Assembly: GCA_000182565.2 (NCBI GenBank)
Contig: KQ257453.1
Strand: one strand, 5' to 3'
Length of the DNA stretch: 64,000 nt
Source: Spizellomyces punctatus DAOM BR117
Lineage: Eukaryota
In this document: positions 1-64,000 of the stretch, one piece after another
How positions within the stretch are numbered: the first letter of the stretch is position 1
How the letters are laid out: every line of letters starts with the position of its first letter
Translations under genes and position numbers: made by a program
The notes under the pieces: generated by a model
The model's input: the letters and a program-made list of their open reading frames with translations, nothing else
Told to the model about the DNA's origin: nothing
The model's database searches: none

Positions 1-1936
1 TTCATCAACCATTTGGAGGAAAACCATACCTCGGGGGTCAAGTCTCTGACAGAAACATTTCCCACTGATGCCTGACCAAAGCTGTCCACACTGATATTGT
101 TTGTCACCCACCAGCGGGGTAAGTGGCTATTTTTACGACGAATCCAAAGGGTTTTCCACCCGCCATCGGTGTCCTCTCCACCGGTTTCAGTCTTTCCTCG
201 ACGAATGGAGAAGATCCTTTCAATGGGACTGACGCCAGAGTTTCCTCGTCCATTTGCTCGTAATCTCGTCAATGGCCTCACTGGAGCCACCGACTCCCGT
301 TTTTGACGTGGTCCATCATCATCCGCTACTCGGGCAACATTGCGAACGCTGTTTTGCTTGAGCCAGCGGACCGGAGCGGAAAAGACTCGTTTAATCTTTC
401 CCCAATTGATCAACGTTTTGCGATTTGCCTTTTGCTGTTGCTCCTCCCCATACTTAAAATCTCGGGGGATCGTAGAATGTCTATGGGATTGGCTGAGCGT
501 CGTGCCGCCAGCGGCAGGGGCGGAAGCACCTTCAGCGACCGCTACCCAATTACGAGCAGTCCATAGAGCTTCCTCCAGTAGAACTTCTACTGGTGTCACT
601 GTTGAGGGACAGGACTCCCTTGTTGGGGTTAACGGCTGAGGACTATCCCGGTTGGGTGCGTAATTCTCTAGCCATGCATCAGAGTCAAGAAACGGAATCT
701 CCAGTGGTATGCGAGGCAAGGACGGAAGGACATATTTGTTGTAACCGGTGACTTCATATAGTTCAGGTTTTGTGTCATTCTGTAGAGGTGTCCGATTCGG
801 AAGTTCAGGCGGCGATTCATTAGGTATGTTCAACTCCATGGTCGTGAATCTGGAGTCCACAGAAAGATGAGCCATGTACGTTCGTGCAGTCAGCAAGGAC
901 GATTCCGTTTGTGCTGTCTGAATGCCTTTATCCACTTTATCTATATGGTCTGCATTCTCGACAGTACTGGCTGCAGCAAGCTTTTTTGCTGCTGGGTCGG
1001 TAGTACTGAAGTTTGTGGCGTCTTCTTTGGCGCTGTCGTTTTCGATATCAGTATTTGATGGTGGTCTCGACGCTTCGACATGCTCAGAGTCTTTCCTTAG
1101 TAGGTGAACTGGTAGCAGAGGCGTCTGATCTTTCGCAAAAATTGCCGCATGAATCACACTATCGTCGGGCAGTAGTAACTCTTCCTGCTCCATGTCTAAT
1201 TCAGATGCTATAGCCGTCGTTTCTTCCGGTGCAGGATCGACCAGGGGCGCATGTCTGTTACGCTTATGATCAGAATGCCTACGAGTAAGAGTCACCGGCA
1301 TGCTGTCGACGTTAACTGCATCTAAGAGATATGAGATAGAGTCATCAGTTAAGCAGTACATGAAGCACTTACCAGGAAGCGACGCGTCTTGTTCCGCACT
1401 TGCTATCATTATCCCATGGGTTTTTATGGAAGATTGAAGCTCTTCAACGACTGGTGCCCCATATTCATCTAGCACATCACACGCAGTCAAGAACGAATCT
1501 GCGGGACTCGTGCCATAAGGGAGCACGTCCAAGTCCTTAGCACACTGCTGGAGGTGCAGCGCTTTATCAGAAATAATATCCTGCTCAGTGCCTGGGTATT
1601 GGATATTTTCATTGACATGAGTCCTCTCGGTGGAGGTTGTGGAAAGTATGGTCACATCAGCCGCGGAATTGGTACCGTAGGAGGATTGGCCTTGAGCAAC
1701 TCGAGTAAGCACACGGGAGGACTACACAGTCTTGAATGACGTTCACGAAACTTACTTGATCGCAACCAGGTGACGTCCGTGTCAATATGCAGTCCTTTTT
1801 TATTAACCACATTGACAGGACTGTCGCCAATATAAACAATGCCTTCTTGAAATTCATGATCCTCTTCTACGTCGACGGGATCATTTGAGAGCTCCAACTT
1901 GGAGTCTTTTCTGGTGGCCAGCATCGTAGTTGCCAT
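1..1936 (-). CDS. Hypothetical multi-exon low-complexity protein, 3'-partial (runs off the window start)
   Basis: ATG at 1936. GTAAG donors at about 1755 and 1372 with AG acceptors. Spliced exons stay open (e.g. QSSYGTNSAADVTIL..., AVNVDSMPVTLTRRHS...). No recognisable domain. Confidence 0.5.
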
Positions 1937-2779
1937 TCTGAGCTGCCCAGTGAGGAAACAGGTGGTGTGATTAAAGCCGTGTGATTTCCCAAGCAGCTGC
2001 GCCCTTTTGTGCTAACAAACTCAGGTTGGCGCTTCACGTTGAGCTCGCTTGTAAATTTACAAAATGATATGGAATTGAGCATGCAAAATATGAGTTGCAA
2101 CACCTTCGTGGTCTTACCTGTCACAGCACGACCTTCAAAGGCAGGACACGATATTATAAGGTTTCACGTGCGACTGGAGCCGCGAAATCTGCATGAACGG
2201 AACTGCTGCTACCAGCTATGTATTGTTTAACAGGGGTTCCAAAGTTAGCCTTGGTGTTTTCGTCAAGGATTGCTGTTCTCCCGTGCGGTTCTTACCTGGT
2301 CTCTCGCTCTCACAATTCCAACAACTTGCCACACAATGCTCACAATGCACTTGGACCTTGCCTTATATCCCAAGGCTAGTTCCTCAACTTTAAACCCTAG
2401 TGCTATGCTATGGACGACGCTATGGTTTAAAAAACGGCTTTGCTAGATGGGTTAAAAAAGCAGATGGGAAGAAGCAAGGGCCATTTTCACCCTTACGAAG
2501 GGGTTAGGTCATTTGGCCCAATGTAGGTAAATGTAGTGCTTAGCATATGACATAGCTGACCACAAAGCCACGAATGGACGTCAACTGTTGATCAACTCGC
2601 TGCAAAAGAACTGAGCAGAAATATATGCGCCCAACCACCGTGCGAGATGGCACGGAAAAACGTCAAGAACAGCCATAGTCTTTAGGTAAGTGATATTCAT
2701 CGCAAGAGGAGTGTAAAGCTTATATTCAAACTTGTTGTTGTTGCAAGATGGCCAGGAACTGTTAGTCTCGGACGACGAA

Positions 2780-3650
2780 TTACGCTTCCTTGGCCGGAAC
2801 CGACTTGTCATTGATACCCAGTAGCTCAACCTCAAATAGAGATGCATGTTACAAGAGCGAACGCAACGACGAGATATAAAGATGCAGCCCTTACCTCAAA
2901 ATTCAGCGTGGCCAAAGGCGGGATCGGTCCGACGCGGCGTGTTCCGTACCCAGCTTGGTGTGATATGACCAGCTTGGCACGCTCGCCAAGCGACATTGTA
3001 GGAACACTTTCTTCCCATCCTTGAATGATGTCATTATAGTCAGCATACCTGAACGATGCTTAACAGTTTCAGCATGCATACCTGGGATTACTCTGCCTAC
3101 ACCGATCTGGATCTTAATAGGGTCATTGCGATCCCATGAACTGTCAAACTTTGTTCCATCATCGAGCTAGATCAGACTGTCTTTAGAACCTGCTGCGACA
3201 TGAGTCTGTGATCTCTCCATACTCACAGTCCCGGTATCTAAAGGATGGACGAATAGGATTTTGTGTAAATTGCATGAGGTAGACAAACAACTACCGGTGT
3301 TATGCACTTACAATGGATTGTAACAGTGTCGCCCTAACATGAGCATTCATTAATGAGCTGCTTCGTTTTCATAGGACGATCTAGAGGCCTACCTTTTGTG
3401 GATACGTCTTACCGTCTCCCTCTGCCAGTATTTCCTTTGTCCAGTACTTACTATAGTCCTCTGCTGGTGGACTGTCGTTTCGTGGTGGCTCACTTAATCC
3501 GGCTTTCGGTGCAACGAAATACAATGCTAATATAACGGCAAATGCGCCAGTCACCAGCCAAAACATGCGCCTATACGCGCCTGCCTTATTCTTGTCTTTG
3601 GCAGAATGCGTCCTGGGGATCTTGGGACGTGTTGGTTTAGGGGAGGTCAT
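2780..3650 (-). CDS. FKBP-type peptidyl-prolyl isomerase with an N-terminal transmembrane anchor
   Basis: Spliced translation gives EGDGKTYPQK|GDTVTIH|YTGT|LDDGTKFDSSWDRNDPIKIQIGVGRVIP|GWEESVPTMSLGERAKLVISHQAGYG...IPPLATLNFE|VELL, which are canonical FKBP12-fold motifs. Hydrophobic segment FWLVTGAFAVILALYFV. TAA at 2782-2780. Confidence 0.93.
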
Positions 3651-4047
3651 CGTTTCCTTGTAATCGTGTGTTGACAGTTCCTAACAAGAGATCGACTAAA
3701 TGTCCAGCGGTTTCCGGCCTATCTGTAGTGGCGTAGAACTTGCATTGCGCGATGTTAACCAGTCGATAAAGGTGATATATTTATGGACCCACGTCGCTGG
3801 CGCTTCGACGTGAGGATGCAAAGCACTGGAGGGCATCGACCTGATTCAACTGCTGCCAAAAAAACGTCTTTGACAGAGACGACTTACCGCATGGACAGAG
3901 GCATGGGGCGACGATAAGAGTCCTACATGCTGCCTGGGGTTCCTTTGACAGCCAGACCGACACTCTTTCTATAGCCCGATCAAGGAATTCAAAGGACCAC
4001 CAGTTGGGGCACGCCGGGCTTCTACTTTGTGGTCTTTGCCAGTTCAA

Positions 4048-7000
4048 ATGGATTCACAACAACAAACCTCGGGAGGCACACCTGCTGGTAATGCCGCGCC
4101 ACGCTTTAGTCTTCCTGCCGCCGGCCCTCGTCCAAACAAGATAGAACGGCGTCTTTCGCCATTGAACCCGCTTGCAGCATCTCCCTCCGGACTTGCCCCA
4201 ACCTCTCACCCGCTCCCTGCAAAGTCTCTGCATCGTTCAGAGTTTTTAGATCCGCTTGCTGCTAATAAAACCGTTGTCGCATCGCCACCAACCTGCGGAT
4301 CGTTTTTGTCTACCTCCGAACCTCCTCCCATTCCCACTAAATCGAAGCGTCGGACCTTATCTAACATTACAGCAAGCCTGCGAAAGCTAACCAAGAGTTT
4401 TTCTGAGAGTGATGCCCCCGAAAGAGAGACGAATCCATCCTCACCTGTGTCACCAGTCCAGTCCAAACCTCTCCCAGTACCCCCCTCAATGCAATTGCGA
4501 AGGACAAGTCGCTCCTCAGCTACATCGGAGAACAGTGACACTGACAGCTCAGTTTCACCAAAACCTGTTAGTCCCAGTAGTTCTGGAACCTCTCCGGTTC
4601 ACATACCATCCCGGCCGAGGAAAGGATCGTTGTTGGAACATAACGCATGGGGTGGAAGCCTACCTTCCATGTCGTCCTCTAGTCCAAACCGGCCTCTCTT
4701 ATTCCAACGATATGGGTATGCTAACGACAATAGCGGGAATAGTGACATAGTGACCGATCCATGTCCAGCACGATCTGTAGGCTCAATAATGCAACCTCTC
4801 TTTCCTCAGGAAGATGGAGGATTTGAGGAAGGAGAATGGGATGATCCGACAACAATGGTTCCGAAACACTTGCTGATGACCACGGGGTCTCTGCCAGATC
4901 TGCCACGTTGGTCCCGTCAAGCTCTATTGCAGCACCCTCAGCGATCTGACTCTTCAGGATCATCTAGCGTGGTATCGCCTCATGGTCAAAGTGTGCATGT
5001 ACTGAGTACTGCCACCATGGACAGTAAGAAACCCGTTGGAAAAGGCAGGCATCAAAGTTTTAATTTCGGGGTCAAGCCCCTTCATGTCGAAGGTGAAGGG
5101 ACAGCCTCTACCTCTGTACCGCCAATGACTGCGGTGGGACGACCCGGTCGTGCACGAGCAAATTCCGGTGCTCCTAATCTGGCATCACTCGAAAGGAACA
5201 GGGAAACTGAGGTCCGCTCACAAGGCAGTGAAGTGCGCTCATCCAGTGTTTTTAGTGCGTCGGACGTGGATGCTCTCCATGCGCTATTGGATAGATCGCG
5301 ACAAGTTAAAAATTATCGATGGAAGACGTCAGAACCCGTTGCCGTATGGACTTCCTGGACGGAATACACAACCCAGAGTACATTCCATCCAATCCTTCCG
5401 CCGCGCAAAGAATCGCGAGCATCCATGTTTGATTCACCATTGCTACAACCCCTCTCTACAGATGTACGTTCCCCAAGTCCAATGTTTTCGCTGGACGACG
5501 ATGACGCTCCGGATGATGATGGCGCATCTGTCGGCTCGGGATCCACAACAACCTCCCGACGCTCTCGCCCAGAGTCTCCATTCTTTGCTACTGTTCTTGG
5601 CAAGAAGAGGTTGAGCCGCTCTGGAAACCCATTATCAATAAAAACTAGTACGCCAGGTCAAAAGCAATCTTCGGACGTCCGATCCCCATCTTCTTCGCCA
5701 CGAGGAACCGGAGCAGAGTCGCCGATCGTCAGTAGCAATACCTCCCAGCAGGCTGCCGAGGGCCCCACAATGACACGATCACTCAGCGACGGAGATTTGT
5801 CCGAATATCTGAAAGGCTACAGTGAAATGAAGAACTCGTTGCGAATAGCGAAAACTACATGCAATGCCCAAATCCAACGCATTATTGCCGAATTGCATGC
5901 TTTCGTGGAAGGAAGTTTGGAGTATCACGATCGAGCGCCACCACCACTGTCCTTGAATCCTTTCGATAGTGCCAGAGCAAGAGCGGCGTCAACTACGGCG
6001 CTGTTTGGACCGGACAAAGAGAAAGGAAAAGGTTCGCTTATGCACGCACTATCCGAAGGAAACTTGTCCCAATCCTCTGGTGATTGGGATCGTAATACGT
6101 CAAACGCCCAACTTGACTCACAGACATCTTGGGCGTCGGATTTGTCTATAGCTGCCGATGAGGATGCAAAGGAGCCGCCGTTATTGAAGGCTGTCACTGA
6201 ACTGATCGCTATTGCGCAACATATTCTCGAGATGGATTTGGCGCAACTCATGACCCCTGGCGCCTGTCGGGACGCAATCTCTCGAATGATGGCTTTACGG
6301 GCGCTCTGGAGCAGGAACCCCGATTGGGGATGTGGTGAATATGTCATTCGTATGTTGATGGCATTTGCGGACGTGGCGCGAATGGTTGAAAGTTTAGAAG
6401 AGGATACGAGAATGTGGACGTACGTTGCTGCCGGGTCCGTGGCATCTCAAGGGGGACAGCTGGCAGTGACTCAATCACAGATCCAGCCTCGGTCGACATC
6501 CAGACCAGGATCGGGAAGCCGACACATGCGCCCCCCGCTTCTTCGACGCGAGTCACTTTCATCTGGGCTTGGACTCGAATCGAGTGGTGGCGAGGAAGAG
6601 GATGGATACCAATCATTCACCGACAGTGGAGCAGAAGCTAGTGATAGCACGAAGGGGTCCTTAAACCGTCGGCCAAGTGGACGGGGAAGAAGTATCAAAC
6701 CACCGGCTCCTCTCCAACATCAATTTTCACAACCGCAACTGGTGCGACCTCAGGAAAATTGGACTCTGACTGAACTTCGAGCAGCTGCCGGGGAAGCACA
6801 AAGTGTGAACGTGATGATGGAACTCGGATTTGACGGGAGACTGTTGTATGTATCTCCTGTGGTGAAAATGGTTTTCGGATACGATGTGGAGGAAATGGTA
6901 AATGAACTCGATAACTCTCCTCAAAACGGTACACTCCCCTTTCTTCCCCCCGAAAGCTCAGATGCGAATGTTTTCAAAGAGGCCACCGCAATGCTTCAAC

Positions 7001-10000
7001 AAGATGAGAAGGCGGCCATTGAAGTTACATACCGTGCGCGGCGAAAGGATGGGCGATGGCTGGAGATGGAGGGTAAAGGAATGGTAAACTTTGACCGCAC
7101 TACCGGGCAGAAGCGGAGTACGATTTGGGTTACACGACCTGTGGCCTTACTTGGAGAGGAGTGGGATGACGTTGCGGAGAGTAGTGAAGATGGAGAAGAA
7201 AGATTGGGCGGAGAAGAACATCAGCAGAGTCCCGTCGGGATTCACATTGCCAGTATCGACACTGATCGTAATAGCCCCGTAAGAATTCGAAGTTCACCAG
7301 TTTCCTCGCCATCAGTTACAGTCGAGCCCCCAACTCCGCTCTCCAGTAACAACATGTTAAATGCACTTCCGTCTCTTGATCTGGTTCTCTGCAATATATG
7401 CGAGCGCTCAGTGCCAGCGGTTCTTTTCGAAGAACATACTGAATCCTGCAGCGAAGTACATCGGATTGAAATGGATCTGATGTTGGTGAATGACGAGTTG
7501 CGAGACGCTAAAACCCAGTGCTTGGAGCGAATCAGAGTACTTGAGCTGGAGATGACGGGAGATGGCGAGGATGAATGCGAACGGAGACTGTATGAAGAGT
7601 ATGCGAAGCGATTGCTTGGCATCACGCATTCCGTATTAAACGTGATCGAGGATATCCTTGCAATTCCCATACCTGATGCCGTGGATGATGTGTGCGATGA
7701 TCTGGAAGGAGGGGACAGTGGTCAAGAGGATGGGGAAGATGACCGCGTGCTGCTGCGAAATCGAAGTCATCTTATGTTGACCTCGCATGAGTCAAGCTTA
7801 CGACGGCGTTCAAGCGTCACATCCCGCATGCAACAACTTGTGAACTGGAAACCACCGGCAGAGTCTGAATTCTACCCACCGGAAGTTCCTTCGACGTCCA
7901 CACTCTCGGCGCTAAAAGCTCTGGACTATCTTCACACAGACACTAACACTCCACCTGCAATTGATACGGCGATGGTGGGCCTTGGACTGGGTATTTACCA
8001 CCTTGCTACTGACGTTGAGTCGCTTGTCAAATCCAAGTGTGAGGGTTGCGAGAGAATGAGAAGCGTTGTTGGGCGATATAGGGAATTGGCCGTAGAGGAG
8101 GAAGCGATCAAGGTTGAGATTGGGGTGCAGACAGGTACCATCGCCGTTGACGAACGTGATCCCGGAGGGACAGAAGTTGGTGGAGTGTTTGTGCGCGAAG
8201 TTGAGAGTGGAAGTGATGCGGATGAGAAAGGGAAGAACAATAGCCGGAGCACAAATAAGCGTGCGGATGGGCGCCCGTCGAGTGGCGCTCGCTCACCTGG
8301 ATCTAAACGAAAAGACCGGCGAAAGGGACGTCGAAAAAAAGGCAGCGGAAAGGCCGTGGGTAGCCCTGAAGCGCTGAACATTGACACCCATAAGCACGCC
8401 CGTAGTGCCAGTCCCCGCCCGAGAATGGTGGTGAACAAAAATAAAACGTTGCAAGTCGAGTTGATATCCTCACCGATGATTAGCTCGCCGAGGTTAGGGA
8501 GATCAGGCTCGTCTTATTTCGCATCAAGTTTAAATCAGGCGGCTCCGGTGGGCACGTCCATGGGATCGTCTCCATTTAGTGGACAAGCTTCGGGAACGGT
8601 GGGGAATCTGACACCTTCGAGTAGTGCTGCTGGTGGTCCTGGCACACCCCCCTCAGCCAATGCAGCCATTCAGCGCTCTGTGCCAAGTATCAAAGACTTT
8701 GACATTATCAAACCGATATCCAAAGGTGCATTCGGTTCAGTTTACCTAGCCAAGAAACGCCTGACTGGAGACTATTACGCTATCAAAGTCCTCAAAAAGG
8801 CTGACATGGTGGCTAAGAATCAAGTGATGAATATCAAAGCGGAACGGATGATTTTAACACAATTGGACAGCCCGTTTGTTGTTAAACTGTACTTTTCGTT
8901 TCAAAGCCGAGACAATCTTTATCTTGTGATGGAATATCTGAACGGAGGTGATTGTGCTGCTCTCATCAAAGCTGTGGGATGTTTGGATGAGAAGTGGGCT
9001 GGGCAATACATTGCGGAGGTGGTTTTGGGATTGGAGTTTTTGCACAGCAGAGGGATTGTTCATCGGTGGGTGTGATGTTGTGGCCGATCGAGCCAAGGAT
9101 TACACTCTAACACATCTTCTTTAGGGATTTGAAACCGGACAACCTTTTGATTGATCAAGATGGTCACGTAAAATTGACCGACTTTGGTCTCTCTAGGGTC
9201 GGATTTCTTGGTCGTCGTGCGCGAGATTCGTTCTTGAACCCTTCATCAAATTCCTCATCCAACAACACAAACGCCCCCGGCAGTCCGATAATTGGTGCTG
9301 TCCCTACCTACCCAATTTCCACTACCACCCCTACGACACCAACTTTCTCACCATCTTCACCATTCAAACTGGGGGAACATCTGTATGGGGTCTCATCTCC
9401 GTATGCGCTGGGACGGCATAGTCGACGGAGCAGTGTCGCTAGTAATGGCAGTATGGGAAGTGAGAGAGATGAGATTGGAAGTTCTGGTAAGGTTTTTGTG
9501 GGTACACCCGATTATTTGGCTCCGGAAAGTATTTTGGGCTTAGGGCAGGGAACCAGTGTTGATTGGGTATGTTTTGCGCCCTTCTGTTGAAATGAGTCCT
9601 TTCGTTTTTTTGCTGATCTTGCGTTTTGATTGTCGCAGTGGGCTCTCGGTGTAATTTTTTACGAATTTCTCTTCGGGATTCCCCCTTTCCACGCTGCAAC
9701 ACCGTCGCAAGTCTTTGAGAATATTCTTACCCGCCGTATCGACTGGCACGAAGACGACTTCGAGCTATCCCCAGAAGCACGCTGTTTGATGGAAAGTCTA
9801 ATGTGCACCGACATAGAGTCTCGTTTGGGAACCAAAGGTGCCTATGAAGTGAAACGACATGCCTTTTTCCGCGAAATGGATTGGTCCACCGTCATGAAGG
9901 AGGAGGCATCATTCGTCCCCAATACGAAGGGAATGGAGGACACAGATTACTTTGATGATCGAGGCATTTTGGAAGCGGGTATGGATGTGGATGAGGATGA

Positions 10001-11238
10001 GGAGCACAAGGAACCCGCGTTGCATAGTGAGAAGGAAACTGTGAGGCATGAGCATTTGGAGGTTCATGAAGCGGCCGATAACGCCGCTGCGACTCCTCCA
10101 CGCTCCGAAGGGAAGAGTACATCGCATGTCCGGCAGGCGTCTCTCTCTTCGCTTCCTACGGATCGAGACACAGGATTGACAGAATCTGCTCCTGATTTTG
10201 GAGAGTTTGTTTATAAGAACTTGCCCTTATTGGAGAAAGCCAACAACGACTTGGTCCGCAGGTTACGATCCGAGTCCCTGAGTGGCAGTGTCGGGGATGT
10301 TGGGAGATCGAGACATCGCTCTTTGCCTGCGGGTGCGGCCAATCTGGCTGGCTTCAGGTCCCTTGCCACATTAACGAGTTCACCAGCACCTTCGCCTGCG
10401 ACCCTATCTCCGCCAACCGGGCCTCTGTTAGCACCTAAAGGTCGACTTCGAAATCTTTCCTTCAGCGAAGCCCTCCCTCCTCCTGCACCGTATTTGTATC
10501 ATCCTCCAATGCCCAGTCCGCCGCTTACTACAGCGGCTGGCGACACACCTAAAATTTCGAAAGTTCGCCTTGAGGAACACGAGCTGCAGTCACGGAGGAA
10601 TTCACTGCCCAGCAGGCTCAGGGCAAGCAGTTTTGGAACTGGTGCTGGCAATACTGCGGCGAATTCTGGTGGTACTGTAGACACCACCCACCCAGGAGAG
10701 TATTTGCAAAATGCAAAAGAGCAGTTGATGAAGGACAAGAATGTACCACCATTATCCTCTAACGTGTCGTCATCGTCCTTGTTACCATCCCATCGGCAAC
10801 TGGATGTTCTCATTGCTGATGATAACCCCGTCTCGTTGCGGATTCTGGAAAAGATGTTGAGCATGCTCGGTTGTCGATGTGTGATTGTACGGAATGGGGC
10901 GGAAGCCATTCGATGTGCCCTTGGTGAAGTCAAGTTTGACGTTATATTTATGGATATTCGGATGCCTATAGGTATATTTCAAAAGGAATGCTCGGTTATA
11001 TGCTGTTGATTGCGAAACTAATGAGCGTCCTATAGTGGATGGCGAAACTGCCTCGCGCATGATCAAGTCCACAAACAACGTTAACCAAACTACACCAATC
11101 GTGGCCATCACTGCCTATGAGCAGACCTTTCAGTTGAGTCAGGGGTTCGACGATACCATGTCCAAACCTGTTACAAAGGATGTGCTGTGGAAGATCTTGG
11201 TTGCGATAGAGGGGCGTCGGGAAGCGAGTATTATATGA
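4048..11238 (+). CDS. RIM15: Rim15/Cek1/Ppk18 Greatwall-family Ser/Thr kinase (PAS, zinc finger, split kinase, C-terminal receiver domain)
   Basis: PAS-like [14 protein letters not shown]...[17 protein letters not shown]...EEH...C..H zinc finger; [37 protein letters not shown], an insert, then [14 protein letters not shown] domain VLIADDNP...[11 protein letters not shown]. Three introns near 9066, 9567 and 10972. Confidence 0.95.
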
Positions 11239-11464
11239 CAATGATTCTCATGTGGGTTGCGATGATTTCGACCCATTCGTACACAGGATTGGCTTGTTTT
11301 GTTTTTTTCTTTTGTAGACTTTGCTTTGATTTGTATGATAGTTTTCCCCTTTTATTTTCGTCATGTGTAAAGATGACCTTGTATACCCCAGATCTTGTCC
11401 ATCTTGTTCAAAAAGAGTGCTGATATTGTGGTCTATAGTATACATGAAATATCCACCAGATCGC

Positions 11465-12593
11465 CTAATCTTCCCAATCCATTGGTACGACGGGTGGTTC
11501 AGCAGCTATGGGGCCAGACCGCACTGGTCCCAGCTGCTGCGACTGATATGCCGCTGCAATATATAAGGAAGCAGCAAACGTCATAATTCCAGCAGTAAGG
11601 GATGTGGCGGCTGTTGGAATAGTTCCCATCGGCTGTTTGTAAGTGAGATATGAAATACAAGATAAGAGACGGCGATCACGCTAGTGACTAACGAACGACA
11701 ACGTACCGTAAACATCTTAACACCGATAAACAAGGCAACAGAATGAACGATGGCTAACGGAAACGTCACTTCGAGACCAGATCCGACGAAAATGGTCAGG
11801 CCAACATGCAATAGGGTGGAGCCAAAGCTCGCAACAACTTCCGACCACGGAGAAACCTCAAAGGCGGTGCGTCCTTCCATAATCGCCAACTGATTTTTGG
11901 CAAATATTGCACGTTCGTCTTGGCGATAGTAGAGGTTCATCTGTAAAAATATTCATACGCTGTCAGTGCGTACGTCTGTTTGCAGTAGAACGTGTATCTG
12001 AACCTTACTCGAGCTGCCAACCGTCCAACAGAGCCAAGGCATTCCGCTGCCGCCCAACCGAGACCCACTGAATACGCCATCCCATATGTCGCACCGCCAG
12101 GCCATCTATGTAACAGTACCCCTCTGACAATCTCTTCACAAATTCCAGAAGCCAAAGTCACTAGCGTTCCACCTCCCACAGCATTTGGGTTGACTTTTTT
12201 CTCGAGAAACTGAAAAGGAAGGCGAAGGCTCAGTGCAATGTACCAGCCTACTGCACCATAAAGAACGTATTTGAGAACTAATGGAAAGGTTAATACATAG
12301 GTGCTGGGCAGTAGGCGGAAGAGAATGGAAGGGAGGACGAGGGAGAATGCAAAGAATGGGAAAGCCAGACGAGAGGATTTCTGGAGCTGGGATGCCGTCT
12401 GCGGATCTGGGATAACGCCCTGTCGAAGAGATGTCGATGGAGCGGTTTGGGTCCCCACCGGTGGGCTTGGAGGCGACGACGATTTCGTTTGACGGCGAGA
12501 CATGTTGGCCTCGTAGTTATTGTACGAGCGATCTACAATTGAGTTTGGTCCGCCTCTCGGTTTTGCATGACTGTGCAGTAATGAAGACGGCAT
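11465..12593 (-). CDS. YhfC/PrsW-like intramembrane glutamic/metallo-protease family protein
   Basis: Multiple TM helices with the motifs ASGICEEIVR, GLGWAAAE, LLHVGLT and AIVHS, matching the EExxR / GxG..E / H / H pattern of the CPBP-PrsW-YhfC superfamily. Two introns; stop at 11467-11465. Alternative start at 12503. Confidence 0.7.
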
Positions 12594-15591
12594 TGTGCAC
12601 AGTCACGAAGCTATCTCAATCGTAAAATTCATCTATAGCTTGTTGAAGTTATCTTTTCCTGCTAGTTCTTGTCATGAGATGATGGAATGTGGAAGCTTAT
12701 GCCAGGGCTATTATGCAGAATATTTTGGCTTGCGGCAGCTTTGTTTGTTAATACGCCGCAGGTTAACTCTCAGGTCGATAGGAATATGAGTGAATACTAC
12801 TTGTTCCGTTTGTACAAACAAGGAACAAAGCTTTTCAAGAGCTTTCCGTTGCGTTTCCTGAGAACAACAACCCGCGAGCAGAGACAGACTAAAATCAAAT
12901 ATATTCACCAATCTCGCTGGTCATTGATTTGGTTGCCCAAGGGAGGTATTGAGAAACTGTTTTTGTTGCATTATAGTCTTTCGTTGCGCTATCAATTGCA
13001 GGTGAAGGAGAGAAGGATAGGTCAATACGACTTACGGCTGATTTGGCACGGAACATTGATAACGAAAGCAGTGGGGTGTGGTTCCGTAACCTTGTCTATC
13101 GTACTCTCTCGAATAAGAAGTAGAATGCTGCTCAAGATCTAAAATGTACCTATCCACTCGCTCCCAACATAATACTAGTCAAAGTTGTCGAATACCTTCC
13201 TCTGCTTGCCCTCAACTGTAAAACAGTAGTCGCAAATGGGCCATATAAGGATTACCTGTGTGTTTGTGGCCCGGATTGTTGCGTTCATTCAACGAATTTT
13301 GATCGTGCATTGTGCTGTGCAGCCATTTTAGCGTCGTTTTCAATCATACCTTGCAGTGAAATAGCAGAAAAATTATGCTGACTTTTATACTGTCAGACTC
13401 TCAAAGCGTTGGGAACCCTCGACTGGGCTGCTATCGTCCCAAAGAACGGCCATATTATTTCAAAGCAATATCTGTCTCCCATTTCAAACCTGTTTTATTG
13501 GGAATTGATGGGCCAGGCGCAAAGGATTTGAGATTCCCTTGTAGGATGCTTGGAGCGAGACACTTCTAGTCCCACCAGTGGTGACTTGTCACTGTCACCT
13601 CCTCATTCTCCATCTCAACAACAGGTCATGTCGAGCCCACTAACGATCAGCATCACTACCTATGCCGACACCGTTGTTCGGGGGTTCTTTGCGAGTGTGT
13701 GGTCAACCATCTCCATAATTCTGGGACTAGAACTCTTTCAAAAGACAACCGGTCCGCTAAATCATTCTCGTCTTCCTCTTCGCCACGATCTGCAAAGAGT
13801 TTTTAAAGTAGGCGCCAGTACACTACCGTATACACAACCCTCAGTCTCGACTTTATGAACACAATTTCCCAGTTCATCATGCAGATTACAATTCTTGAAA
13901 TCAACATGATAAAAGTTCGGGCTTTACCAAAACAAGATTGGGTCAAGTCGTTATCCGGATGTTTTTGTTGGCAGAAGCGAGTTTAACTCTGACTGGACAG
14001 TCCTAGTCAGTGCAGAGGAAGATTGGTCCTTTTTACTCGAACATGTCGAGTACACTCCTCGCACTTTGTCGAAGTGGATTCACTGGGTTGGAAATTATTC
14101 TCGACATTGGACTTATTCTTTGGCTGGCTGACAATCAACCGCAGCGATAGTCAGTAACACAACATCAGTTTTCAACCGTGATTTCAACCATTATCGTTCC
14201 GAACGTCATCATGTTTATCTTCGCTTGCCCAGTAACGGCGAGCCCTCCTAGTTGGGTGCTGTACCGAACAATTACGTCCAACTCGTTGGAAACTGGTTGA
14301 TTTATTTTCAGTCGCTTGCTTTTGTGTACGACGTGTACACATTCGAAAGTGAAACGGCAAGCGAGAGAAATACCAATATGTTGGCGAAGCAGAATGCTTT
14401 TCAACTAGAAAGAATGAACCGAGGGTAGTCCAATCGTTCACGATTTCGAAAAATGTTGAAAATGGAGTTTGATTCAGTTGCATACATTGGTGACCGCTTA
14501 GATCAATGGAATATGTGTTCTTCGTTTCTGTATTGGTACCTTATGCTTTGTACAGTCCGAGTGGATGCCTGTCATTAGGCAGAAAATGTAAGGTTGCTTA
14601 AAAGGAAATTCTACCACCAAATTATATGATGTATTTCTCAAATCATTCTTGACTCTTAAATGTTGAACTATTATCGATGGTGACGGTACATAGTAGTACA
14701 GAGCTCCATTGTTTATAACGGTGCACTGTTGATACCCTAGACTTCTTGATTTATTGTCGATTTAGCTTCCATGAGTTAGTTCCTTGATATCTGGGACTTG
14801 CACACAAAGATGACAAAATAAAAGTCAAATTGCTGCAGGACGTTCTATCGTGAACCTGTTTCCAGGGATTTCCCTTGCCCTTTCAGTGAATTATCCATTT
14901 TTATCCCATATTGTACCCTGAGGGCCATCCGATCATCTCAGACAAATAATACGAAATGTGATCCCCACACCCTAGGACGAGCGTCTTACTGGTGAGCGCA
15001 TTCGGGACGATGTCCTTGAATAAACGAGTCCTTTTCAACACCGTGGTTAATCGTTACCTCTGCTCAGTCTGTTGAAGGTTTCTTTGTAATAACTGCCATG
15101 TCAACCTGCAGCCAGTTCAACGATAGGCAATGATGTGATTCTGAACTACTATCCAGTTCGAACCATAAAATAAACATCACTCGCAACTTTGGACTTGGAT
15201 CTGTGACTTTCCGCAGTTTACGTGGTTTTCCAACATTTTTTTTTTTTCACTTGACCCAACCTCACTCAATTGCAATGTAAATGCTTGCTTTGGGTGCGTC
15301 CAGCTGCAGCCAGAGGATCATTATTCAAAATCATCACTAAAACCACCCGCTTGGCGGGGAGGACGAGAAGCAGACGAGGATCCATCGGAACCCCACTTAC
15401 CAGCCCTGCACTGTGCCCTGTACATTGACTGGGCGACAGTTCTTTGAGTGTTTATCATGAACCCTGACGGGATTGCGATGGTGGCCCCTAGAAAATTTCT
15501 AAAGCCATTAGCTAATGAATTGCGTGCACTTACGTCGTGTTTTGAAAAAGAAGACTGTTGCAAGCGTTCATGATTGCAGCTGCAACAAGAG

Positions 15592-16265
15592 CATTCCGGT
15601 GAATTGAGCCAGCGCTGCGTAATCTGTACTGGGTGACCTACTTTACCACCAGATCCAAATTTCTAGGCGATTGATTGAACACCTATCCACATATTTTTTG
15701 ATGGTCGGAGAGCAAAGGTTTGATGCAAAGCTCAACCTACAAAAAGTGCATTCTGGTCCATTCCGGTAAATTGAGTCAACCATTGTATAAAGCTGTACTT
15801 GGTAACCTACCTTACCACCAGATCAAAAGCTCCTGCCAATTGTTCATCCACTTTGAAATTTTTGATGGACGGAGAGAGAAGACTTGACGACGGCTTCCGA
15901 GCCTGAACCTACAACAAGCTCATTCCGGTAAATTAAGACAATGTAGTGCAAGCGGTTTTCGTTGAGATACGTTTACCACACGAAGGCAGCAGTCATAGGT
16001 ATCGAGCCAATGATTGCAAGTGTATGCACTTTCAGACTGTCCAAGAGAAAAGACGGCTTAGAGCGTCCATGGCTTAACCTACAGCAAAAGATGTCTGATG
16101 AATTAAGACAACAGCCGTTTTTGTTGAGATACGTTTACCACGCAAAGACAGCGTCCGAAGATATATGCACTTTTCATGAGGTCTGAGAGAAAAGAGGGGC
16201 TAGAGCGTCCATGGCTTAACCTGCAACAAAAGATGTCCGGTGAATTGAGACAACGTCGGGCAAGC
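15592..16265. repeat. Degenerate tandem repeat, about 4.5 units of 145-170 bp
   Basis: Anchor motif CATTCCGGTRAATTRAG at 15592, 15759 and 15921, with variants at about 16090 and 16232. Shared blocks TTTACCAC, AACCTACA and GGCTTAGAGCGTCCATGGCTTAACCT (twice). Confidence 0.85.
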
Positions 16266-17679
16266 TATCCTTATTGTTTTCCTTTACTTGTTTTCCTTTA
16301 TTACAATCATGAGAGCGTTCAAAAGTGTTTACACTCGAGCTAGAGTCGATGACAGAGCCGTACACTGTTTCAATGGCCTATATACAGGGATGAGCACGTA
16401 CTCCCCGTTAGTGTATCAAGGATACTGAAGGACTTGGTACCTCTTACTGCTTTTCCGCCCTCGTTTGGCCGCCGTACGCGCGTCTTTCCGTCATAATTGC
16501 AACCTGCCGCCTCTTCTGCAACGAGCAACGTCTAACCTTGCTTGGGTACATTCAAGGAACCTTCCTCGAACGCCATACAACTTACAGGTAATCAAGCACG
16601 TACTCAAAGTACCTGCACCCCTTGCATTGGTATCTGATGATAGTAAATGTTCGGTCCTATGCGAAAGGGAAACCGTATGAGTCAAAAGTTCAACTGAAAA
16701 AAAAATCAATCATATCCTATCTTCATACATAGGATAAACAGCATCTAACGGCTGTTGTCAGTCCTGAAAATGCCCATTCTCTGCCTTCTTACACCCGCCA
16801 GCTCAACATGTATGCATAGGTCATGGTGCGTATGTGCGCAGAAACTTGTCGTGTAGCTAATATTACCTAGTATTGTACATACCTTAATTGATATGTTAAG
16901 CGTTGTTGTCCACCTTAAAGTTCCTCGTCAAGATGCAAGCAACATTCCGCTTCAAACTTGGATGTAAACCCCAAAGACGGGGATGATCCTAAAATAAAAA
17001 CCAAGGTAAATTTTTGTCCCAGGTTTAACCCCCTAGATGTACGTTCCCAAAACACAATTAGCAATTCCCTCGTACCGCGCGCTATTAAATAAAGAAGGAA
17101 TCCATGAACCGAATCACATGCTTTCCACTTTATATCTTCGAAAGTATAAAGACCTGCTTGTTTTCAAGAGTTTAATAACCTTGAGAAACGATATGCACAA
17201 ATGTAATACTTGCTATTTATTCGCAACCTCTGGACAGTCCTTGACATGGACTGTGAATAATCGCCACTTCAAGTGAGAGGTGATTCACTTCTTATTTCTT
17301 TAACTCACCGTTGACATTCGTCACGAAAGTGAGATGAACTCTAGAAGAAAAGTTACTTGTATATAGCTCGAAGAGTGGGACCTGTCCCGAATAGTCAACA
17401 ATAGGGCCAAAGAAACTAAATCATGAAAAGGGATGCTGATCCCCTTTTTCGTCATATTCACATTAAGCGCCTGGGTTCAAATAATTGACACAGGCCGGTC
17501 ATACAAACCAAAACTAGATACATATCGCATACTGTGGACGTAGGTCCTGCTACCACTACTGCTGCACGTCCGTTAACTGTGTTAGGTGAAGTGTCAGACG
17601 CTATGAAGAAATGACTCGGTGACCTGACTTTTTTGTTGCAGGGTGTGACTTGCCGTACCGTAAAGCTGCCTTATCCTCT

Positions 17680-18636
17680 TCATGTAACAGTATCGACAGA
17701 ACCTAATCGATTTGCTAAAAGTGATCGGATGATACCAGCAAATTTCTCCCCGCATCGCACTGGTTTCTCTACGACATCGTTCATGCCTAATGAAAGGTAT
17801 AAAGCGACCTCGTGTGGGCGTGCATTTGATGTGATGGCGACGATGGGAACTGACGAATTGAATTCCAATATTGTTGGAGGCGTTTCAATGGGTATAGTAA
17901 GTGTAGGACTGCTTAATGCTCTTGGTCGATATGGAGGTGGCGCCGACAAAGGCGATTCCATATCTGACTGCGGTGATGATGTGATCGTGGGAACGATAGG
18001 GAGACTGTAACTTCGATGCTCGCCAACGATAAAATCTGGGATACTGTGCATCGGCGATCTGCCACGAATAAAAAGACAAGTTGTGCATCCGTCAAGCACC
18101 GGCATAACTACAACAGGCAATTCTCCTCAGCATTAGCTTCACGAACTTTTACAAACCACTTTTGCATTAAATCGAACATTGATAAATCAACGTACCGATG
18201 TCGAGAAGTATGAGGTCAAACAGCGATGTCGAAAGAGCATGAAGTAACTCCAGCCCATTTTCAAACATGTCTGCCGACGAGACAGTATATCCAAGATGTT
18301 TGTACACTAGCTTCTGTAAAGCGAAATGCACCATTCATCAGCTTAGGGAAATGCTCACATAGTAGCGCTCAACATGAATTGCATTATCAAAGGAACTTTT
18401 TGAAAAAAATGCGGTTTTGCGAGTTTTTTGTAGACAACAACTTTTGTCCGTTCTTTGGGCGCTGCATGCCCTTTGGATACAATTCCAATACTTACTGCTA
18501 ATATTTTGGCGTTAATGGGGTTGTCATCGACGATAGCTATGCGGGGTGTGGGTTTTTTTGCGGTAGAAACCGCGACGGGATTTTTGGGGGCGTCGTGTGG
18601 GCTGTCAGGGGAGGCGGACGTCCTGGCCTCTTTCAT
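17680..18636 (-). CDS. Stand-alone response-regulator receiver (REC) domain protein
   Basis: Spliced: PRIAIVDDNPINAKILA|KLVYKHLGY...FDLILLDI|VMPVLDGCTT...PIVAITSNA...LSLGMNDVVEKPV. The DD pair, phospho-acceptor D, T and KP are all present. Confidence 0.85.
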
Positions 18637-19272
18637 GACACGGATAGATAAAAAATCCTTTAGGCTTTCATCACCTAATAATGCTTCAAAGACCGACGAC
18701 AAAAAAAGCTTTCGTATGCAAGCTATCTGTTATTCTAGAAAACAACGTCAACGACTAGAAGTGCGACAAAAAAAAAACAGCCAACGTCCGGGGACCAGGT
18801 CGTTCAACAAATGAATCTAGTGCCTTTGTGGGTCTCTGCGAGGTCTAGAAGTGAGCGTTCCAGAGTCCTGGGTCATGGATGCTGATCCTGTAAAGGAACA
18901 TTGCACCGAGTTACCAACAACCAAAAGTTCCCATTTATGGGTTTACATTAAGGTAGAGGATGATCCATGATATTCTGGTTATATCCGATCGCATGGTCCG
19001 GAATCTCGGCCCGTGAGATGTGACTCTTTTGGATAGAGTGGGATGGATGGAATGCATGGCCATATGATTTAATAACCTTTTGAGATATCAAAGTTGCTCC
19101 AGATCTTGTTTGGACAAGCGGATGTATTGGCTGGGGTGTATCCACAGCTTGTTTATAAAGGTTTAGAGTTGCTCAGCAGATCACCCTGTCCACATGTTAC
19201 AGCCACAGCGAAAAACAGATATGGAACAAATATACCGGTATTTACAAAATGTCTATCTACACACAGAAATTG

Positions 19273-20400
19273 CTATTTTTCTCGTAGTTTCCCCAAAGAT
19301 CGAGGTTCTGGGGCACGAACCTCAGCCATCTTTTGATTCTCCCTTTCAAATGCTGCTGGTGGAGGTGTTGGTGATACAGGCGTAACTGACTCGTCTACCA
19401 CCCAATCGTCAAACGTTCCCTTAACGCCGACTTGTTGTAAATGCTCAGCATCCAACACTCGGTTCGGTCGTCGGACGTGCGGTGGGGAAAGCGTAAAAGA
19501 CGCCGATTGGTTGTACTCCCGACGTAGGGCGAGAATGAACAAAATGAAAATGTTGTAACGGATTGCCGTTACTAGGGCGGTTATTCCGCTACGGTAGTTC
19601 ACCGCAAAATTCGATGTGATGGTGAAGGTGCAGTGTAAGAGGGTTTCAGCGCACAGATACAAAAAACCTGTGGTGAAAAAACGTGTAAAGAGTGATACAC
19701 CTTGCCGGTTCTGCCGCAACATGGGAAGGTAATAATTCACGACGAAATCTTAAACAAAAAACATTGGGTTCAGATTTCCGGGATTGCAAATAAAATACAA
19801 TAACATATACTCACAAGTCGACAAATAAAAGGCAGTTACAGCTTGCACGACACTCAAAAAAGTGAACATTTTCTCCGCGCCTGGGGACTCATTCTTCGTG
19901 ACGCTCTCATACACCCAAAATATATAGTTTGCTCCAGCAGCGAGCGACTCCAATCCCAGCCAAATGAGAGTAGCAATTCGCAGCCGTCGTTCAAAGGCCG
20001 TGATTATGGAGAAACGAAGGTACAAGACCCAATTGAAAACCTCGTAACTGAACATGAAGCATCCTACTCCGACTCCGATCGTGAGGATGGGACTGTTTGG
20101 TGCCGCCTGAATTTTTGGTAGCATAGTGCAGAGTACACCCACTAGGTACGTGCCGATGCACGCACCAACAAGGATCCTGAGCGATGATTGCTTTTTTCGT
20201 AGTACCAGCAACCACATCAAGACATTCATCGTTAACATGGCCACAGCAGAAGCGCGGAGTATCAGGTCCACCACTGCTTTCAATGCGAACAACGGAGTGC
20301 TATCGGCCATTGTCGGACTGGATTGATTGACGGTCTGGTTTGCCACGGGGAAGGCTTGGCCAGAAATTGTGGTAGGCGGAGCAGCCATCAGAGATGCCAT
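19273..20400 (-). CDS. Seven-transmembrane (GPCR-like) membrane protein
   Basis: Two ORFs joined by an intron at about 19813-19750. About seven hydrophobic helices, N-terminal NQT/NQS sequons and a hydrophilic C-tail. Confidence 0.7.
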
Positions 20401-21064
20401 CGTTTCGTGTGTGCTTGTTCCGCGGCGACGAGACAATCGCCACCTTACGCCCTCTATAGCGAGAAAGTCTCCAGTAATTCACGTCGTTACCGGGAGGTTA
20501 TTGTTCTATCGCTTTTAGTGGTCCCTGTACATTCTGGTGCCTTCCGGTCTCCGGGGATACTGAGATGGGTATCTGGGGTGCCACCTTCTGCTTTTATGCA
20601 ATCATTCCGCTCTAGGCTAGCTATTCTTTAGTCAACATGAGACCGTCGGAACTGTTTAAAAAAAATCCAGTTCTTGTTACTTGTTTTACGCCTATCCGGA
20701 ACCTTCCATATTGGGATTTAAATCCAAAATCGAGACCTATGTGAGTTGCATGAAGAACAGATGAAACTAATATCTGACACCAAACACACTTTTTTATTTT
20801 TGTATCTTTCATGACGGCATTTGGTTCCCAACATCGGGAAATTCTAGGAGCTATCCTGTTGCAAACGCCGTTAAACGTTCATGTATAACAAAGGGTCGAT
20901 CACGGAGACGGAGACAGCGAGCATGTCGTTCACTCCGGTTCTTTCCGGTTTGCTCTAAAAAGAGGATCGAGTCACATTAAGTATTTACTGCTAACATGTC
21001 ATGGTCATTGCGTACATGCGGCACAAACATTATGGATATGGTGATCTTCCATTCACGGCACTAA

Positions 21065-22046
21065 ATGTCCTCAGACAGAGAAGGATCAGAGTCAGACTCC
21101 ACTTCAGCTCACAGTGTTACTATGCCGTCGCGGCAAAGTCCTCTGTATGAAAACTACAGCGTCTATTCTCCCCGCGGTGCCTTAATGTTTCGTTGTTCAC
21201 GGTTGGTACACTCACAAGCATTCCTGAACAAGGCACTCTTGGTAACCGTTTACTTTGAAAAGGAAGAAAGTAGAATGGTACCTCAATCGAAAGCTTGCGA
21301 TATCCTTGAATGAATCACGCACAGTCATACAGTTGACGTTTGAGCCCAAAGGAAACGGGAGAGTCGGCGAAGGGGAGGAATATTATCTAGAAGACCGAGA
21401 AAACATTTGCGTCGGATGTGGAGGGCAAGTGCGGTTGACGTCGCATCATATTGGTAAGAGTTACTGTCCGAGCTCGCTTTTTGGCTACGATGGTATTTAA
21501 AGCAGGACAGTACCTTTTCAATATAGAAAGTTCATGCCACTTGAAATAAAATCGCATGCTTCGCACGATATTGTCCTTCTCTGCAACCGCTGCCATGATG
21601 CATACGAAAGCAAGGCTCTGAGTGTAAAGAAGGAATATGCAAAGAAATACGATATCCCACTCGAAGGACGTGGATACATCCCTCATCCACAACACCGGCG
21701 GTTGCACGCAGCTGCCAAAGCACTTTTACTCAAAGATAACAAAATACCCGCATGGAGATTGAAAGAATTGGAAAGCCAGATTCGTGAATTCTTTGGGGTC
21801 GACGGGAGTATTGATGATGAGGTTCTCAAACAAGCGCTGGGGCTCCCTTTACTGAGCAGATCGGATGACTTTGAAGAGCATGGGGAGGTTGTTGTCCGAA
21901 AAATGTCCGAAAACGAGCTGGAAGAGTTTATACGGATGTGGAGGAAACATTTTGTGGAACACGTCAAGCCCCAATCTTTGAGTGCAATGTGGCGAGTAGA
22001 AGATCCCGTAAGAAATCGAGGTCCGTCGTATCTTTCATTCCCGTGA
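21065..22046 (+). CDS. EXD2 C-terminal-like (HNH-like zinc-binding) domain protein with no exonuclease domain
   Basis: SPLYENYSVYSPRGALMFRCS|RKKVEWYL...EPKG...YYLEDRENICVGCG...TSHHI|VP..YRKFMPLEIKSHASHDIVLLCNRCHD...FIRMWRKHF follows the motif order of the EXD2 C-terminal region. Confidence 0.82.
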
Positions 22047-22111
22047 TCTCAATACGTAGTGCGGCCCAACCCTCGCTAACTACAATCGTTGTAGCATCTG
22101 CGACGGTAACG

Positions 22112-22795
22112 TTAGTGTCGACAATGACGTAGGAGGGGAACACATACACATGCTATGGTGAATCGGTGATCGGCCAAAATCTCGATCGCTATGGAGATAC
22201 GATCTCCAGCCTGTACGTTTCCGCGTAGATTAAAAAGAAAGCCGCCAGATACTGAAATAGAATTTTCCTGGCTCCAAGTAATATGTAATTTTCGGAGCGT
22301 CCCGAGTGTCTGCTTCAGTTGTACAGCGATCTTATGTAGTGTATATTCTACCAATGTCTTTTGGGAGCTCCCGGACGCCCGAGTGTCTATGAAATTGTGT
22401 GAAGCAACGTCCAATAAATGCAGACACGTTTTTATGCATGATAAAAATTAGTTGATTATGACTCCAAGTAAGCGCACATTAGGTGAGCTGAGTACTTCCG
22501 CTCACTGGCGAATACGCCATCCTTCAGGCCAATTCGTCAAGCAGGTAGCATGCAAAAAAAGTCCCTGTGTCTCAAAGCGATCGACTGTGTTCAGGTCGAC
22601 TTTGTTGGCGCAGTATATCGGAAAGGCTGTCGATGACTCTGCATGCATACTATATGATGATATATGAATACAAGTAAAATTGGATGCAATTGACGTAACC
22701 TGGATGTTAGGATATTTCAGGCCCACGGGTTGCAGGGATAACGAGTCCAGAGTAGTGCGAATGCGCAGCAGGGTCCACCGTGGCTGAATCGGCAA
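22112..22795 (-). CDS. Hypothetical protein (multi-exon, boundaries uncertain)
   Basis: Adjacent globular-looking ORFs 22502-22795 and 22112-22414, separated by a GTGAG...CAG intron-like gap. No family recognised. Confidence 0.35.
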
Positions 22796-24329
22796 TAAAT
22801 GAGCGGATGCGAAAAACTAAAGAAAATCAGCATTTACCAATCATGGAACGGCGACCATGGATAATGGAAAAAGAAAAATACAAAAGCAAACTTGAGTACC
22901 GTGCGATCGATCACCCATGGCAAATTGGAACTGGACGGTAGTAATGCGACTATTGCAATCGTGGACAGCTCTTTGTCATCTGTTTCGGTCATCGGGAAGC
23001 AGGGCCAGTACGGAGGTACTACTCACCTTATCAGATGCTGCAGGCATCGATTACCGTAAATCGAGCCATTGGTATCGCTTGTTACGAAAGCCTGGTAATC
23101 ATGCACGCGCCTTTAATTTGAAGCTATTTTTGTCAGGGATAGTTTCCCGCCTCTCGGAAGCTGGAGTATCCGACGAGTCACCATCAGGTCGTTCACGCTT
23201 TCCGACTTTTCATTGGTACAAATGAGTAAAAGGCTGAGGGGGGAGTTTGCTACAAAACCTACTTTTCAGACTTGCCGATATAGGTGGATTGACAAATACA
23301 AAAAGTCCTAATCCGAATAAGGATTAGAATTCTCGAAAAGAAATTTGGGAGTGCGTGCTCTATACTTTTACGCTCCAGGTTCCGATCCCTCCAAGTTTTA
23401 GTAATTCAATGTCCTCCCGTGGCTCAAAATCCACGGGCGTTCGCTTCATCCTGCGAAAATCCGGTAAATGGAAACGATCTTGACATAATACCAAATCCCA
23501 ATCCAGGGAAATTGATTGTACCACTGTCATGCAGGAGGCGAAAAACGGATCGGAGGGTCAACGGAGACTGGTAAGCCACGAGATTCTTTTACCCGAATCC
23601 AGCGACACAAAAGTGACAAGAAAGACAATATTTGTTGTGTGTAGAGTATCCTTTGGGTTCCCTTACGGCATGCTAGACCGTTGGATTGATAACCCGCTTG
23701 ATTTGAGGTAACGCGCCGCCCCTTCATTTTCCCCATCCACGGCGCTGACGTTGCAGGGCATCGTGGCCTTTTTTTTGAATGAGTAAGAAAGGTGGGCAAG
23801 CCGGGAAGCGGTCGACACTCGTGATGAAGTCCCCCAACACACAAGCAAGGGCCACTTGCCGTGCTCATCTCTCTTTCGGCTTTTTTTTATTTTCCCTTTT
23901 TCTGCACACACATTCCATCTTCAGGAGATCTAAAAGGCATGTGTTGTGACAATTGAAACGGGAAATGCATCATGTGTGGTGATACGCTCTTTTTTTTTGA
24001 GATGTTTTCGCCCTGAGCTTCCGAGCGTCAAAGGAAAAAAAAAAACAAGTACACAAATTGTTGAACATTACCAGCGCACGCACGCTCGGCTACTATATAA
24101 TGCGTGTTTAATCTACTCCCCCCTTCCTTCGCTCTGCCCCCAAAAACCGACCCCACAAAACACACACGCACGCGCAATTCCGGGGAGGTTTTGATTGGAA
24201 AAACCTCTGTCTTTTTTTTTAATCCGCACTGCCATTGCTGCCATTTGCCTCTTTCCTCGCGTCTCTACCAGCAACCCGTTATAACATTTCACCGGAAAAG
24301 TCATTTCCCTGGCATTTTGTGAGCCCCTC

Positions 24330-25309
24330 ATGCAAGCACATCGACACGACTTTCCGCTGTACGCTCCTTCCAAAATAATGCCTTGCCCCGACGAATTTGA
24401 AGACTTTTTCGGATCCTTGCCCAACGATTACGTGATGGACGACCTCAATATGGCTTATTCTCAGCCTTCTTTCGATCCTGAGCTCTTGATGCACACTATC
24501 CCACTGACGTTGCCCACCATGTCATCATCGGGTTATGTCCCATCCCCCGCTCTCTCCACCACATCCCTGTACGTCAACGCATCTATAACCTTACCGCAGC
24601 AATATACTTGCCAGCCTCTGCCATCAAGCATGATATTTTCCAACAGCTTTCCGTCTCCTCCAAATCCTCCAAGTGATCATGAACGCATTCTATCGCCGTG
24701 CACCATGTACGACGCGGTTGACAGCCCCCCGTCACCAGCCAGCGATGCCAGCGGCGGTATGCCAGATATCCCACTTTATGCAGAAACCGCGTCAGACCCG
24801 AAAAAGCTGGGCATTGCCGGCGCCCCTCCCCCGCGAGGAAGGAGCAAAAAGACGTTTCCCTGTACAGTTTGTGGAAGGAGATTCACGCGGAACTATAACT
24901 TGAGAGAGGTGTGTTTCTCCCTAATCAAGGGAAACTCTTGTCATGGACGACGATGACTCTGGTGGACGACCTCTTGTTTGTGCTGGCTTGTTAACGCTTG
25001 GCTCCATCATAGCACATGCAAGTCCATGACTCTGTCCGTGTTCGTCGTTTCCATTGCACAGAATGTCCTCGCTCTTGTAAGTTTCACTTGCATTACTGCA
25101 TATGCTCTTTTTCATATCCTCATGCTTTTTTCCATTCACTAGATTTCCGTAGTGCCGACCTCTCTCGTCACCGGAAATCCCAGCACACACCACCCATCCT
25201 CCTCTGCATTTGCGGTGCTGCATTCCGCCGTACCAGTCAAGCACGCAAGCACCAAAGTGAGTGCGTGCGAGCACTTGTGGCGAGAGATCAGTCTGATCTT
25301 CCAAATTGA
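24330..25309 (+). CDS. C2H2 zinc-finger transcription factor
   Basis: Pro/Ser-rich N-terminus, then FPCTVCGRRFTRNYNLRE|HMQVH, FHCTECPRS|.FRSADLSRHRKSQH and CICGAAFRR...H..C. TATA-like TATATAA near 24094. Confidence 0.9.
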
Positions 25310-25686
25310 AAGTCAGCACCATTCACGGACGATGTCGGGCTGGGCTGTAAATAGTGGACCTCTCACACACACATGTTTGTTTATCCTTGTTAGCCAAACC
25401 CCATCTCTCTTTTCTGTATATACCGTGCCCATGTGTTCATAGCGGGGTTTTGGAGAGTTTTTGTAGTGTGATCCCTTAATAATGATTTCCCTTTCATTCT
25501 TTGTATTGAGTCCAATGCAGCGGAACGGCGTACCCGCCAGATGCTGTACACATAGAGTATGGGCGGGAATTTCACAAAAAAGCCCGGGCCCGGGTTCACG
25601 TTTTGGTGAATACCCGCCATTGCAAGCAAAGAAACAAATAAAAAACAAACAAGGCAAGCGTCCCAATCGATGTACATAGCATGAGA

Positions 25687-26352
25687 TCACTGTAGTATGA
25701 CGACAATCTCCTCACTCTTTGCGAGATCAACAGGTAATCTCCCGTGCTTATCCTTCACCATAGCCACCCCTCTCGAGATCTGAAGCATTCTTCTGAGAAT
25801 GTTTACATCCCCAACGCAAGCGGCTACATGCCATGGTGTTCGCCCGTCATTATCTGCCATATCAGCTAGTGCGTCATAAGAGAGAAGGAGGTCAACCGTC
25901 GGAAAGTTACGGGAAAGAATTGCTTTATGAAGTGGCTGTATTGAAAGAGGCATTTGGATGCGTGCTATCAAGCAGATATTCAAAGGGAAATGTAGCACGT
26001 ACTGTCGCCCCAATCTCGTGCGTTTTCGCATTTGGGTCTCCTCCGCTTTCGAGAATGACTCTGCAAACATCGACATGTCCCTGACGGGCCGCATAGTGCT
26101 TTTTGGAACCAGATTCAATCTTTCACTATTGTGTATGCCCACGTTGAGCACACTCTTGCCTACCAGGGCCGTGTATCCTGCACGATCTCGTTCATCAGGA
26201 CAACATTTCAAAAGCCATTTCCTGACCTTTGCCACATCTCCACGTTGAGCACAGCCATGAATTGACCGTTCAAAGTCGAGCTCTGTGAGGGACTGTGTGT
26301 ACAGCGTCGAGAGTGTATGGTTACAGTTGGAGTTGCAATGCTGATGGCTCAT
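25687..26352 (-). CDS. ANKRD39: Ankyrin repeat protein, ANKRD39-like
   Basis: N-terminal QSLTELDFERSIHG resembles the ANKRD39 signature; ankyrin repeats GYTAL|HYAA, PLHKA and GRTPWHVAA; two introns. Confidence 0.75.
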   Translation of the reverse strand: MSHQHCNSNCNHTLSTLYTQSLTELDFERSIHGCAQRGDVAKVRKWLLKCCPDERDRAGYTALVGKSVLNVGIHNSERLNLVPKSTMRPVRDMSMFAESFSKAEETQMRKRTRLGRQYVLHFPLNICLIARIQMPLSIQPLHKAILSRNFPTVDLLLSYDALADMADNDGRTPWHVAACVGDVNILRRMLQISRGVAMVKDKHGRLPVDLAKSEEIVVILQ

Positions 26353-26913
26353 GCGATGGAGAATGTTGCGCGAACAAGCCCGAACACTGACTCACCGTGA
26401 CTTGACTCAAATTGGGGCAATTAGGGATGAGCCACGTCCAGATACGAATTGTTCATGAACGTGCGTCGTTGCGCAAATGCAAAATGCATTCATAATAAGC
26501 AATTGTACGTTGATGAGGGGGGGGATGACTGAAGGAGGGAAGATCAGCAGACTTTAACATCTTATTAGTAAGGTCAAGATTGCATGATAAGGTATCCCAT
26601 CTTCAAACTCAATTATCCGCGGGTGAAAACGCTGCCAAGCCTTTCTCCCTTGCATTCAGCAGGAGCCAACAGGAGCCAGCAGGAGCCTGCCTCATGCAGG
26701 GTGTTCCCGCCCTAGGCCATCCCTCAACGGCTGACGGATTCGCTCCAAGGTGAGACGAATTCGACTTTGATCTCATATGAACCTGTATCCTGCAGATAAA
26801 CCGGATGTTGAAGGCAGGAGGGTCTCCCAAGTACAAAGAGTGGCGAAAAGCAAAATACCGCCAGTTACAGATTTCAATTATTATGAGGACGTTACACTTC
26901 CACAGGGTACACG

Positions 26914-28065
26914 TTATAGTTGAGCAGTAACCGCCCCCTCTGCCGCCTTTTTATTTACCAAGACGGTCCTATACCTCACTAACCCTTTCGTCAACCTGTC
27001 AAACGAAGTGTCCAATGCCTGTGCGCTCATCTCATCTTCCTCAATAACAGGCTTGATTCCATGTCGATTCGCAAACTGCAACATTTTGCACATGGCCCCC
27101 CTTGACGCAACCAGGCTGCCCATAAATCGAATATTCCTCAAAATAAAGACAGTGTGATCGCGTATCTCCAATTCTTTCTTATCGTCCTGCGCACCAACAG
27201 TGCAAAAGATGCCGGTGGGCTTCAGCAGTGAGAAATAATAATCATAGTCGAGGGAGGCGGACACGGTGTTAATAATGAAGTCAAGTTTGCCGAGTGATCC
27301 AGTGGTTTGAGGTGTGCAGAACTCGTGCGCTCCCATTTTGAGTGCTTCGTCCTTTTTATTGTCCCGTGAACTGAAAGCGACAACGTGGCATCCCCACGCT
27401 CTCGCGAATTGCAGTCCTAAATGCCCAAGTCCACCAATTCCAATGACACCAACTCTAGCGGTTGGACTAACATTGTTTTCAAACAAACAGTTGAACATGG
27501 TGGCTCTAAGGACGTATAGAAAGTTCGATTAGTGTCTAGTGAAAGGGAACATCGCAAGCCATCTTCTGACGTACCCAGCACACAAAAGAGGAGCCGCATA
27601 CTTGGGTTCCAAACCTTGAGGGACGGGATAGAGGAACCTGGCATCCCACACCGTCTTCTCGGCAAATCCAAATAATTTGCCTTCTGGAAAGATCTTGCGC
27701 TTTGGACAAAAGATCTCAGAACCTTTCAAACAAAGCTCGCACTTTAAGCAGGCAGATCGGAGATAGCCAAATCCAACCACATCTCCAATCTTGACGGTGA
27801 TGCCAACAACTCCGTCGGCCTCTGTGGTCTGCTCTGAATCTACTTTGGCTTGTGGGCCGAGATCAAGCACTCGGCCAACAACTTCGTGTCCAGGAACAAT
27901 GCCTTCGATGCCAAAACTGTACATGTCCGTGTGACAGATACTACAGGCCAAGACCTCAATAAGGGCATCATTGGGCCCCAACGGCGGAAGTTCCACAGTC
28001 GATTTCACAAAGTGGGGCGTCGGACTAGTCGTATGGACGTATGCGGTCGTCGTAATGGCAGACAT
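26914..28065 (-). CDS. Zn-dependent NADP alcohol dehydrogenase (cinnamyl-ADH/ADH6-like)
   Basis: CSICHTD, PGHE, structural-Zn CLKCELC...C, APLLCAG, GIGGLGHLG; one intron near 27570-27508. Confidence 0.93.
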
Positions 28066-29002
28066 CTTTGAAACTACAGTCCAAGAAGGCAAAGAGAAGC
28101 AAAGATACAAAGGGGAGGAGCTTTTGATGATGTCTTTACGTAAGGCTGAATTTTCATGCGAGTGTTAAAGGGAGTGTTGGGGGCTGGATGCTCCGTAAAT
28201 GGATTTGTTGGGGGTCGGAAGCTCCGTGAATGGATATCTTGTCGGGCTTGGGGTGAGGATCCCAGTATCCGTGTTCACTATTATTGAGTTTTTCGGACAC
28301 TGTGTGGGGTGGTGAATATCGCGATAAGGCGATCCAAAAAATTGTGGAGAGTTCGCTTGCATGGTGTGGCGTGGGGGTTGGGCTTACCCTTTGTTTTTTG
28401 TTTTTTTTTTGACACTGCAGGATCGGCGCGACTGAGTAGAATCCTCAATTTTCTTGGACATGCTATGGGATAAACTTGGAAACGATTGATTGACAATACT
28501 ACAAGTACTTGTGTCAGCGGTTACTACATGTTGGAGATCCTGGCGAAATATATCGTCAAAGTCCTTCAATAGCCAACTGATGGGACCGGCAGTGACAGTA
28601 CCATTAGAGTTGGGCCTTCACTTTCTGACTTCCGACTGCGCCCAACAACACCCTGTAGAGCAAATAACAAATACAGAACCCCCATTTGGCCCATTAAAAG
28701 CGGCCAGTCTTCGAAAATGTCTCATTGTATCGTGCAGATGCAGAGTTATTTGTATTCTGAGCCCCACGTGAGGTTGACATCCTGACACTTGATGACAGTA
28801 ACAAAGTACCAAGTACTACCTACCGCCGCAGAACGTCCGATATCAAGTACCAGTAGGACGCTACCGATTAGACTTAACCTTAACCGAAGACGTATCTCAA
28901 TCATTCAGTTCGTAAGGGTCAAATATATCCTTTTCACATTGCATGTACAGTAACCAAAAAAAAAAAAAACTATTTACAAGAAATGTTTGCTACCTGCTAC
29001 CA

Positions 29003-29542
29003 TTATTCCCTCCATTCCCTCCACATTTCACTTGCTTCCTTGACCAACTCTGGCAAACCCGTCAATGCCGCGACTTCAAACAATCCCAACGCGGGGACAA
29101 AACTCTTGACCATGTCCACGTCCTTGATTTCAGCAAACTCGCTACAGACGCCTTTCAGCGTCCTTGTTTGCAGATCCCATAAATGAATTTCCTGAATACT
29201 ATGCATGCTCCCACCAAACTGAATCAGCAGTGCTTTGTCCGCATGCCACAAGTGAGCAAAGGCACGCTCCCATTGACCACCGTGTTGCACCAGTAGCTTC
29301 AAGAGCGTTCTTCGGGGTCCTGGCTCCCAGGTGTTGTCCACAAGGGCACGCCCCAGTGCTTCGTGAATGGTTTTTGACGTTCGGAGTAGCCTGTCAAAGT
29401 GTTGCTGCAAGACAGATTGGGGGCTAGGAAGGTGCGCATGTAGGGTATAACACGTCTTGTGCAATGAGGCGAGTGTTGATAGCGGTGCGTGGTGCGCAAT
29501 GTTCAGTACTAACTCCAATGGTAATGTCGTTGACGTTGTCAT
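29003..29542 (-). CDS. Hypothetical protein with an N-terminal F-box-like motif
   Basis: Single-exon 179-aa ORF beginning TLPLELVLNIAHHAPLSTLASLHKTC, which fits the F-box pattern LP.E....I...L....L.....C. Confidence 0.6.
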   Translation of the reverse strand: MTTSTTLPLELVLNIAHHAPLSTLASLHKTCYTLHAHLPSPQSVLQQHFDRLLRTSKTIHEALGRALVDNTWEPGPRRTLLKLLVQHGGQWERAFAHLWHADKALLIQFGGSMHSIQEIHLWDLQTRTLKGVCSEFAEIKDVDMVKSFVPALGLFEVAALTGLPELVKEASEMWREWRE

Positions 29543-30149
29543 ACTGTCTCGTCGTCTGGCTGAAAGTTCCTGGTGAAATGGGGTTTGGAAAGGAGACCTG
29601 GAAGAAAAAGGGCGGAGTTAAGACATTAGTCAAACTTTGTATTGACTCGGTGGGTGATACATCTAAGATGACTGTGCCACATCATATGACCAAACAAGGA
29701 GTTTATTAGTCGTAATCCTGGTGGGAGGTCCAGACGCCGAATGGCTCCGCGTTTTTCTCCAAGCTGCTCGAAGATGATCGTTGGTTCCGGGTGGAGAGCA
29801 TGGAGAAGCAAGAATTTATTCAAGGCTATGCGATAATCTTTCTGCAACATGCACATGCCTTTCATGTGGCGATGAGGCCCGAGCGAGCAGACGCCTTCAG
29901 CACTTTTGACATGTGGTTGGTTGGTGGGTTGACTGTGGTGGGTGTGCATGACTACTGAGAGGTAGCACACACAGAACAGTCCATTTTCCATGGAGCTTCC
30001 CTTCACGGCACTCTCCCATTGTCGTTTCTTTCAAACCTCAAACCGGATGTTGGCCAATAACCGCTACAAGTCGTACTCGCCTGTGCGTCAAAACACGACC
30101 GGTGCCCAATCGATCACGAGCCAAGCATCTGGTTTTCTTCTAGTCATGT

Positions 30150-31043
30150 CTATAGTACAAAGGGTATCACTGCTTTCCTATTCTTGGGGTACTTTTCCCC
30201 AAAAGTTCGTCGATACCACTTATTTGTTTGGACGGCCCTGGGAACCAAATTCGCCAGCGTCCACACCCAAAATCCCACTGCGGCCGTCTCACCATCCATA
30301 AAAAGTGCGTATCCCGTCCATTCAACAATCTCTCCAAAGTAATTGGCGCATGAAACGAACCGATGCATATTCTCCTCTGGTATGAAATACTTTCTCCCGT
30401 TCGACAGTGTTACACTCCCCTGCTGGCATGGCACCTTTTGCCGTCGCAACCTCATCAATTCGTTGTCCGATATGATGTTCACGTACATTCCCCACAAAAA
30501 TAATGCGATACCACAACACAAGGACGCTCTTTTGTCATACTCCCATATTGATCGTTCTGCATATTTCCGTGCCACAGCTCCATTCCACGTCCCATTTACC
30601 AAATTGAACAAAATGGCCGCAAGAACGATCTCAATGCGAGTGGGACTCATGTGGGGTGCCCTGTACGTATATACAAATACTCGATTGAAGTAATGCAACG
30701 TCCAGCATATGCACGCGACGGTTCCAAGTGAGAACAGTTTAATGTCCGCTTGTCGCTGTACTTGCTCAGGATCCGAAAAGAAGGATAGCAGAAAGCATAT
30801 TGGACTAACTAATTCTTGAATGAACCAGCCTGCTTTGCCTGGCACCGTAAGTGTATATCGATTCGTTGCGTGGAATCTTCCTACAAAGATTTTTGTGTGT
30901 CAATGGGCAAGCTGACGCCCGCCTGTACTGGGTTCTACAACTGTACCATATGATGCGGGCTGCAAAAAGAGATAGGCTGATATGATCAAGGCAGTGGTAA
31001 ACCACGCGGTTTCCCATGAGGAGGTTGGAATGAGAACTTTCAT
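30150..31043 (-). CDS. 3-oxo-5-alpha-steroid 4-dehydrogenase (SRD5A/DET2 family)
   Basis: ASYG|RF, AGWFIQE, HYFNR, SCANYFGEIVEWTGYA, ANLVPRA...WY...FGEKYPKNRKAVIPF. The start could extend to 31217. Confidence 0.92.
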
Positions 31044-31262
31044 CGTCAATGCTAGCAATCGCAAATACACAGAGAGTGATCCACATTCTGCTGGGAGGTT
31101 TCCATGCCAACAAGACATGGTTGGGCAAGGATCGCGCAATTTGGCGGCAAGTGAAGGCAGAGTGTCAATTACCAGGACCGGGGACCTCCAAATGACCAAA
31201 CCAAAAAGACCTAGCATCTGTCATTCGTAGTTTATTAAGCACTTACGCAAAGATTCAAAAGC

Positions 31263-31888
31263 ATGTCATCGTCATCGACAGGAACCCCGGGAGCTCCAAA
31301 ATACATTGATGCAGAAGTACTCGCCTCTCTCGTTCGTGATCCCACAAAGACTCCCGGAAAGGACTATGTTGTAGTTGATGTTCGTGGGGAAGACTTTGGG
31401 GTTGGTTGACCACGGCAAGATGCCGGATAAAAGCTGGTCTGCGTGCTTGAGAATACTTGAACCTAACAAACTGAAACGCTCATGCTATTTTCCTTAGTTC
31501 GGCAACATTCCAGGCGCCGTAAACATACCAAGCCATGAATTCTTAGACCGTCCTCGCGATTTTGTCGAACCACTCAACTCAGTGCCGAAAGTCATATTCC
31601 ACTGCGCACTGTCACAGGGTGAGTTTCTGTAGTTGCAGCAGTCATATATCTGTGGGGATTGTAACGTTCAGAACATTCAACCTAGTCCGAGGTCCAAAGT
31701 GTGCGAACCACTATCAACAAGTCTCGGCTGTGGTGCGTGGCCAGCAGGAAGCTGCTAAAGAAGGTGAAGGAGCCCCGCAGGAGATTCTGATTTTACGTGG
31801 TGGGTTCCAGAACTGGCAGAATTTATATGCCAAGGAGAGCGATTTGGTCGAAAACTACAATGCGCAGTTTTGGAAAGAGGAGCTGTAA
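31263..31888 (+). CDS. Cdc25-like rhodanese phosphatase / arsenate reductase (Ych1/Ibp1/Acr2 family)
   Basis: YVVVDVRGEDF|GNIPGAVNIPS...VIFHCALSQ|VRGPKCA (HCx5R active site), ILRGGFQNW; two introns. Confidence 0.9.
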
Positions 31889-33867
31889 TAAGTTATGATA
31901 TATGTATAATGAGGCTGCAAAAGACAGGCAAACCCTGAGGCTTTGCAAAGTCTCTGTGTCGCGGCTTGTACTGCATCGCGGCGCTCAACGTCGCCATGAT
32001 TAGCCTGAGAGATGTGCTAGATATTCTTGAGAGTTATGATAATAGAGGTCGCTCCTCTAAGACGTTGCAAATATGATCGAATGAAACTGTCTCGTCATCC
32101 CATCTATTGATACTTCAGAGGGGGCTTGGTCCCGAAAAGTTATGCTGCTTACGCGAAATGGAACAAACGTGAGCAGAAATTCCAGAAATTGTCAACGGGG
32201 TCTTGGATCCAAGTATTCGGTAACGAGGACAACGACGTCATTGACCCGCAGTGGTGGATTGGCAAAAGACACCAGAGACCGAGATTCGGGGGAAGAGACA
32301 TCCGATTTTGCTTTTTAGGTTATTACGCGATTTGTACAAAGAAACGACGTAATTCACGACGTAGTTAGCCCCGAGTTGTAGAGAGAGAAGCTTCCGCGGG
32401 CGACCCAGGTTCCTAGTTTTCGGGAATGAGTTCAATTAGGATTTTAAAGTGCTTATGCGTGTTACCTGAAATGGCGGAGACAATTTTCCGAAATGTCAAC
32501 CGGTCCGCGGTCCAAGCACTGGAAACATGCTAATCCAGTGTGAATGTCCCTCGCATGATCTCCCTACGAGTACTGAGTCGGTGGTGAAGACAAGACAGCA
32601 CTAGTACGCAGGATTGCAAAACACACAATGGTCAAACTCACGAGAAAGAATTGCTATGTGATTTTGAGATCGAGTACTTTCGTCGAGTCTTATATCATCA
32701 CGGAACGTATCGATAGAACAATGAATGTATTTCCGCAACTGCGATGACCGAAAGAACGAAAGACAATTCGCTTGACAACTTTCCATCCAAGTTATGGTTA
32801 ATAACACGGACACGTCTAGAAAACCACATCAAAACTACATCACTCTGTCTCTCTGGTAACTCATCTGTAGGCTTCGGCCTACTTCTTTCGGACTGTTTGT
32901 TCTCGCGCCGTCCATGCCCTGGTGTACTCTTTACTGAACGGAACTTGGCGCTACCAAGGTCCATCCGTTTCACGGAAGGACATCTCGACCTTGGACGCGT
33001 CGGCAAAAGTCGACGATGGGTCGACGATGTCTTGGTTTGGAAGGAGGCATTTTTGCAGTGTTCCTCTGTACAAGAAAATCGTCAATCACTCTGATATCAA
33101 AGTCCCACTTGTGTAATCTCGGGTTGCCTTCATCTGCTTCTTCTGGGTGACGAAGTTTCACTCTAATCTGATGCGCCGAATGAACCTTTGGACGGATATC
33201 ATGAGCGGTCGCTGACTGGTAGCCCTTGACCGAGTGACTCTTGTATAGAGAGGTAGAAGTCTTTGTTCTACCAGCAGGAGGCTGCGATCCCAACATCATT
33301 CCGTGCCATGGACGAATATCCGCTATCAGCGATGACTCCTCAGCAGATCTGTTGAATCGCTGGAATGGCTGGTGTCGAAAGCACTCCCGAGATAGCGGAC
33401 GAATCACTGGAAACGGCGGCGGAATTCCCGTACATGTCTTGTCCACATGCAGTGGTACGGGATACTGTGCTCATGCACCGGTCAAAGAGCAAGTAGCTTT
33501 TCGAGACACAAGCTCAAGACTGACAGCAGAAACCTGAAAATACGGCGTATAGCGGCGAACAGAAGACTCGGCGCGTTTTTACTCTACGTGATGGAAACAC
33601 GACGCGCAACATGAGAATACTAGTTGCGAATGGGTTTTTGAGCAGCCAACATACTACGAACGACACTCCCATCTCTGGCTCAACGAGGATAGCGGATGAG
33701 CCGAGTGCGAGCCAGTTTAAAATGCGCAGTAGCGATGAAGGAGTGGGTAGACCGGATGGTGGTCCTCTCCGCGCGAACCGACTCAGTATATCACTCTTCT
33801 ATATGCGCACTAGAACCATGCCCATATGTATTCGAGAATGAAGGTCATTGTGCATCTCCGAAATAAG

Positions 33868-36710
33868 AACATTCCATAACCCCGCATGGATGACGTGTTG
33901 TTCTGAACTACACATCGTAAAAACTTTAAAATCTTCCTCCGAAGAATATCCCCTTGTTTCCATAACCTTAATGCACCCGATTTTGTGGACCAGACCAGTC
34001 CTCCGAGCCGAGCGGCCTTCCGCAAGGTCAGGGGGTTGGCCCCTCTCCGAGGTGTCCACATTCCATATTCTCGGAGCGATGACATCGAATTCATAACCTT
34101 AATCCACGCGCGCGGGCGGTTGGCCGCTCTCCGAGTTGTCGACAGTATTCCATATTCTCGGAGCGATGACATTGAATTCATAATTTTAATCTACACGTGC
34201 GGGCGGTTGGCCGCTCTCCGAGTTGTCTACAGCATTCCATATTCCCGGAGCGATGACATCGAATTCATCTGCACGCATGCCCACGCGCGGGCGGTTGGCC
34301 CCTCCGAATTGTCCACATTCCGTGACTTCGAATTCATCTGCACGCCTCTCCGAGTTGTCGACCATATTCCATATTCCCGGAGCGATGACATCGAATTCAT
34401 ATCCTTAATCCACGCGCGCGGGGCGCTCCGAGTTGTCGATGGTATTCCATATTCCCGGATCGATGACATCGAGATCATAACCTTAATCTACGCGGTTCTT
34501 CATATCCCCTTAATGGACCCCAGTTTGTGGGCCCTTACCCGAATCAAAATGTCCTACATTGCCGGTCCAACCGTTGAAAATTAAGCTTCCGCGGCCATCC
34601 ATATTCCCGGGTCAATGACGTTGTTGTTTGCCGAATAAATCTCGGAGCACCAAAGAGAATTATTCCACATTCAAGTCGAATCCCGTAGCATGTACACACT
34701 CCGTACATCGTGTCACTATACACGCGAACGGGCTCGTCAGTGATTGGCTACGTTTACACCCGGAACGATTCTTGGTGTACTCGCCAATTAGTTTTCCTTT
34801 CAATGCCAAGTAGGAGAGAATTATAGAAAGTTTTTCCGCCGCACTCGGGAAGTAAAAACCCTAGGGGAACATTCATCTGCAGAATCAAGAGCGGTGCATC
34901 AAAGCCCATCACATATATTGCGGAAACGAGCGATGTACGTGATTCTTCGATTAATCGTACAACACAGCGTCTGTATGCAATTTCTTTGTCGATATGTCAC
35001 CCAATTCTGACCAGAGCTCCATCTCCCAGTACAACGATGGCAAGAGGCTCGTTTCGGGATCGAGGAATGCCGGTCGTGAGACCGTACCCTTGCCGATGCA
35101 CTTCCATGCAAGGCGAGGAGCCAATCGCGGTGTGAATCTGGCAAAAAATATGCGCCTTTGCGCAGTTGCCAATAGCAGTCAGGAGTGATGACTTTCTCTC
35201 ATAAAATGGCGCAACCGTTGTCCCATCTCCCCATCATTGTCTCGCTCACCCATCTTCAAATCGCTCGGGAACAGCGGTTTTTGCCTTCTCTCTTGACGTA
35301 ACACTTACGCTTGACTGTCAGCCCTAAAATGGGAGCGTCCCATTCCTCCTTCATCTACTGCAATGGGTGTCTGCGAATTGAGAAACCGGTAAAGTTGGGC
35401 AGTTTGTGCTAGAGTTGATGGGCGAACCATGGGTCAAGCTTCCCATGGGATCGGAGGAGAATACCTTAAGAACTTTAATTTGTCACACCTGGAGATTTGC
35501 ACCAATGATGCTTACCGTCCGTGTCTCGGGGTAAGGATACACGATGCTACGGTAGGTGTCCTCACATCCCATTGAATTGCTGCTCGTTTTTGGTGGAAGA
35601 TGCCATTGCATTGGCCTATGGCAAGGAAGCATTGATCCGCAAAGCCTTTCGTAAAATCGATCATCAATTCCTACGATGGCGCTGTGTATGAAGTCAAACC
35701 TTTGGAAACATCTTTGCTGAAAAGAGTGTCGATACGCTTACTGCCAGAGATGCCGGAGAGTTTGAGCTTATTGTATTGTCCAAACGGGAGAAAATGAAAT
35801 TGCTGAAACGGAGGCTGAAGAGGACTAAACTTGAATCTGGCGACTCTAATTACAGAAAATAGCATTGTTTGGAAAATGATCATTTTATGGACGAGACAAG
35901 GAAGTTTGCTCAATTTCGGGGATATTTTTGGAGCTATGTCCCATGGAGTCTGCCTTCAGTAGGACGATGAACATAACCTCACTGCAGACGAGATAGTGAG
36001 TATGAGATTAGATAATGGGATTTGCTGCGCCGTTTCATCCATCTCCTACTGCGATCGGCAAAGTTTATCATTTGGGGTCATAAGTTCGAGGACGAGATGC
36101 ACCCGAATCAAGTCCCCGAATTTGGGCCGCTTCCGCCTTTGTTTTAGGTGAGTGCTCAAGTGAAAAGATATTCGAGGGCAATTGGACGTGGCGTCAGCGT
36201 TTGTACATTCTTGTCACACAGCCATACGCAAGTAGGACTGACCTGCTATATCGCCGCTAACGATAGCGCTAAAGATAGCGCTAAAATGAACATGAGGAAT
36301 CTGCGGGAGGTGATCATGTATGGAACCGGACGATGGGACGATCCGAGTGGAACTTGTCGACAATGTCGAGTTATTGACGTCAGAGCTTAAACTTTAAAAT
36401 CCTAATCGCAATCGATTCCACAATTCGAACATTCCATAGTGCGGGTCAATGATGTCTGTTAACCTTAATAACCTTAAACAACCCGAGTTTATGGTTTCGT
36501 GAACTCAACTGCGATGGTCTTTGATCCGGTGTGATGGATCGGAGATACCGGCGTTCTGGAAAGTAACGGTCGCGATCTGATCCACAAACTGGGGTGCATT
36601 TAGAGTTATATTATTCGCCAAAGAGCGACGTCATTGACCCGGGAATATGGAATCAGGGTTACGGCGTTGTGAAAGCCTCGCTTCAAGCTTTGGACCAGCC
36701 CACAAACATG
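33868..36710. mobile_element. Putative non-autonomous foldback/TIR-type DNA element with a decayed interior
   Basis: 41-bp inverted repeat, 34598-34638 versus 36611-36651 (37/41 identical, first 24 nt perfect), built from the same motif as the tandem array. No transposase and no clear target-site duplication. Confidence 0.5.
34034..34530. repeat. Tandem array of about 87-bp units (ATTCCATATTCYCGGAGCGATGACATCGAATTCAT...GGGCGGTTGGCCGCTCTCCGAGTTGTC)
   Basis: Unit anchors at 34060, 34147 and 34234 (87-bp period), a partial unit at about 34317, then 34366 and 34444. Confidence 0.95.
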
Positions 36711-36948
36711 GCTTGCGACGTTCATTGAATCGGTAAGCTCGACTTGTTAAGAAGCTGTGCTGTCCATGTATGCTTTTGCACGATCTATTGGCACTGTAAC
36801 AATGCATATTAGTTGCAGGCAGGGTGTGTGAGAAAGTGTGGGGATGCGCAGCCGAATATGAACAGCACAGTGGATGTTGAGTAAAGTGAGTGCGCGCCTC
36901 TGTGAACATGACGTTCATCTAATCTGTCGACTACAAGATGTCACTCTG

Positions 36949-37398
36949 ATGCAGCTTCACCAATACTCATCTCTGGCTCGCCCGAACTCCATTAATACCT
37001 TGTTGAGAACAGACCAAGCCTCTAGGTTCTTTCCGCCGGATACCCTTATGTACGCGAACCCTGTTCCTTTCCTCTCAAATCTGCACGCTGTGTACCCATC
37101 TCCCTCTGTCTACGATGCTTCAACACATCTGCCTCAACCCTCTCCGCTCGGAAGTCTCACCGCTGCCGGTGATGCCAGTCCTTACGCTTATCTCCAGTAT
37201 ATAGAACGGCATGTTGATGATATGATTCCTTTGGCTCCAACGATGCGACACCACGAGGAGGATGAAACCGAGACAAAGCGACAGAGGAAAGATTCAGTGT
37301 CAATTTTGGCTGCGGGAGCAGATTCCCTTCCACCAGATACCACCGATGGGTCATTACTCGGTCTTCCGAGTCCACATGACCTGGTTATTCAAGGATAG
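36949..37398 (+). CDS. Hypothetical low-complexity protein
   Basis: 149-codon ATG-initiated Pro/Ser-rich ORF with a KRQRK basic patch; no domain recognised. Confidence 0.3.
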   Translation: MQLHQYSSLARPNSINTLLRTDQASRFFPPDTLMYANPVPFLSNLHAVYPSPSVYDASTHLPQPSPLGSLTAAGDASPYAYLQYIERHVDDMIPLAPTMRHHEEDETETKRQRKDSVSILAAGADSLPPDTTDGSLLGLPSPHDLVIQG

Positions 37399-38164
37399 GA
37401 CTAGAATAGTGACCGCACTATGTCTCTCCCAGGACAGTAATAATTGAGTGGCGGTATCGCAACATCCAATACACCCACACTCGCACCCGCACGCACCTAT
37501 GACAGTGCATAGGCTATAAACCTTTACCAGATATACAACTCATCTGCTACTTCTATTAGCATCGGTAAAGCCGTATCCGGCTGCATGACTTGGATATTAT
37601 GGAGGAATCATGATATGAGAGTGCACGTTGCTCGCGCTCGGGATCGGTCCGTCTCTTCTTGAACGCCTTCGATGACCGTGTTGTACACCCTTTGACTTTT
37701 TTGAATTCGTTCCAGTCGAAAATGGAGCAGCTCATTTATCGTCTGTAGGCCTTCCGTTTGCCAACAAGCTATCTTTTGTTTGTTAGCCAGTTTTCTCAGT
37801 CAGTTCCTCAATCCTTTTCTTATCTCGACCCAGAAAGCTCGATCGGATTTAGCCAATGTGAAACACAGTTGAGCCCGTTCGAAGCTTCTGATATTGCATT
37901 TTCAAGCAGTTGTAGCAAGTTACGGGCCGCTGTCGGTCAAGTTATACGGTAAACATGTGCAGTCGGATGTCTATGACCTAGCTTGACCTAGGTTACCAGT
38001 AAACTTAACCAAAGCAATCAACTCATCCTTAGTCAACAAGGAATAGATCGATAGAATATACATGGCGCTAATACTGTGAAGCTGACGAAATAGGATACTA
38101 GTTGCTAACTTTCTATAAGATGCTCAATTCCTTCCCTAAAATAAATTGTTGTCGGTAGTTGTTT

Positions 38165-39457
38165 TCAGACGGCCCTATGGACCAAATTTTGTACAATCTG
38201 TTTAATGATTCTAACGGATCGAATGACATCGTCCTTCTTTACAAACTCCTTTTCTGAATGCGCCACTAGAATTGATCCCGGTCCAAACAAGAGGGGTTTT
38301 TGTGTTCCTTTCAGGTATGGAATATCTTTCGATTCGAATGAGTAAATTGCTAAAGGTCGACGGAGGACACAAAGTTCTCACCAGTAAAATATCTCGCAAC
38401 AAACTTTTCCACACCATCCACGTCTACAGTTTCACATCTAACAGGGTTTTGCATCCCTCTGATAGTGAGAGTGACATGCACACCATCTGTACGAGGTTGC
38501 TCAACGATGGTCCGTAGTTGGGCAGCAACCTGTTCTGCATTCGTCGAGACACGGAAAGATATATCCGCTCGTGCATCTTCGGGGATGACATTGGCTGCAA
38601 CTCCTCCGGATATCTGGCCGAGATTCAGAGTAGTGGCGCCCAAAACGGGATCACTTGGCCATTCCTTTTCAGTGTGTGACCGTCAGCAACTTTGGATAAT
38701 GACAGTAGACTGTATTTCTATGATCAGCTTACCGTATGCTGCAAATCGTGCAATATATCCACTAAAGCAGCGATAGCTGATTTACCCCGTTCTGGATATC
38801 CACTGTGTCCCGCTTGACCTTTCACGACAATGTCCGCTTTGATCATCCCCTTGTGACCTTCTGCTATCATCATTTCAGTGGGTTCCCCGACAAGAAGATA
38901 TTGAGCATTGATATTAAGGGAATTGGCAGCTATCATTCCAATGTGATTCGTCTCTTCGCCTACGACATAGAGAAGCCTGAGTGATATGGTTTAGTCCATA
39001 AGTTCGGGCTACAAATTGGTATACGAATTGACACATACCCAACATCCTCTTCAGCTATCTTTCCCTCCTCAATCAAATCTTCGACTGCACAAATCTGTGC
39101 GGCGACACTTGCTTTTGCATCACAGCTTCCGCGCCCGTATAGGTTTTCGTCATCCTCACTCAACTCAATGTGCGGAGGGACAGTATCGACATGCGAGTTC
39201 AATAGTACTTTAACATTTGTCCGGATATTGTCAGTTTCGGGCTTGGAGCGATATGCATAAATATTATGTCTGACAGGTGAAGAGTCGGGGATCGGCTGCA
39301 GATGCACATGCCAGCCCTGCTGCGTCAGGTACGTCTTGAGAAAGTCTACCACAGACTGCTCTTGGAGAGTGGTAGACCGTATCGATATAAGAGATCGCAG
39401 GAGGGTGAGGACTTTGCTTTGAGATGGCATGGAAGTCTCTGTTGACTGAGCGCCCAT
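38165..39457 (-). CDS. M20 family metallopeptidase / acetylornithine deacetylase (ArgE-like)
   Basis: LLNSHVDTVPP, LYGRGSCDAKA, VGEE, GEPT, GQAGHS, TTLNLGQISGGVAANVIP, LFGPGSILVAHS; stop at 38167-38165. Confidence 0.92.
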
Positions 39458-39789
39458 TTTCGACCATCAACTTCAACTCAACAAGATGGCGGGGAAGATC
39501 TTCGAGGAGCATCGCCGACAATACTCTCACGTGACCGACTCTCCCATTTAGCCATTTTAGGGCGGGATGCTGCCTAGGATGTGATGTTTATCTTGATATC
39601 TACACTAGACGTTATTGCTGTTCCATGCCCACGGCTTTAACACAAAGCGACAACCGACAATATGCATTCATGATACAGGTAACCTAGACCTATTCTAACA
39701 ATGGATCGTAACTAGAGTGTACGGTGACACTCTGGGCCTTAATGAGCATTCAACATCAACAGTAAACTTTGAGCATCGGTTCTCGCACC

Positions 39790-40600
39790 ACCTATCTCCT
39801 GCATGACCACACAAACCGCCGCCTGATGACCACAATAAAACTCAATCTGACCAAGAGTATTTCAATACGATGATGTACAATACGAGGGTTGCTTGATATG
39901 CTTGCTCGTATTGTTTGGATACATCTTGTCACAATCGTTACCCGATGAATGACTGCAATAAACTGTTTAGCGACGGGACAGTAAACGTATTTGTTCAATT
40001 CCCTTGTAGAACCCTGGAGTGTTTACAAACGTTCATCTGTTTGTGTTTTGTACATCTTGATTGGGATGCCATCTATTGTCCGTATGGAAATGTCACCCAT
40101 AGCCGAGAATCTACCCAACAATACTAAACTTTATTTGTCAGGCAAATACGGTAAATGAACTTGGGAGTCAAGACCTTTTCGATCGGGAAATACAATCAAA
40201 GTATGTAGCTTCCGGGACTTTTAGTCCTTTGATGCAAGCCGACTGGATTAGAATACTTGGTAGTCCGGCTTGAGCCCACTCAATCACTTTACGATGATTG
40301 TACAGAGACAAAACATCCAAATTCCAGATCTCTGATTGATCTTTGTTACAGTAAAGACATATTCTAAATGCCAATGGACCTTGCGGAGACTTGATCTCTG
40401 ATGACAAGGACAAGTAATCAAATTGCCCACTGTCAATGTTGGAAGACATTTGAACCGGCCTATCTTGTCAACAAAAAAGCTGACAGATGCTGCAACATTT
40501 TGCATCCTGCGGGATTTGAACTCTCCAACAAGCTACCACTCCACCACCGTTCACCAATGGGGCAGCCCAAGATGCAGATTGCAATGCATTGATTCAATCA
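39790..40600 (-). pseudogene. Decayed coding remnant with CxxC pairs
   Basis: One frame reads ...KCCSICQLFC*QDRPVQMSSN...RICLYCNK...SKRS* with in-frame stops. Family not recognised. Confidence 0.25.
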
Positions 40601-41109
40601 AATGCGCACAGTGACGTATCAGTCACGATAGCAGTGTGATTGGAATTTGATTGCAGTGTGCCAAAAAAAGGTGCCCTTTGGTTAACTGTGGTTGAATGGT
40701 AACTGCTTACTAAGATGAATTAGTTACGGCACAATACTTTTGCCGATATCTGGACATTTCACGTAATCAAAAAGCGCGTCCGAAAGCTACGCGTTTGACT
40801 GCGCAGTGGCCAGCCAGCTCTACGACGTTTTCGCACTGGTTTTGACTTGAGTTTTCACACATTGACAATAATAAATTGACACAGATCCTCTGGGATATGC
40901 ATGGCGTACATTCGCACTTATGTTAGTGTTCAAAAAAAATCATGCACATATCATGAATGTTTTGCTGGCAGCTGTCCCATCTACAGCGCAGCATCCCATA
41001 CGAACGGTCATGTCTCCAAACGTATCTTGCAACGAGCCCAATGCGAACCTTTCGTTTGAGAGGAACAAAATACCTCATCATGACCAGACTCATCACCAGA
41101 CGACCGTCG

Positions 41110-41414
41110 TTGAGCCAATCAGCGTTCGTTCATGCGAGTCCTCGTTCGTCACAAGAACGACGACGGTGATGGTGTGATATCGTTCTTGAGCCAATCAGAG
41201 TGCAGAACGATTGCGTATTGTCGCAGAAAGACATTGTTGGGCCAATCAGAGTGCAGAATGATTGCGTATTCTCGTCGTTGAGCCAATCAGAATGCACAAC
41301 GATTGCGAATCGTCACCCGCCGTCGTCGTTGAGCCAATCAGAATACGTCCATGCGAACGGCTGTCGTCATTCAAGAAGGTTCGTTCAAGTGATATCCTTC
41401 TTTGAGCCAATCAG
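41110..41414 (+). promoter_or_regulatory. Array of six CCAAT (NF-Y/Hap) boxes, TTGRGCCAATCAG
   Basis: Copies at 41110, 41186, 41237, 41278, 41329 and 41402, all in one orientation and matching the RRCCAATCAG consensus. Confidence 0.75.
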
Positions 41415-42771
41415 AATGCAAAAACGTAAGCGCTTCCATCATAAAAGAATCCAAAGGAGAAGGAAAAGAACGCGTTCGTAGTGTGAAATTGGGCAATATT
41501 ACCTTCTCCGTGTTCTTTTAATTGGCCCCCCTCGGGCCATCTGCTGCGCGTAACGCGTTTCCGCTGGGGGAATGGGGAATTATGGGGGGGATTCCCCCCA
41601 AGCATAAAAGGACGACCCATTCCCGCATCCCCCGGCTCTTTTTCCTTTGTATCCCTCTTCGTGCCCCTACCGACTTTCACTCCTCAGACACGTCTGTTGG
41701 GTGGTATTGGATGTTTTGTCTCGTACAATCATCTTAAATGCATGTGACTTTCCTGGGTGATTTAGCGATCCACGGCGTCGTGCCAGCAACGTTGTGGTGA
41801 GCGGTCATTTGGGGGGTTGGGTCGAGCGACACCCTGAGTCGACAACAGTGAGCTTGGTTCCGTATGCTCCTGTGCAACCCGGCTAGGTCCCGGAGCTGAG
41901 GGCCCCGCTTCGTGCCGCGTTCTCTAATAAGACCACCTACGAGGAACCTTGTGGGTAACAACGGGCAGGTGCTCGGTCAAAGTCTTCCGACCGCAAGCGA
42001 GGTTGACGCAACCCTTGGGGTGTTGCTCTTGGGGCATTCAAGGGAAAGAGCAACACGGCCTACACGACAACGACGACATCGCGAAAATGGCAACGGGGCG
42101 GTACGCGGACCCCCATCGTTTCGGAACGCTAGGTTCGGCTTCTGTCGGGCTCATCCGGAGCGAGCGAAGGCGAGGGTCGCACGGGTCCCCTGTTCCTTGA
42201 GTTCAGGATGGCCGCGTGCTCCCGATCAACGCATTGTGCTGCGTCGAGGAGCGGCACAGCGATGCCCGCGTCCTGTCACGCCCGTTCTGGTGAGGATCTT
42301 GGTTTTCTATTCGACCTTGTCTTGTATCTCTTCTGATCACTTTTTTTTTCATAGGGCCGACTTATCTGACCAGTCCTGGTAAGCATCTTGCTTTCTCTTT
42401 TCTTTTTTTACTTCATTCATACTAATCATTCTTTTGCTTTTATAGTCGGAGCGACACCAATGGGCCGCCCCATCCAGGCGCTAAACTGGTAGCTGTGTAT
42501 TCGGACCAAGGCCGAGGATTCCGCGGTCTCCGTTTCTCTCCGGTGTACGTCGGTGGCGATGAGTGAGCGTGCTTAACCTGGCTCCTGAGCATCAAAGCCG
42601 GTCGTGGTGTAATCCGGGCAGCGGGTTGAACCGGTTCTCGGTCAACTTGGTTGATACTGGGGGCTATACGGTCAGGTGGGCTAGCTGCAAAGTGAGCAGC
42701 TAGCCAAATCCTTCCCGGGTGGGCACTTGCGCTTGAGCCTGATCAACTCAGGCGCAAGCGGCTCACCGAAT

Positions 42772-43080
42772 ATTGGTTGGTGCGAGGGCTTGTGTTGGTT
42801 GTTGGCTTGTTGGTTCTGAGGGCGTCACTGTACATACTTGGTTGGTGCGAGGGCTTGTGTTGGTTGTTGGCTTTTGAGCTGCGAACTTGGTGATCCCAAG
42901 GTCCTGGCTAGCGAGGTTCAATTCCTTGCTTTCTTGTAAATACTTGTTGGTCGTTGGCTTGTGTTGGTTGTTGGCTTGTGTTGGTTGTTGGCTTGTGTTG
43001 GTTCTGAGGGCTTCACTGTACATATTTGGTTGGTCGTTGGCTTGTGTTGGTGCGAGGGCTTGTGTTGGGTGCTGGCTTGT
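42772..43080. repeat. GT-rich minisatellite, about 18-bp unit GGCTTGTGTTGGT(TGTT/GCGAG), inside a ~205-bp duplication
   Basis: Directly visible. The module GAGCTGCGAACTTGG...GAGGTTCAAYTCCTT occurs at 42876 and 43081. Confidence 0.9.
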
Positions 43081-43189
43081 GAGCTGCGAACTTGGCGATC
43101 CCAAGGTCCTGGCTAGTGAGGTTCAACTCCTTACACCCGGCGTTGTGGGGTCCGATCCCCCATTTCGCCACTGCTACATACAAAAACAC

Positions 43190-43243
43190 AGAGGAGTGCC
43201 AAATTGGTTGGCTTTAGGGGTTCGACTCCCCGCTTCCTTTTTT
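43190..43243 (+). other. tRNA-like element lacking an anticodon arm
   Basis: AGAGGAG / T / GCC-AAATTGGTT-GGC (D arm with GG) / TTTA / GGGG-TTCGACT-CCCC (T arm) / GC / TTCCTTT, running into T6. Confidence 0.6.
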
Positions 43244-44716
43244 ATAATCTGCTCGAGACTCTTACGACGACGACGACGACGAAATGCAAAACTCGAACTC
43301 TTACGGCGAGCAAGTCTCGAATCAGTCGATCTGGCGATGCCGGAAAAGTCTTCGCAACAGCGATTTTGGTCAGCGGCAAGAGATTGAAAACGGCGACGAT
43401 CAAGAAGAGCAGATGGTCCATCTACTTTGCTTCAGTGCCAGTTTCGAGTATTTCACGACAGCTGAAAGGAACGTGAGGTTCAAGCATTTCGCTCAAGCAT
43501 TTCGAAACGACGTAGAATTCTCGGCTACGACCATCTTGGAGAACAATGGAGAGTACTAAAAACGCAGTTGAAGCAGTTGGCTCGTACACGTTTCAAACTG
43601 GCATTGTGGAAAGGCAAACTGTCTACGACAACTCTAAAAGGACGAGGTGTTCAAGCATTTCGAAAGTGAAATAACGCGCATTTGCTACGACAACTTTCAA
43701 GGTCCGACGTGGAAAGTCCTTCATATCGCTCAAGTGTTTTCGTCAGTTGCATATCCGTCAGTGGCATATCCAACGGCAATTGTGAAGACGGGAAGGTTGG
43801 AGCAAGTAGATAGTGGCATATCTGGGTCAAACGGAACACTCTTTGCATTTCAAATGATTGATATGCAAGGACGGTTCACCAAAGCATGTCGAAGTACAAG
43901 CATTTCGAACCGACATTGCAAACAATTGCTACGACATCAAAGGACGGTCCAAGTATTTTCATATCGGCCAGGCGCTTCAACGGTTGCAAAATACCGCTAG
44001 TCTACAAATAATTATCAAGGACGTACGATCGGAAGCAAAATCACAACATCAGCTCACCTTCAGTACCGATAACCGAGCCATTTTTTGTTCCGCAACGAAA
44101 TCATGTACAAAAAGAGGGAGTAAGGTCTACCTAGTACTTTCCGATAGCATCGCTGAGACGGACGTTCAAGCATGTTAAAGTGGTAACCGGTATTTTGTTG
44201 ACAAGAACTCTCGACGTCGGAGATTTTCATGCGTTTCGAAAGGTGACATGTGCGGACGGATAGTGTTCATGCTGGCATTCTTATGTCGGCTCGATAACCC
44301 GGCTATGATCGTGCTAGGCTGGTTCAAAAGGTTGCATTTTTGTAACTTTATATAGCGACGAACCCTACATGGCGCTGAGGATAAAAGCGTTGATCGTCAG
44401 TTGTCGAGGGTTTTGTGGGAAAAGAGGTGGTAAATGGTATCTTGAAAGTCTACGACTTTGCTTGTCATTGGAAGCAATTGGCGAGTAATAAAAATATAAT
44501 TTGGCAAAGGTGGGCGGACAGTCAATAGATGGTAACAGATTATCATAATACAAATATACAAACAGATCGACCCCGACAAAGTCATAACAACTACCATATT
44601 TTTTTTTCATCATTCCGCTACAAGTTTGCTCAGAATGAGTCCAACTAGGACATACAAAAAACTGCCATAAGGGGAATCTACACATATACAATACAAAAAA
44701 AAAAAATCCAAAATGT

Positions 44717-45480
44717 TCATAGACCGATAACGATCATCAGAGTCGTGAGTCCAGCGACAGCCAATCCTGTCATCAAAGACGTTCCAACACGGTCAACCGA
44801 GGACTTTGAGCCAGGTGCAGGTGTCTGCGTCGAGCCCGGGGTCGTCGTTGCGGAGGTAGATGGTGGTTGGGGTGTACCGGTAGGTACCGACGCTGGAGGA
44901 TTCAGACTAATAGGATCATTCAAGCCTCGTTCGACGACTTTAAATTCCCGAAGGGAGACGGTCCAGTAGTTCCATTGTCCATCCGGTAATTTGACATCTC
45001 CTCTCGCAGCGAATTTCCAGGTCGCATTAGGCTTCAAGAGTGCGTCCACTTGTTCTTTGGTCGTACCGGGTGCGGCTCCTACTGTCCAGTTTGCGCCAAA
45101 GCGGGTTGCACTGCCAATGTCTGGGATGTGTTCCGCGAGGCCAATGTCGGTGTAGAGGGTTTGGAGGGCAGAAGTGGCTTGATTGGGTGTAGGAGGAGGG
45201 CCGTAGGTTAGGTAGAATTTGTGTGTCGGAACTGGGTCCATGATGCCAAAATCGATAGCGATGAGATAGTTGGTGCCAATGGTATACTGGTCTTCAGCGA
45301 GGAAGACTGGATCGGCTTTGGCTGAAAAATAATGTGCCCCAGTGTCAAAGAGCAGCTTCAAAAACCGTCCAAGGACACGCACCCATTGAGACGAAACATA
45401 CCCAGCGGTGTAGCTAGCAACGCCATCGCTACCAGGATTGAGTAATGCATGGTATCGGAAATGTGTTGCGAAAGAGTAGG
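44717..45480 (-). CDS. Secreted/GPI-anchored surface protein (5' end not resolved)
   Basis: Globular region, then a Pro/Thr/Ser stalk and a hydrophobic C-terminus (SSVDRVGTSLMTGLAVAGLTTLMIVIGL); intron starting at about 45382. Confidence 0.65.
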
Positions 45481-46614
45481 GTACTGGTGAATGCAGCAGT
45501 CACAACAAAAAACAGGTCAATGAGGCAGGCCCGTCCTCAAGCTCAAAAACGGTTTGCTTTTTGTAGAAGGAATTTCCTTTTCACTTGGCCTTGTAACCAG
45601 TTCTGATTTGAATACGAAAATTGCGCCTCGCCCCCCAAAATCTCACAATATCGCAAAATCCCATTTTTGCAATCTTGATCGGCTTTATGGATTAGACCCA
45701 AAAAGAAAACGCTTATCACTTTTTTTTCTTTCTTCCATTGTTGCGCGGGGGCGGGGGGAACCCCCGAGTCAATCTCAACCCACCCCAACAACTGAATTCC
45801 CTGATCATCCATCGAACTTTTGCTCAACAGCCCTTTTGGCACACCTTTCACACTTGCACACTCTGCAATGTGACTATGCCGCCCCATTTTGTCCATTTTA
45901 GGCAGTATATAACGCGCAGTTTATCACACTGTTGAAAGCGCAGACGGTTGGACGGGGGTTGCTGTGGGCTGTGTGCGATGCTTTGTGACGTTTTCCTTGA
46001 TCAGCTCTTGTTCGAGGTCAGCCGCACGATTGGCTTTTGATCGCTGCTGTTGTTTCTTTCTGGTAATGCGAACGGGGGTGGGTATTCGAGCAATTGCCCA
46101 CACTCTGTGGCCCCGCTGTAGGTGTCTCTTGTCTCCCAACTTTTTGGGATCGGTCATGAATCAGACGTAATATCAATATGGTTTGGCGGAATCAAACATT
46201 GCAAAATACCGTCGGGTCATTTCAAAACCTATCAAAGCAAACAAGTCGTTTTTTTTTTCAGACCCATTGTCACTGATAGTCACAAGAGTTGAACACAACC
46301 ATGGACGCCAAGTGATGCATTACCATAACATGTTTACAAAAACATTTTTATGAAAACAAGGTCTGCAAGAGTCTACCTTTGTCATCTATTCCGCAGATTC
46401 TTATATTTGATACTCGGATTACATCTTGTAATGTACCGCATCGAACCCGATACGTATATATAAGTCCATAGATGCCATGTCGAATAAAAAAAACAAAAAA
46501 GTTTTGAAATGAAGAGGAAAAGATCCAAATCCCGAAAAGCTTTCATTATCCCAAAAAGACGTCCAACCAGAGTTATGATATTATACTACAACTACTCGAG
46601 AAGGCAAACATGTT

Positions 46615-47343
46615 TCATTCATGTTTTGTTTGAACGCCTTTTGTTTTCTCCATTTCCCTACACGATGCTTCAATCCGTTTAAACCTGTCATCTATGCCCA
46701 AGGCCTCCACATCTGCCACAACAGCGTCGACGGGTCCATTCGCGAGGATAGCCCGCATCCATCGCTCATCATCGCCAGTGTAGAGCCAATATAAAAGTTC
46801 AGGGAAGATGGAAGGACAGGTGACGCGGATGGAGAGGAGGGGGAAGGATGGCGAGGTGGTTGGTGATGGGTAGGTTTCAATACGAGGTTTACGGGTGGGA
46901 GTTGTTGAGAGGGATTGCCATTTGTATGGGATCGGACTTGGGGCTTTGGTTTTTTGGGTGGTGGGCGAGGAGGAGGAGGAGGAGGAGGAGGAGGAGGAAG
47001 GTTTGGACGCAAACATGGTTGTAAAGGCTTTGGATTGGGAAGTGAGGGCCAAATCGTGGATCCAGTAAAACTGATCCTGAGGGGTTACGGTGTCCCAAGT
47101 GGTCTTGTCGAGCTTGATATCGCACATTACTCGTAGGACGCAGGACGCATGATGAGGATTGTTGAATAGCTTGGGACCCATAGCGTGGATCTTGTCAACG
47201 ATATACGAGATGGGGAGTGTCACGCCAGATTCCTCAATAGAAATGTACGAAAGAGTGTCGTCGGTCAATGAGGTGTCCTTGATTACGGGATCCTCCAATC
47301 GCTCGGCTTCGGATAAAGACTTGTGGTAGATGATGATGGGCAT
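46615..47343 (-). CDS. BTB/POZ-like domain protein with a poly-Ser insert
   Basis: FYWIHDLALTSQSKAFTTMF and IFPELLYWLYTGD match the BTB patterns H..VL...S..F..MF and F..LL.YLYTG. Confidence 0.65.
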   Translation of the reverse strand: MPIIIYHKSLSEAERLEDPVIKDTSLTDDTLSYISIEESGVTLPISYIVDKIHAMGPKLFNNPHHASCVLRVMCDIKLDKTTWDTVTPQDQFYWIHDLALTSQSKAFTTMFASKPSSSSSSSSSSSPTTQKTKAPSPIPYKWQSLSTTPTRKPRIETYPSPTTSPSFPLLSIRVTCPSIFPELLYWLYTGDDERWMRAILANGPVDAVVADVEALGIDDRFKRIEASCREMEKTKGVQTKHE

Positions 47344-49413
47344 TCGCGCAAAAAAGGAATTGGGATATGCGGGCGGGCAAAAGGTGGGTCAATCAGGTTA
47401 CTATTTTCAAAAGCGGGTATGTGGGTCAATTCGTTCGTTCTTCGTTCAAACTAGGTTCGTAAAGTGCGGAAGAAGAAGGAGGGGGGGAAACAAAAAGGTC
47501 CAAGTACATATATCTTGGTTTTTTTTAAAGCGGGAGAATTGGGAGGGCCGACCTTGGCACAACAATTAGGGTAATGCTTTGCAAATGAGAAAAGGCAAAT
47601 TGCTGAGGGCTCAGGTTCTTGTTAAGTGCTATATAAGTGATTTCGTCACGTTGGGCACTTTTTTGTCCCCTATTCATGTACAAAGGAGACAGTCCTCAAA
47701 TCAACTCAACCCATTGCAACAACATACACACACACACACACAAGCAACATACACACAACGGAGTCTCCTATTCAGTTTGAATAAATTCAAGGGCAAAGGT
47801 GTTTTTAAATAAAAGTAATGAAGCATATTAAAATAAAAAAGAAAAACACAATAGCATGGTGCAGAGAATGTATCAACAGAATAACAAGGGGCTCGGCGGA
47901 GGGCGTTTCCAAAGAATGTACCCAAAATCTTGGCTATTCACAGATACGAGTACAAAAAAAAGCAATTACCTAGCACCTAGGCAATTGGGATAATCAAAAG
48001 GTCTCCCATAGGAAATGTATCCGTTACCGCCAACACGAATAGCATAATGGGTATTATACTAGAATTACTAGAATTGTTGGATAGCTAAAAGTAATGGGTT
48101 TTGGAAAATAAAAAAACAAGGGGGGGCCACCTTTGGAGACACATTCACGCCTCTGTCGCCCGTTGCCCTTTTTCATGTCCTTTTGGGTGTTGTATGTGCC
48201 TTTTGAAAGCGTTGCGGGGGTGACAAATAAGAAAGGACGTTTATAGGCCCATTCCGGTCCTCGTTCACAAACTAAAGGGCACCCAGGTATCTTCCAGTTT
48301 GTTCTTCCGTTCAATTGCGGACAAAAGTAGGAATATTCAAACAAAATGAAAGGCGGGCCGGGCCTATCGTATAGTTTTGTTTCTTTCAACCAAAAACGGC
48401 ATTTAGCTATTCACAACAAACGGTAGACGTTGGGGGGTAAGCTACGCGTTTTTCGAATACCTGACCCCCATATTCATTGGGCCTTCTTTGGGGACCCACA
48501 TCGGCCCATGACGGAGGACGCCCAGGGCTTGACCTTGTTCCTTTAAATGAGGAACTCCCATCGCAAAAGAACCCTGCTCGGAAGTGGCTAGTGTTGAAGT
48601 CACCATACCAAAGAACAATAGAAAAAAAAAAGTACCAATAACAAAAACAAGGTTGTGCGCACATCTATGGTTAAAGTGAATGTTACTTTGTTTTTTTTTT
48701 TTTTGTATTGAAAGTATTCCATGGTCATTGTTTTTGTCCGTTCTTGGATTCATCGACTGTATATATTGGTAAATTGGGGATGTTTGTGTGTGGTGCCCAT
48801 TGACTGTGTGTTTTTCCTTTGCCCGATCTTTTTGATGGTCAGCACCCAAATGCCAAAAGGTTTAACAACGGTAAGATTGACCAGCCAAACAAAAAAAAAA
48901 GGTTTCTGGCCATGTCTTACTTGGTTTATTGCCAGCATTTTTTATAGGAATTGGCCCAGCTTTTGTTTTCCTGATATCTGAAAACAATCAACAGCCCAGT
49001 CCAAAAAAGCCATATACAAAAACCGCAGCTCTTCCAGGACCAGTTACGGTGGAATACACACACCCAACTCGTAACTGATCAAACACACTTGTCCACCCAA
49101 TGGCTCATCTGGAGTATGGTAATAGTAAATGGCTAAAAGAATAGGAAACCGACCAATGTAATCTAAATATAGGATACCACTCCAAGAGCCTCGCTGCCAT
49201 ATATAGAACATGACCAACATATCTGGATGTTAAATGGGGGCGCTGATTGTAAGGTTTTTGTGTGAGATATGACGAGCAACACACAAACCACAGGATACCG
49301 GTTTTTTTATTGTTGAATTGCTGACCACGCCGTTCAGGATTTTCGTAGTGTTTCCCTCCTCCCCCCTCGTGGTTGTATTTTCTTTTTGTTTTTTGTGGAG
49401 TATACGTTAATCG

Positions 49414-51008
49414 ATGCGCGTTGGAGGACTTGCGTTAACGGTATTGGGATTCGCTGCATCATGTCGAGCAGGTAAGAAAACCAAATCACTATGCACACCA
49501 AAAAACCGATAAAAAACCATTTTCAAAAACAAAACTCATCGTCTTTAACAATACTCATCTTGTCCATTATATCCCTTCTTTTTTATGAAAAATATTATAG
49601 ACTGTTGCTACACGAGCACACCCACAACAACCCAAGACCAATCTCTCGTCAACTTGACAGTCTACTGGTCCCAAGCCTCTTTAACGGCCTATCACTATAA
49701 TGTCAAGGTCCAGTTCCCTGTATCCAATGTCATGAATGCTGCCCAACCGTTTCGGGCACCAGTTGGGACGGTGGTGTGCGAAAAGGAGGGTGAGAATGCT
49801 TGGGGGTGTACATCAAGGGATGCCAAAGGTGAGTTTTGTTTTGTTTTGAAAAAAAAAGTATGTGGAAATGTGGTTTTTTGAAAGGTTTGTTTTTTGGTTG
49901 GTTTATAGTGTTTTCAGCGCAATTCAATATGGCATTAACGGCGGCCCAAACGGGATCCCCATCAACAACCATAAGAATCGGAGACGAGAATGGAGAGTAC
50001 ACACTCTGTACACTCTCACCATGGTGTGAACTCCCTTCCGATAATACAAGCAACAATGATGATATCAATTACGGCCCATTCGGACACCACCCAAAATGGT
50101 TTGCCATTATTCTAGCAGGAGCCGGTGGACTCGCATTAGGTGCCATTGTATTCGGTGTCCTCTACTACCGAAACCATCGATCCCATATCGGGACAGAAGT
50201 CTCTCTCGCCCGACGACATGAAGAACAACATGGTCCGAGTCAAGAAGCGAAAATAAAACGAGTACCAACGGTCCGACAAGCGAGATCTGGTCGGGATTTT
50301 GCGGGGTCGGGTACCCTTTTGGGTGGATTGCCTGGGAATGAATCTACCGAGACGTTGATTTCTGGACGGGGGACTTTGGTGGGTGGTATGTTGTATCAAG
50401 CAAGTGTGGAACCGGTCAAAGGGGACGGATTGGAACGATCAAAAAGTATCCGATCGGTTCATGATACCCGATCCGTCGCCCATGATACGTCGTTGATGAG
50501 ACAGAAATCAACTCGATCGGTACGAGATGGAATCATACCAATCCCATCATCCATACCACCACCACCACCACCACCACAACAGCCAACAACAACATCACCT
50601 GCACATGGACATAAAACATCTCGAACAGTTAAACGCCAAGGAACTATTCTCCATCCCGAAACGTTATTCGAACCCCCTTCACATCCATATCGAACACGAT
50701 CGAAATCTATACGAGAACCACGACAAGTGCGCGAACCAGGACTGGATGGATATGTCACGGATAACACGCCAAGTAGAACCCGATCAAAATCGGCGCATAG
50801 AGAACAAGAACAGGGGTTCGTAGCCTCCGCTCGGCGTCGACGGTCAACCAAAACTCAACAAGGACAAGGTCGTATGGATGGACCTTGTGATGAAGGCTTG
50901 TCGCATGTTCCTAAACGAGACGCTAAATGGGAACCTAAATGGGAGAATGGGAGAACGAGAGCCTTGTCGAGAGCAGGACCGGTCCGCGAGACGGAACAGG
51001 GGTGGTAA
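49414..51008 (+). CDS. Type I membrane protein (signal peptide, Cys-containing ectodomain, TM helix, Arg/Ser-rich tail)
   Basis: MRVGGLALTVLGFAASCRA|DCCYTS...; TM segment WFAIILAGAGGLALGAIVFGVLYY; two introns; repeated RSKS motifs in the tail. Confidence 0.7.
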
Positions 51009-51166
51009 AAACCTAAAGTTTTGCATAAAAACACAAGAAAAAGAAAGAAAGAGTATGGAAAAGTAGCAATAGACTGTTTTCTTTGATACAATTTTGAAAA
51101 AGATTGAATAGGGTGTACGTGAACAATACCAATTATCTCAACATTCTTGAACAACTGCACAAATCT

Positions 51167-52963
51167 TCAAACCAAAAAAGCCCCAACAAAAGCCCCAACA
51201 CCCGCCCCAGTAACAGCTCCCAACCCCAACCCAACAGCACCCTCCTCAGCACTGCCAGCAATATCAACATGGGTATAACAAACCGGTGATGAAGAATCCA
51301 AGCCATGTTCAACAACACCAGAAGCAACAGATAGGAATGCAGCAGGGAATTGATGGCCTCGGTTGGTTTGTGTGGAGGCTTTGTCGTTGGCTTGGATGAC
51401 GTCTTCGGTGGGCGATGAGGCGGAAATAAACTAGAAGAAGTGTTTTAAAAAAGATTTTGGTTGGGGGGGAAATGGGGGGGGGGGGGGAGTACCTCAAAAT
51501 CTTCACGTCGCAAAGTCGATTTCTCAAACCCATCTCCAAAGACATGTCCTGCTCTACACAGTCGACCCGCAATATCCTCTTCACGTGCAGGGCCATTATC
51601 TAATGCGATGCCGTAGGGTCCTACAGCGCGTACGGCGTGCCCTGTGAGGGTTGCGACGGTGAAGAGGCGGGAAGAAGGGCGTTGGAGGGCGATGTCTTTG
51701 GCTTCGCAAAGGAGATCGGCCATGACCATTCGGCCTTCGGCGTCTGTGTTGCTAAGAGGGGGTGTTGGCATTTCTTTTAGGAAAATAAAAAAGAGGGGAG
51801 AGGAAAAGCTTACCCAACAAGAACTGTTATAAAAAAGATGAACCATTCAGAAACACAGCCGTAAATATCAAACACGAAAAGAATACGGGCATACCTCGAA
51901 CACCATGTCTAGAAACAATAATCTCATCACTGACATACCCATCCGCTCCAACACTATTCCTCACAAACCCTAACGCACACCAAACACCAATATCCGGTCT
52001 CAAAGACGCAACAGTTTTCATAAACCCCGCACAAGCAGCCGCTCCACATTTATCTCTCGACATGCCGCGCATGATACCGCCGGCTTTAATGTCCAAACCC
52101 CCTGTATCGTACGTGACGCCCTTACCGACTAGAAAGAGGTTTTCACGGGCAGAGGGGGGTGAGTATGTGAGGTGGACGACTGCGGGGTGGTGGCGGGGGA
52201 CGGAGAGGGAGGCGCGTGCGACGGCGTGGAGGAGGGGGTAAGATGTCCGAATGGTCTCCACGTCAGTGAGAACAGAAACTTGAACATCGGTCCCCTTGAA
52301 AACTTGTTGAATGTATTCAGCACATTTCAACGGCGTCATTCGTTCCGGGTCTGCACCGCCAATATCCTTTGCCACCCGTCTCCCCTCCTCAACAGCCACA
52401 GCAAACCGAATGGCTTCATGTACACCTTGATCCCCTTCAACACACACACCAATCTCATCAACCACTTCAGCCTCTTGTCCCATCTTGCTAAAATGTTCAC
52501 GAGCCTGAAGAGGGACATAGGCCTCTGCCAAAACACCCAACAAAGCAACTTCCAAAAACCTCTTGAAATCCCTCTTGATCCTTTCAGAATTATTTAAAGG
52601 AGACGGGATATACAGGATGGGTTTCTTGATTCCCGCCGCTCGCGCACGAGCCAACCCTTTTCGAGCCGCATCCGCGAACCGACGCACATCATCCACATCA
52701 CCGTGTATGGATCCCGTTGGGGAGAGTACGAGACGCGAGCCGGGGGCTGTTGGTGTCGTGTGGAATGTGACGGTTTTTTGAGCGGAGGCGTCTAGAGAGT
52801 GTATGGAAGTCATTAGCGATGCGAGGGGTTGGAGGATGGGACTGGATGCCCGCAGGGATGGGTCAGTGAACAGCACGACGAGACCGTCGTAGGTTGTGGT
52901 TTTGGCATTGAGGGCTTGGGTGAGGGGTTCACCGGTCAGAGGGACAAGACGAGGAATGCCCAT
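51167..52963 (-). CDS. M17 leucyl aminopeptidase family
   Basis: LVGKGVTYDTGG, MSRDKCGAA, NTDAEGRMVMAD, ATLTG, THVDIAG; stop at 51169-51167. Confidence 0.93.
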
Positions 52964-54309
52964 TATGTTCGAGTATCTTACTGGCGATTGGCGAGTTTGA
53001 AAAAAAGAAAGGAAAATGGTTGAGCACGGTCAAAACCATGGGTGTTCATGATCGTAGGTTTACGTTGGAGTCTTGTTGGTATGGCAACAATATCATTCCT
53101 CTAATTTCGTCCACCAAGCAAAACACTTGTAAAGAATAAGAGATATGCATATCCAGCAAACGAAATAAGACTAAATCCATCACAGCATTGAAAGCATGAA
53201 CGAATAGCCACTAGCACGTTAAAAAAGCCAAAAAAGCACTAGTTTCCATATTCGCCTTTTTATATCCCATCATATATACGCTCACGCAGGACAAGCATCC
53301 CTTCATGTAACCATCAAAACAAACGAAAAACATAAAGGACATGTAACCCATGGATAGTACATATGGACATTGGACGATGACTTTGCAAGTATTTAAATAA
53401 AGAAACACACAAATCTAGCAACCTCTGTATAATCCATCGGGATTGAGCTACCTATGAAGCCAATGAAAACATGAGCTCTTGACAGGAATCCTTCACCAAA
53501 GAAATACCATACCCCATTCATAACTACGGCTGCATGCAAAACGCTCTTCCTACGAATTCTCTCAAATGTCATGAACATCCAACACACTTTTGTAAACTCT
53601 TAAATTGCCTAATGCCGAGAAAACCTCATCCTAGGTTAATTCCATTAGAGTCCTGCCAAACTCATCAATCAAGGCAATAAAAACATAAACTTTAACCAAC
53701 GGAAAGTCTATCCAAAAGCAAAAAGAATACCATAACTATAGCTGCACGCTTGAAATTCCTCTCTTTCAAATGTCATAGCATCCACATTATCTTCACTCAA
53801 AATGGCGTTTATTTACTTTTATATTATTGTGGCCGCACGGCAACTCTGTTCACTTTCCTCGTTTGAATCTCATTTCTCACAATGTCATATCCTATACTTA
53901 CGTTTAGTTTCCAAAGCCAAAGGAAATTCCTGTCATAAACATCTACACTTGGTCTCCACCTGAACGACCATTATCCTACATATCCCAAAAAGTTCAAAAA
54001 AAAACCAATATATTGTACACACAACCATTTTTTTGTGTTTCTTTACAAATTACAAAACATCCCATCCTCCCTCTCCCACAGCACAAACAAGTCCCGACTT
54101 CCATTTTCCCATTCGCGTAGATGTAACCTATACGATTGAGTCTTCAATAATCCAAAAACAACCCTAGATTTTCTTTTTTGTACATTTTCATTTTGTTGGG
54201 CTGCGGAGAGAGGGACACACTCATTGTACCCCCAATATCCATTCCGATCGTAAGTGCACCGATTCGGGTAGAACGTTGAACGAGTTTTTCAAAATGTCGG
54301 TAGATGAAT

Positions 54310-56590
54310 CTAAGCATGAGCTTTCCGCCTCATAAACAACCTACTATGCTCCAAATCTAATTCAAACACCCCCTTTTTCCTAGGTTCACCCACAGCAGTA
54401 TGTCGTTTCTGTGGAGCAGGTGAATAAGGAACGACGCCTCCTCGGACTGTTCCAATGGGTTCCGGTACCGTTTCCCCCTCGGCAATGGATTGATAGACTG
54501 CAAACGGAGCGCCCAGCATTTCCTTTGTAATACCGTCCGGGATGGGATGGGGGGTTTTGATGCGGTGGTAGGGTGTGGGCGGGGACGCGGCGGGGGCGGC
54601 TGTAGGGGGTGTATGAAGGGTCGGTAGGGCCGGCCAGGAAGGATATGTGCGTTTAGAAGGGTGGGAAAAGGTTTCGCCTTTCATCCATGGATGAGCAAGG
54701 AATTGGTCAATCGTGTAGCGCTTGGCGGGGTCCACTTCGAGGAGGTGGCAAATCACGTCCTTGGCTTCGGCGGAAATGTCGTCCCACCAAGGGGATAGGA
54801 ATGCGAATTGGCCATTCGCGACTTTTTCAGTAAGGCCTCGAGGATCGTCGTCAAAGAACGGGGGAAAGCCAGAGAGGAGGGTGTATAACACGCAGCCGAG
54901 GGCCCACATGTCAACACCCTTGGAGTAACGTTGATCGCGGAGGATTTCGGGGGCAGTGTACCCAACGGTTCCGCAAGGCGTTTTGGTCGTGGCGTCGAAT
55001 ACAACTTTGGAGAGACCGAAATCGGCGATTTTGACGAGTCCGATTCCGGCGCCGCCTATACCGGGGACATAATCGTCTTGTACATGTTCATCTCCCGTTT
55101 TGCGGATCGTGCGGATGGGGTTGGGTGGTATGGGTTCAAAAAGGAGGTTTTCCAATTTAATGTCCCGGTGCACGACGCCGCGTTCTTGGTGGAGGTACCG
55201 GAGGGCGTCACCGACTTGTTTCACAATGTGTCTGCAGATGGATTCGCTAAAGCAGACTTGGCTGACGAGTTGATGAAAGATTTCGCCCCCGGATGCGAGT
55301 TCGAGGACGAGGGCGTAGTGGAGGGGGGTTTCGTGAAAGTCGACAAGGCGGATAATGTTTGGATGGGAGAGACGGCGAAGGAGGGATGTTTCACGGAGGA
55401 CATTGTTGCGCTGGGACGAACCGAGAGTTTTCGCATGAGACCTCCCAAAGCATCTCGTCAAGTACAGAACAAAGCTTACCTGCTGCTCATTCAACTGATG
55501 TTTGGCAACGAGTTTGAGTGCGACCAAATAATTTGTTTTGGTATCAATTGCTTTGTACACGATACTAAATGCGCCCCTATCAAACGAGAAGGAGAAAAAC
55601 AGGGTGAGCAATATTGTCACTTTAATTGACGCACACAATCGGTGACGCTCTCAAGCGCCATGCGTCTTGCTCCCTGCCCGCATGCCCCCCATGACGAGCG
55701 TTAACGGTGAGCGCTAGCGAGTCATGTCCCAAACTCCAAAAACTAACCCAAGCCCAACTCGAACGCAAAAGCGAACGCAAAGACCAACCCGAACCCGGGC
55801 ACGAACACGGGCCCGAAGCCGAACACGAACCCTAACCCAAACGCTAAACTAACGGAACCTAATCCAAACTCTAACCCAAAACCCTAAACGTAAACGACAC
55901 TTACTCTCCCATTTTATCTACAAGCCGATAGCGATTCATGTAAGGATAAGCGGCCACAACGGGCTTTTCCCAATCCGCCTTGCTGGCGACATGAACATAG
56001 TCTCGAACTTCAGCAGTCTTTTCCACGACGCTAGTTTCATCCCAGCGGATCCCTTTTTGCCGTTCCTTGCGCGATTGTTCCTTGCGAGTCTGTTTAACGT
56101 GTCGTTCATCAATGTCTTTTGGGGGTCTAGCGAGCTCAGAGTCCATCTCTTTTGGCAGTGCCTTCTTTACGAGTTCAGAGTCTAGTAGAGAGGAGCGTTT
56201 CTTTTTCCGCCTTGTCTTTGTCGTTGTTGTTGTCGTTGACGATGAAGGTGCTTGACGTGACGAACTGTGAGTCGAGAGGGAGAGGGAGGATAAAATGTGT
56301 GAAAACCAGCTCTTGTCCTCGTCGTCCTTGTGTTTTGGAGAAGGAGTGGTCGAGTTTGAGACGGACGAAGAAGAAGAAGACGAGGACGGGGAATCCGAGG
56401 GGGAAGGCGTCAAAGAAGAAGAAGAAGAAGAATAAGAATCCTCTGGTAAAGGAACCGTGTGAGGAGTGTGCTTGTGGTGGAGAGGTGAGTCTACTCTGGT
56501 GCTGTTGTTTGTCGAATGGGCAAGATCGCCTGGCTCTTGGGGGGCAGACGAAGAAGAAGGACGAAGAAAAGAAAGCAAGTTGGATGCCAT
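54310..56590 (-). CDS. RCK2: CAMK-family MAPK-activated kinase, Rck2/Srk1-like
   Basis: YRLVDKMGE|GAFSIV, HRDIKLENLLFEPI, the family-typical insert ending PGIGGAGIGLVKIADFGLSK, TPCGTVGYTAPE. Introns at 55904-55577 and 55479-55411. Confidence 0.85.
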
Positions 56591-57536
56591 TCAAAAATAA
56601 CGAGTCCCGTATTAAAAAAGTTACAAGGAAAGAAAAAAAAAAAAAAGATGATGATGATGAAGAACTGCAAGGTTGAAATCGTGTATTTATAAATAAAAAG
56701 TGTGAAATGGTCATGATGACATCAAAAGGATATTTCCAATGACGATAATCATGTGATATATCATGTGACTATGGCTGTGAAAGGTCATGTGATGCATTAT
56801 GTAATTGCTTACGATGGTTGGATAACGTAATCAGTGTGAGGGAGACAAGTGTGAAATGCTTGCATTCTTTGCAGGGAGAGAATCAACAAGAGAAGACAAA
56901 GATGAGAGAGAGAGACAAATCCATTTCATTCTCATAGGAGAGACTCATAGGAGAGATATTCACTTTTGTAATTGGGAATTTCTTTTTTATGCGAGTGTTA
57001 AAAGGAGTCTTGTTGGAATGTTGGTGGTGATTTTCAAACGAGTTTGGATTATTCCCTCCATCTGCCCATGTTCATTTGTATTGTGTTTTGGATCAACTCG
57101 ATCTCTTTAAACTCGCTTCACACTCCCTTCACACTCCCTTCACACTCCCCCTTCACACACAAAATGTCCATTCTTTACAGTCGTATATTCATTCATTCAT
57201 TCAATCCCTCTTGCTCTATCGCTCTCCATTTTCTATTCACACTCTTTATTCACGCCCCACTCTTTCCTTTTAAGCTTGATCTTGATTATATCCCACTTTT
57301 ATCCATCACACATTCTGCAAATAGACCCCTCCCTTTGTCCCGTACGCCTCTCGCGCGTATGGCACAGTCATGCACAATTTATCAATTATAGGATTAGGTT
57401 CTTTATAGTGGCACAGTCATACTATTTATTCATATATATATACGCTGTTTGGTTTTTTCTTCTTTCTCGTTTTGTTGGTTTTTGGAGATTTCATTCACTT
57501 GTTCAAGGGCATTGTCGTTTTGCGGATTCATTTATC

Positions 57537-59318
57537 ATGGCTGTTGATCAAGGTGAGTGCCTATTGACGCGAAAGAGAGAGAGGGAGGGAGGAGAGAGAA
57601 CGCGCGCGTGGACCAAACAAGAATTCAAACATGCACAATGCTCACCTACTGTTTGTTTTCACGCTCCCCTCATCTCGCGCAACTAGGACCTCGCCAATTC
57701 ACCTGGGAAGAGATTGAGAAATCCATTCCTCCCTCAGGGACGCGCCCCACGCACCTAAAGGCTCCCGCCTACATGGTCATCAACAACAAGGTGTATGACC
57801 TCTCCACTGGCTTCTTTTCCTGGCATCCCGGAGGCGCCGTTGCATTTTCCCAATTGGGCAGAGACGCATCCGGTGCATTCCAAGTCTTTCACCGTGACCA
57901 CACCCACGAGATTCTCGCCAATTTCTATGCCGGCGATTTAGCTCCCTCTGAAATCAAAAAAGATTCCGGGTTCGCGCAAGACGTTCAGCAATTGTTGTGC
58001 TTGATTGAAAAGAATGGGTGGCTCGTGTCGTCAAAGGCGTGGTATGCCGTCAATATGCTCGGCACACTCTCCATGGCTCTCGTTGCCGCGTATTTGGTTT
58101 TATACCACGGCCAGTCTCTTGTAGCCGTTTGCGTTTCAGCCTCCCTCTTGGCCCTCTTTTGGCAACAATGCGGCTGGCTCTCGCACGATGTTCTCCACAA
58201 CCAACTCTTTGAAAGCCATTTCTTGAACGACGCTGTGGGTTACTTTTTCGGTAATGTCTGCCAAGGCTTTTCCGTCTCGTGGTGGAAACACAAGCACTGC
58301 ACGCACCACTCGGTTCCCAACGTTCATTCCGGCGACCCCGACATTGATACCCTCCCCTTTCTCGCTTGGTCTGAACACGCCCTTGAAGGCTTTAGCGATG
58401 TGTCGGATGCAACGCTGGCCAAATTCCTCGTCACGTACCAACCCATCTTGTACTTTCCCTTATTGTGCTTTGCGAGGTTGAATTGGGCCCTTTCGAGTTT
58501 GATGTGGGCGTTGGCGCCAGGTGTCTTTCCGCTTCGACAAGGGGTGGAAGTTGGGACGTTGGTTTTGCATTGGGCGTGGTATTTGGGGTTGGCGTCGAGG
58601 TTGGGGATGGGGTATGCGCTGCTTTGGATGGGCTTGTCCCAAGCCGTTTGTGGTGTGCTTTTGGCTGCCGTCTTTTCCGTCAATCATGTGAGTACAAACA
58701 AACGAACACACGAGCGTCCAGCGAGTGTGTGCGTAGCAAGTCTGTTGCGTGCAAAGCGTGTTGGTTTTTTCTTGCGAGTTTTTCGTGTGCAAGAGCGTTG
58801 CGTTTTGTTTGATCGAGTTTTCGTGTTGCACGATTGTATTCGCTCAAGTGCTCAAGTGTGTGCAGCAGTGTGTACCCAAAGAGTGCAACGACTGTTGGCA
58901 TTCTGTTTTGACTCTTGGCTATCGCCACCAACACTCTGCCCACACACAACCCTTTCAAAAGTACTCGATCACAACCGCACTCACACGTTTTCTCATTTTA
59001 CAGAACGGCATGCCAATCTACACCCCATCCGAAACAACCTCTCTAAACTTTTACGCCCTCTCCATCCTAACCGCCCGCAACGTCTCACCCACCCTCTTTA
59101 CAAACTGGTTTACGGGCGGCCTAAACCACCAAATCGAACACCACATGTTCCCCATGGTTCCTCGACACCATTTACCCCAACTCGTCCCATACGTTAAAGA
59201 CTTGTGCAAGAAACATGGGATTGAGTATTGTGTTATGGGGTTGGGTGAAGGGTTGGGTCAAGTGGTTGGGAGGTTGGGACATGTTGCGGGATTGGTTCGG
59301 AAAATGCATTTACAATAA
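57537..59318 (+). CDS. Front-end (delta-6/delta-8) fatty acid desaturase with a cytochrome b5 domain
   Basis: HPGG, HDVLH, WWKHKHCTHH, QIEHH. Introns at 57553-57686 and 58688-59003. Confidence 0.95.
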
Positions 59319-59557
59319 TGCTTTTTTTTGGTGGTGGGTTATAGAAATACTTGATGTTTTCTGATATAAACTCGAATCAAAAAAAAATGGGGTGCTTGTA
59401 TTATCGAAAACATACAAAAGAAAACCATTTGCAAAAAAAGTTCCTCGCATTATAAAACTGTGTTTTTGTTTATACCCCACACAACCATCCTATTCCTATA
59501 CTCCCAAAAAAAAAAAGGCGCCCATTTGCAAAACGCAACAAAAAAAACCATTCCAAA

Positions 59558-62097
59558 TCATTCAATAAGACTAATGAGTTCCTTGACATACTAAACAACA
59601 AATCCCCATTAGCAAACAAAAAACACTCTCAAAACACCCTTTCAAACTCTTGATCTCACCTTTGCAATCTCATAAGAACTACTCGCCAACCTCTGCTTCA
59701 AACTCTTTGACCCCGGCTCAGAAACCATACTCTTACCCAACTCCTCCAACCGAACATTCGCCGCACTCAAATCCGATAAAATACCTTCACCTCTCGACCG
59801 GAATTCCATTGCAGATGGTTTGGACAAGGTGGATTGAGAGACGGTGACGAGGTTGTCTACTATAGAGGTAATCCCGGAAACGGTGGCGGAAAAGTCGGGG
59901 GTGAGGGTACTGGTTTGTCGCATGGCGATGAGGAGGGTTTGGATGGCTTGCACGATTTGGTCAGTTTGTTTTTCGAGGAAAATCTTGAGATGTACTGGTT
60001 TTAGAAAAGTGATTCGTTACCCAGAAAATGTTTTTTTTTCGCATACACACCTTTAATTCATCAATCTCAAAACTCTCTGGTCGAACCCTCTCCTCCCCCC
60101 TCTTCAACCTCAAACATTTAACCAACTCCACAATCGTCGACGTCAATTGCGTAGCAGCCCCATCCAACACCCCAACATTCGCACTCCCCAAACTCGTCGC
60201 ATGGACTTTGGCCGCATTCATTAAATTATTGAGTGCACCCGCTAATTGGTTCTTTGTGTCTGCCAGTTGGTCCCGTTCGCTGTCGGTTAGAGACGATGAG
60301 GTGGATTCAAAGGTTTCAGTGTCTTCGGTAATGTTTTTGCAGGCTATTACGATGGCTTTCATGGCTACTAGGACGCTGGTGGGTACATCCGAGCTACGAC
60401 CAACAAAGATGCATTTTAGCATAACCCTCTCGAGTAGTATACAGTACGCTTGGAAGGACATACCGAGCAGCACGCAAAAGATCATCCACAGCACTTTGGT
60501 ACGCCGTCACCCGACTCCGATCAATCACCCCATCATCATCTCCAAGATCATCTCGATTGAAATCAATATTGGGCGTATCCCTCGGTCCTAAAAGCAGCAT
60601 GTCACATCTCACCCGCCATCCAAATCAAAAAACACAATCTGTTACATACCACTTGCACCTTCTTCCCCTCGGTATCGAGCCAGCTACAAAAGAAAAAGGT
60701 CATCAAGTAAACACATTGACGCAAGACACATTTGGAACACACCTCATCCCGTAACTGCTTAATAACACCCTTATCCCGCTCCCGCTCCGCAACCAACTCT
60801 TCATTTTTTCGAGACAAGGATTTGATTTCATCCAATAAGTTTGTCGCCTCCGATCGAATATCATTTGCAATCTACCATCCAAAACAAGAATGATCAAAAA
60901 ACACACAAAAAATACACAATACACATCGAGTATGGACCTGTTGCTGATTATTATAATCATCTTGAAGCGACTCGAAATCTTCCTTTAGCTTTGTGTACTT
61001 TGCATCAAGGGTTTCTAGTTTTGCGGCTTGTTCGGCGTTGATCTGCGAATACAATGAGCATCTTCCCACTCGCACTGTTTGACACTTGTAACATGAATAC
61101 CTTGTGTTGAACACCCAGCTTATCTTCTAGGTCAGCTACCCTGTCTTTGCTCTTCAATGTTTCCTATAAAAACAACGTCAAGGATGCAAAAGAGTAATAC
61201 CAAAAATTAAAGGGCACGTACTGCGAGTTCGAGTTCAAGTTGTTTGACACGGGCTTGCATGCCTTCGTACTCTTTCTTCAATTTTTCAACATCAGCAGAT
61301 CCAGCAGCGTCCTAAAAAAAGTCATTAATTAAAATTCACAAATACAAACCAAAAATTCCAAGAAAACCACACAAAACTTACATAACCCCCTTTGGGACTC
61401 GTCAACATACTCCCCAAATCCGCCATCAAATTATCCAACGACGTAAAATTGACAGCTCCAATCTCTGCACTCTTTGGTCCATTCGCAGGAGCCGACAACG
61501 CCTTCCCTTCATACGGCTGCGAATACTGTGTCTCATACATTTGGGTATTGGCATATGGCACGGCGCTGGTGACTTGCACCGTCTTGGGTTCAGGAGATAA
61601 CGATAATTGTGGACCATTGGTGATTGGTGCGGATGCAATGCGATCTGGAGATTCGAGGGTCCCGTATTTGGCATTATAGTCTTCTACGATGGTTGGGAAA
61701 CGGCGTTCGATTTCGTAGTATACGTCGCTGGCGAGGTCTTTGAAGCGGGAACTGGGGAGGGTGGCGAGTTTTTGGCGGGCTTGGTTGCGTTTGGGGTGAA
61801 AGTCGTCTCGGACGGGAAGAAAGGGGACTAAATATCCAATGGGGTTTAGGTTTTTGTCATAAATATCTCTAACCTGTCTATTCGTCAAAGCTCACCCTCT
61901 TTTGAATCCAACTGCCTTCGATTCATCTCATCAAACACATCTGTGGACAGCTCTGTAAACTGCTGTTTAGTTAGCCTCGTCAACTTTTCTCGTGCTGACG
62001 TCCGCTGATTGCTCTGATTCCCCGACGCCCGCTGACTTTGGAGGTATGCGGACAGGTATGACCGTAGTCGTTCGTAATGCGTACTAGCGATATCCAT
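59558..62097 (-). CDS. SPA2: Spa2/GIT-family polarity scaffold
   Basis: Two Spa2-homology repeats (AREKLTRLTKQQFTELSTDVFDEMNRR; ARQKLATLPSSRFKDLASDVYYEIERR), a coiled coil, and a C-terminal helical domain ending SYEIAK|YVKELISLIE. Confidence 0.88.
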
Positions 62098-63212
62098 GAC
62101 CTGTATAGTATCTCTCCCATTAGAGTCTCAAATACTCGACCTTTTTGTCCGAAATGCCAAACTTACTTGATCCTGTGACATGATGTTGGGGTGATAGGGA
62201 ATAGTATTCTCGTAATGGCCCAATGTTCGGACGGAAATGCGGGGTATGAAAAAGTCTCACACTATGGGATATATGGCGGTTTTCTTTGTAAATTGTTTCG
62301 CAAGAGGTATCAACCGTAATGTGTTCTATAAAAGAGTTCTTCCCAAAGGACGGCCAAAAAGATGGTGATGGCCGCGCAAAGAAAAAAACTGGTTTTTGGC
62401 GGCCGGCCGCGTCCAAGACCCAAGTTACGATTTTCAACCCGTTCGTTTTATCGCCTTGTCGTCGTCGTCGTCGTCGCTTGCAACTCTAGTTGTCCTTACT
62501 AAAGCCCGCTTCCTCCAAACCCTCTATAAGAAAAAGCCCCGCTCGAAAGGCAAAAAAAAAAAACTAATGGGCCAAAAGGGCTTTTCGTCCGCTTCCCGCG
62601 GTTGGAAGTAGTTATTGATTTTTGGTAACAACCGCTAGTCATGTGATATTGATTATGGAAGGATTTCATTCTTTGCCTTTTGGCTTTTAGTTTTCTTGTA
62701 GGTGATGCATGGCGATGGAGAAGTGTGCTGACGGTTCGGTTGCATGCTTGTTTTTGTGTTGTTGTTGTTGAAGGGCTGCTTGAGCTCATTGCATTGGATT
62801 GGAAACAATGTCCATTTGCGCGATAGCAGGCCCATCTGAACGCTTCACACTCTACAAGCACACTTGGCCCCATGTAACACTTGATAACTTTTTGCTCGTT
62901 CATTCCATGTAAACCCATTGGCATATATCTGGGAATGAACCACCCATATATCAACTCAAAACTCTAGCATCCATACCGATTTGGTGCATACTCTGGCAAC
63001 TTGCAAACTAGTGGTTAAAATAGACCCTAACATGACCCCATTGGACACACGATCAACTGTATCCATTGTCCGCCCACATTTCAAAAAATCCCAACTAGAA
63101 CAGTTACTTGATCATATCCACCTGAAATATAGGTTTCTCATCATAAACATTTCTAGTGCGTATCTGTTCCACTTTTGTATTTTTCTACTGTCCTTTCCAA
63201 AAAACCCAAGCA

Positions 63213-63954
63213 ATGGGCCACGGCACCAGCAAGCCCGTCAAGGCTAGCACACCACCTCCTCCACAACCTCCACAAGATCCCCGCCCAGGCCGCACCGTCC
63301 TCTCCACAGACCCCCCACAAAAGCCCAAGCAGTACGTTTCTGACGGACCACCTGGATTCTTACCCTACGATGATAGAGAGGAAGAAGAACAAGAACGTGC
63401 GAACCGAGACCGCAAGGAACGAGAACGCTTGGAACGGGAACGTTTGGAACGAGAGCAAGTAGACAAGGATCGACTGGATAGAGCACGTAGGGATAAAGAA
63501 CATTCAGAACGGAACAGAGAAAAAGACAAGAATGTTATGCCACCCTCCCGAACTCCTCATCTTGCTGGTAAAAGTCACCGTTCTCCACTATTTTATCGCA
63601 GGAAAAGTCCAATGCACTGCCCCCACACTAACTACTTGTCTCTTTTTTTGTTAGATTCTACCACATTTATACCCCTCTCCCCAACACCCCGCCATACCCA
63701 CACCGACACAAAACCCAAATTCGATAAAGAAAAATTCAAAAAAGCAAATAAAGATCCCGTATGTCCATTTCCTTTCAAATTCCTTCGAGTGTTTGCCTAT
63801 ACTTATATTTTGTCGATAGCCTCCACAACAGGAAACAACCACAATACCTCACCGTGACCCACTCTTTTTGGATGAAAGTGATGAGGATTTCATGGCAGAG
63901 ATTTTACGGGAAACGGATTTTGTCGCCTTGGATCGAGCTCGAGGTGTTGTCTAA
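63213..63954 (+). CDS. Hypothetical small protein with a putative N-myristoylation site (MGHGTSK) and an R/E-rich coil
   Basis: MGxxxS motif; three exons inferred; last exon DESDEDFMAEILRETDFVALDRARGVV* ends with TAA at 63952-63954. Confidence 0.6.
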
Positions 63955-64000
63955 CCTTGTTTTTGTTTCTTGTTATTATAAAAACAGAAAGTTGAAATGG

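Follow-up and report, generated by a model that had tools for sequence, protein, structure and literature searches.

A twice-spliced long non-coding RNA gene with a duplicated, T-arm-bearing 3' domain in the chytrid fungus Spizellomyces punctatus

Main finding

A locus of Spizellomyces punctatus is a genuine long non-coding RNA gene, previously undescribed; it is a real RNA gene, spliced twice and with no protein-coding capacity. It was studied within a window of 64 kb, by which is meant the whole stretch of DNA that was analysed. A gene next to the locus matches SPPG_02874 at 94%, against 70% for the next best match, and so assigns the DNA to S. punctatus or a very close relative; an M20 peptidase gene lies at 38350-39466 on the minus strand. 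To our knowledge almost nothing is known of non-coding RNA genes in chytrids, and the literature listings searched, judged by titles and the openings of abstracts, hold no description of a lncRNA or other non-coding RNA from Spizellomyces. For the locus as a whole the explanation that we prefer, with confidence a little short of even, is that of a genuine spliced lncRNA that acts as RNA and whose duplicated 3' domain would form a multivalent platform for proteins. The locus is a clean and experimentally tractable example, with validated splice sites that include those of a microexon and with a promoter of six CCAAT boxes, and its duplicated 3' module concentrates every exact T-loop/B-box consensus of the window. 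A first-pass annotation of this DNA had listed a series of sequence features, all of which were found where it had placed them; its interpretations had more varied fates, as described below.

The transcript and its splicing

Two introns around a 24-nt microexon had been predicted, and public RNA data show splicing exactly as predicted. The transcript is made up of the following parts.

41640-42289, + strand: exon 1, GC-rich, 5' end approximate (depth, contigs)
42290-42354, + strand: intron 1, 65 nt, GT..AG (contig joints in runs X2 and X1; six X15 reads)
42355-42378, + strand: microexon, 24 nt (X2 record 9)
42379-42445, + strand: intron 2, 67 nt, GT..AG (contig joints in runs X2 and X1)
42446-43185, + strand: exon 3, 3' end approximate, 43180-43200 (X15 depth, end of X1 contig)

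A check of both junctions in stranded RNA reads, which the annotation had proposed, recovered the joints 42288>42354 (skipping 65 nt) and 42377>42445 (skipping 67 nt), both GT..AG; for each joint there is a single contig in run X2 and another in run X1, and these runs come from separate studies. In X2 record 9 the stretch 42354-42377 sits between both joints, and six X15 reads leave the genomic sequence at 42290 and go on with that of the microexon, that is, they cross the first joint. The first mate of these six reads lies on the + strand and the introns are GT..AG on that strand, so that the first mate is sense and the RNA is encoded on the + strand. Contigs of X2 and X3, both of which are root metatranscriptomes, have no differences from the window. 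On the + strand X15 depth is 4 to 26 across 41572-42375 and 42778-43179, the X1 contigs over the locus have a depth of 25-39, and the mature RNA is about 1.4 kb long. In X15 sense coverage is almost gone at 42376-42643, where reads of the opposite orientation are found instead; the 5' and 3' parts could be separate stable RNAs.

Promoter

Three elements lie upstream of exon 1.

41112-41415, + strand: six GAGCCAATCAGA boxes (CCAAT/NF-Y-type), inside repeat units of 41-84 nt (motif count against shuffles)
41566-41599, + strand: G-rich GGGGAAT repeats with the palindrome GGGGGGGATTCCCCCC at their end, just 5' of the TATA-like box (sequence; function presumed)
41602-41610, + strand: TATA-like box, CATAAAAGG (sequence)

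The CCAAT array noted in the first reading of the DNA is far beyond what chance would produce. With at most one mismatch GAGCCAATCAGA has seven matches in the window, six of the seven at 41112-41415 and all on the + strand (the seventh match, at 7525, is without CCAAT), and seven were reached in none of 100 shuffles (mean 0.34). The array is situated between two divergent transcribed regions and, according to strand-specific depth, is also upstream of a minus-strand transcript. As for the TATA-like box, which was likewise noted and is present, the bin 41438-41571 has a depth of 0 on both strands and the first + strand reads appear in the bin 41572-41705 (7.69 on +), and transcription probably starts some 30 nt 3' of the box, at about 41.64 kb, which places the transcript start 225 nt downstream of the CCAAT array. 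Spliceosomal introns and a promoter of this type lead us to infer transcription by Pol II. Several short transcribed patches occur between 39.5 and 44.7 kb, their strands alternating and without a coding ORF.

Coding capacity

The longest ATG-initiated ORF had been put at about 50 aa, and in the spliced form it is 51 aa. Codon-usage scores of the spliced RNA are between -0.07 and -0.10 in all three frames and those of exon 1 range from -0.03 to -0.105 across three frames; five genuine ORFs of the window that had been held out scored +0.10 to +0.155, and two candidate ORFs -0.027 and -0.054. It is very improbable that the locus is a decayed or small protein gene, either with a frame that runs through both introns and is interrupted by a single TGA at 42198 or with a translated 51-aa ORF spanning the junctions. 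The exon-intron layout does resemble that of a coding gene and there is a 160-aa open frame at 41900-42382, but the codon-usage scores are negative in every frame and a phmmer search with the 160-aa frame against 1.84 billion proteins returned a single match, in 14 stretches, which is read as low-complexity. Neither host codon usage (all frames scored) nor homologues (160-aa frame searched), by which a protein-coding gene would be recognised, were found, and the scanned ORFs near the locus contained no Pfam families. Reading the TGA at 42198 as a selenoprotein codon with a SECIS element was also considered and rejected, as the hairpin at 42558-42593 has AUGA..AA..GA but, by eye, an upper helix of 4-5 bp, and there is no Rfam match. 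The proposal of a spliced non-coding transcript of Pol II type, with a TATA-like box and a CCAAT array upstream, is supported by the RNA data, the box enrichment and the codon scores; spliceosomal introns, a TATA/CCAAT promoter and the lack of coding capacity are what characterises a spliced Pol II lncRNA.

Structure and duplication of the 3' domain

The 3' part of the locus contains the following features.

42558-42767, + strand: domain of hairpins, among them a perfect one of 10 bp (42679-42705) and one of 19 bp (42718-42767); z = -2.91
42769-42941, + strand: repeat unit 1, with GU-rich 17-mers, UGUACAUA (42829), GU-rich tract, double hairpin and UGUAAAUA (42935)
42942-43179, + strand: repeat unit 2, element order as in unit 1, UGUACAUA at 43017
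43190-43240, + strand: closing stem, small hairpin and fourth T-loop hairpin (43217-43231), tRNA-like but D-arm-less (fold); apparently outside the stable RNA
43238-43243, + strand: T6 run (sequence)

The transcript had been described as a structured RNA, and this is true of part of it. The domain 42446-42775 folds with z = -2.91, none of 100 shuffles being equally stable, and forms hairpins at 42558-42593, 42606-42632, 42633-42665, 42679-42705 and 42718-42767. Exon 1 folds at chance level (z = -0.30) and the GT-rich domain folds worse than its shuffles (z = +3.0), so that structure is found only in 42446-42775 and in the short T-loop hairpins. The individual hairpin reported at 42020-42056 is present and has a stem of 11 bp.

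Repeat units 1 and 2 are 81% alike, and stretches of 36 nt at 100% and 87 nt at 93% point to a recent duplication. The GT-rich repeats of the annotation were recovered inside these larger units as 3.5 copies of period 17 at 42945-43003, with 97% matches. Unit 1 carries a double hairpin at 42877-42909 and a T-loop hairpin at 42910-42930, and unit 2 carries their counterparts at 43082-43114 and 43116-43134 together with an extra minihelix-like T-loop hairpin at 43139-43169, the loop of which is degenerate (UCCGAUC; z = -2.89). All three exact matches to GGTTCRANTCC in the entire window are at 42915, 43120 and 43219, all on the + strand, and three matches occurred in none of 100 shuffles (mean 0.37). 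The four T-loop stems that had been claimed are therefore there, three with exact loops and the one at 43139-43169 with a degenerate loop; the canonical T-arm (closing pair G53-C61; U54 U55 C56 R57 A58) is exact in three hairpins and has U55>C in one. The paralogous double-hairpin blocks differ in two loops and in one compensatory pair, C-G to U-A, in the T-loop stem, which is a single event in two recent paralogues. Three of the 13 sites in the window that match UGUAHAUA fall within 200 nt of one another in the 3' domain, a count to be read with the fact that the UGUAMAUA and CUUG-rich motifs belong to repeated units, so that their counts are not independent.

With this composition, the duplicated 3' domain would most probably have several binding sites for proteins. 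According to our preferred explanation the transcript would work as RNA and its duplicated 3' domain would offer RNA-binding proteins a multivalent platform, in which every unit presents, in order, single-stranded GU-rich 17-mers, a UGUAMAUA motif, a GU-rich tract and a double hairpin of which the second hairpin has the form of a canonical T-arm. The T-loop hairpins would then be structural or protein-recognition modules (e.g. for T-arm-reading enzymes) rather than complete tRNA mimics that punctuate the RNA. A known RNA built on comparable lines is NORAD, a repeat-unit "sponge" RNA with Pumilio sites. As in NORAD, tandem units pair UGUANAUA-type motifs with a short stem-loop, and there are three motifs in 200 nt; unlike NORAD, the chytrid RNA has only two units, its motifs lie in recently duplicated sequence and the PUF sites are putative. 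Its dominant feature is the GU-rich 17-mer, which is absent from NORAD, and the host is a chytrid fungus.

T-arm hairpins and the 3' end of the RNA

The T-loop stems had been interpreted as tRNA mimics, and this found no support. ARAGORN with default settings found 0 tRNA genes in the 64 kb, and Rfam gave no match in 42750-43300 even at E<=10, none in 39000-45000 at E<=1 and none in the whole window at gathering scores. With a relaxed threshold (80%) ARAGORN produced two weak cloverleaves whose registers differ between the paralogous units. A relaxed run in mitochondrial mode gave seven overlapping predictions, which were treated as noise. The detectable cloverleaf of a tRNA or tRNA-like RNA was not found by these searches, and the mimics of the first-pass annotation are canonical T-arm hairpins only. 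The locus carries the caution that T-arm hairpins alone do not equal a tRNA mimic.

The RNA was further supposed to end in the fourth T-loop and T6. Both sequences are present, but coverage stops about 40-60 nt before T6, at about 43.18-43.20 kb and upstream of the fourth T-loop structure: X15 depth on the + strand is 25.9 at 43046-43179 vs 0.57 at 43180-43313, and the last X1 contig ends at 43152, X1 having no depth at 43180-43313. The fourth T-loop and T6 are therefore probably not in the stable RNA. Cleavage directed by the T-loops, another element of the original proposal, finds no support in the reads, which show no site where many molecules start or stop, although contigs and 60-nt reads cannot reliably show an RNA of about 50 nt.

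The abrupt end of coverage invites comparison with MALAT1/mascRNA and MEN-beta (NEAT1_2), which in vertebrates undergo tRNA-like 3' end processing. It is conceivable, if rather improbable, that RNase P recognises 43190-43240 and cuts at about 43189, leaving a mature non-polyadenylated end and a tRNA-like product that is unstable. X15 and X1 coverage stops at about 43180-43200, directly 5' of a structure in which a closing stem is combined with a small hairpin and a canonical T-loop and which precedes a U tract, and the hairpin at 43139-43169 is a minihelix like an acceptor/T-arm (z = -2.89). However, a poly(A) site at the same position accounts equally well for the coverage, there is no sharp read end at the locus, default ARAGORN and Rfam (E<=10) detect no tRNA-like family, and the closing-stem region folds no better than shuffles (z = -0.6 to -0.75 over 43190-43240 and 43186-43243, -0.75 for the latter). 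Nor was a U-rich/A-rich triple-helix partner seen by eye; there is an A-rich ACAAAAACAC at 43180-43189, and inspection revealed no matching U-rich motifs. The chytrid RNA would share with MALAT1 and MEN-beta its character as a Pol II lncRNA, a T-arm-bearing closed-stem 3' structure and a coverage stop just upstream of it. Unlike them it is spliced, has no cloverleaf by default ARAGORN or Rfam and no recognised triple-helix element, and in contigs and 60-nt reads it shows no released small RNA and has three T-loop hairpins inside it without visible cleavage. We regard as equally doubtful the fuller version in which the RNA is a fungal counterpart of MALAT1, with tRNA-processing enzymes forming the 3' end at 43190-43240 and the internal T-arm double hairpins recruiting tRNA-reading proteins to a multivalent GU-rich scaffold; the proteins envisaged are pseudouridine and methyl transferases, the CCA-adding enzyme and export factors. 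If it were true, the tRNA-like 3' end formation of nuclear lncRNAs would extend far beyond vertebrates.

Transcripts punctuated by tRNAs are known from the mitochondrial punctuation model and from the tRNA-snoRNA dicistrons of plants. The chytrid RNA is like them in that T-arm-like elements separate repeated RNA segments, but these elements are not full tRNAs and there are no discrete ends at them.

B boxes, retroelements and telomerase RNA

GGTTCRANTCC is also a B-box consensus, and in yeasts extra-TFIIIC (ETC) sites and B-box clusters are found at chromatin boundaries. The four B-box-like sequences could act at the level of the DNA, as extra-TFIIIC sites without a Pol III gene; TFIIIC bound to them would serve as a boundary or roadblock and so bring transcription of the non-coding RNA by Pol II to its end. 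We consider this decidedly improbable. The window's three exact B-box matches do cluster where the transcription unit ends, in a span of 315 nt, neither an A box nor a tRNA can be detected, as at ETC sites, and T6 follows the last box; but two of the three exact boxes are inside the RNA, 60 and 265 nt before its end, without stopping transcription. Unlike ETC sites, moreover, the chytrid boxes are transcribed, are all on one strand and all form part of stem-loops, of which one shows a compensatory change, which argues for constraint on the RNA or a tRNA origin rather than a bare protein site. If the T-loop hairpins were read by tRNA enzymes or by TFIIIC, tRNA-derived modules would have been reused in the nuclear RNA or chromatin biology of an early-diverging fungus; otherwise the locus is still useful as an annotated non-coding gene.

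The suggestion that the transcript comes from a non-autonomous retroelement whose RNA is primed or processed via tRNA-like 3' units has to be regarded as extremely improbable. T-arm-like units near the 3' end and a repeat element inside the 5' end would suit it. Against this, blastn found no second copy of the RNA body within the 64-kb window, there are no long direct or inverted repeats and no LTR-like sequences flanking 41.1-43.3 kb, and Pfam searches of 30 of the 38 ORFs of >=150 aa detected no RT, integrase, transposase, TnpB, YR or nuclease domains; furthermore, the genomic copy keeps its introns, which a retrocopy would lack. The terminal repeats and the RT, integrase or YR genes of LTR, DIRS or non-LTR elements were not found within the window, and as regards a tRNA-derived SINE, B boxes and T6 are present, but there is no A box by eye and no other copy in the window. 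Telomerase RNA was rejected, since eight repeat types gave no C-strand (template-sense) match on the + strand of 41572-43243 and there was no Rfam match; the telomere-repeat matches at 41791, 41813, 41814 and 43214 are G-strand-sense.

An inverted repeat around the promoter

The promoter is bracketed by an inverted pair of a 33-nt element.

40288-40320, - strand: left copy of the 33-nt inverted-repeat element (TTGGATGTTTTGTCTC..TACAATCATC..TAAA) (blastn, gapped local score)
41707-41738, + strand: right copy of the 33-nt inverted-repeat element, within exon 1 (blastn, gapped local score)

The two copies are 93.9% identical over 33 nt (blastn, E 8e-7), with a gapped local score of 54 vs a shuffle maximum of 26. 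A large inverted duplication flanking the CCAAT array was rejected, for the other alignments score 19-24, where shuffles average 22.8 and reach 26 at most, a level that the 33-nt element alone exceeds. Likewise rejected was a minus-strand B-box-like sequence with T6 at 40470-40560, mirroring unit 4, whose alignment and fold were unconvincing (z = -1.3). A minus-strand ORF at 40171-40449 overlaps the left copy and has no homologue among proteins of 51-163 residues and no Pfam family. The element also occurs in a far more abundant RNA encoded elsewhere, from which most reads at 41707-41738 derive, and this sharing is a hint of mobile-element origin; in our preferred explanation a mobile element whose inverted ends are 33 nt long may have brought the promoter region in or may enclose it.

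These observations also bear on a quite different account, in which the transcript is a by-product: transcription would run from a strong CCAAT promoter active in both directions, perhaps part of a mobile element with the 33-nt repeats at its ends, into gene-free DNA. Splice signals, a GT-rich minisatellite and remnants of tRNA 3' halves would be present in the flanking DNA by chance. The RNA would have no sequence-specific function, and at most the act of transcription would matter for neighbouring genes. We think this unlikely, yet worth serious attention. It agrees with the 33-nt pair around the promoter, one copy of which is inside the 5' end of the RNA, with the strand-alternating transcribed patches of 39.5-44.7 kb that contain no coding ORF, with the unstructured exon 1, with the repeat units being recent duplicates and with the failure to find homologues in the metagenome, genome or viral contigs searched (0 matches in metagenome contigs to a 20-nt piece of the double hairpin and 0 to the pattern of the 33-nt element; 0 matches each in genome and viral contigs). 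It does not sit easily with clean splicing in contigs of two runs, the 24-nt microexon included, with a depth of 25-39 in the X1 contigs although X1 is a small run, with differences between the double hairpins that lie in loops or compensate, or with three exact T-loop sites that are all on one strand and within stems.

A possible relative of the 33-nt pair is ghost Spu-1 of the same organism, in which inverted repeats of about 30 nt enclose about 550 nt of conserved sequence, CA precedes the left repeat and a guide-RNA scaffold runs through the right repeat (PMC10432273). The chytrid locus is like ghost Spu-1 and the Fanzor guide RNAs in that inverted repeats of about 30 nt bound an element without genes and the repeat is also found in an abundant RNA which extends past the repeat end into an unlike flank (PMC10432273). 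It is unlike the element described there in that its interior is 1386 nt, vs about 550 nt, and its junction is CATT or CACTTT, vs a CATA motif, and the canonical guide-RNA positions G70, A72 and A75 do not fit when compared by hand (PMC10432273). The 14-nt core of the element does not occur in the literature text searched or in the available text of PMC10432273, and a search of the window for a Fanzor gene gave nothing: two long ORFs lack a Pfam family, and neither has a PDB relative. The scaffolds upstream of the two 33-nt copies differ from one another, and neither resembles the abundant RNA. CA directly precedes the 33-nt repeat only on the 41738 side, and in 110 of 122 X15 reads a T is inserted after 41722, with loose ends on both sides.

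Transcription, splicing and coding potential

The best-supported reading of the locus is an undescribed gene for a spliced long non-coding RNA with a duplicated, motif-dense 3' domain. A search of public sequencing runs returned 14 rows from seven studies with at least part of the stretch, and four runs were aligned to 40500-44500 (X1; X2 and X3, both root metatranscriptomes; and X15, which has stranded reads). The RNA is transcribed and spliced. The first-pass annotation had predicted two introns around a 24-nt microexon, and the joints between 42288 and 42354 (65 nt skipped) and between 42377 and 42445 (67 nt skipped) are present in contigs of both X2 and X1; both become GT..AG once the cut is shifted by one base, and the 24-nt microexon lies in between. 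In X3, exon 1 is represented by a contig of 309 nt that matches the window without differences. Six raw X15 reads cross from 42290 directly into the microexon sequence and, because the depth of the minus class was 0 in their bin, they belong to the class with the first mate on the + strand; as the introns are GT..AG on that strand, the first mate is sense in X15 and the RNA lies on +.

Over 42376-42643 the sense depth of X15 fell to 0.7-0.8 and reads of the opposite class stood at 9.6-11.3, in contrast to the contigs of X2 and X1, which run colinear and spliced through 42445-42564. The flip in X15 is possibly due to an antisense RNA, to priming at the two T-rich introns, whose minus strand is A-rich, or to a library effect.

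The spliced RNA has no frame open throughout, and its longest ATG-initiated ORF is 51 aa. A codon-usage score trained on five Pfam-supported window ORFs gave +0.10 to +0.155 for five other, held-out ORFs in frame, and -0.07 to -0.10 for all three frames of the RNA, its two best ORFs scoring -0.027 and -0.054. When a 160-aa open frame (41900-42379) was compared by phmmer with 1.84 billion proteins only one protein matched (964 aa, E = 2.8e-8), in 14 stretches, a hit read as low complexity. Given the lack of a long ORF, the negative codon scores and a phmmer match of low complexity only, the RNA is non-coding. No homologues were retrieved from metagenome, prokaryote-genome and viral collections, and literature screened by title or abstract start described neither such a Spizellomyces RNA nor a mascRNA-like system in fungi.

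Promoter region

The elements named in the earlier annotation, from the CCAAT array to the terminal T6 run, were all found on direct reading of 40600-43800. The features of the 5' side are as follows.

~40634-41437, - strand: divergent transcript, depth 1-7 in X15
41112-41415, + strand: CCAAT array of six GAGCCAATCAGA copies, of which four are exact and two have a single mismatch
41439-41447: first TATA-like box CATAAAAG, directly after the sixth CCAAT box
41602-41610: second TATA-like box CATAAAAG, preceded by GGGGAAT repeats ending in GGGGGGGATTCCCCCC

The CCAAT boxes are embedded in longer repeat units of 33-84 nt. The sole other near-match to GAGCCAATCAGA in the 64 kb, the seventh, is at 7525 and contains no CCAAT; seven matches occurred in none of 100 shuffles. 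The + depth of X15 was 0 in 41438-41571 and 7.7 in 41572-41705, a step consistent with transcription beginning some 30 nt past the second TATA-like box. No reads were seen behind the box at 41439-41447. The palindrome GGGGGGGATTCCCCCC closes the GGGGAAT repeats (41566-41599) directly upstream of the second box. The minus-strand transcript at ~40634-41437 places the CCAAT array in a bidirectional promoter region; this transcript starts within or adjoining the array and has no convincing ORF.

Structure of the RNA and its 3' domain

Only the middle of exon 3 (42446-42775) was more stable than its shuffles (z = -2.91; none of 100 as stable); two adjacent hairpins lie there, one of them a perfect 10-bp hairpin and the other of 19 bp. 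The fold of exon 1 was at chance (z = -0.30) and the GT-rich domain folded worse than shuffles (z = +3.0), the latter being probably, on these folding scores, largely single-stranded GU-rich RNA with short hairpins interspersed. The 3' features are as follows.

42769-42941, + strand: repeat unit 1, 81% alike to unit 2
42942-43179, + strand: repeat unit 2, 81% alike to unit 1
43139-43169: third T-loop hairpin, loop TCCGATC
43217-43231: fourth T-loop hairpin, loop TTCGACT, inside a closing stem at 43190-43240
43238-43243: T6 run, the last element, after the fourth T-loop hairpin

Both units have the same order, namely GT-rich 17-mers (period 17, 97% matches by TRF), TGTACATA, further GT-rich sequence and a double hairpin. 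Between the two copies, the double hairpins differ at three positions of their 52-nt core. Two of these lie in loops; the third is the 5' member of a stem pair, and its partner has changed too (C-G to U-A), a single event that is suggestive of compensatory change.

In both double hairpins the T-loop belongs to the second hairpin, where a stem of 6-7 bp carries TTCAAYT as its loop. The motif GGTTCRANTCC has three exact matches, all of them here and none elsewhere in the window on either strand, and three matches occurred in none of 100 shuffles. The T-loop hairpins had been proposed as tRNA mimics. Their T-arms have the canonical G-C closing pair and UUCRA loop, but the remainder is not tRNA-like: no tRNA was found in the 64 kb by ARAGORN at default settings, and Rfam gave no match over 42750-43300 at E<=10. 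At an 80% threshold ARAGORN returned two poor cloverleaves, in registers differing between the two paralogous units, and the apical hairpin of the units has a 5-nt loop, its first base different between units, which is unlike an anticodon loop. Nor were any sites listed, in the four runs over 40500-44500, at which many molecules begin or end. With neither such sites nor a tRNA-like remainder, the idea that the repeats are punctuated by cleavage is unsupported.

At the 3' end the + depth of X15 was 25.9 in 43046-43179 and 0.57 in 43180-43313, and in X1 no contig extends beyond 43152 and there is no depth past 43179. From this drop in both runs the stable RNA ends at about 43180-43200, and the fourth T-loop structure and T6 run are probably outside it. 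The coverage stop adjoins the closing-stem plus T-arm structure (43190-43240), which would suit an RNase P-type cut; an ordinary poly(A) site would suit the 3' end and fits the coverage stop as well. A minus-strand B-box-like GAGTTCAAATCCC with a T6 after it, at 40470-40560 to the left of the divergent transcript, was considered as a counterpart of the fourth T-loop structure and found unconvincing, in its fold (z = -1.3) and likewise in its alignment.

Inverted repeats and surroundings

Two inverted copies of a 33-nt element, with 1386 nt between them, flank the CCAAT array together with the start of the RNA.

40288-40320, - strand: inverted second copy (blastn E = 8e-7; gapped score 54, shuffle maximum 26)
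41707-41738, + strand: right copy (blastn), inside exon 1

X15 and X1 both peak at 41707-41738 from a source that is not this locus: in 110 of 122 X15 reads a T is inserted after 41722 and the sequence to either side is unlike that of the locus, and the X1 contig has a depth of 1378. A third copy of the element is thus carried by a more abundant RNA encoded elsewhere. The 33-nt repeat may be the end of a mobile element, perhaps related to the ghost Spu-1 elements. S. punctatus is described as having 42 Fanzor loci as well as 134 'ghost' Spu-1 elements that lack a gene; these have inverted repeats of 30 nt, and their expressed guide RNAs, of ~90 nt, extend through the right repeat into flanking sequence (PMC10432273). 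However, the published ghost interior is ~550 nt rather than 1386 nt and its junction is CATA, whereas those here are CATT or CACTTT, and comparison by hand gave no match to the canonical guide RNA G70, A72 and A75 in the context of the 33-nt element. Kinship with ghost Spu-1 is rather unlikely, and is a lead and not a finding.

The suggestion that the RNA belongs to a non-autonomous retroelement is disfavoured, there being no second copy of its body within the window, no long repeats found flanking the locus and no reverse transcriptase, integrase, transposase or TnpB domain in the 30 scanned of the 38 window ORFs of at least 150 aa. A cytochrome-b5 desaturase ORF next to the locus shares 94% identity with SPPG_02874 from Spizellomyces punctatus DAOM BR117 (next best match 70%), and further neighbours include a Rim15-like PAS-kinase-receiver gene, kinases and M17 and M20 peptidases. 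About 5 kb (39500-44700) is free of protein-like ORFs and contains at least five transcribed patches alternating in strand. Other features of the surroundings are as follows.

34018-34500: 87-nt repeat, five tandem copies
34598-34638 / 36611-36651: 41-nt inverted repeat pair, 90%, 1972 nt apart, beside the 87-nt repeats
43465, 43636 and 43881: repeated 27-nt motif
43582-44250, - strand: transcribed patch, with an X2 contig at 43709-43953 too

The repeats at 34018-36651 possibly mark a further DNA transposon, one that has subterminal repeats. Between two minus-strand ORFs, at 55720-55895, there is a degenerate CA-rich telomere-like tract of the AACCCNAAC type, in which AACCCTAACCC lies at 55828 and AAAACCCTAAAC at 55878.

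Follow-up and report, generated by a model that had tools for sequence, protein, structure and literature searches.

T-arm-like hairpins near the 3′ end of an apparently non-coding, spliced transcript in the chytrid Spizellomyces punctatus

Why should two near-identical copies of a hairpin resembling the T arm of a tRNA lie 205 bp apart in the genome of Spizellomyces punctatus? The original prediction, made from the sequence of a 64-kb window (the whole stretch of DNA analysed, 64,000 nucleotides of KQ257453.1), described a duplicated tRNA-like module with an A-box-like word in both copies and a compensatory base-pair change in its T arm, and favoured RNA structure over a pure TFIIIC site. The feature is real and non-random, and it is mislabelled as a tRNA-like Pol III module: the two modules are no independent genes but form the ends of the units in a tandem duplication, and they lie within what is apparently a spliced, non-coding Pol II transcript.

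Reading of the sequence bore out both the positions and the letters of the two T-arm-like stem-loops, GCGAGG-TTCAATT-CCTTGC at 42911-42929 and GTGAGG-TTCAACT-CCTTAC at 43116-43134 (both on the plus strand), as well as the fit of both loops to the T-loop consensus, the core GGTTCRANTCC being exact in each. Each stem-loop belongs to a module of two hairpins, and each module to a repeat unit of ∼190-205 nt, in which GU-rich 17-mers, a spacer with UGUACAUA, more 17-mers and the two-hairpin module follow one another:

42764-42942, plus strand: repeat unit 1 (17-mers, UGUACAUA spacer, 17-mers, module 1, then UGUAAAUA)
42877-42930, plus strand: module 1, in which a 12-bp hairpin with a bulge (42877-42909; UGAUC loop) is followed directly by a T-arm-like hairpin of 7 bp (42910-42930; UUCAAUU loop)
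42943-43134, plus strand: repeat unit 2 (same order as unit 1, with module 2 at its end)
43064-43141 including an acceptor-like stem, plus strand: module 2, with counterparts of both hairpins (43082-43114, CGAUC loop; 43116-43134, UUCAACU loop) enclosed by a possible 7-bp acceptor-like stem, GUUGGGU/ACCCGGC (43064-43070 with 43135-43141)

The direct repeat itself (42841-42927 versus 43046-43132) shows 93% identity at a start-to-start spacing of 205. The predicted duplication is therefore real, and the duplicated block is larger than had been stated: 42787-42927 can be aligned with 42973-43132 at 84% identity over 160 columns, and this likeness breaks off precisely where the T-like stem is completed on its 3′ side. 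GT-rich repeats do precede the copies, with a period of 17, not 18.

Within the repeat, seven differences are found in 89 ungapped columns (42841-42929 versus 43046-43134). Two of them together turn a C-G pair of the T-like stem into U-A, so that the predicted C-G to T-A double change is present and pairing is kept. The other differences had all been assigned to loops, which is correct for two, one T/C difference in the loop of the CTTGG/CCAAG hairpin and one T/C difference in the T-like loop, at the free N of GGTTCRANTCC, and incorrect for the remaining three, which lie in the GT-rich part upstream. None of the pairs predicted within the repeat is broken by the copy differences; the seventh, A-U pair of copy 1 has no counterpart in copy 2, its 3′ partner lying beyond the end of the repeat.

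How much weight can this pattern bear? In a neutral simulation that scattered seven substitutions over the 89 columns, with helices chosen after the data had been seen, at least one compensatory double change arose with P = 0.04-0.046, the absence of any broken pair with P = 0.06-0.15, and both together with P = 0.006-0.013. As only two sequences are compared, a shuffle control of covariation is uninformative (245/500), and when the pairing partners are slid, the paired fraction falls from 97% to 33-58%, a drop that chiefly attests to the presence of the helices. The covariation is suggestive: it rests on one pair, recognised post hoc, at a nominal P of ∼0.04, and one compensatory pair found between two paralogues carries little weight as evidence. 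The helices of each module also contain three G-U pairs, which become A-C mismatches on the other strand, so pairing works only in plus-strand RNA. The preference for RNA structure over a pure TFIIIC site is thus favoured by transcription of the locus (see below), by the plus-only G-U pairs and by the preserved pair, while the covariation behind it is thin. Module 1 is predicted to fold at -20.8 kcal/mol on the plus strand versus -16.2 on the minus strand, no better than its shuffles (z -1.67); module 2, whose minimum free energy (MFE) structure is a cloverleaf, does not differ significantly from its shuffles either (z -0.61/+0.11).

Whether the modules resemble a tRNA gene beyond the T arm can be judged by the remaining features of such genes. 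At default settings ARAGORN called no tRNA gene in the 64-kb window and none in 42700-43300, and with lowered thresholds it drew only poor cloverleaves, at 42847-42936 and 43064-43142, the latter built on the 7-bp acceptor-like stem around module 2. No Rfam family reached its gathering score in the 64 kb; at E ≤ 10, no tRNA, mascRNA or viral tRNA-like family matched 42000-43800 or 42840-43260, and 42840-43260 matched no family at all. Membership in a known RNA family was rejected on this basis, the weak matches at E ≤ 10 elsewhere in the window being irrelevant. The consensus of the A box is TRGCNNAGTGG. The word proposed as an A box in both copies, TGCGAACTTGG, has at least four mismatches to this consensus, and 6.6% of window positions are equal or better; as an A box 30-60 bp 5′ of the B box it is no better than background, and that part of the prediction falls. 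The B box, or T arm, is represented by three exact GGTTCRANTCC cores on stems, and no T-run terminator follows module 1 or module 2, the only one being a T6 after a third element described below. Since the module as a whole fails ARAGORN at default settings, Rfam at E ≤ 10 and the A box, its likeness to tRNA is confined to the T arm: the modules mimic only this arm, and the status of tRNA gene is rejected.

The T-arm-like hairpins are not limited to the two modules, and two further elements follow on the same strand:

43139-43169, plus strand: H3, a hairpin whose outer stem (GGCG/CGCC) is separated by a UU/UU internal loop from a 6-bp stem that carries the T-loop-like loop UCCGAUC
43190-43243, plus strand: third element, which alone resembles a tRNA beyond the T arm: a mini-tRNA-like three-way junction running into T6 (43238-43243), closed by an acceptor-like stem (8 bp, one bulge) and bearing a GCCAA/UUGGC hairpin as well as the T arm GGGG-UUCGACU-CCCC (hairpin 43217-43231, loop UUCGACU)

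GGTTCRANTCC occurs three times in the 64-kb window, where 0.37 occurrences are expected and 0 of 100 shuffles reach three, and all three are at this locus (42915, 43120 and 43219, with stems of 7, 6 and 4 bp, respectively). Hairpins with a TYCRANY loop on a stem of at least 4 bp number nine over both strands of the window, versus 7.4 in shuffles; four of these nine (module 1, module 2, H3 and the third element) fall within 42910-43231, all on the plus strand. When duplicates are counted once, the Poisson probability of at least three TYCRANY hairpins in 322 nt is ∼1e-6, or ∼4e-4 after multiplication by the number of windows, and on the strength of this corrected value we regard the cluster as real. 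H3 is the sole element of the cluster whose folding energy beats that of its shuffles (z -2.65; this structure takes up 0.89 of the ensemble), the third element being unremarkable in this respect (z -0.75, not significant). Because the 5′ strand of H3 overlaps the 3′ strand of the acceptor-like stem of module 2, the two pairings are mutually exclusive. In the MFE folds, acceptor and T-arm helices stack as 7 + 6 bp in module 2 and as 8 + 4 bp in the third element (z -0.61 and -0.75, respectively), and a run of A5 (43182-43186) lies just 5′ of the third element. An H/ACA or C/D snoRNA at 43139-43243 was considered and rejected, with no ACA or C box seen by eye and no Rfam match.

Does RNA carrying these hairpins exist? 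Public RNA data on 41700-44200 (457 raw X23 reads, from ∼6% of the content of the X23 runs, together with X9, X10 and X11 contigs) outline a transcript with three exons:

41744-42288, plus strand: exon 1, from RNA contigs and the splice joint 42288/42354; 5′ end approximate
42289-42353, plus strand: intron 1, 65 nt, GT..AG, GC 0.35, T9 at 42341-42349
42354-42377, plus strand: exon 2, 24 nt, from RNA contigs (X9)
42378-42444, plus strand: intron 2, 67 nt, GT..AG, GC 0.27, T7 at 42403-42409
42445-43152, plus strand: last exon, from X10 contigs and X23 depth; 3′ end approximate, ∼43140-43155

Exon 1 (GC 0.61), whose start at 41744 is the first base of RNA contig X11, is covered by contigs of X11 (41744-42052), X9 (41879-42108) and X10 (42045-42288), and both introns are spliced out in RNA contigs of X9 and X10. 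The joint over intron 1 has further support from six X23 reads, the loose ends of which correspond to the first bases of exon 2. Exons have a GC content of 58-61% and introns of 27-35%. X10 contigs cover the last exon at 42445-42564 and 42789-43152, and the contig at 42974-43152 runs through module 2; the stretch 42564-42789 is bridged by no single contig and has an X23 depth of 1-3, and the exon is likely continuous across it. Immediately 5′ of the repeat units, 42680-42760 holds two long hairpins that are almost perfect (a perfect 10-bp stem, and a near-perfect stem of ∼12 bp or more inside a further stem); RNA depth dips there, and 42445-42770 folds better than shuffles (z -2.48).

The six X23 reads, spliced at 42290, fall in a bin where all first mates are on the plus strand, so that a first mate on plus denotes sense; from this, from the GT..AG borders on the plus strand and from the module reads, which are likewise first-mate-plus, we infer that the transcript is on the plus strand. 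At 42372-42623, X23 reads run in the opposite direction to those of the flanking exons (first mate minus, depth 6-14), which suggests antisense RNA or mixed chemistry among the pooled X23 runs, and the strandedness of X23 is therefore not clean. The T9 and T7 runs inside the introns argue for a Pol II rather than a Pol III product. A protein-coding role was rejected for either strand: ATG ORFs of the spliced RNA do not exceed 50 aa, none of the three ORFs over the transcript locus matched a Pfam family, and the longest open frame had no relative among proteins of 70-226 aa in a collection of 5.8 billion proteins. The host is apparently a spliced, non-coding Pol II transcript of S. punctatus that extends from ∼41744 to ∼43150 on the plus strand. 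Telomerase RNA was also considered and rejected, as the plus strand of 41700-43250 holds no CCCTAA-type template (the sole match is on the minus strand, at 43214-43219); the literature searched gave no Spizellomyces telomere repeat and nothing relevant on tRNA-like RNA, lncRNA or telomerase RNA in this genus.

Several features were noted around the start of the transcript. A word of 31-33 nt occurs as an inverted pair at 41707-41738 and 40288-40320 (1.4 kb apart, 94% identity), with very high read depth (46 in X23, 525-1378 in X10) and loose ends on both sides, 109 of 116 reads having an extra T after 41722. Its depth and loose ends indicate that the word is part of a sequence that is strongly expressed, or repeated, at another place in the genome, and the pair may represent terminal inverted repeats bounding an element directly 5′ of the transcript start. 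CCAAT-containing repeats are found ∼300-550 bp upstream of the apparent start and may be a promoter element; this DNA motif accounts for the peptide-like motif that appears three times in the open-frame translation of 41170-41430.

RNA coverage ends among the hairpins. X23 depth over the modules rises from 6 to 35 up to 43127, then drops to 5.8 (43128-43211) and to 0.1-0.2 (43212-43295), a collapse at ∼43140-43155, within the T-arm-like cluster; arithmetic on these 84-nt bins places the end near 43141, at the junction of module 2 and H3 and 5′ of the third element. Module 2 falls in the bin of highest coverage and is spanned by a contig, so any excision of it is inefficient. At 42912, the 5′ partner in the base pair by which the module copies differ, C is read as A in three of ten X23 reads (three start sites), which may reflect an allele, a paralogue or an error.

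Another reading is that of a small Pol III gene, made up of the third element and perhaps of module 2 and H3 as well, which would use an internal promoter, terminate at T6 and yield a tRNA-like RNA of 55-180 nt overlapping the tail of the Pol II transcript. Such a gene would explain the perfect B box at 43219-43229 with T6 only 9 nt later, the closed three-way fold with paired ends, and A-box-like words with two to three mismatches at 43189-43209; yet A-box matches of this quality are common in this GT-rich stretch, no Rfam family and no default ARAGORN call correspond to it, and read depth over 43212-43295 is 0.1-0.2, though libraries of this kind usually lose small RNAs. We consider this reading very improbable.

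Could the cores act in DNA? At yeast ETC and fission-yeast COC sites, TFIIIC sits at B boxes without tRNA production. The present cores resemble these sites in being clustered away from tRNA genes and between two transcribed stretches, and a GGTTCRANTCC cluster that binds TFIIIC without a tRNA might serve as a boundary, or as a Pol II roadblock before the next gene. This reading accommodates a same-strand group of four cores in 322 bp, three of them perfect and one imperfect, RNA coverage that ends inside the cluster, and a location between the host transcript and the next transcribed stretch (43700-44200). However, TFIIIC needs the core only, whereas all four cores are extended into stems of 4-7 bp whose G-U pairs work only in plus-strand RNA, the between-copy change outside the core is compensatory, and modules 1 and 2 lie within a stable transcript. 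Unlike ETC and COC sites, the cores are thus part of transcribed, base-paired hairpins with a compensatory change, and they are candidate TFIIIC sites by sequence. A role as DNA sites is, in our estimation, distinctly unlikely.

Beyond the cluster, 43465-43950 contains several families of direct repeats of 18-32 nt at spacings of 170-420 nt, plus-strand ORFs there share short peptide motifs, and RNA is seen at 43700-44200; Pfam returned no family above threshold for 43465-43950, and sub-threshold matches for two downstream ORFs. The window is eukaryotic: further away, a neighbouring ORF on the minus strand (51827-52963), by which the organism was identified, is 100% identical over 94% of its length to an NCBI protein of S. 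punctatus DAOM BR117, the next genera being at 57-62% identity.

Are the hairpins merely inherited? Under a neutral view, an old tRNA-derived insertion (a pseudogene or a SINE-like element) would have been exonised and then tandem-duplicated by slippage of the 17-mers, so that the T-arm likeness would reflect ancestry and the compensatory pair luck. The region is a nest of local repeats in which duplication is easy, there is but one compensatory pair with a nominal P of only ∼0.04, folding z-scores are ordinary, T6 closes the third element as it would a Pol III unit, and relaxed ARAGORN draws cloverleaves, if poor ones, at 42847-42936 and 43064-43142. Against such ancestry, all tRNA features other than the T arm would have decayed past recognition while three of three GGTTCRANTCC cores stayed perfect and the sole difference within the T-like loop hit the free position, a selective sparing that neutral decay would hardly produce; moreover, the 64 kb holds no other copy, and among the loose ends listed none pile up at the module borders, unlike those at the 31-nt repeat at 41707-41738. 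We judge the relic explanation unlikely, if not strikingly so.

Collecting further copies had been proposed as the check on covariation, and it yielded none, in the window or in metagenome contigs, so that this check comes down to the one compensatory pair. Self-BLAST of the 64-kb window recovered only the local repeats and a chance 22-nt hairpin at 32941, and a strict module pattern had 0 matches in metagenome contigs; the dispersed copies characteristic of a tRNA-derived SINE were accordingly seen in neither. A looser pattern matched at least 120 loci, and among the matches listed 104 of 120 were tRNA-Gly by ARAGORN and 16 were not called as tRNA. Among these 16, one ORF-poor contig (L009; L053 is the same sequence) carries at 5303-5343 a CTTGG-N5-CCAAG hairpin, 10 nt and a perfect GTGAGG-TTCAACT-CCTCAC hairpin, for which ARAGORN made no tRNA call and which is identical to module 2 by eye over 19 nt around the T arm (23 nt at 96% by BLAST). 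It was rejected as a homologue, since the BLAST match covers 23 nt only, the contig is AT-rich (37% GC) and no flanks are shared.

The reading that we prefer, tentatively and at somewhat less than even chances, is that the hairpins are RNA-level mimics of the T arm which shape or protect the 3′ end of the transcript. A role at this end is suggested by the clustering of the mimics at the RNA end, by the acceptor/T-arm stacks of ∼12-13 bp and by the A-rich stretch. The closest known parallels are the mascRNA-type elements of mammalian MALAT1 and NEAT1, tRNA-like 3′-end elements of Pol II lncRNAs. Like these, the present locus has a T-arm-bearing tRNA mimic where a long non-coding Pol II transcript ends (the end being placed to bin resolution) and a short A-rich stretch (A5, 43182-43186) before the last tRNA-like fold. 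Unlike them, it has no Rfam match at E ≤ 10 and no full cloverleaf, it has several T-arm mimics instead of one, and its host is fungal. The U-rich triple-helix motifs of MALAT1 are also missing: up to T6, no T run in the last exon exceeds 4, and a MALAT1-like triple helix was rejected for want of U runs, with one A5 run only.

In plants, PMC6152437 describes Arabidopsis GUT15 as a Pol II lncRNA that yields a tRNA-like RNA with CCA and whose tRNA-like sequence has no autonomous Pol III transcription. The present transcript is similarly a Pol II lncRNA with a tRNA-like sequence; on the same account, the GUT15 element is intronic and gives a stable CCA-bearing RNA, whereas the elements described here are exonic or terminal. 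The locus is not a member of the MALAT1/NEAT1 or GUT15 families.

T-arm mimics could also be recognised by enzymes that modify tRNA. Pus4/TRUB1 are tRNA T-loop enzymes that act on T-loop-like mRNA hairpins. For the m1A58 writer TRMT6/61A, PMC6076376 gives the motif GUUCRA and T-loop-like mRNA hairpins as substrates, and by that description modules 1 and 2 and the third element are alike in presenting GUUCRA in a 7-nt loop on a stem. Unlike for those substrates, no mismatch is listed at these adenines in the reads, a weak contrast at a depth of 10-35, and one that depends on the reverse transcriptase used; an m1A58-like mark was rejected in the absence of any misincorporation listed at the loop adenines at this depth.

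The repeat units have other features too. A motif scan located three copies of UGUANAUA, the Pumilio/PUF motif, at this locus:

42829-42836, plus strand: UGUANAUA motif
42935-42942, plus strand: UGUANAUA motif
43017-43024, plus strand: UGUANAUA motif

Two of these three are duplicates of each other, and the repeat region looks like a UTR-like, presumably protein-binding part of an RNA. Over the whole window the PUF motif TGTANATA occurs 16 times versus 4.68 expected (0 of 100 shuffles reach 16), with other small clusters at 25346-25678 (plus strand) and 19239-19261 (minus strand); given this window-wide enrichment, the motifs at the locus may simply mark a UTR-like region. As described in PMC4947167, NORAD likewise has repeat units that each pair UGUANAUA with a hairpin in a non-coding RNA. 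Repeat units with UGUANAUA, as putative PUF sites, are present here too; unlike NORAD as presented there, the locus has only two units and three motifs, and the two RNAs are unrelated in sequence.

How might such a transcript have arisen and work? On the most economical account, the hairpins are structural modules, at the RNA level, of a lineage-specific lncRNA: a local tandem duplication would have made the module pair, in which base pairing would since have been kept by selection. The T-arm mimics might recruit factors that handle tRNA, such as RNase P, RNase Z, the CCA-adding enzyme, La or T-loop modifiers, or might simply form a stable terminal structure; by either route the RNA would have its 3′ end set or protected, and the upstream repeat units would act as platforms for protein binding. 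Reads and sequence show the duplication, the hairpins, the splicing, the lack of an ORF and the drop in coverage at the cluster; that selection acts on the structure, where exactly the RNA ends, and that it is cleaved or bound by factors are what we infer. The fullest version of the model, a spliced chytrid lncRNA that combines a tRNA-mimic terminus handled by the tRNA machinery with a NORAD-like array of Pumilio motifs, is a long shot.

The principle of a tRNA-mimic 3′ end, as in MALAT1/mascRNA, has so far been described in animals and plants (GUT15), and S. punctatus is an organism that can be grown and transformed in the laboratory. Should the locus be only a relic, it would still offer a clean case, in an early-diverging fungus, of an lncRNA that is lineage-specific and built from repeats. 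Should the mimics have a function, the borrowing of tRNA shape to finish or stabilise Pol II non-coding RNAs would be older and wider than the animal and plant cases suggest.
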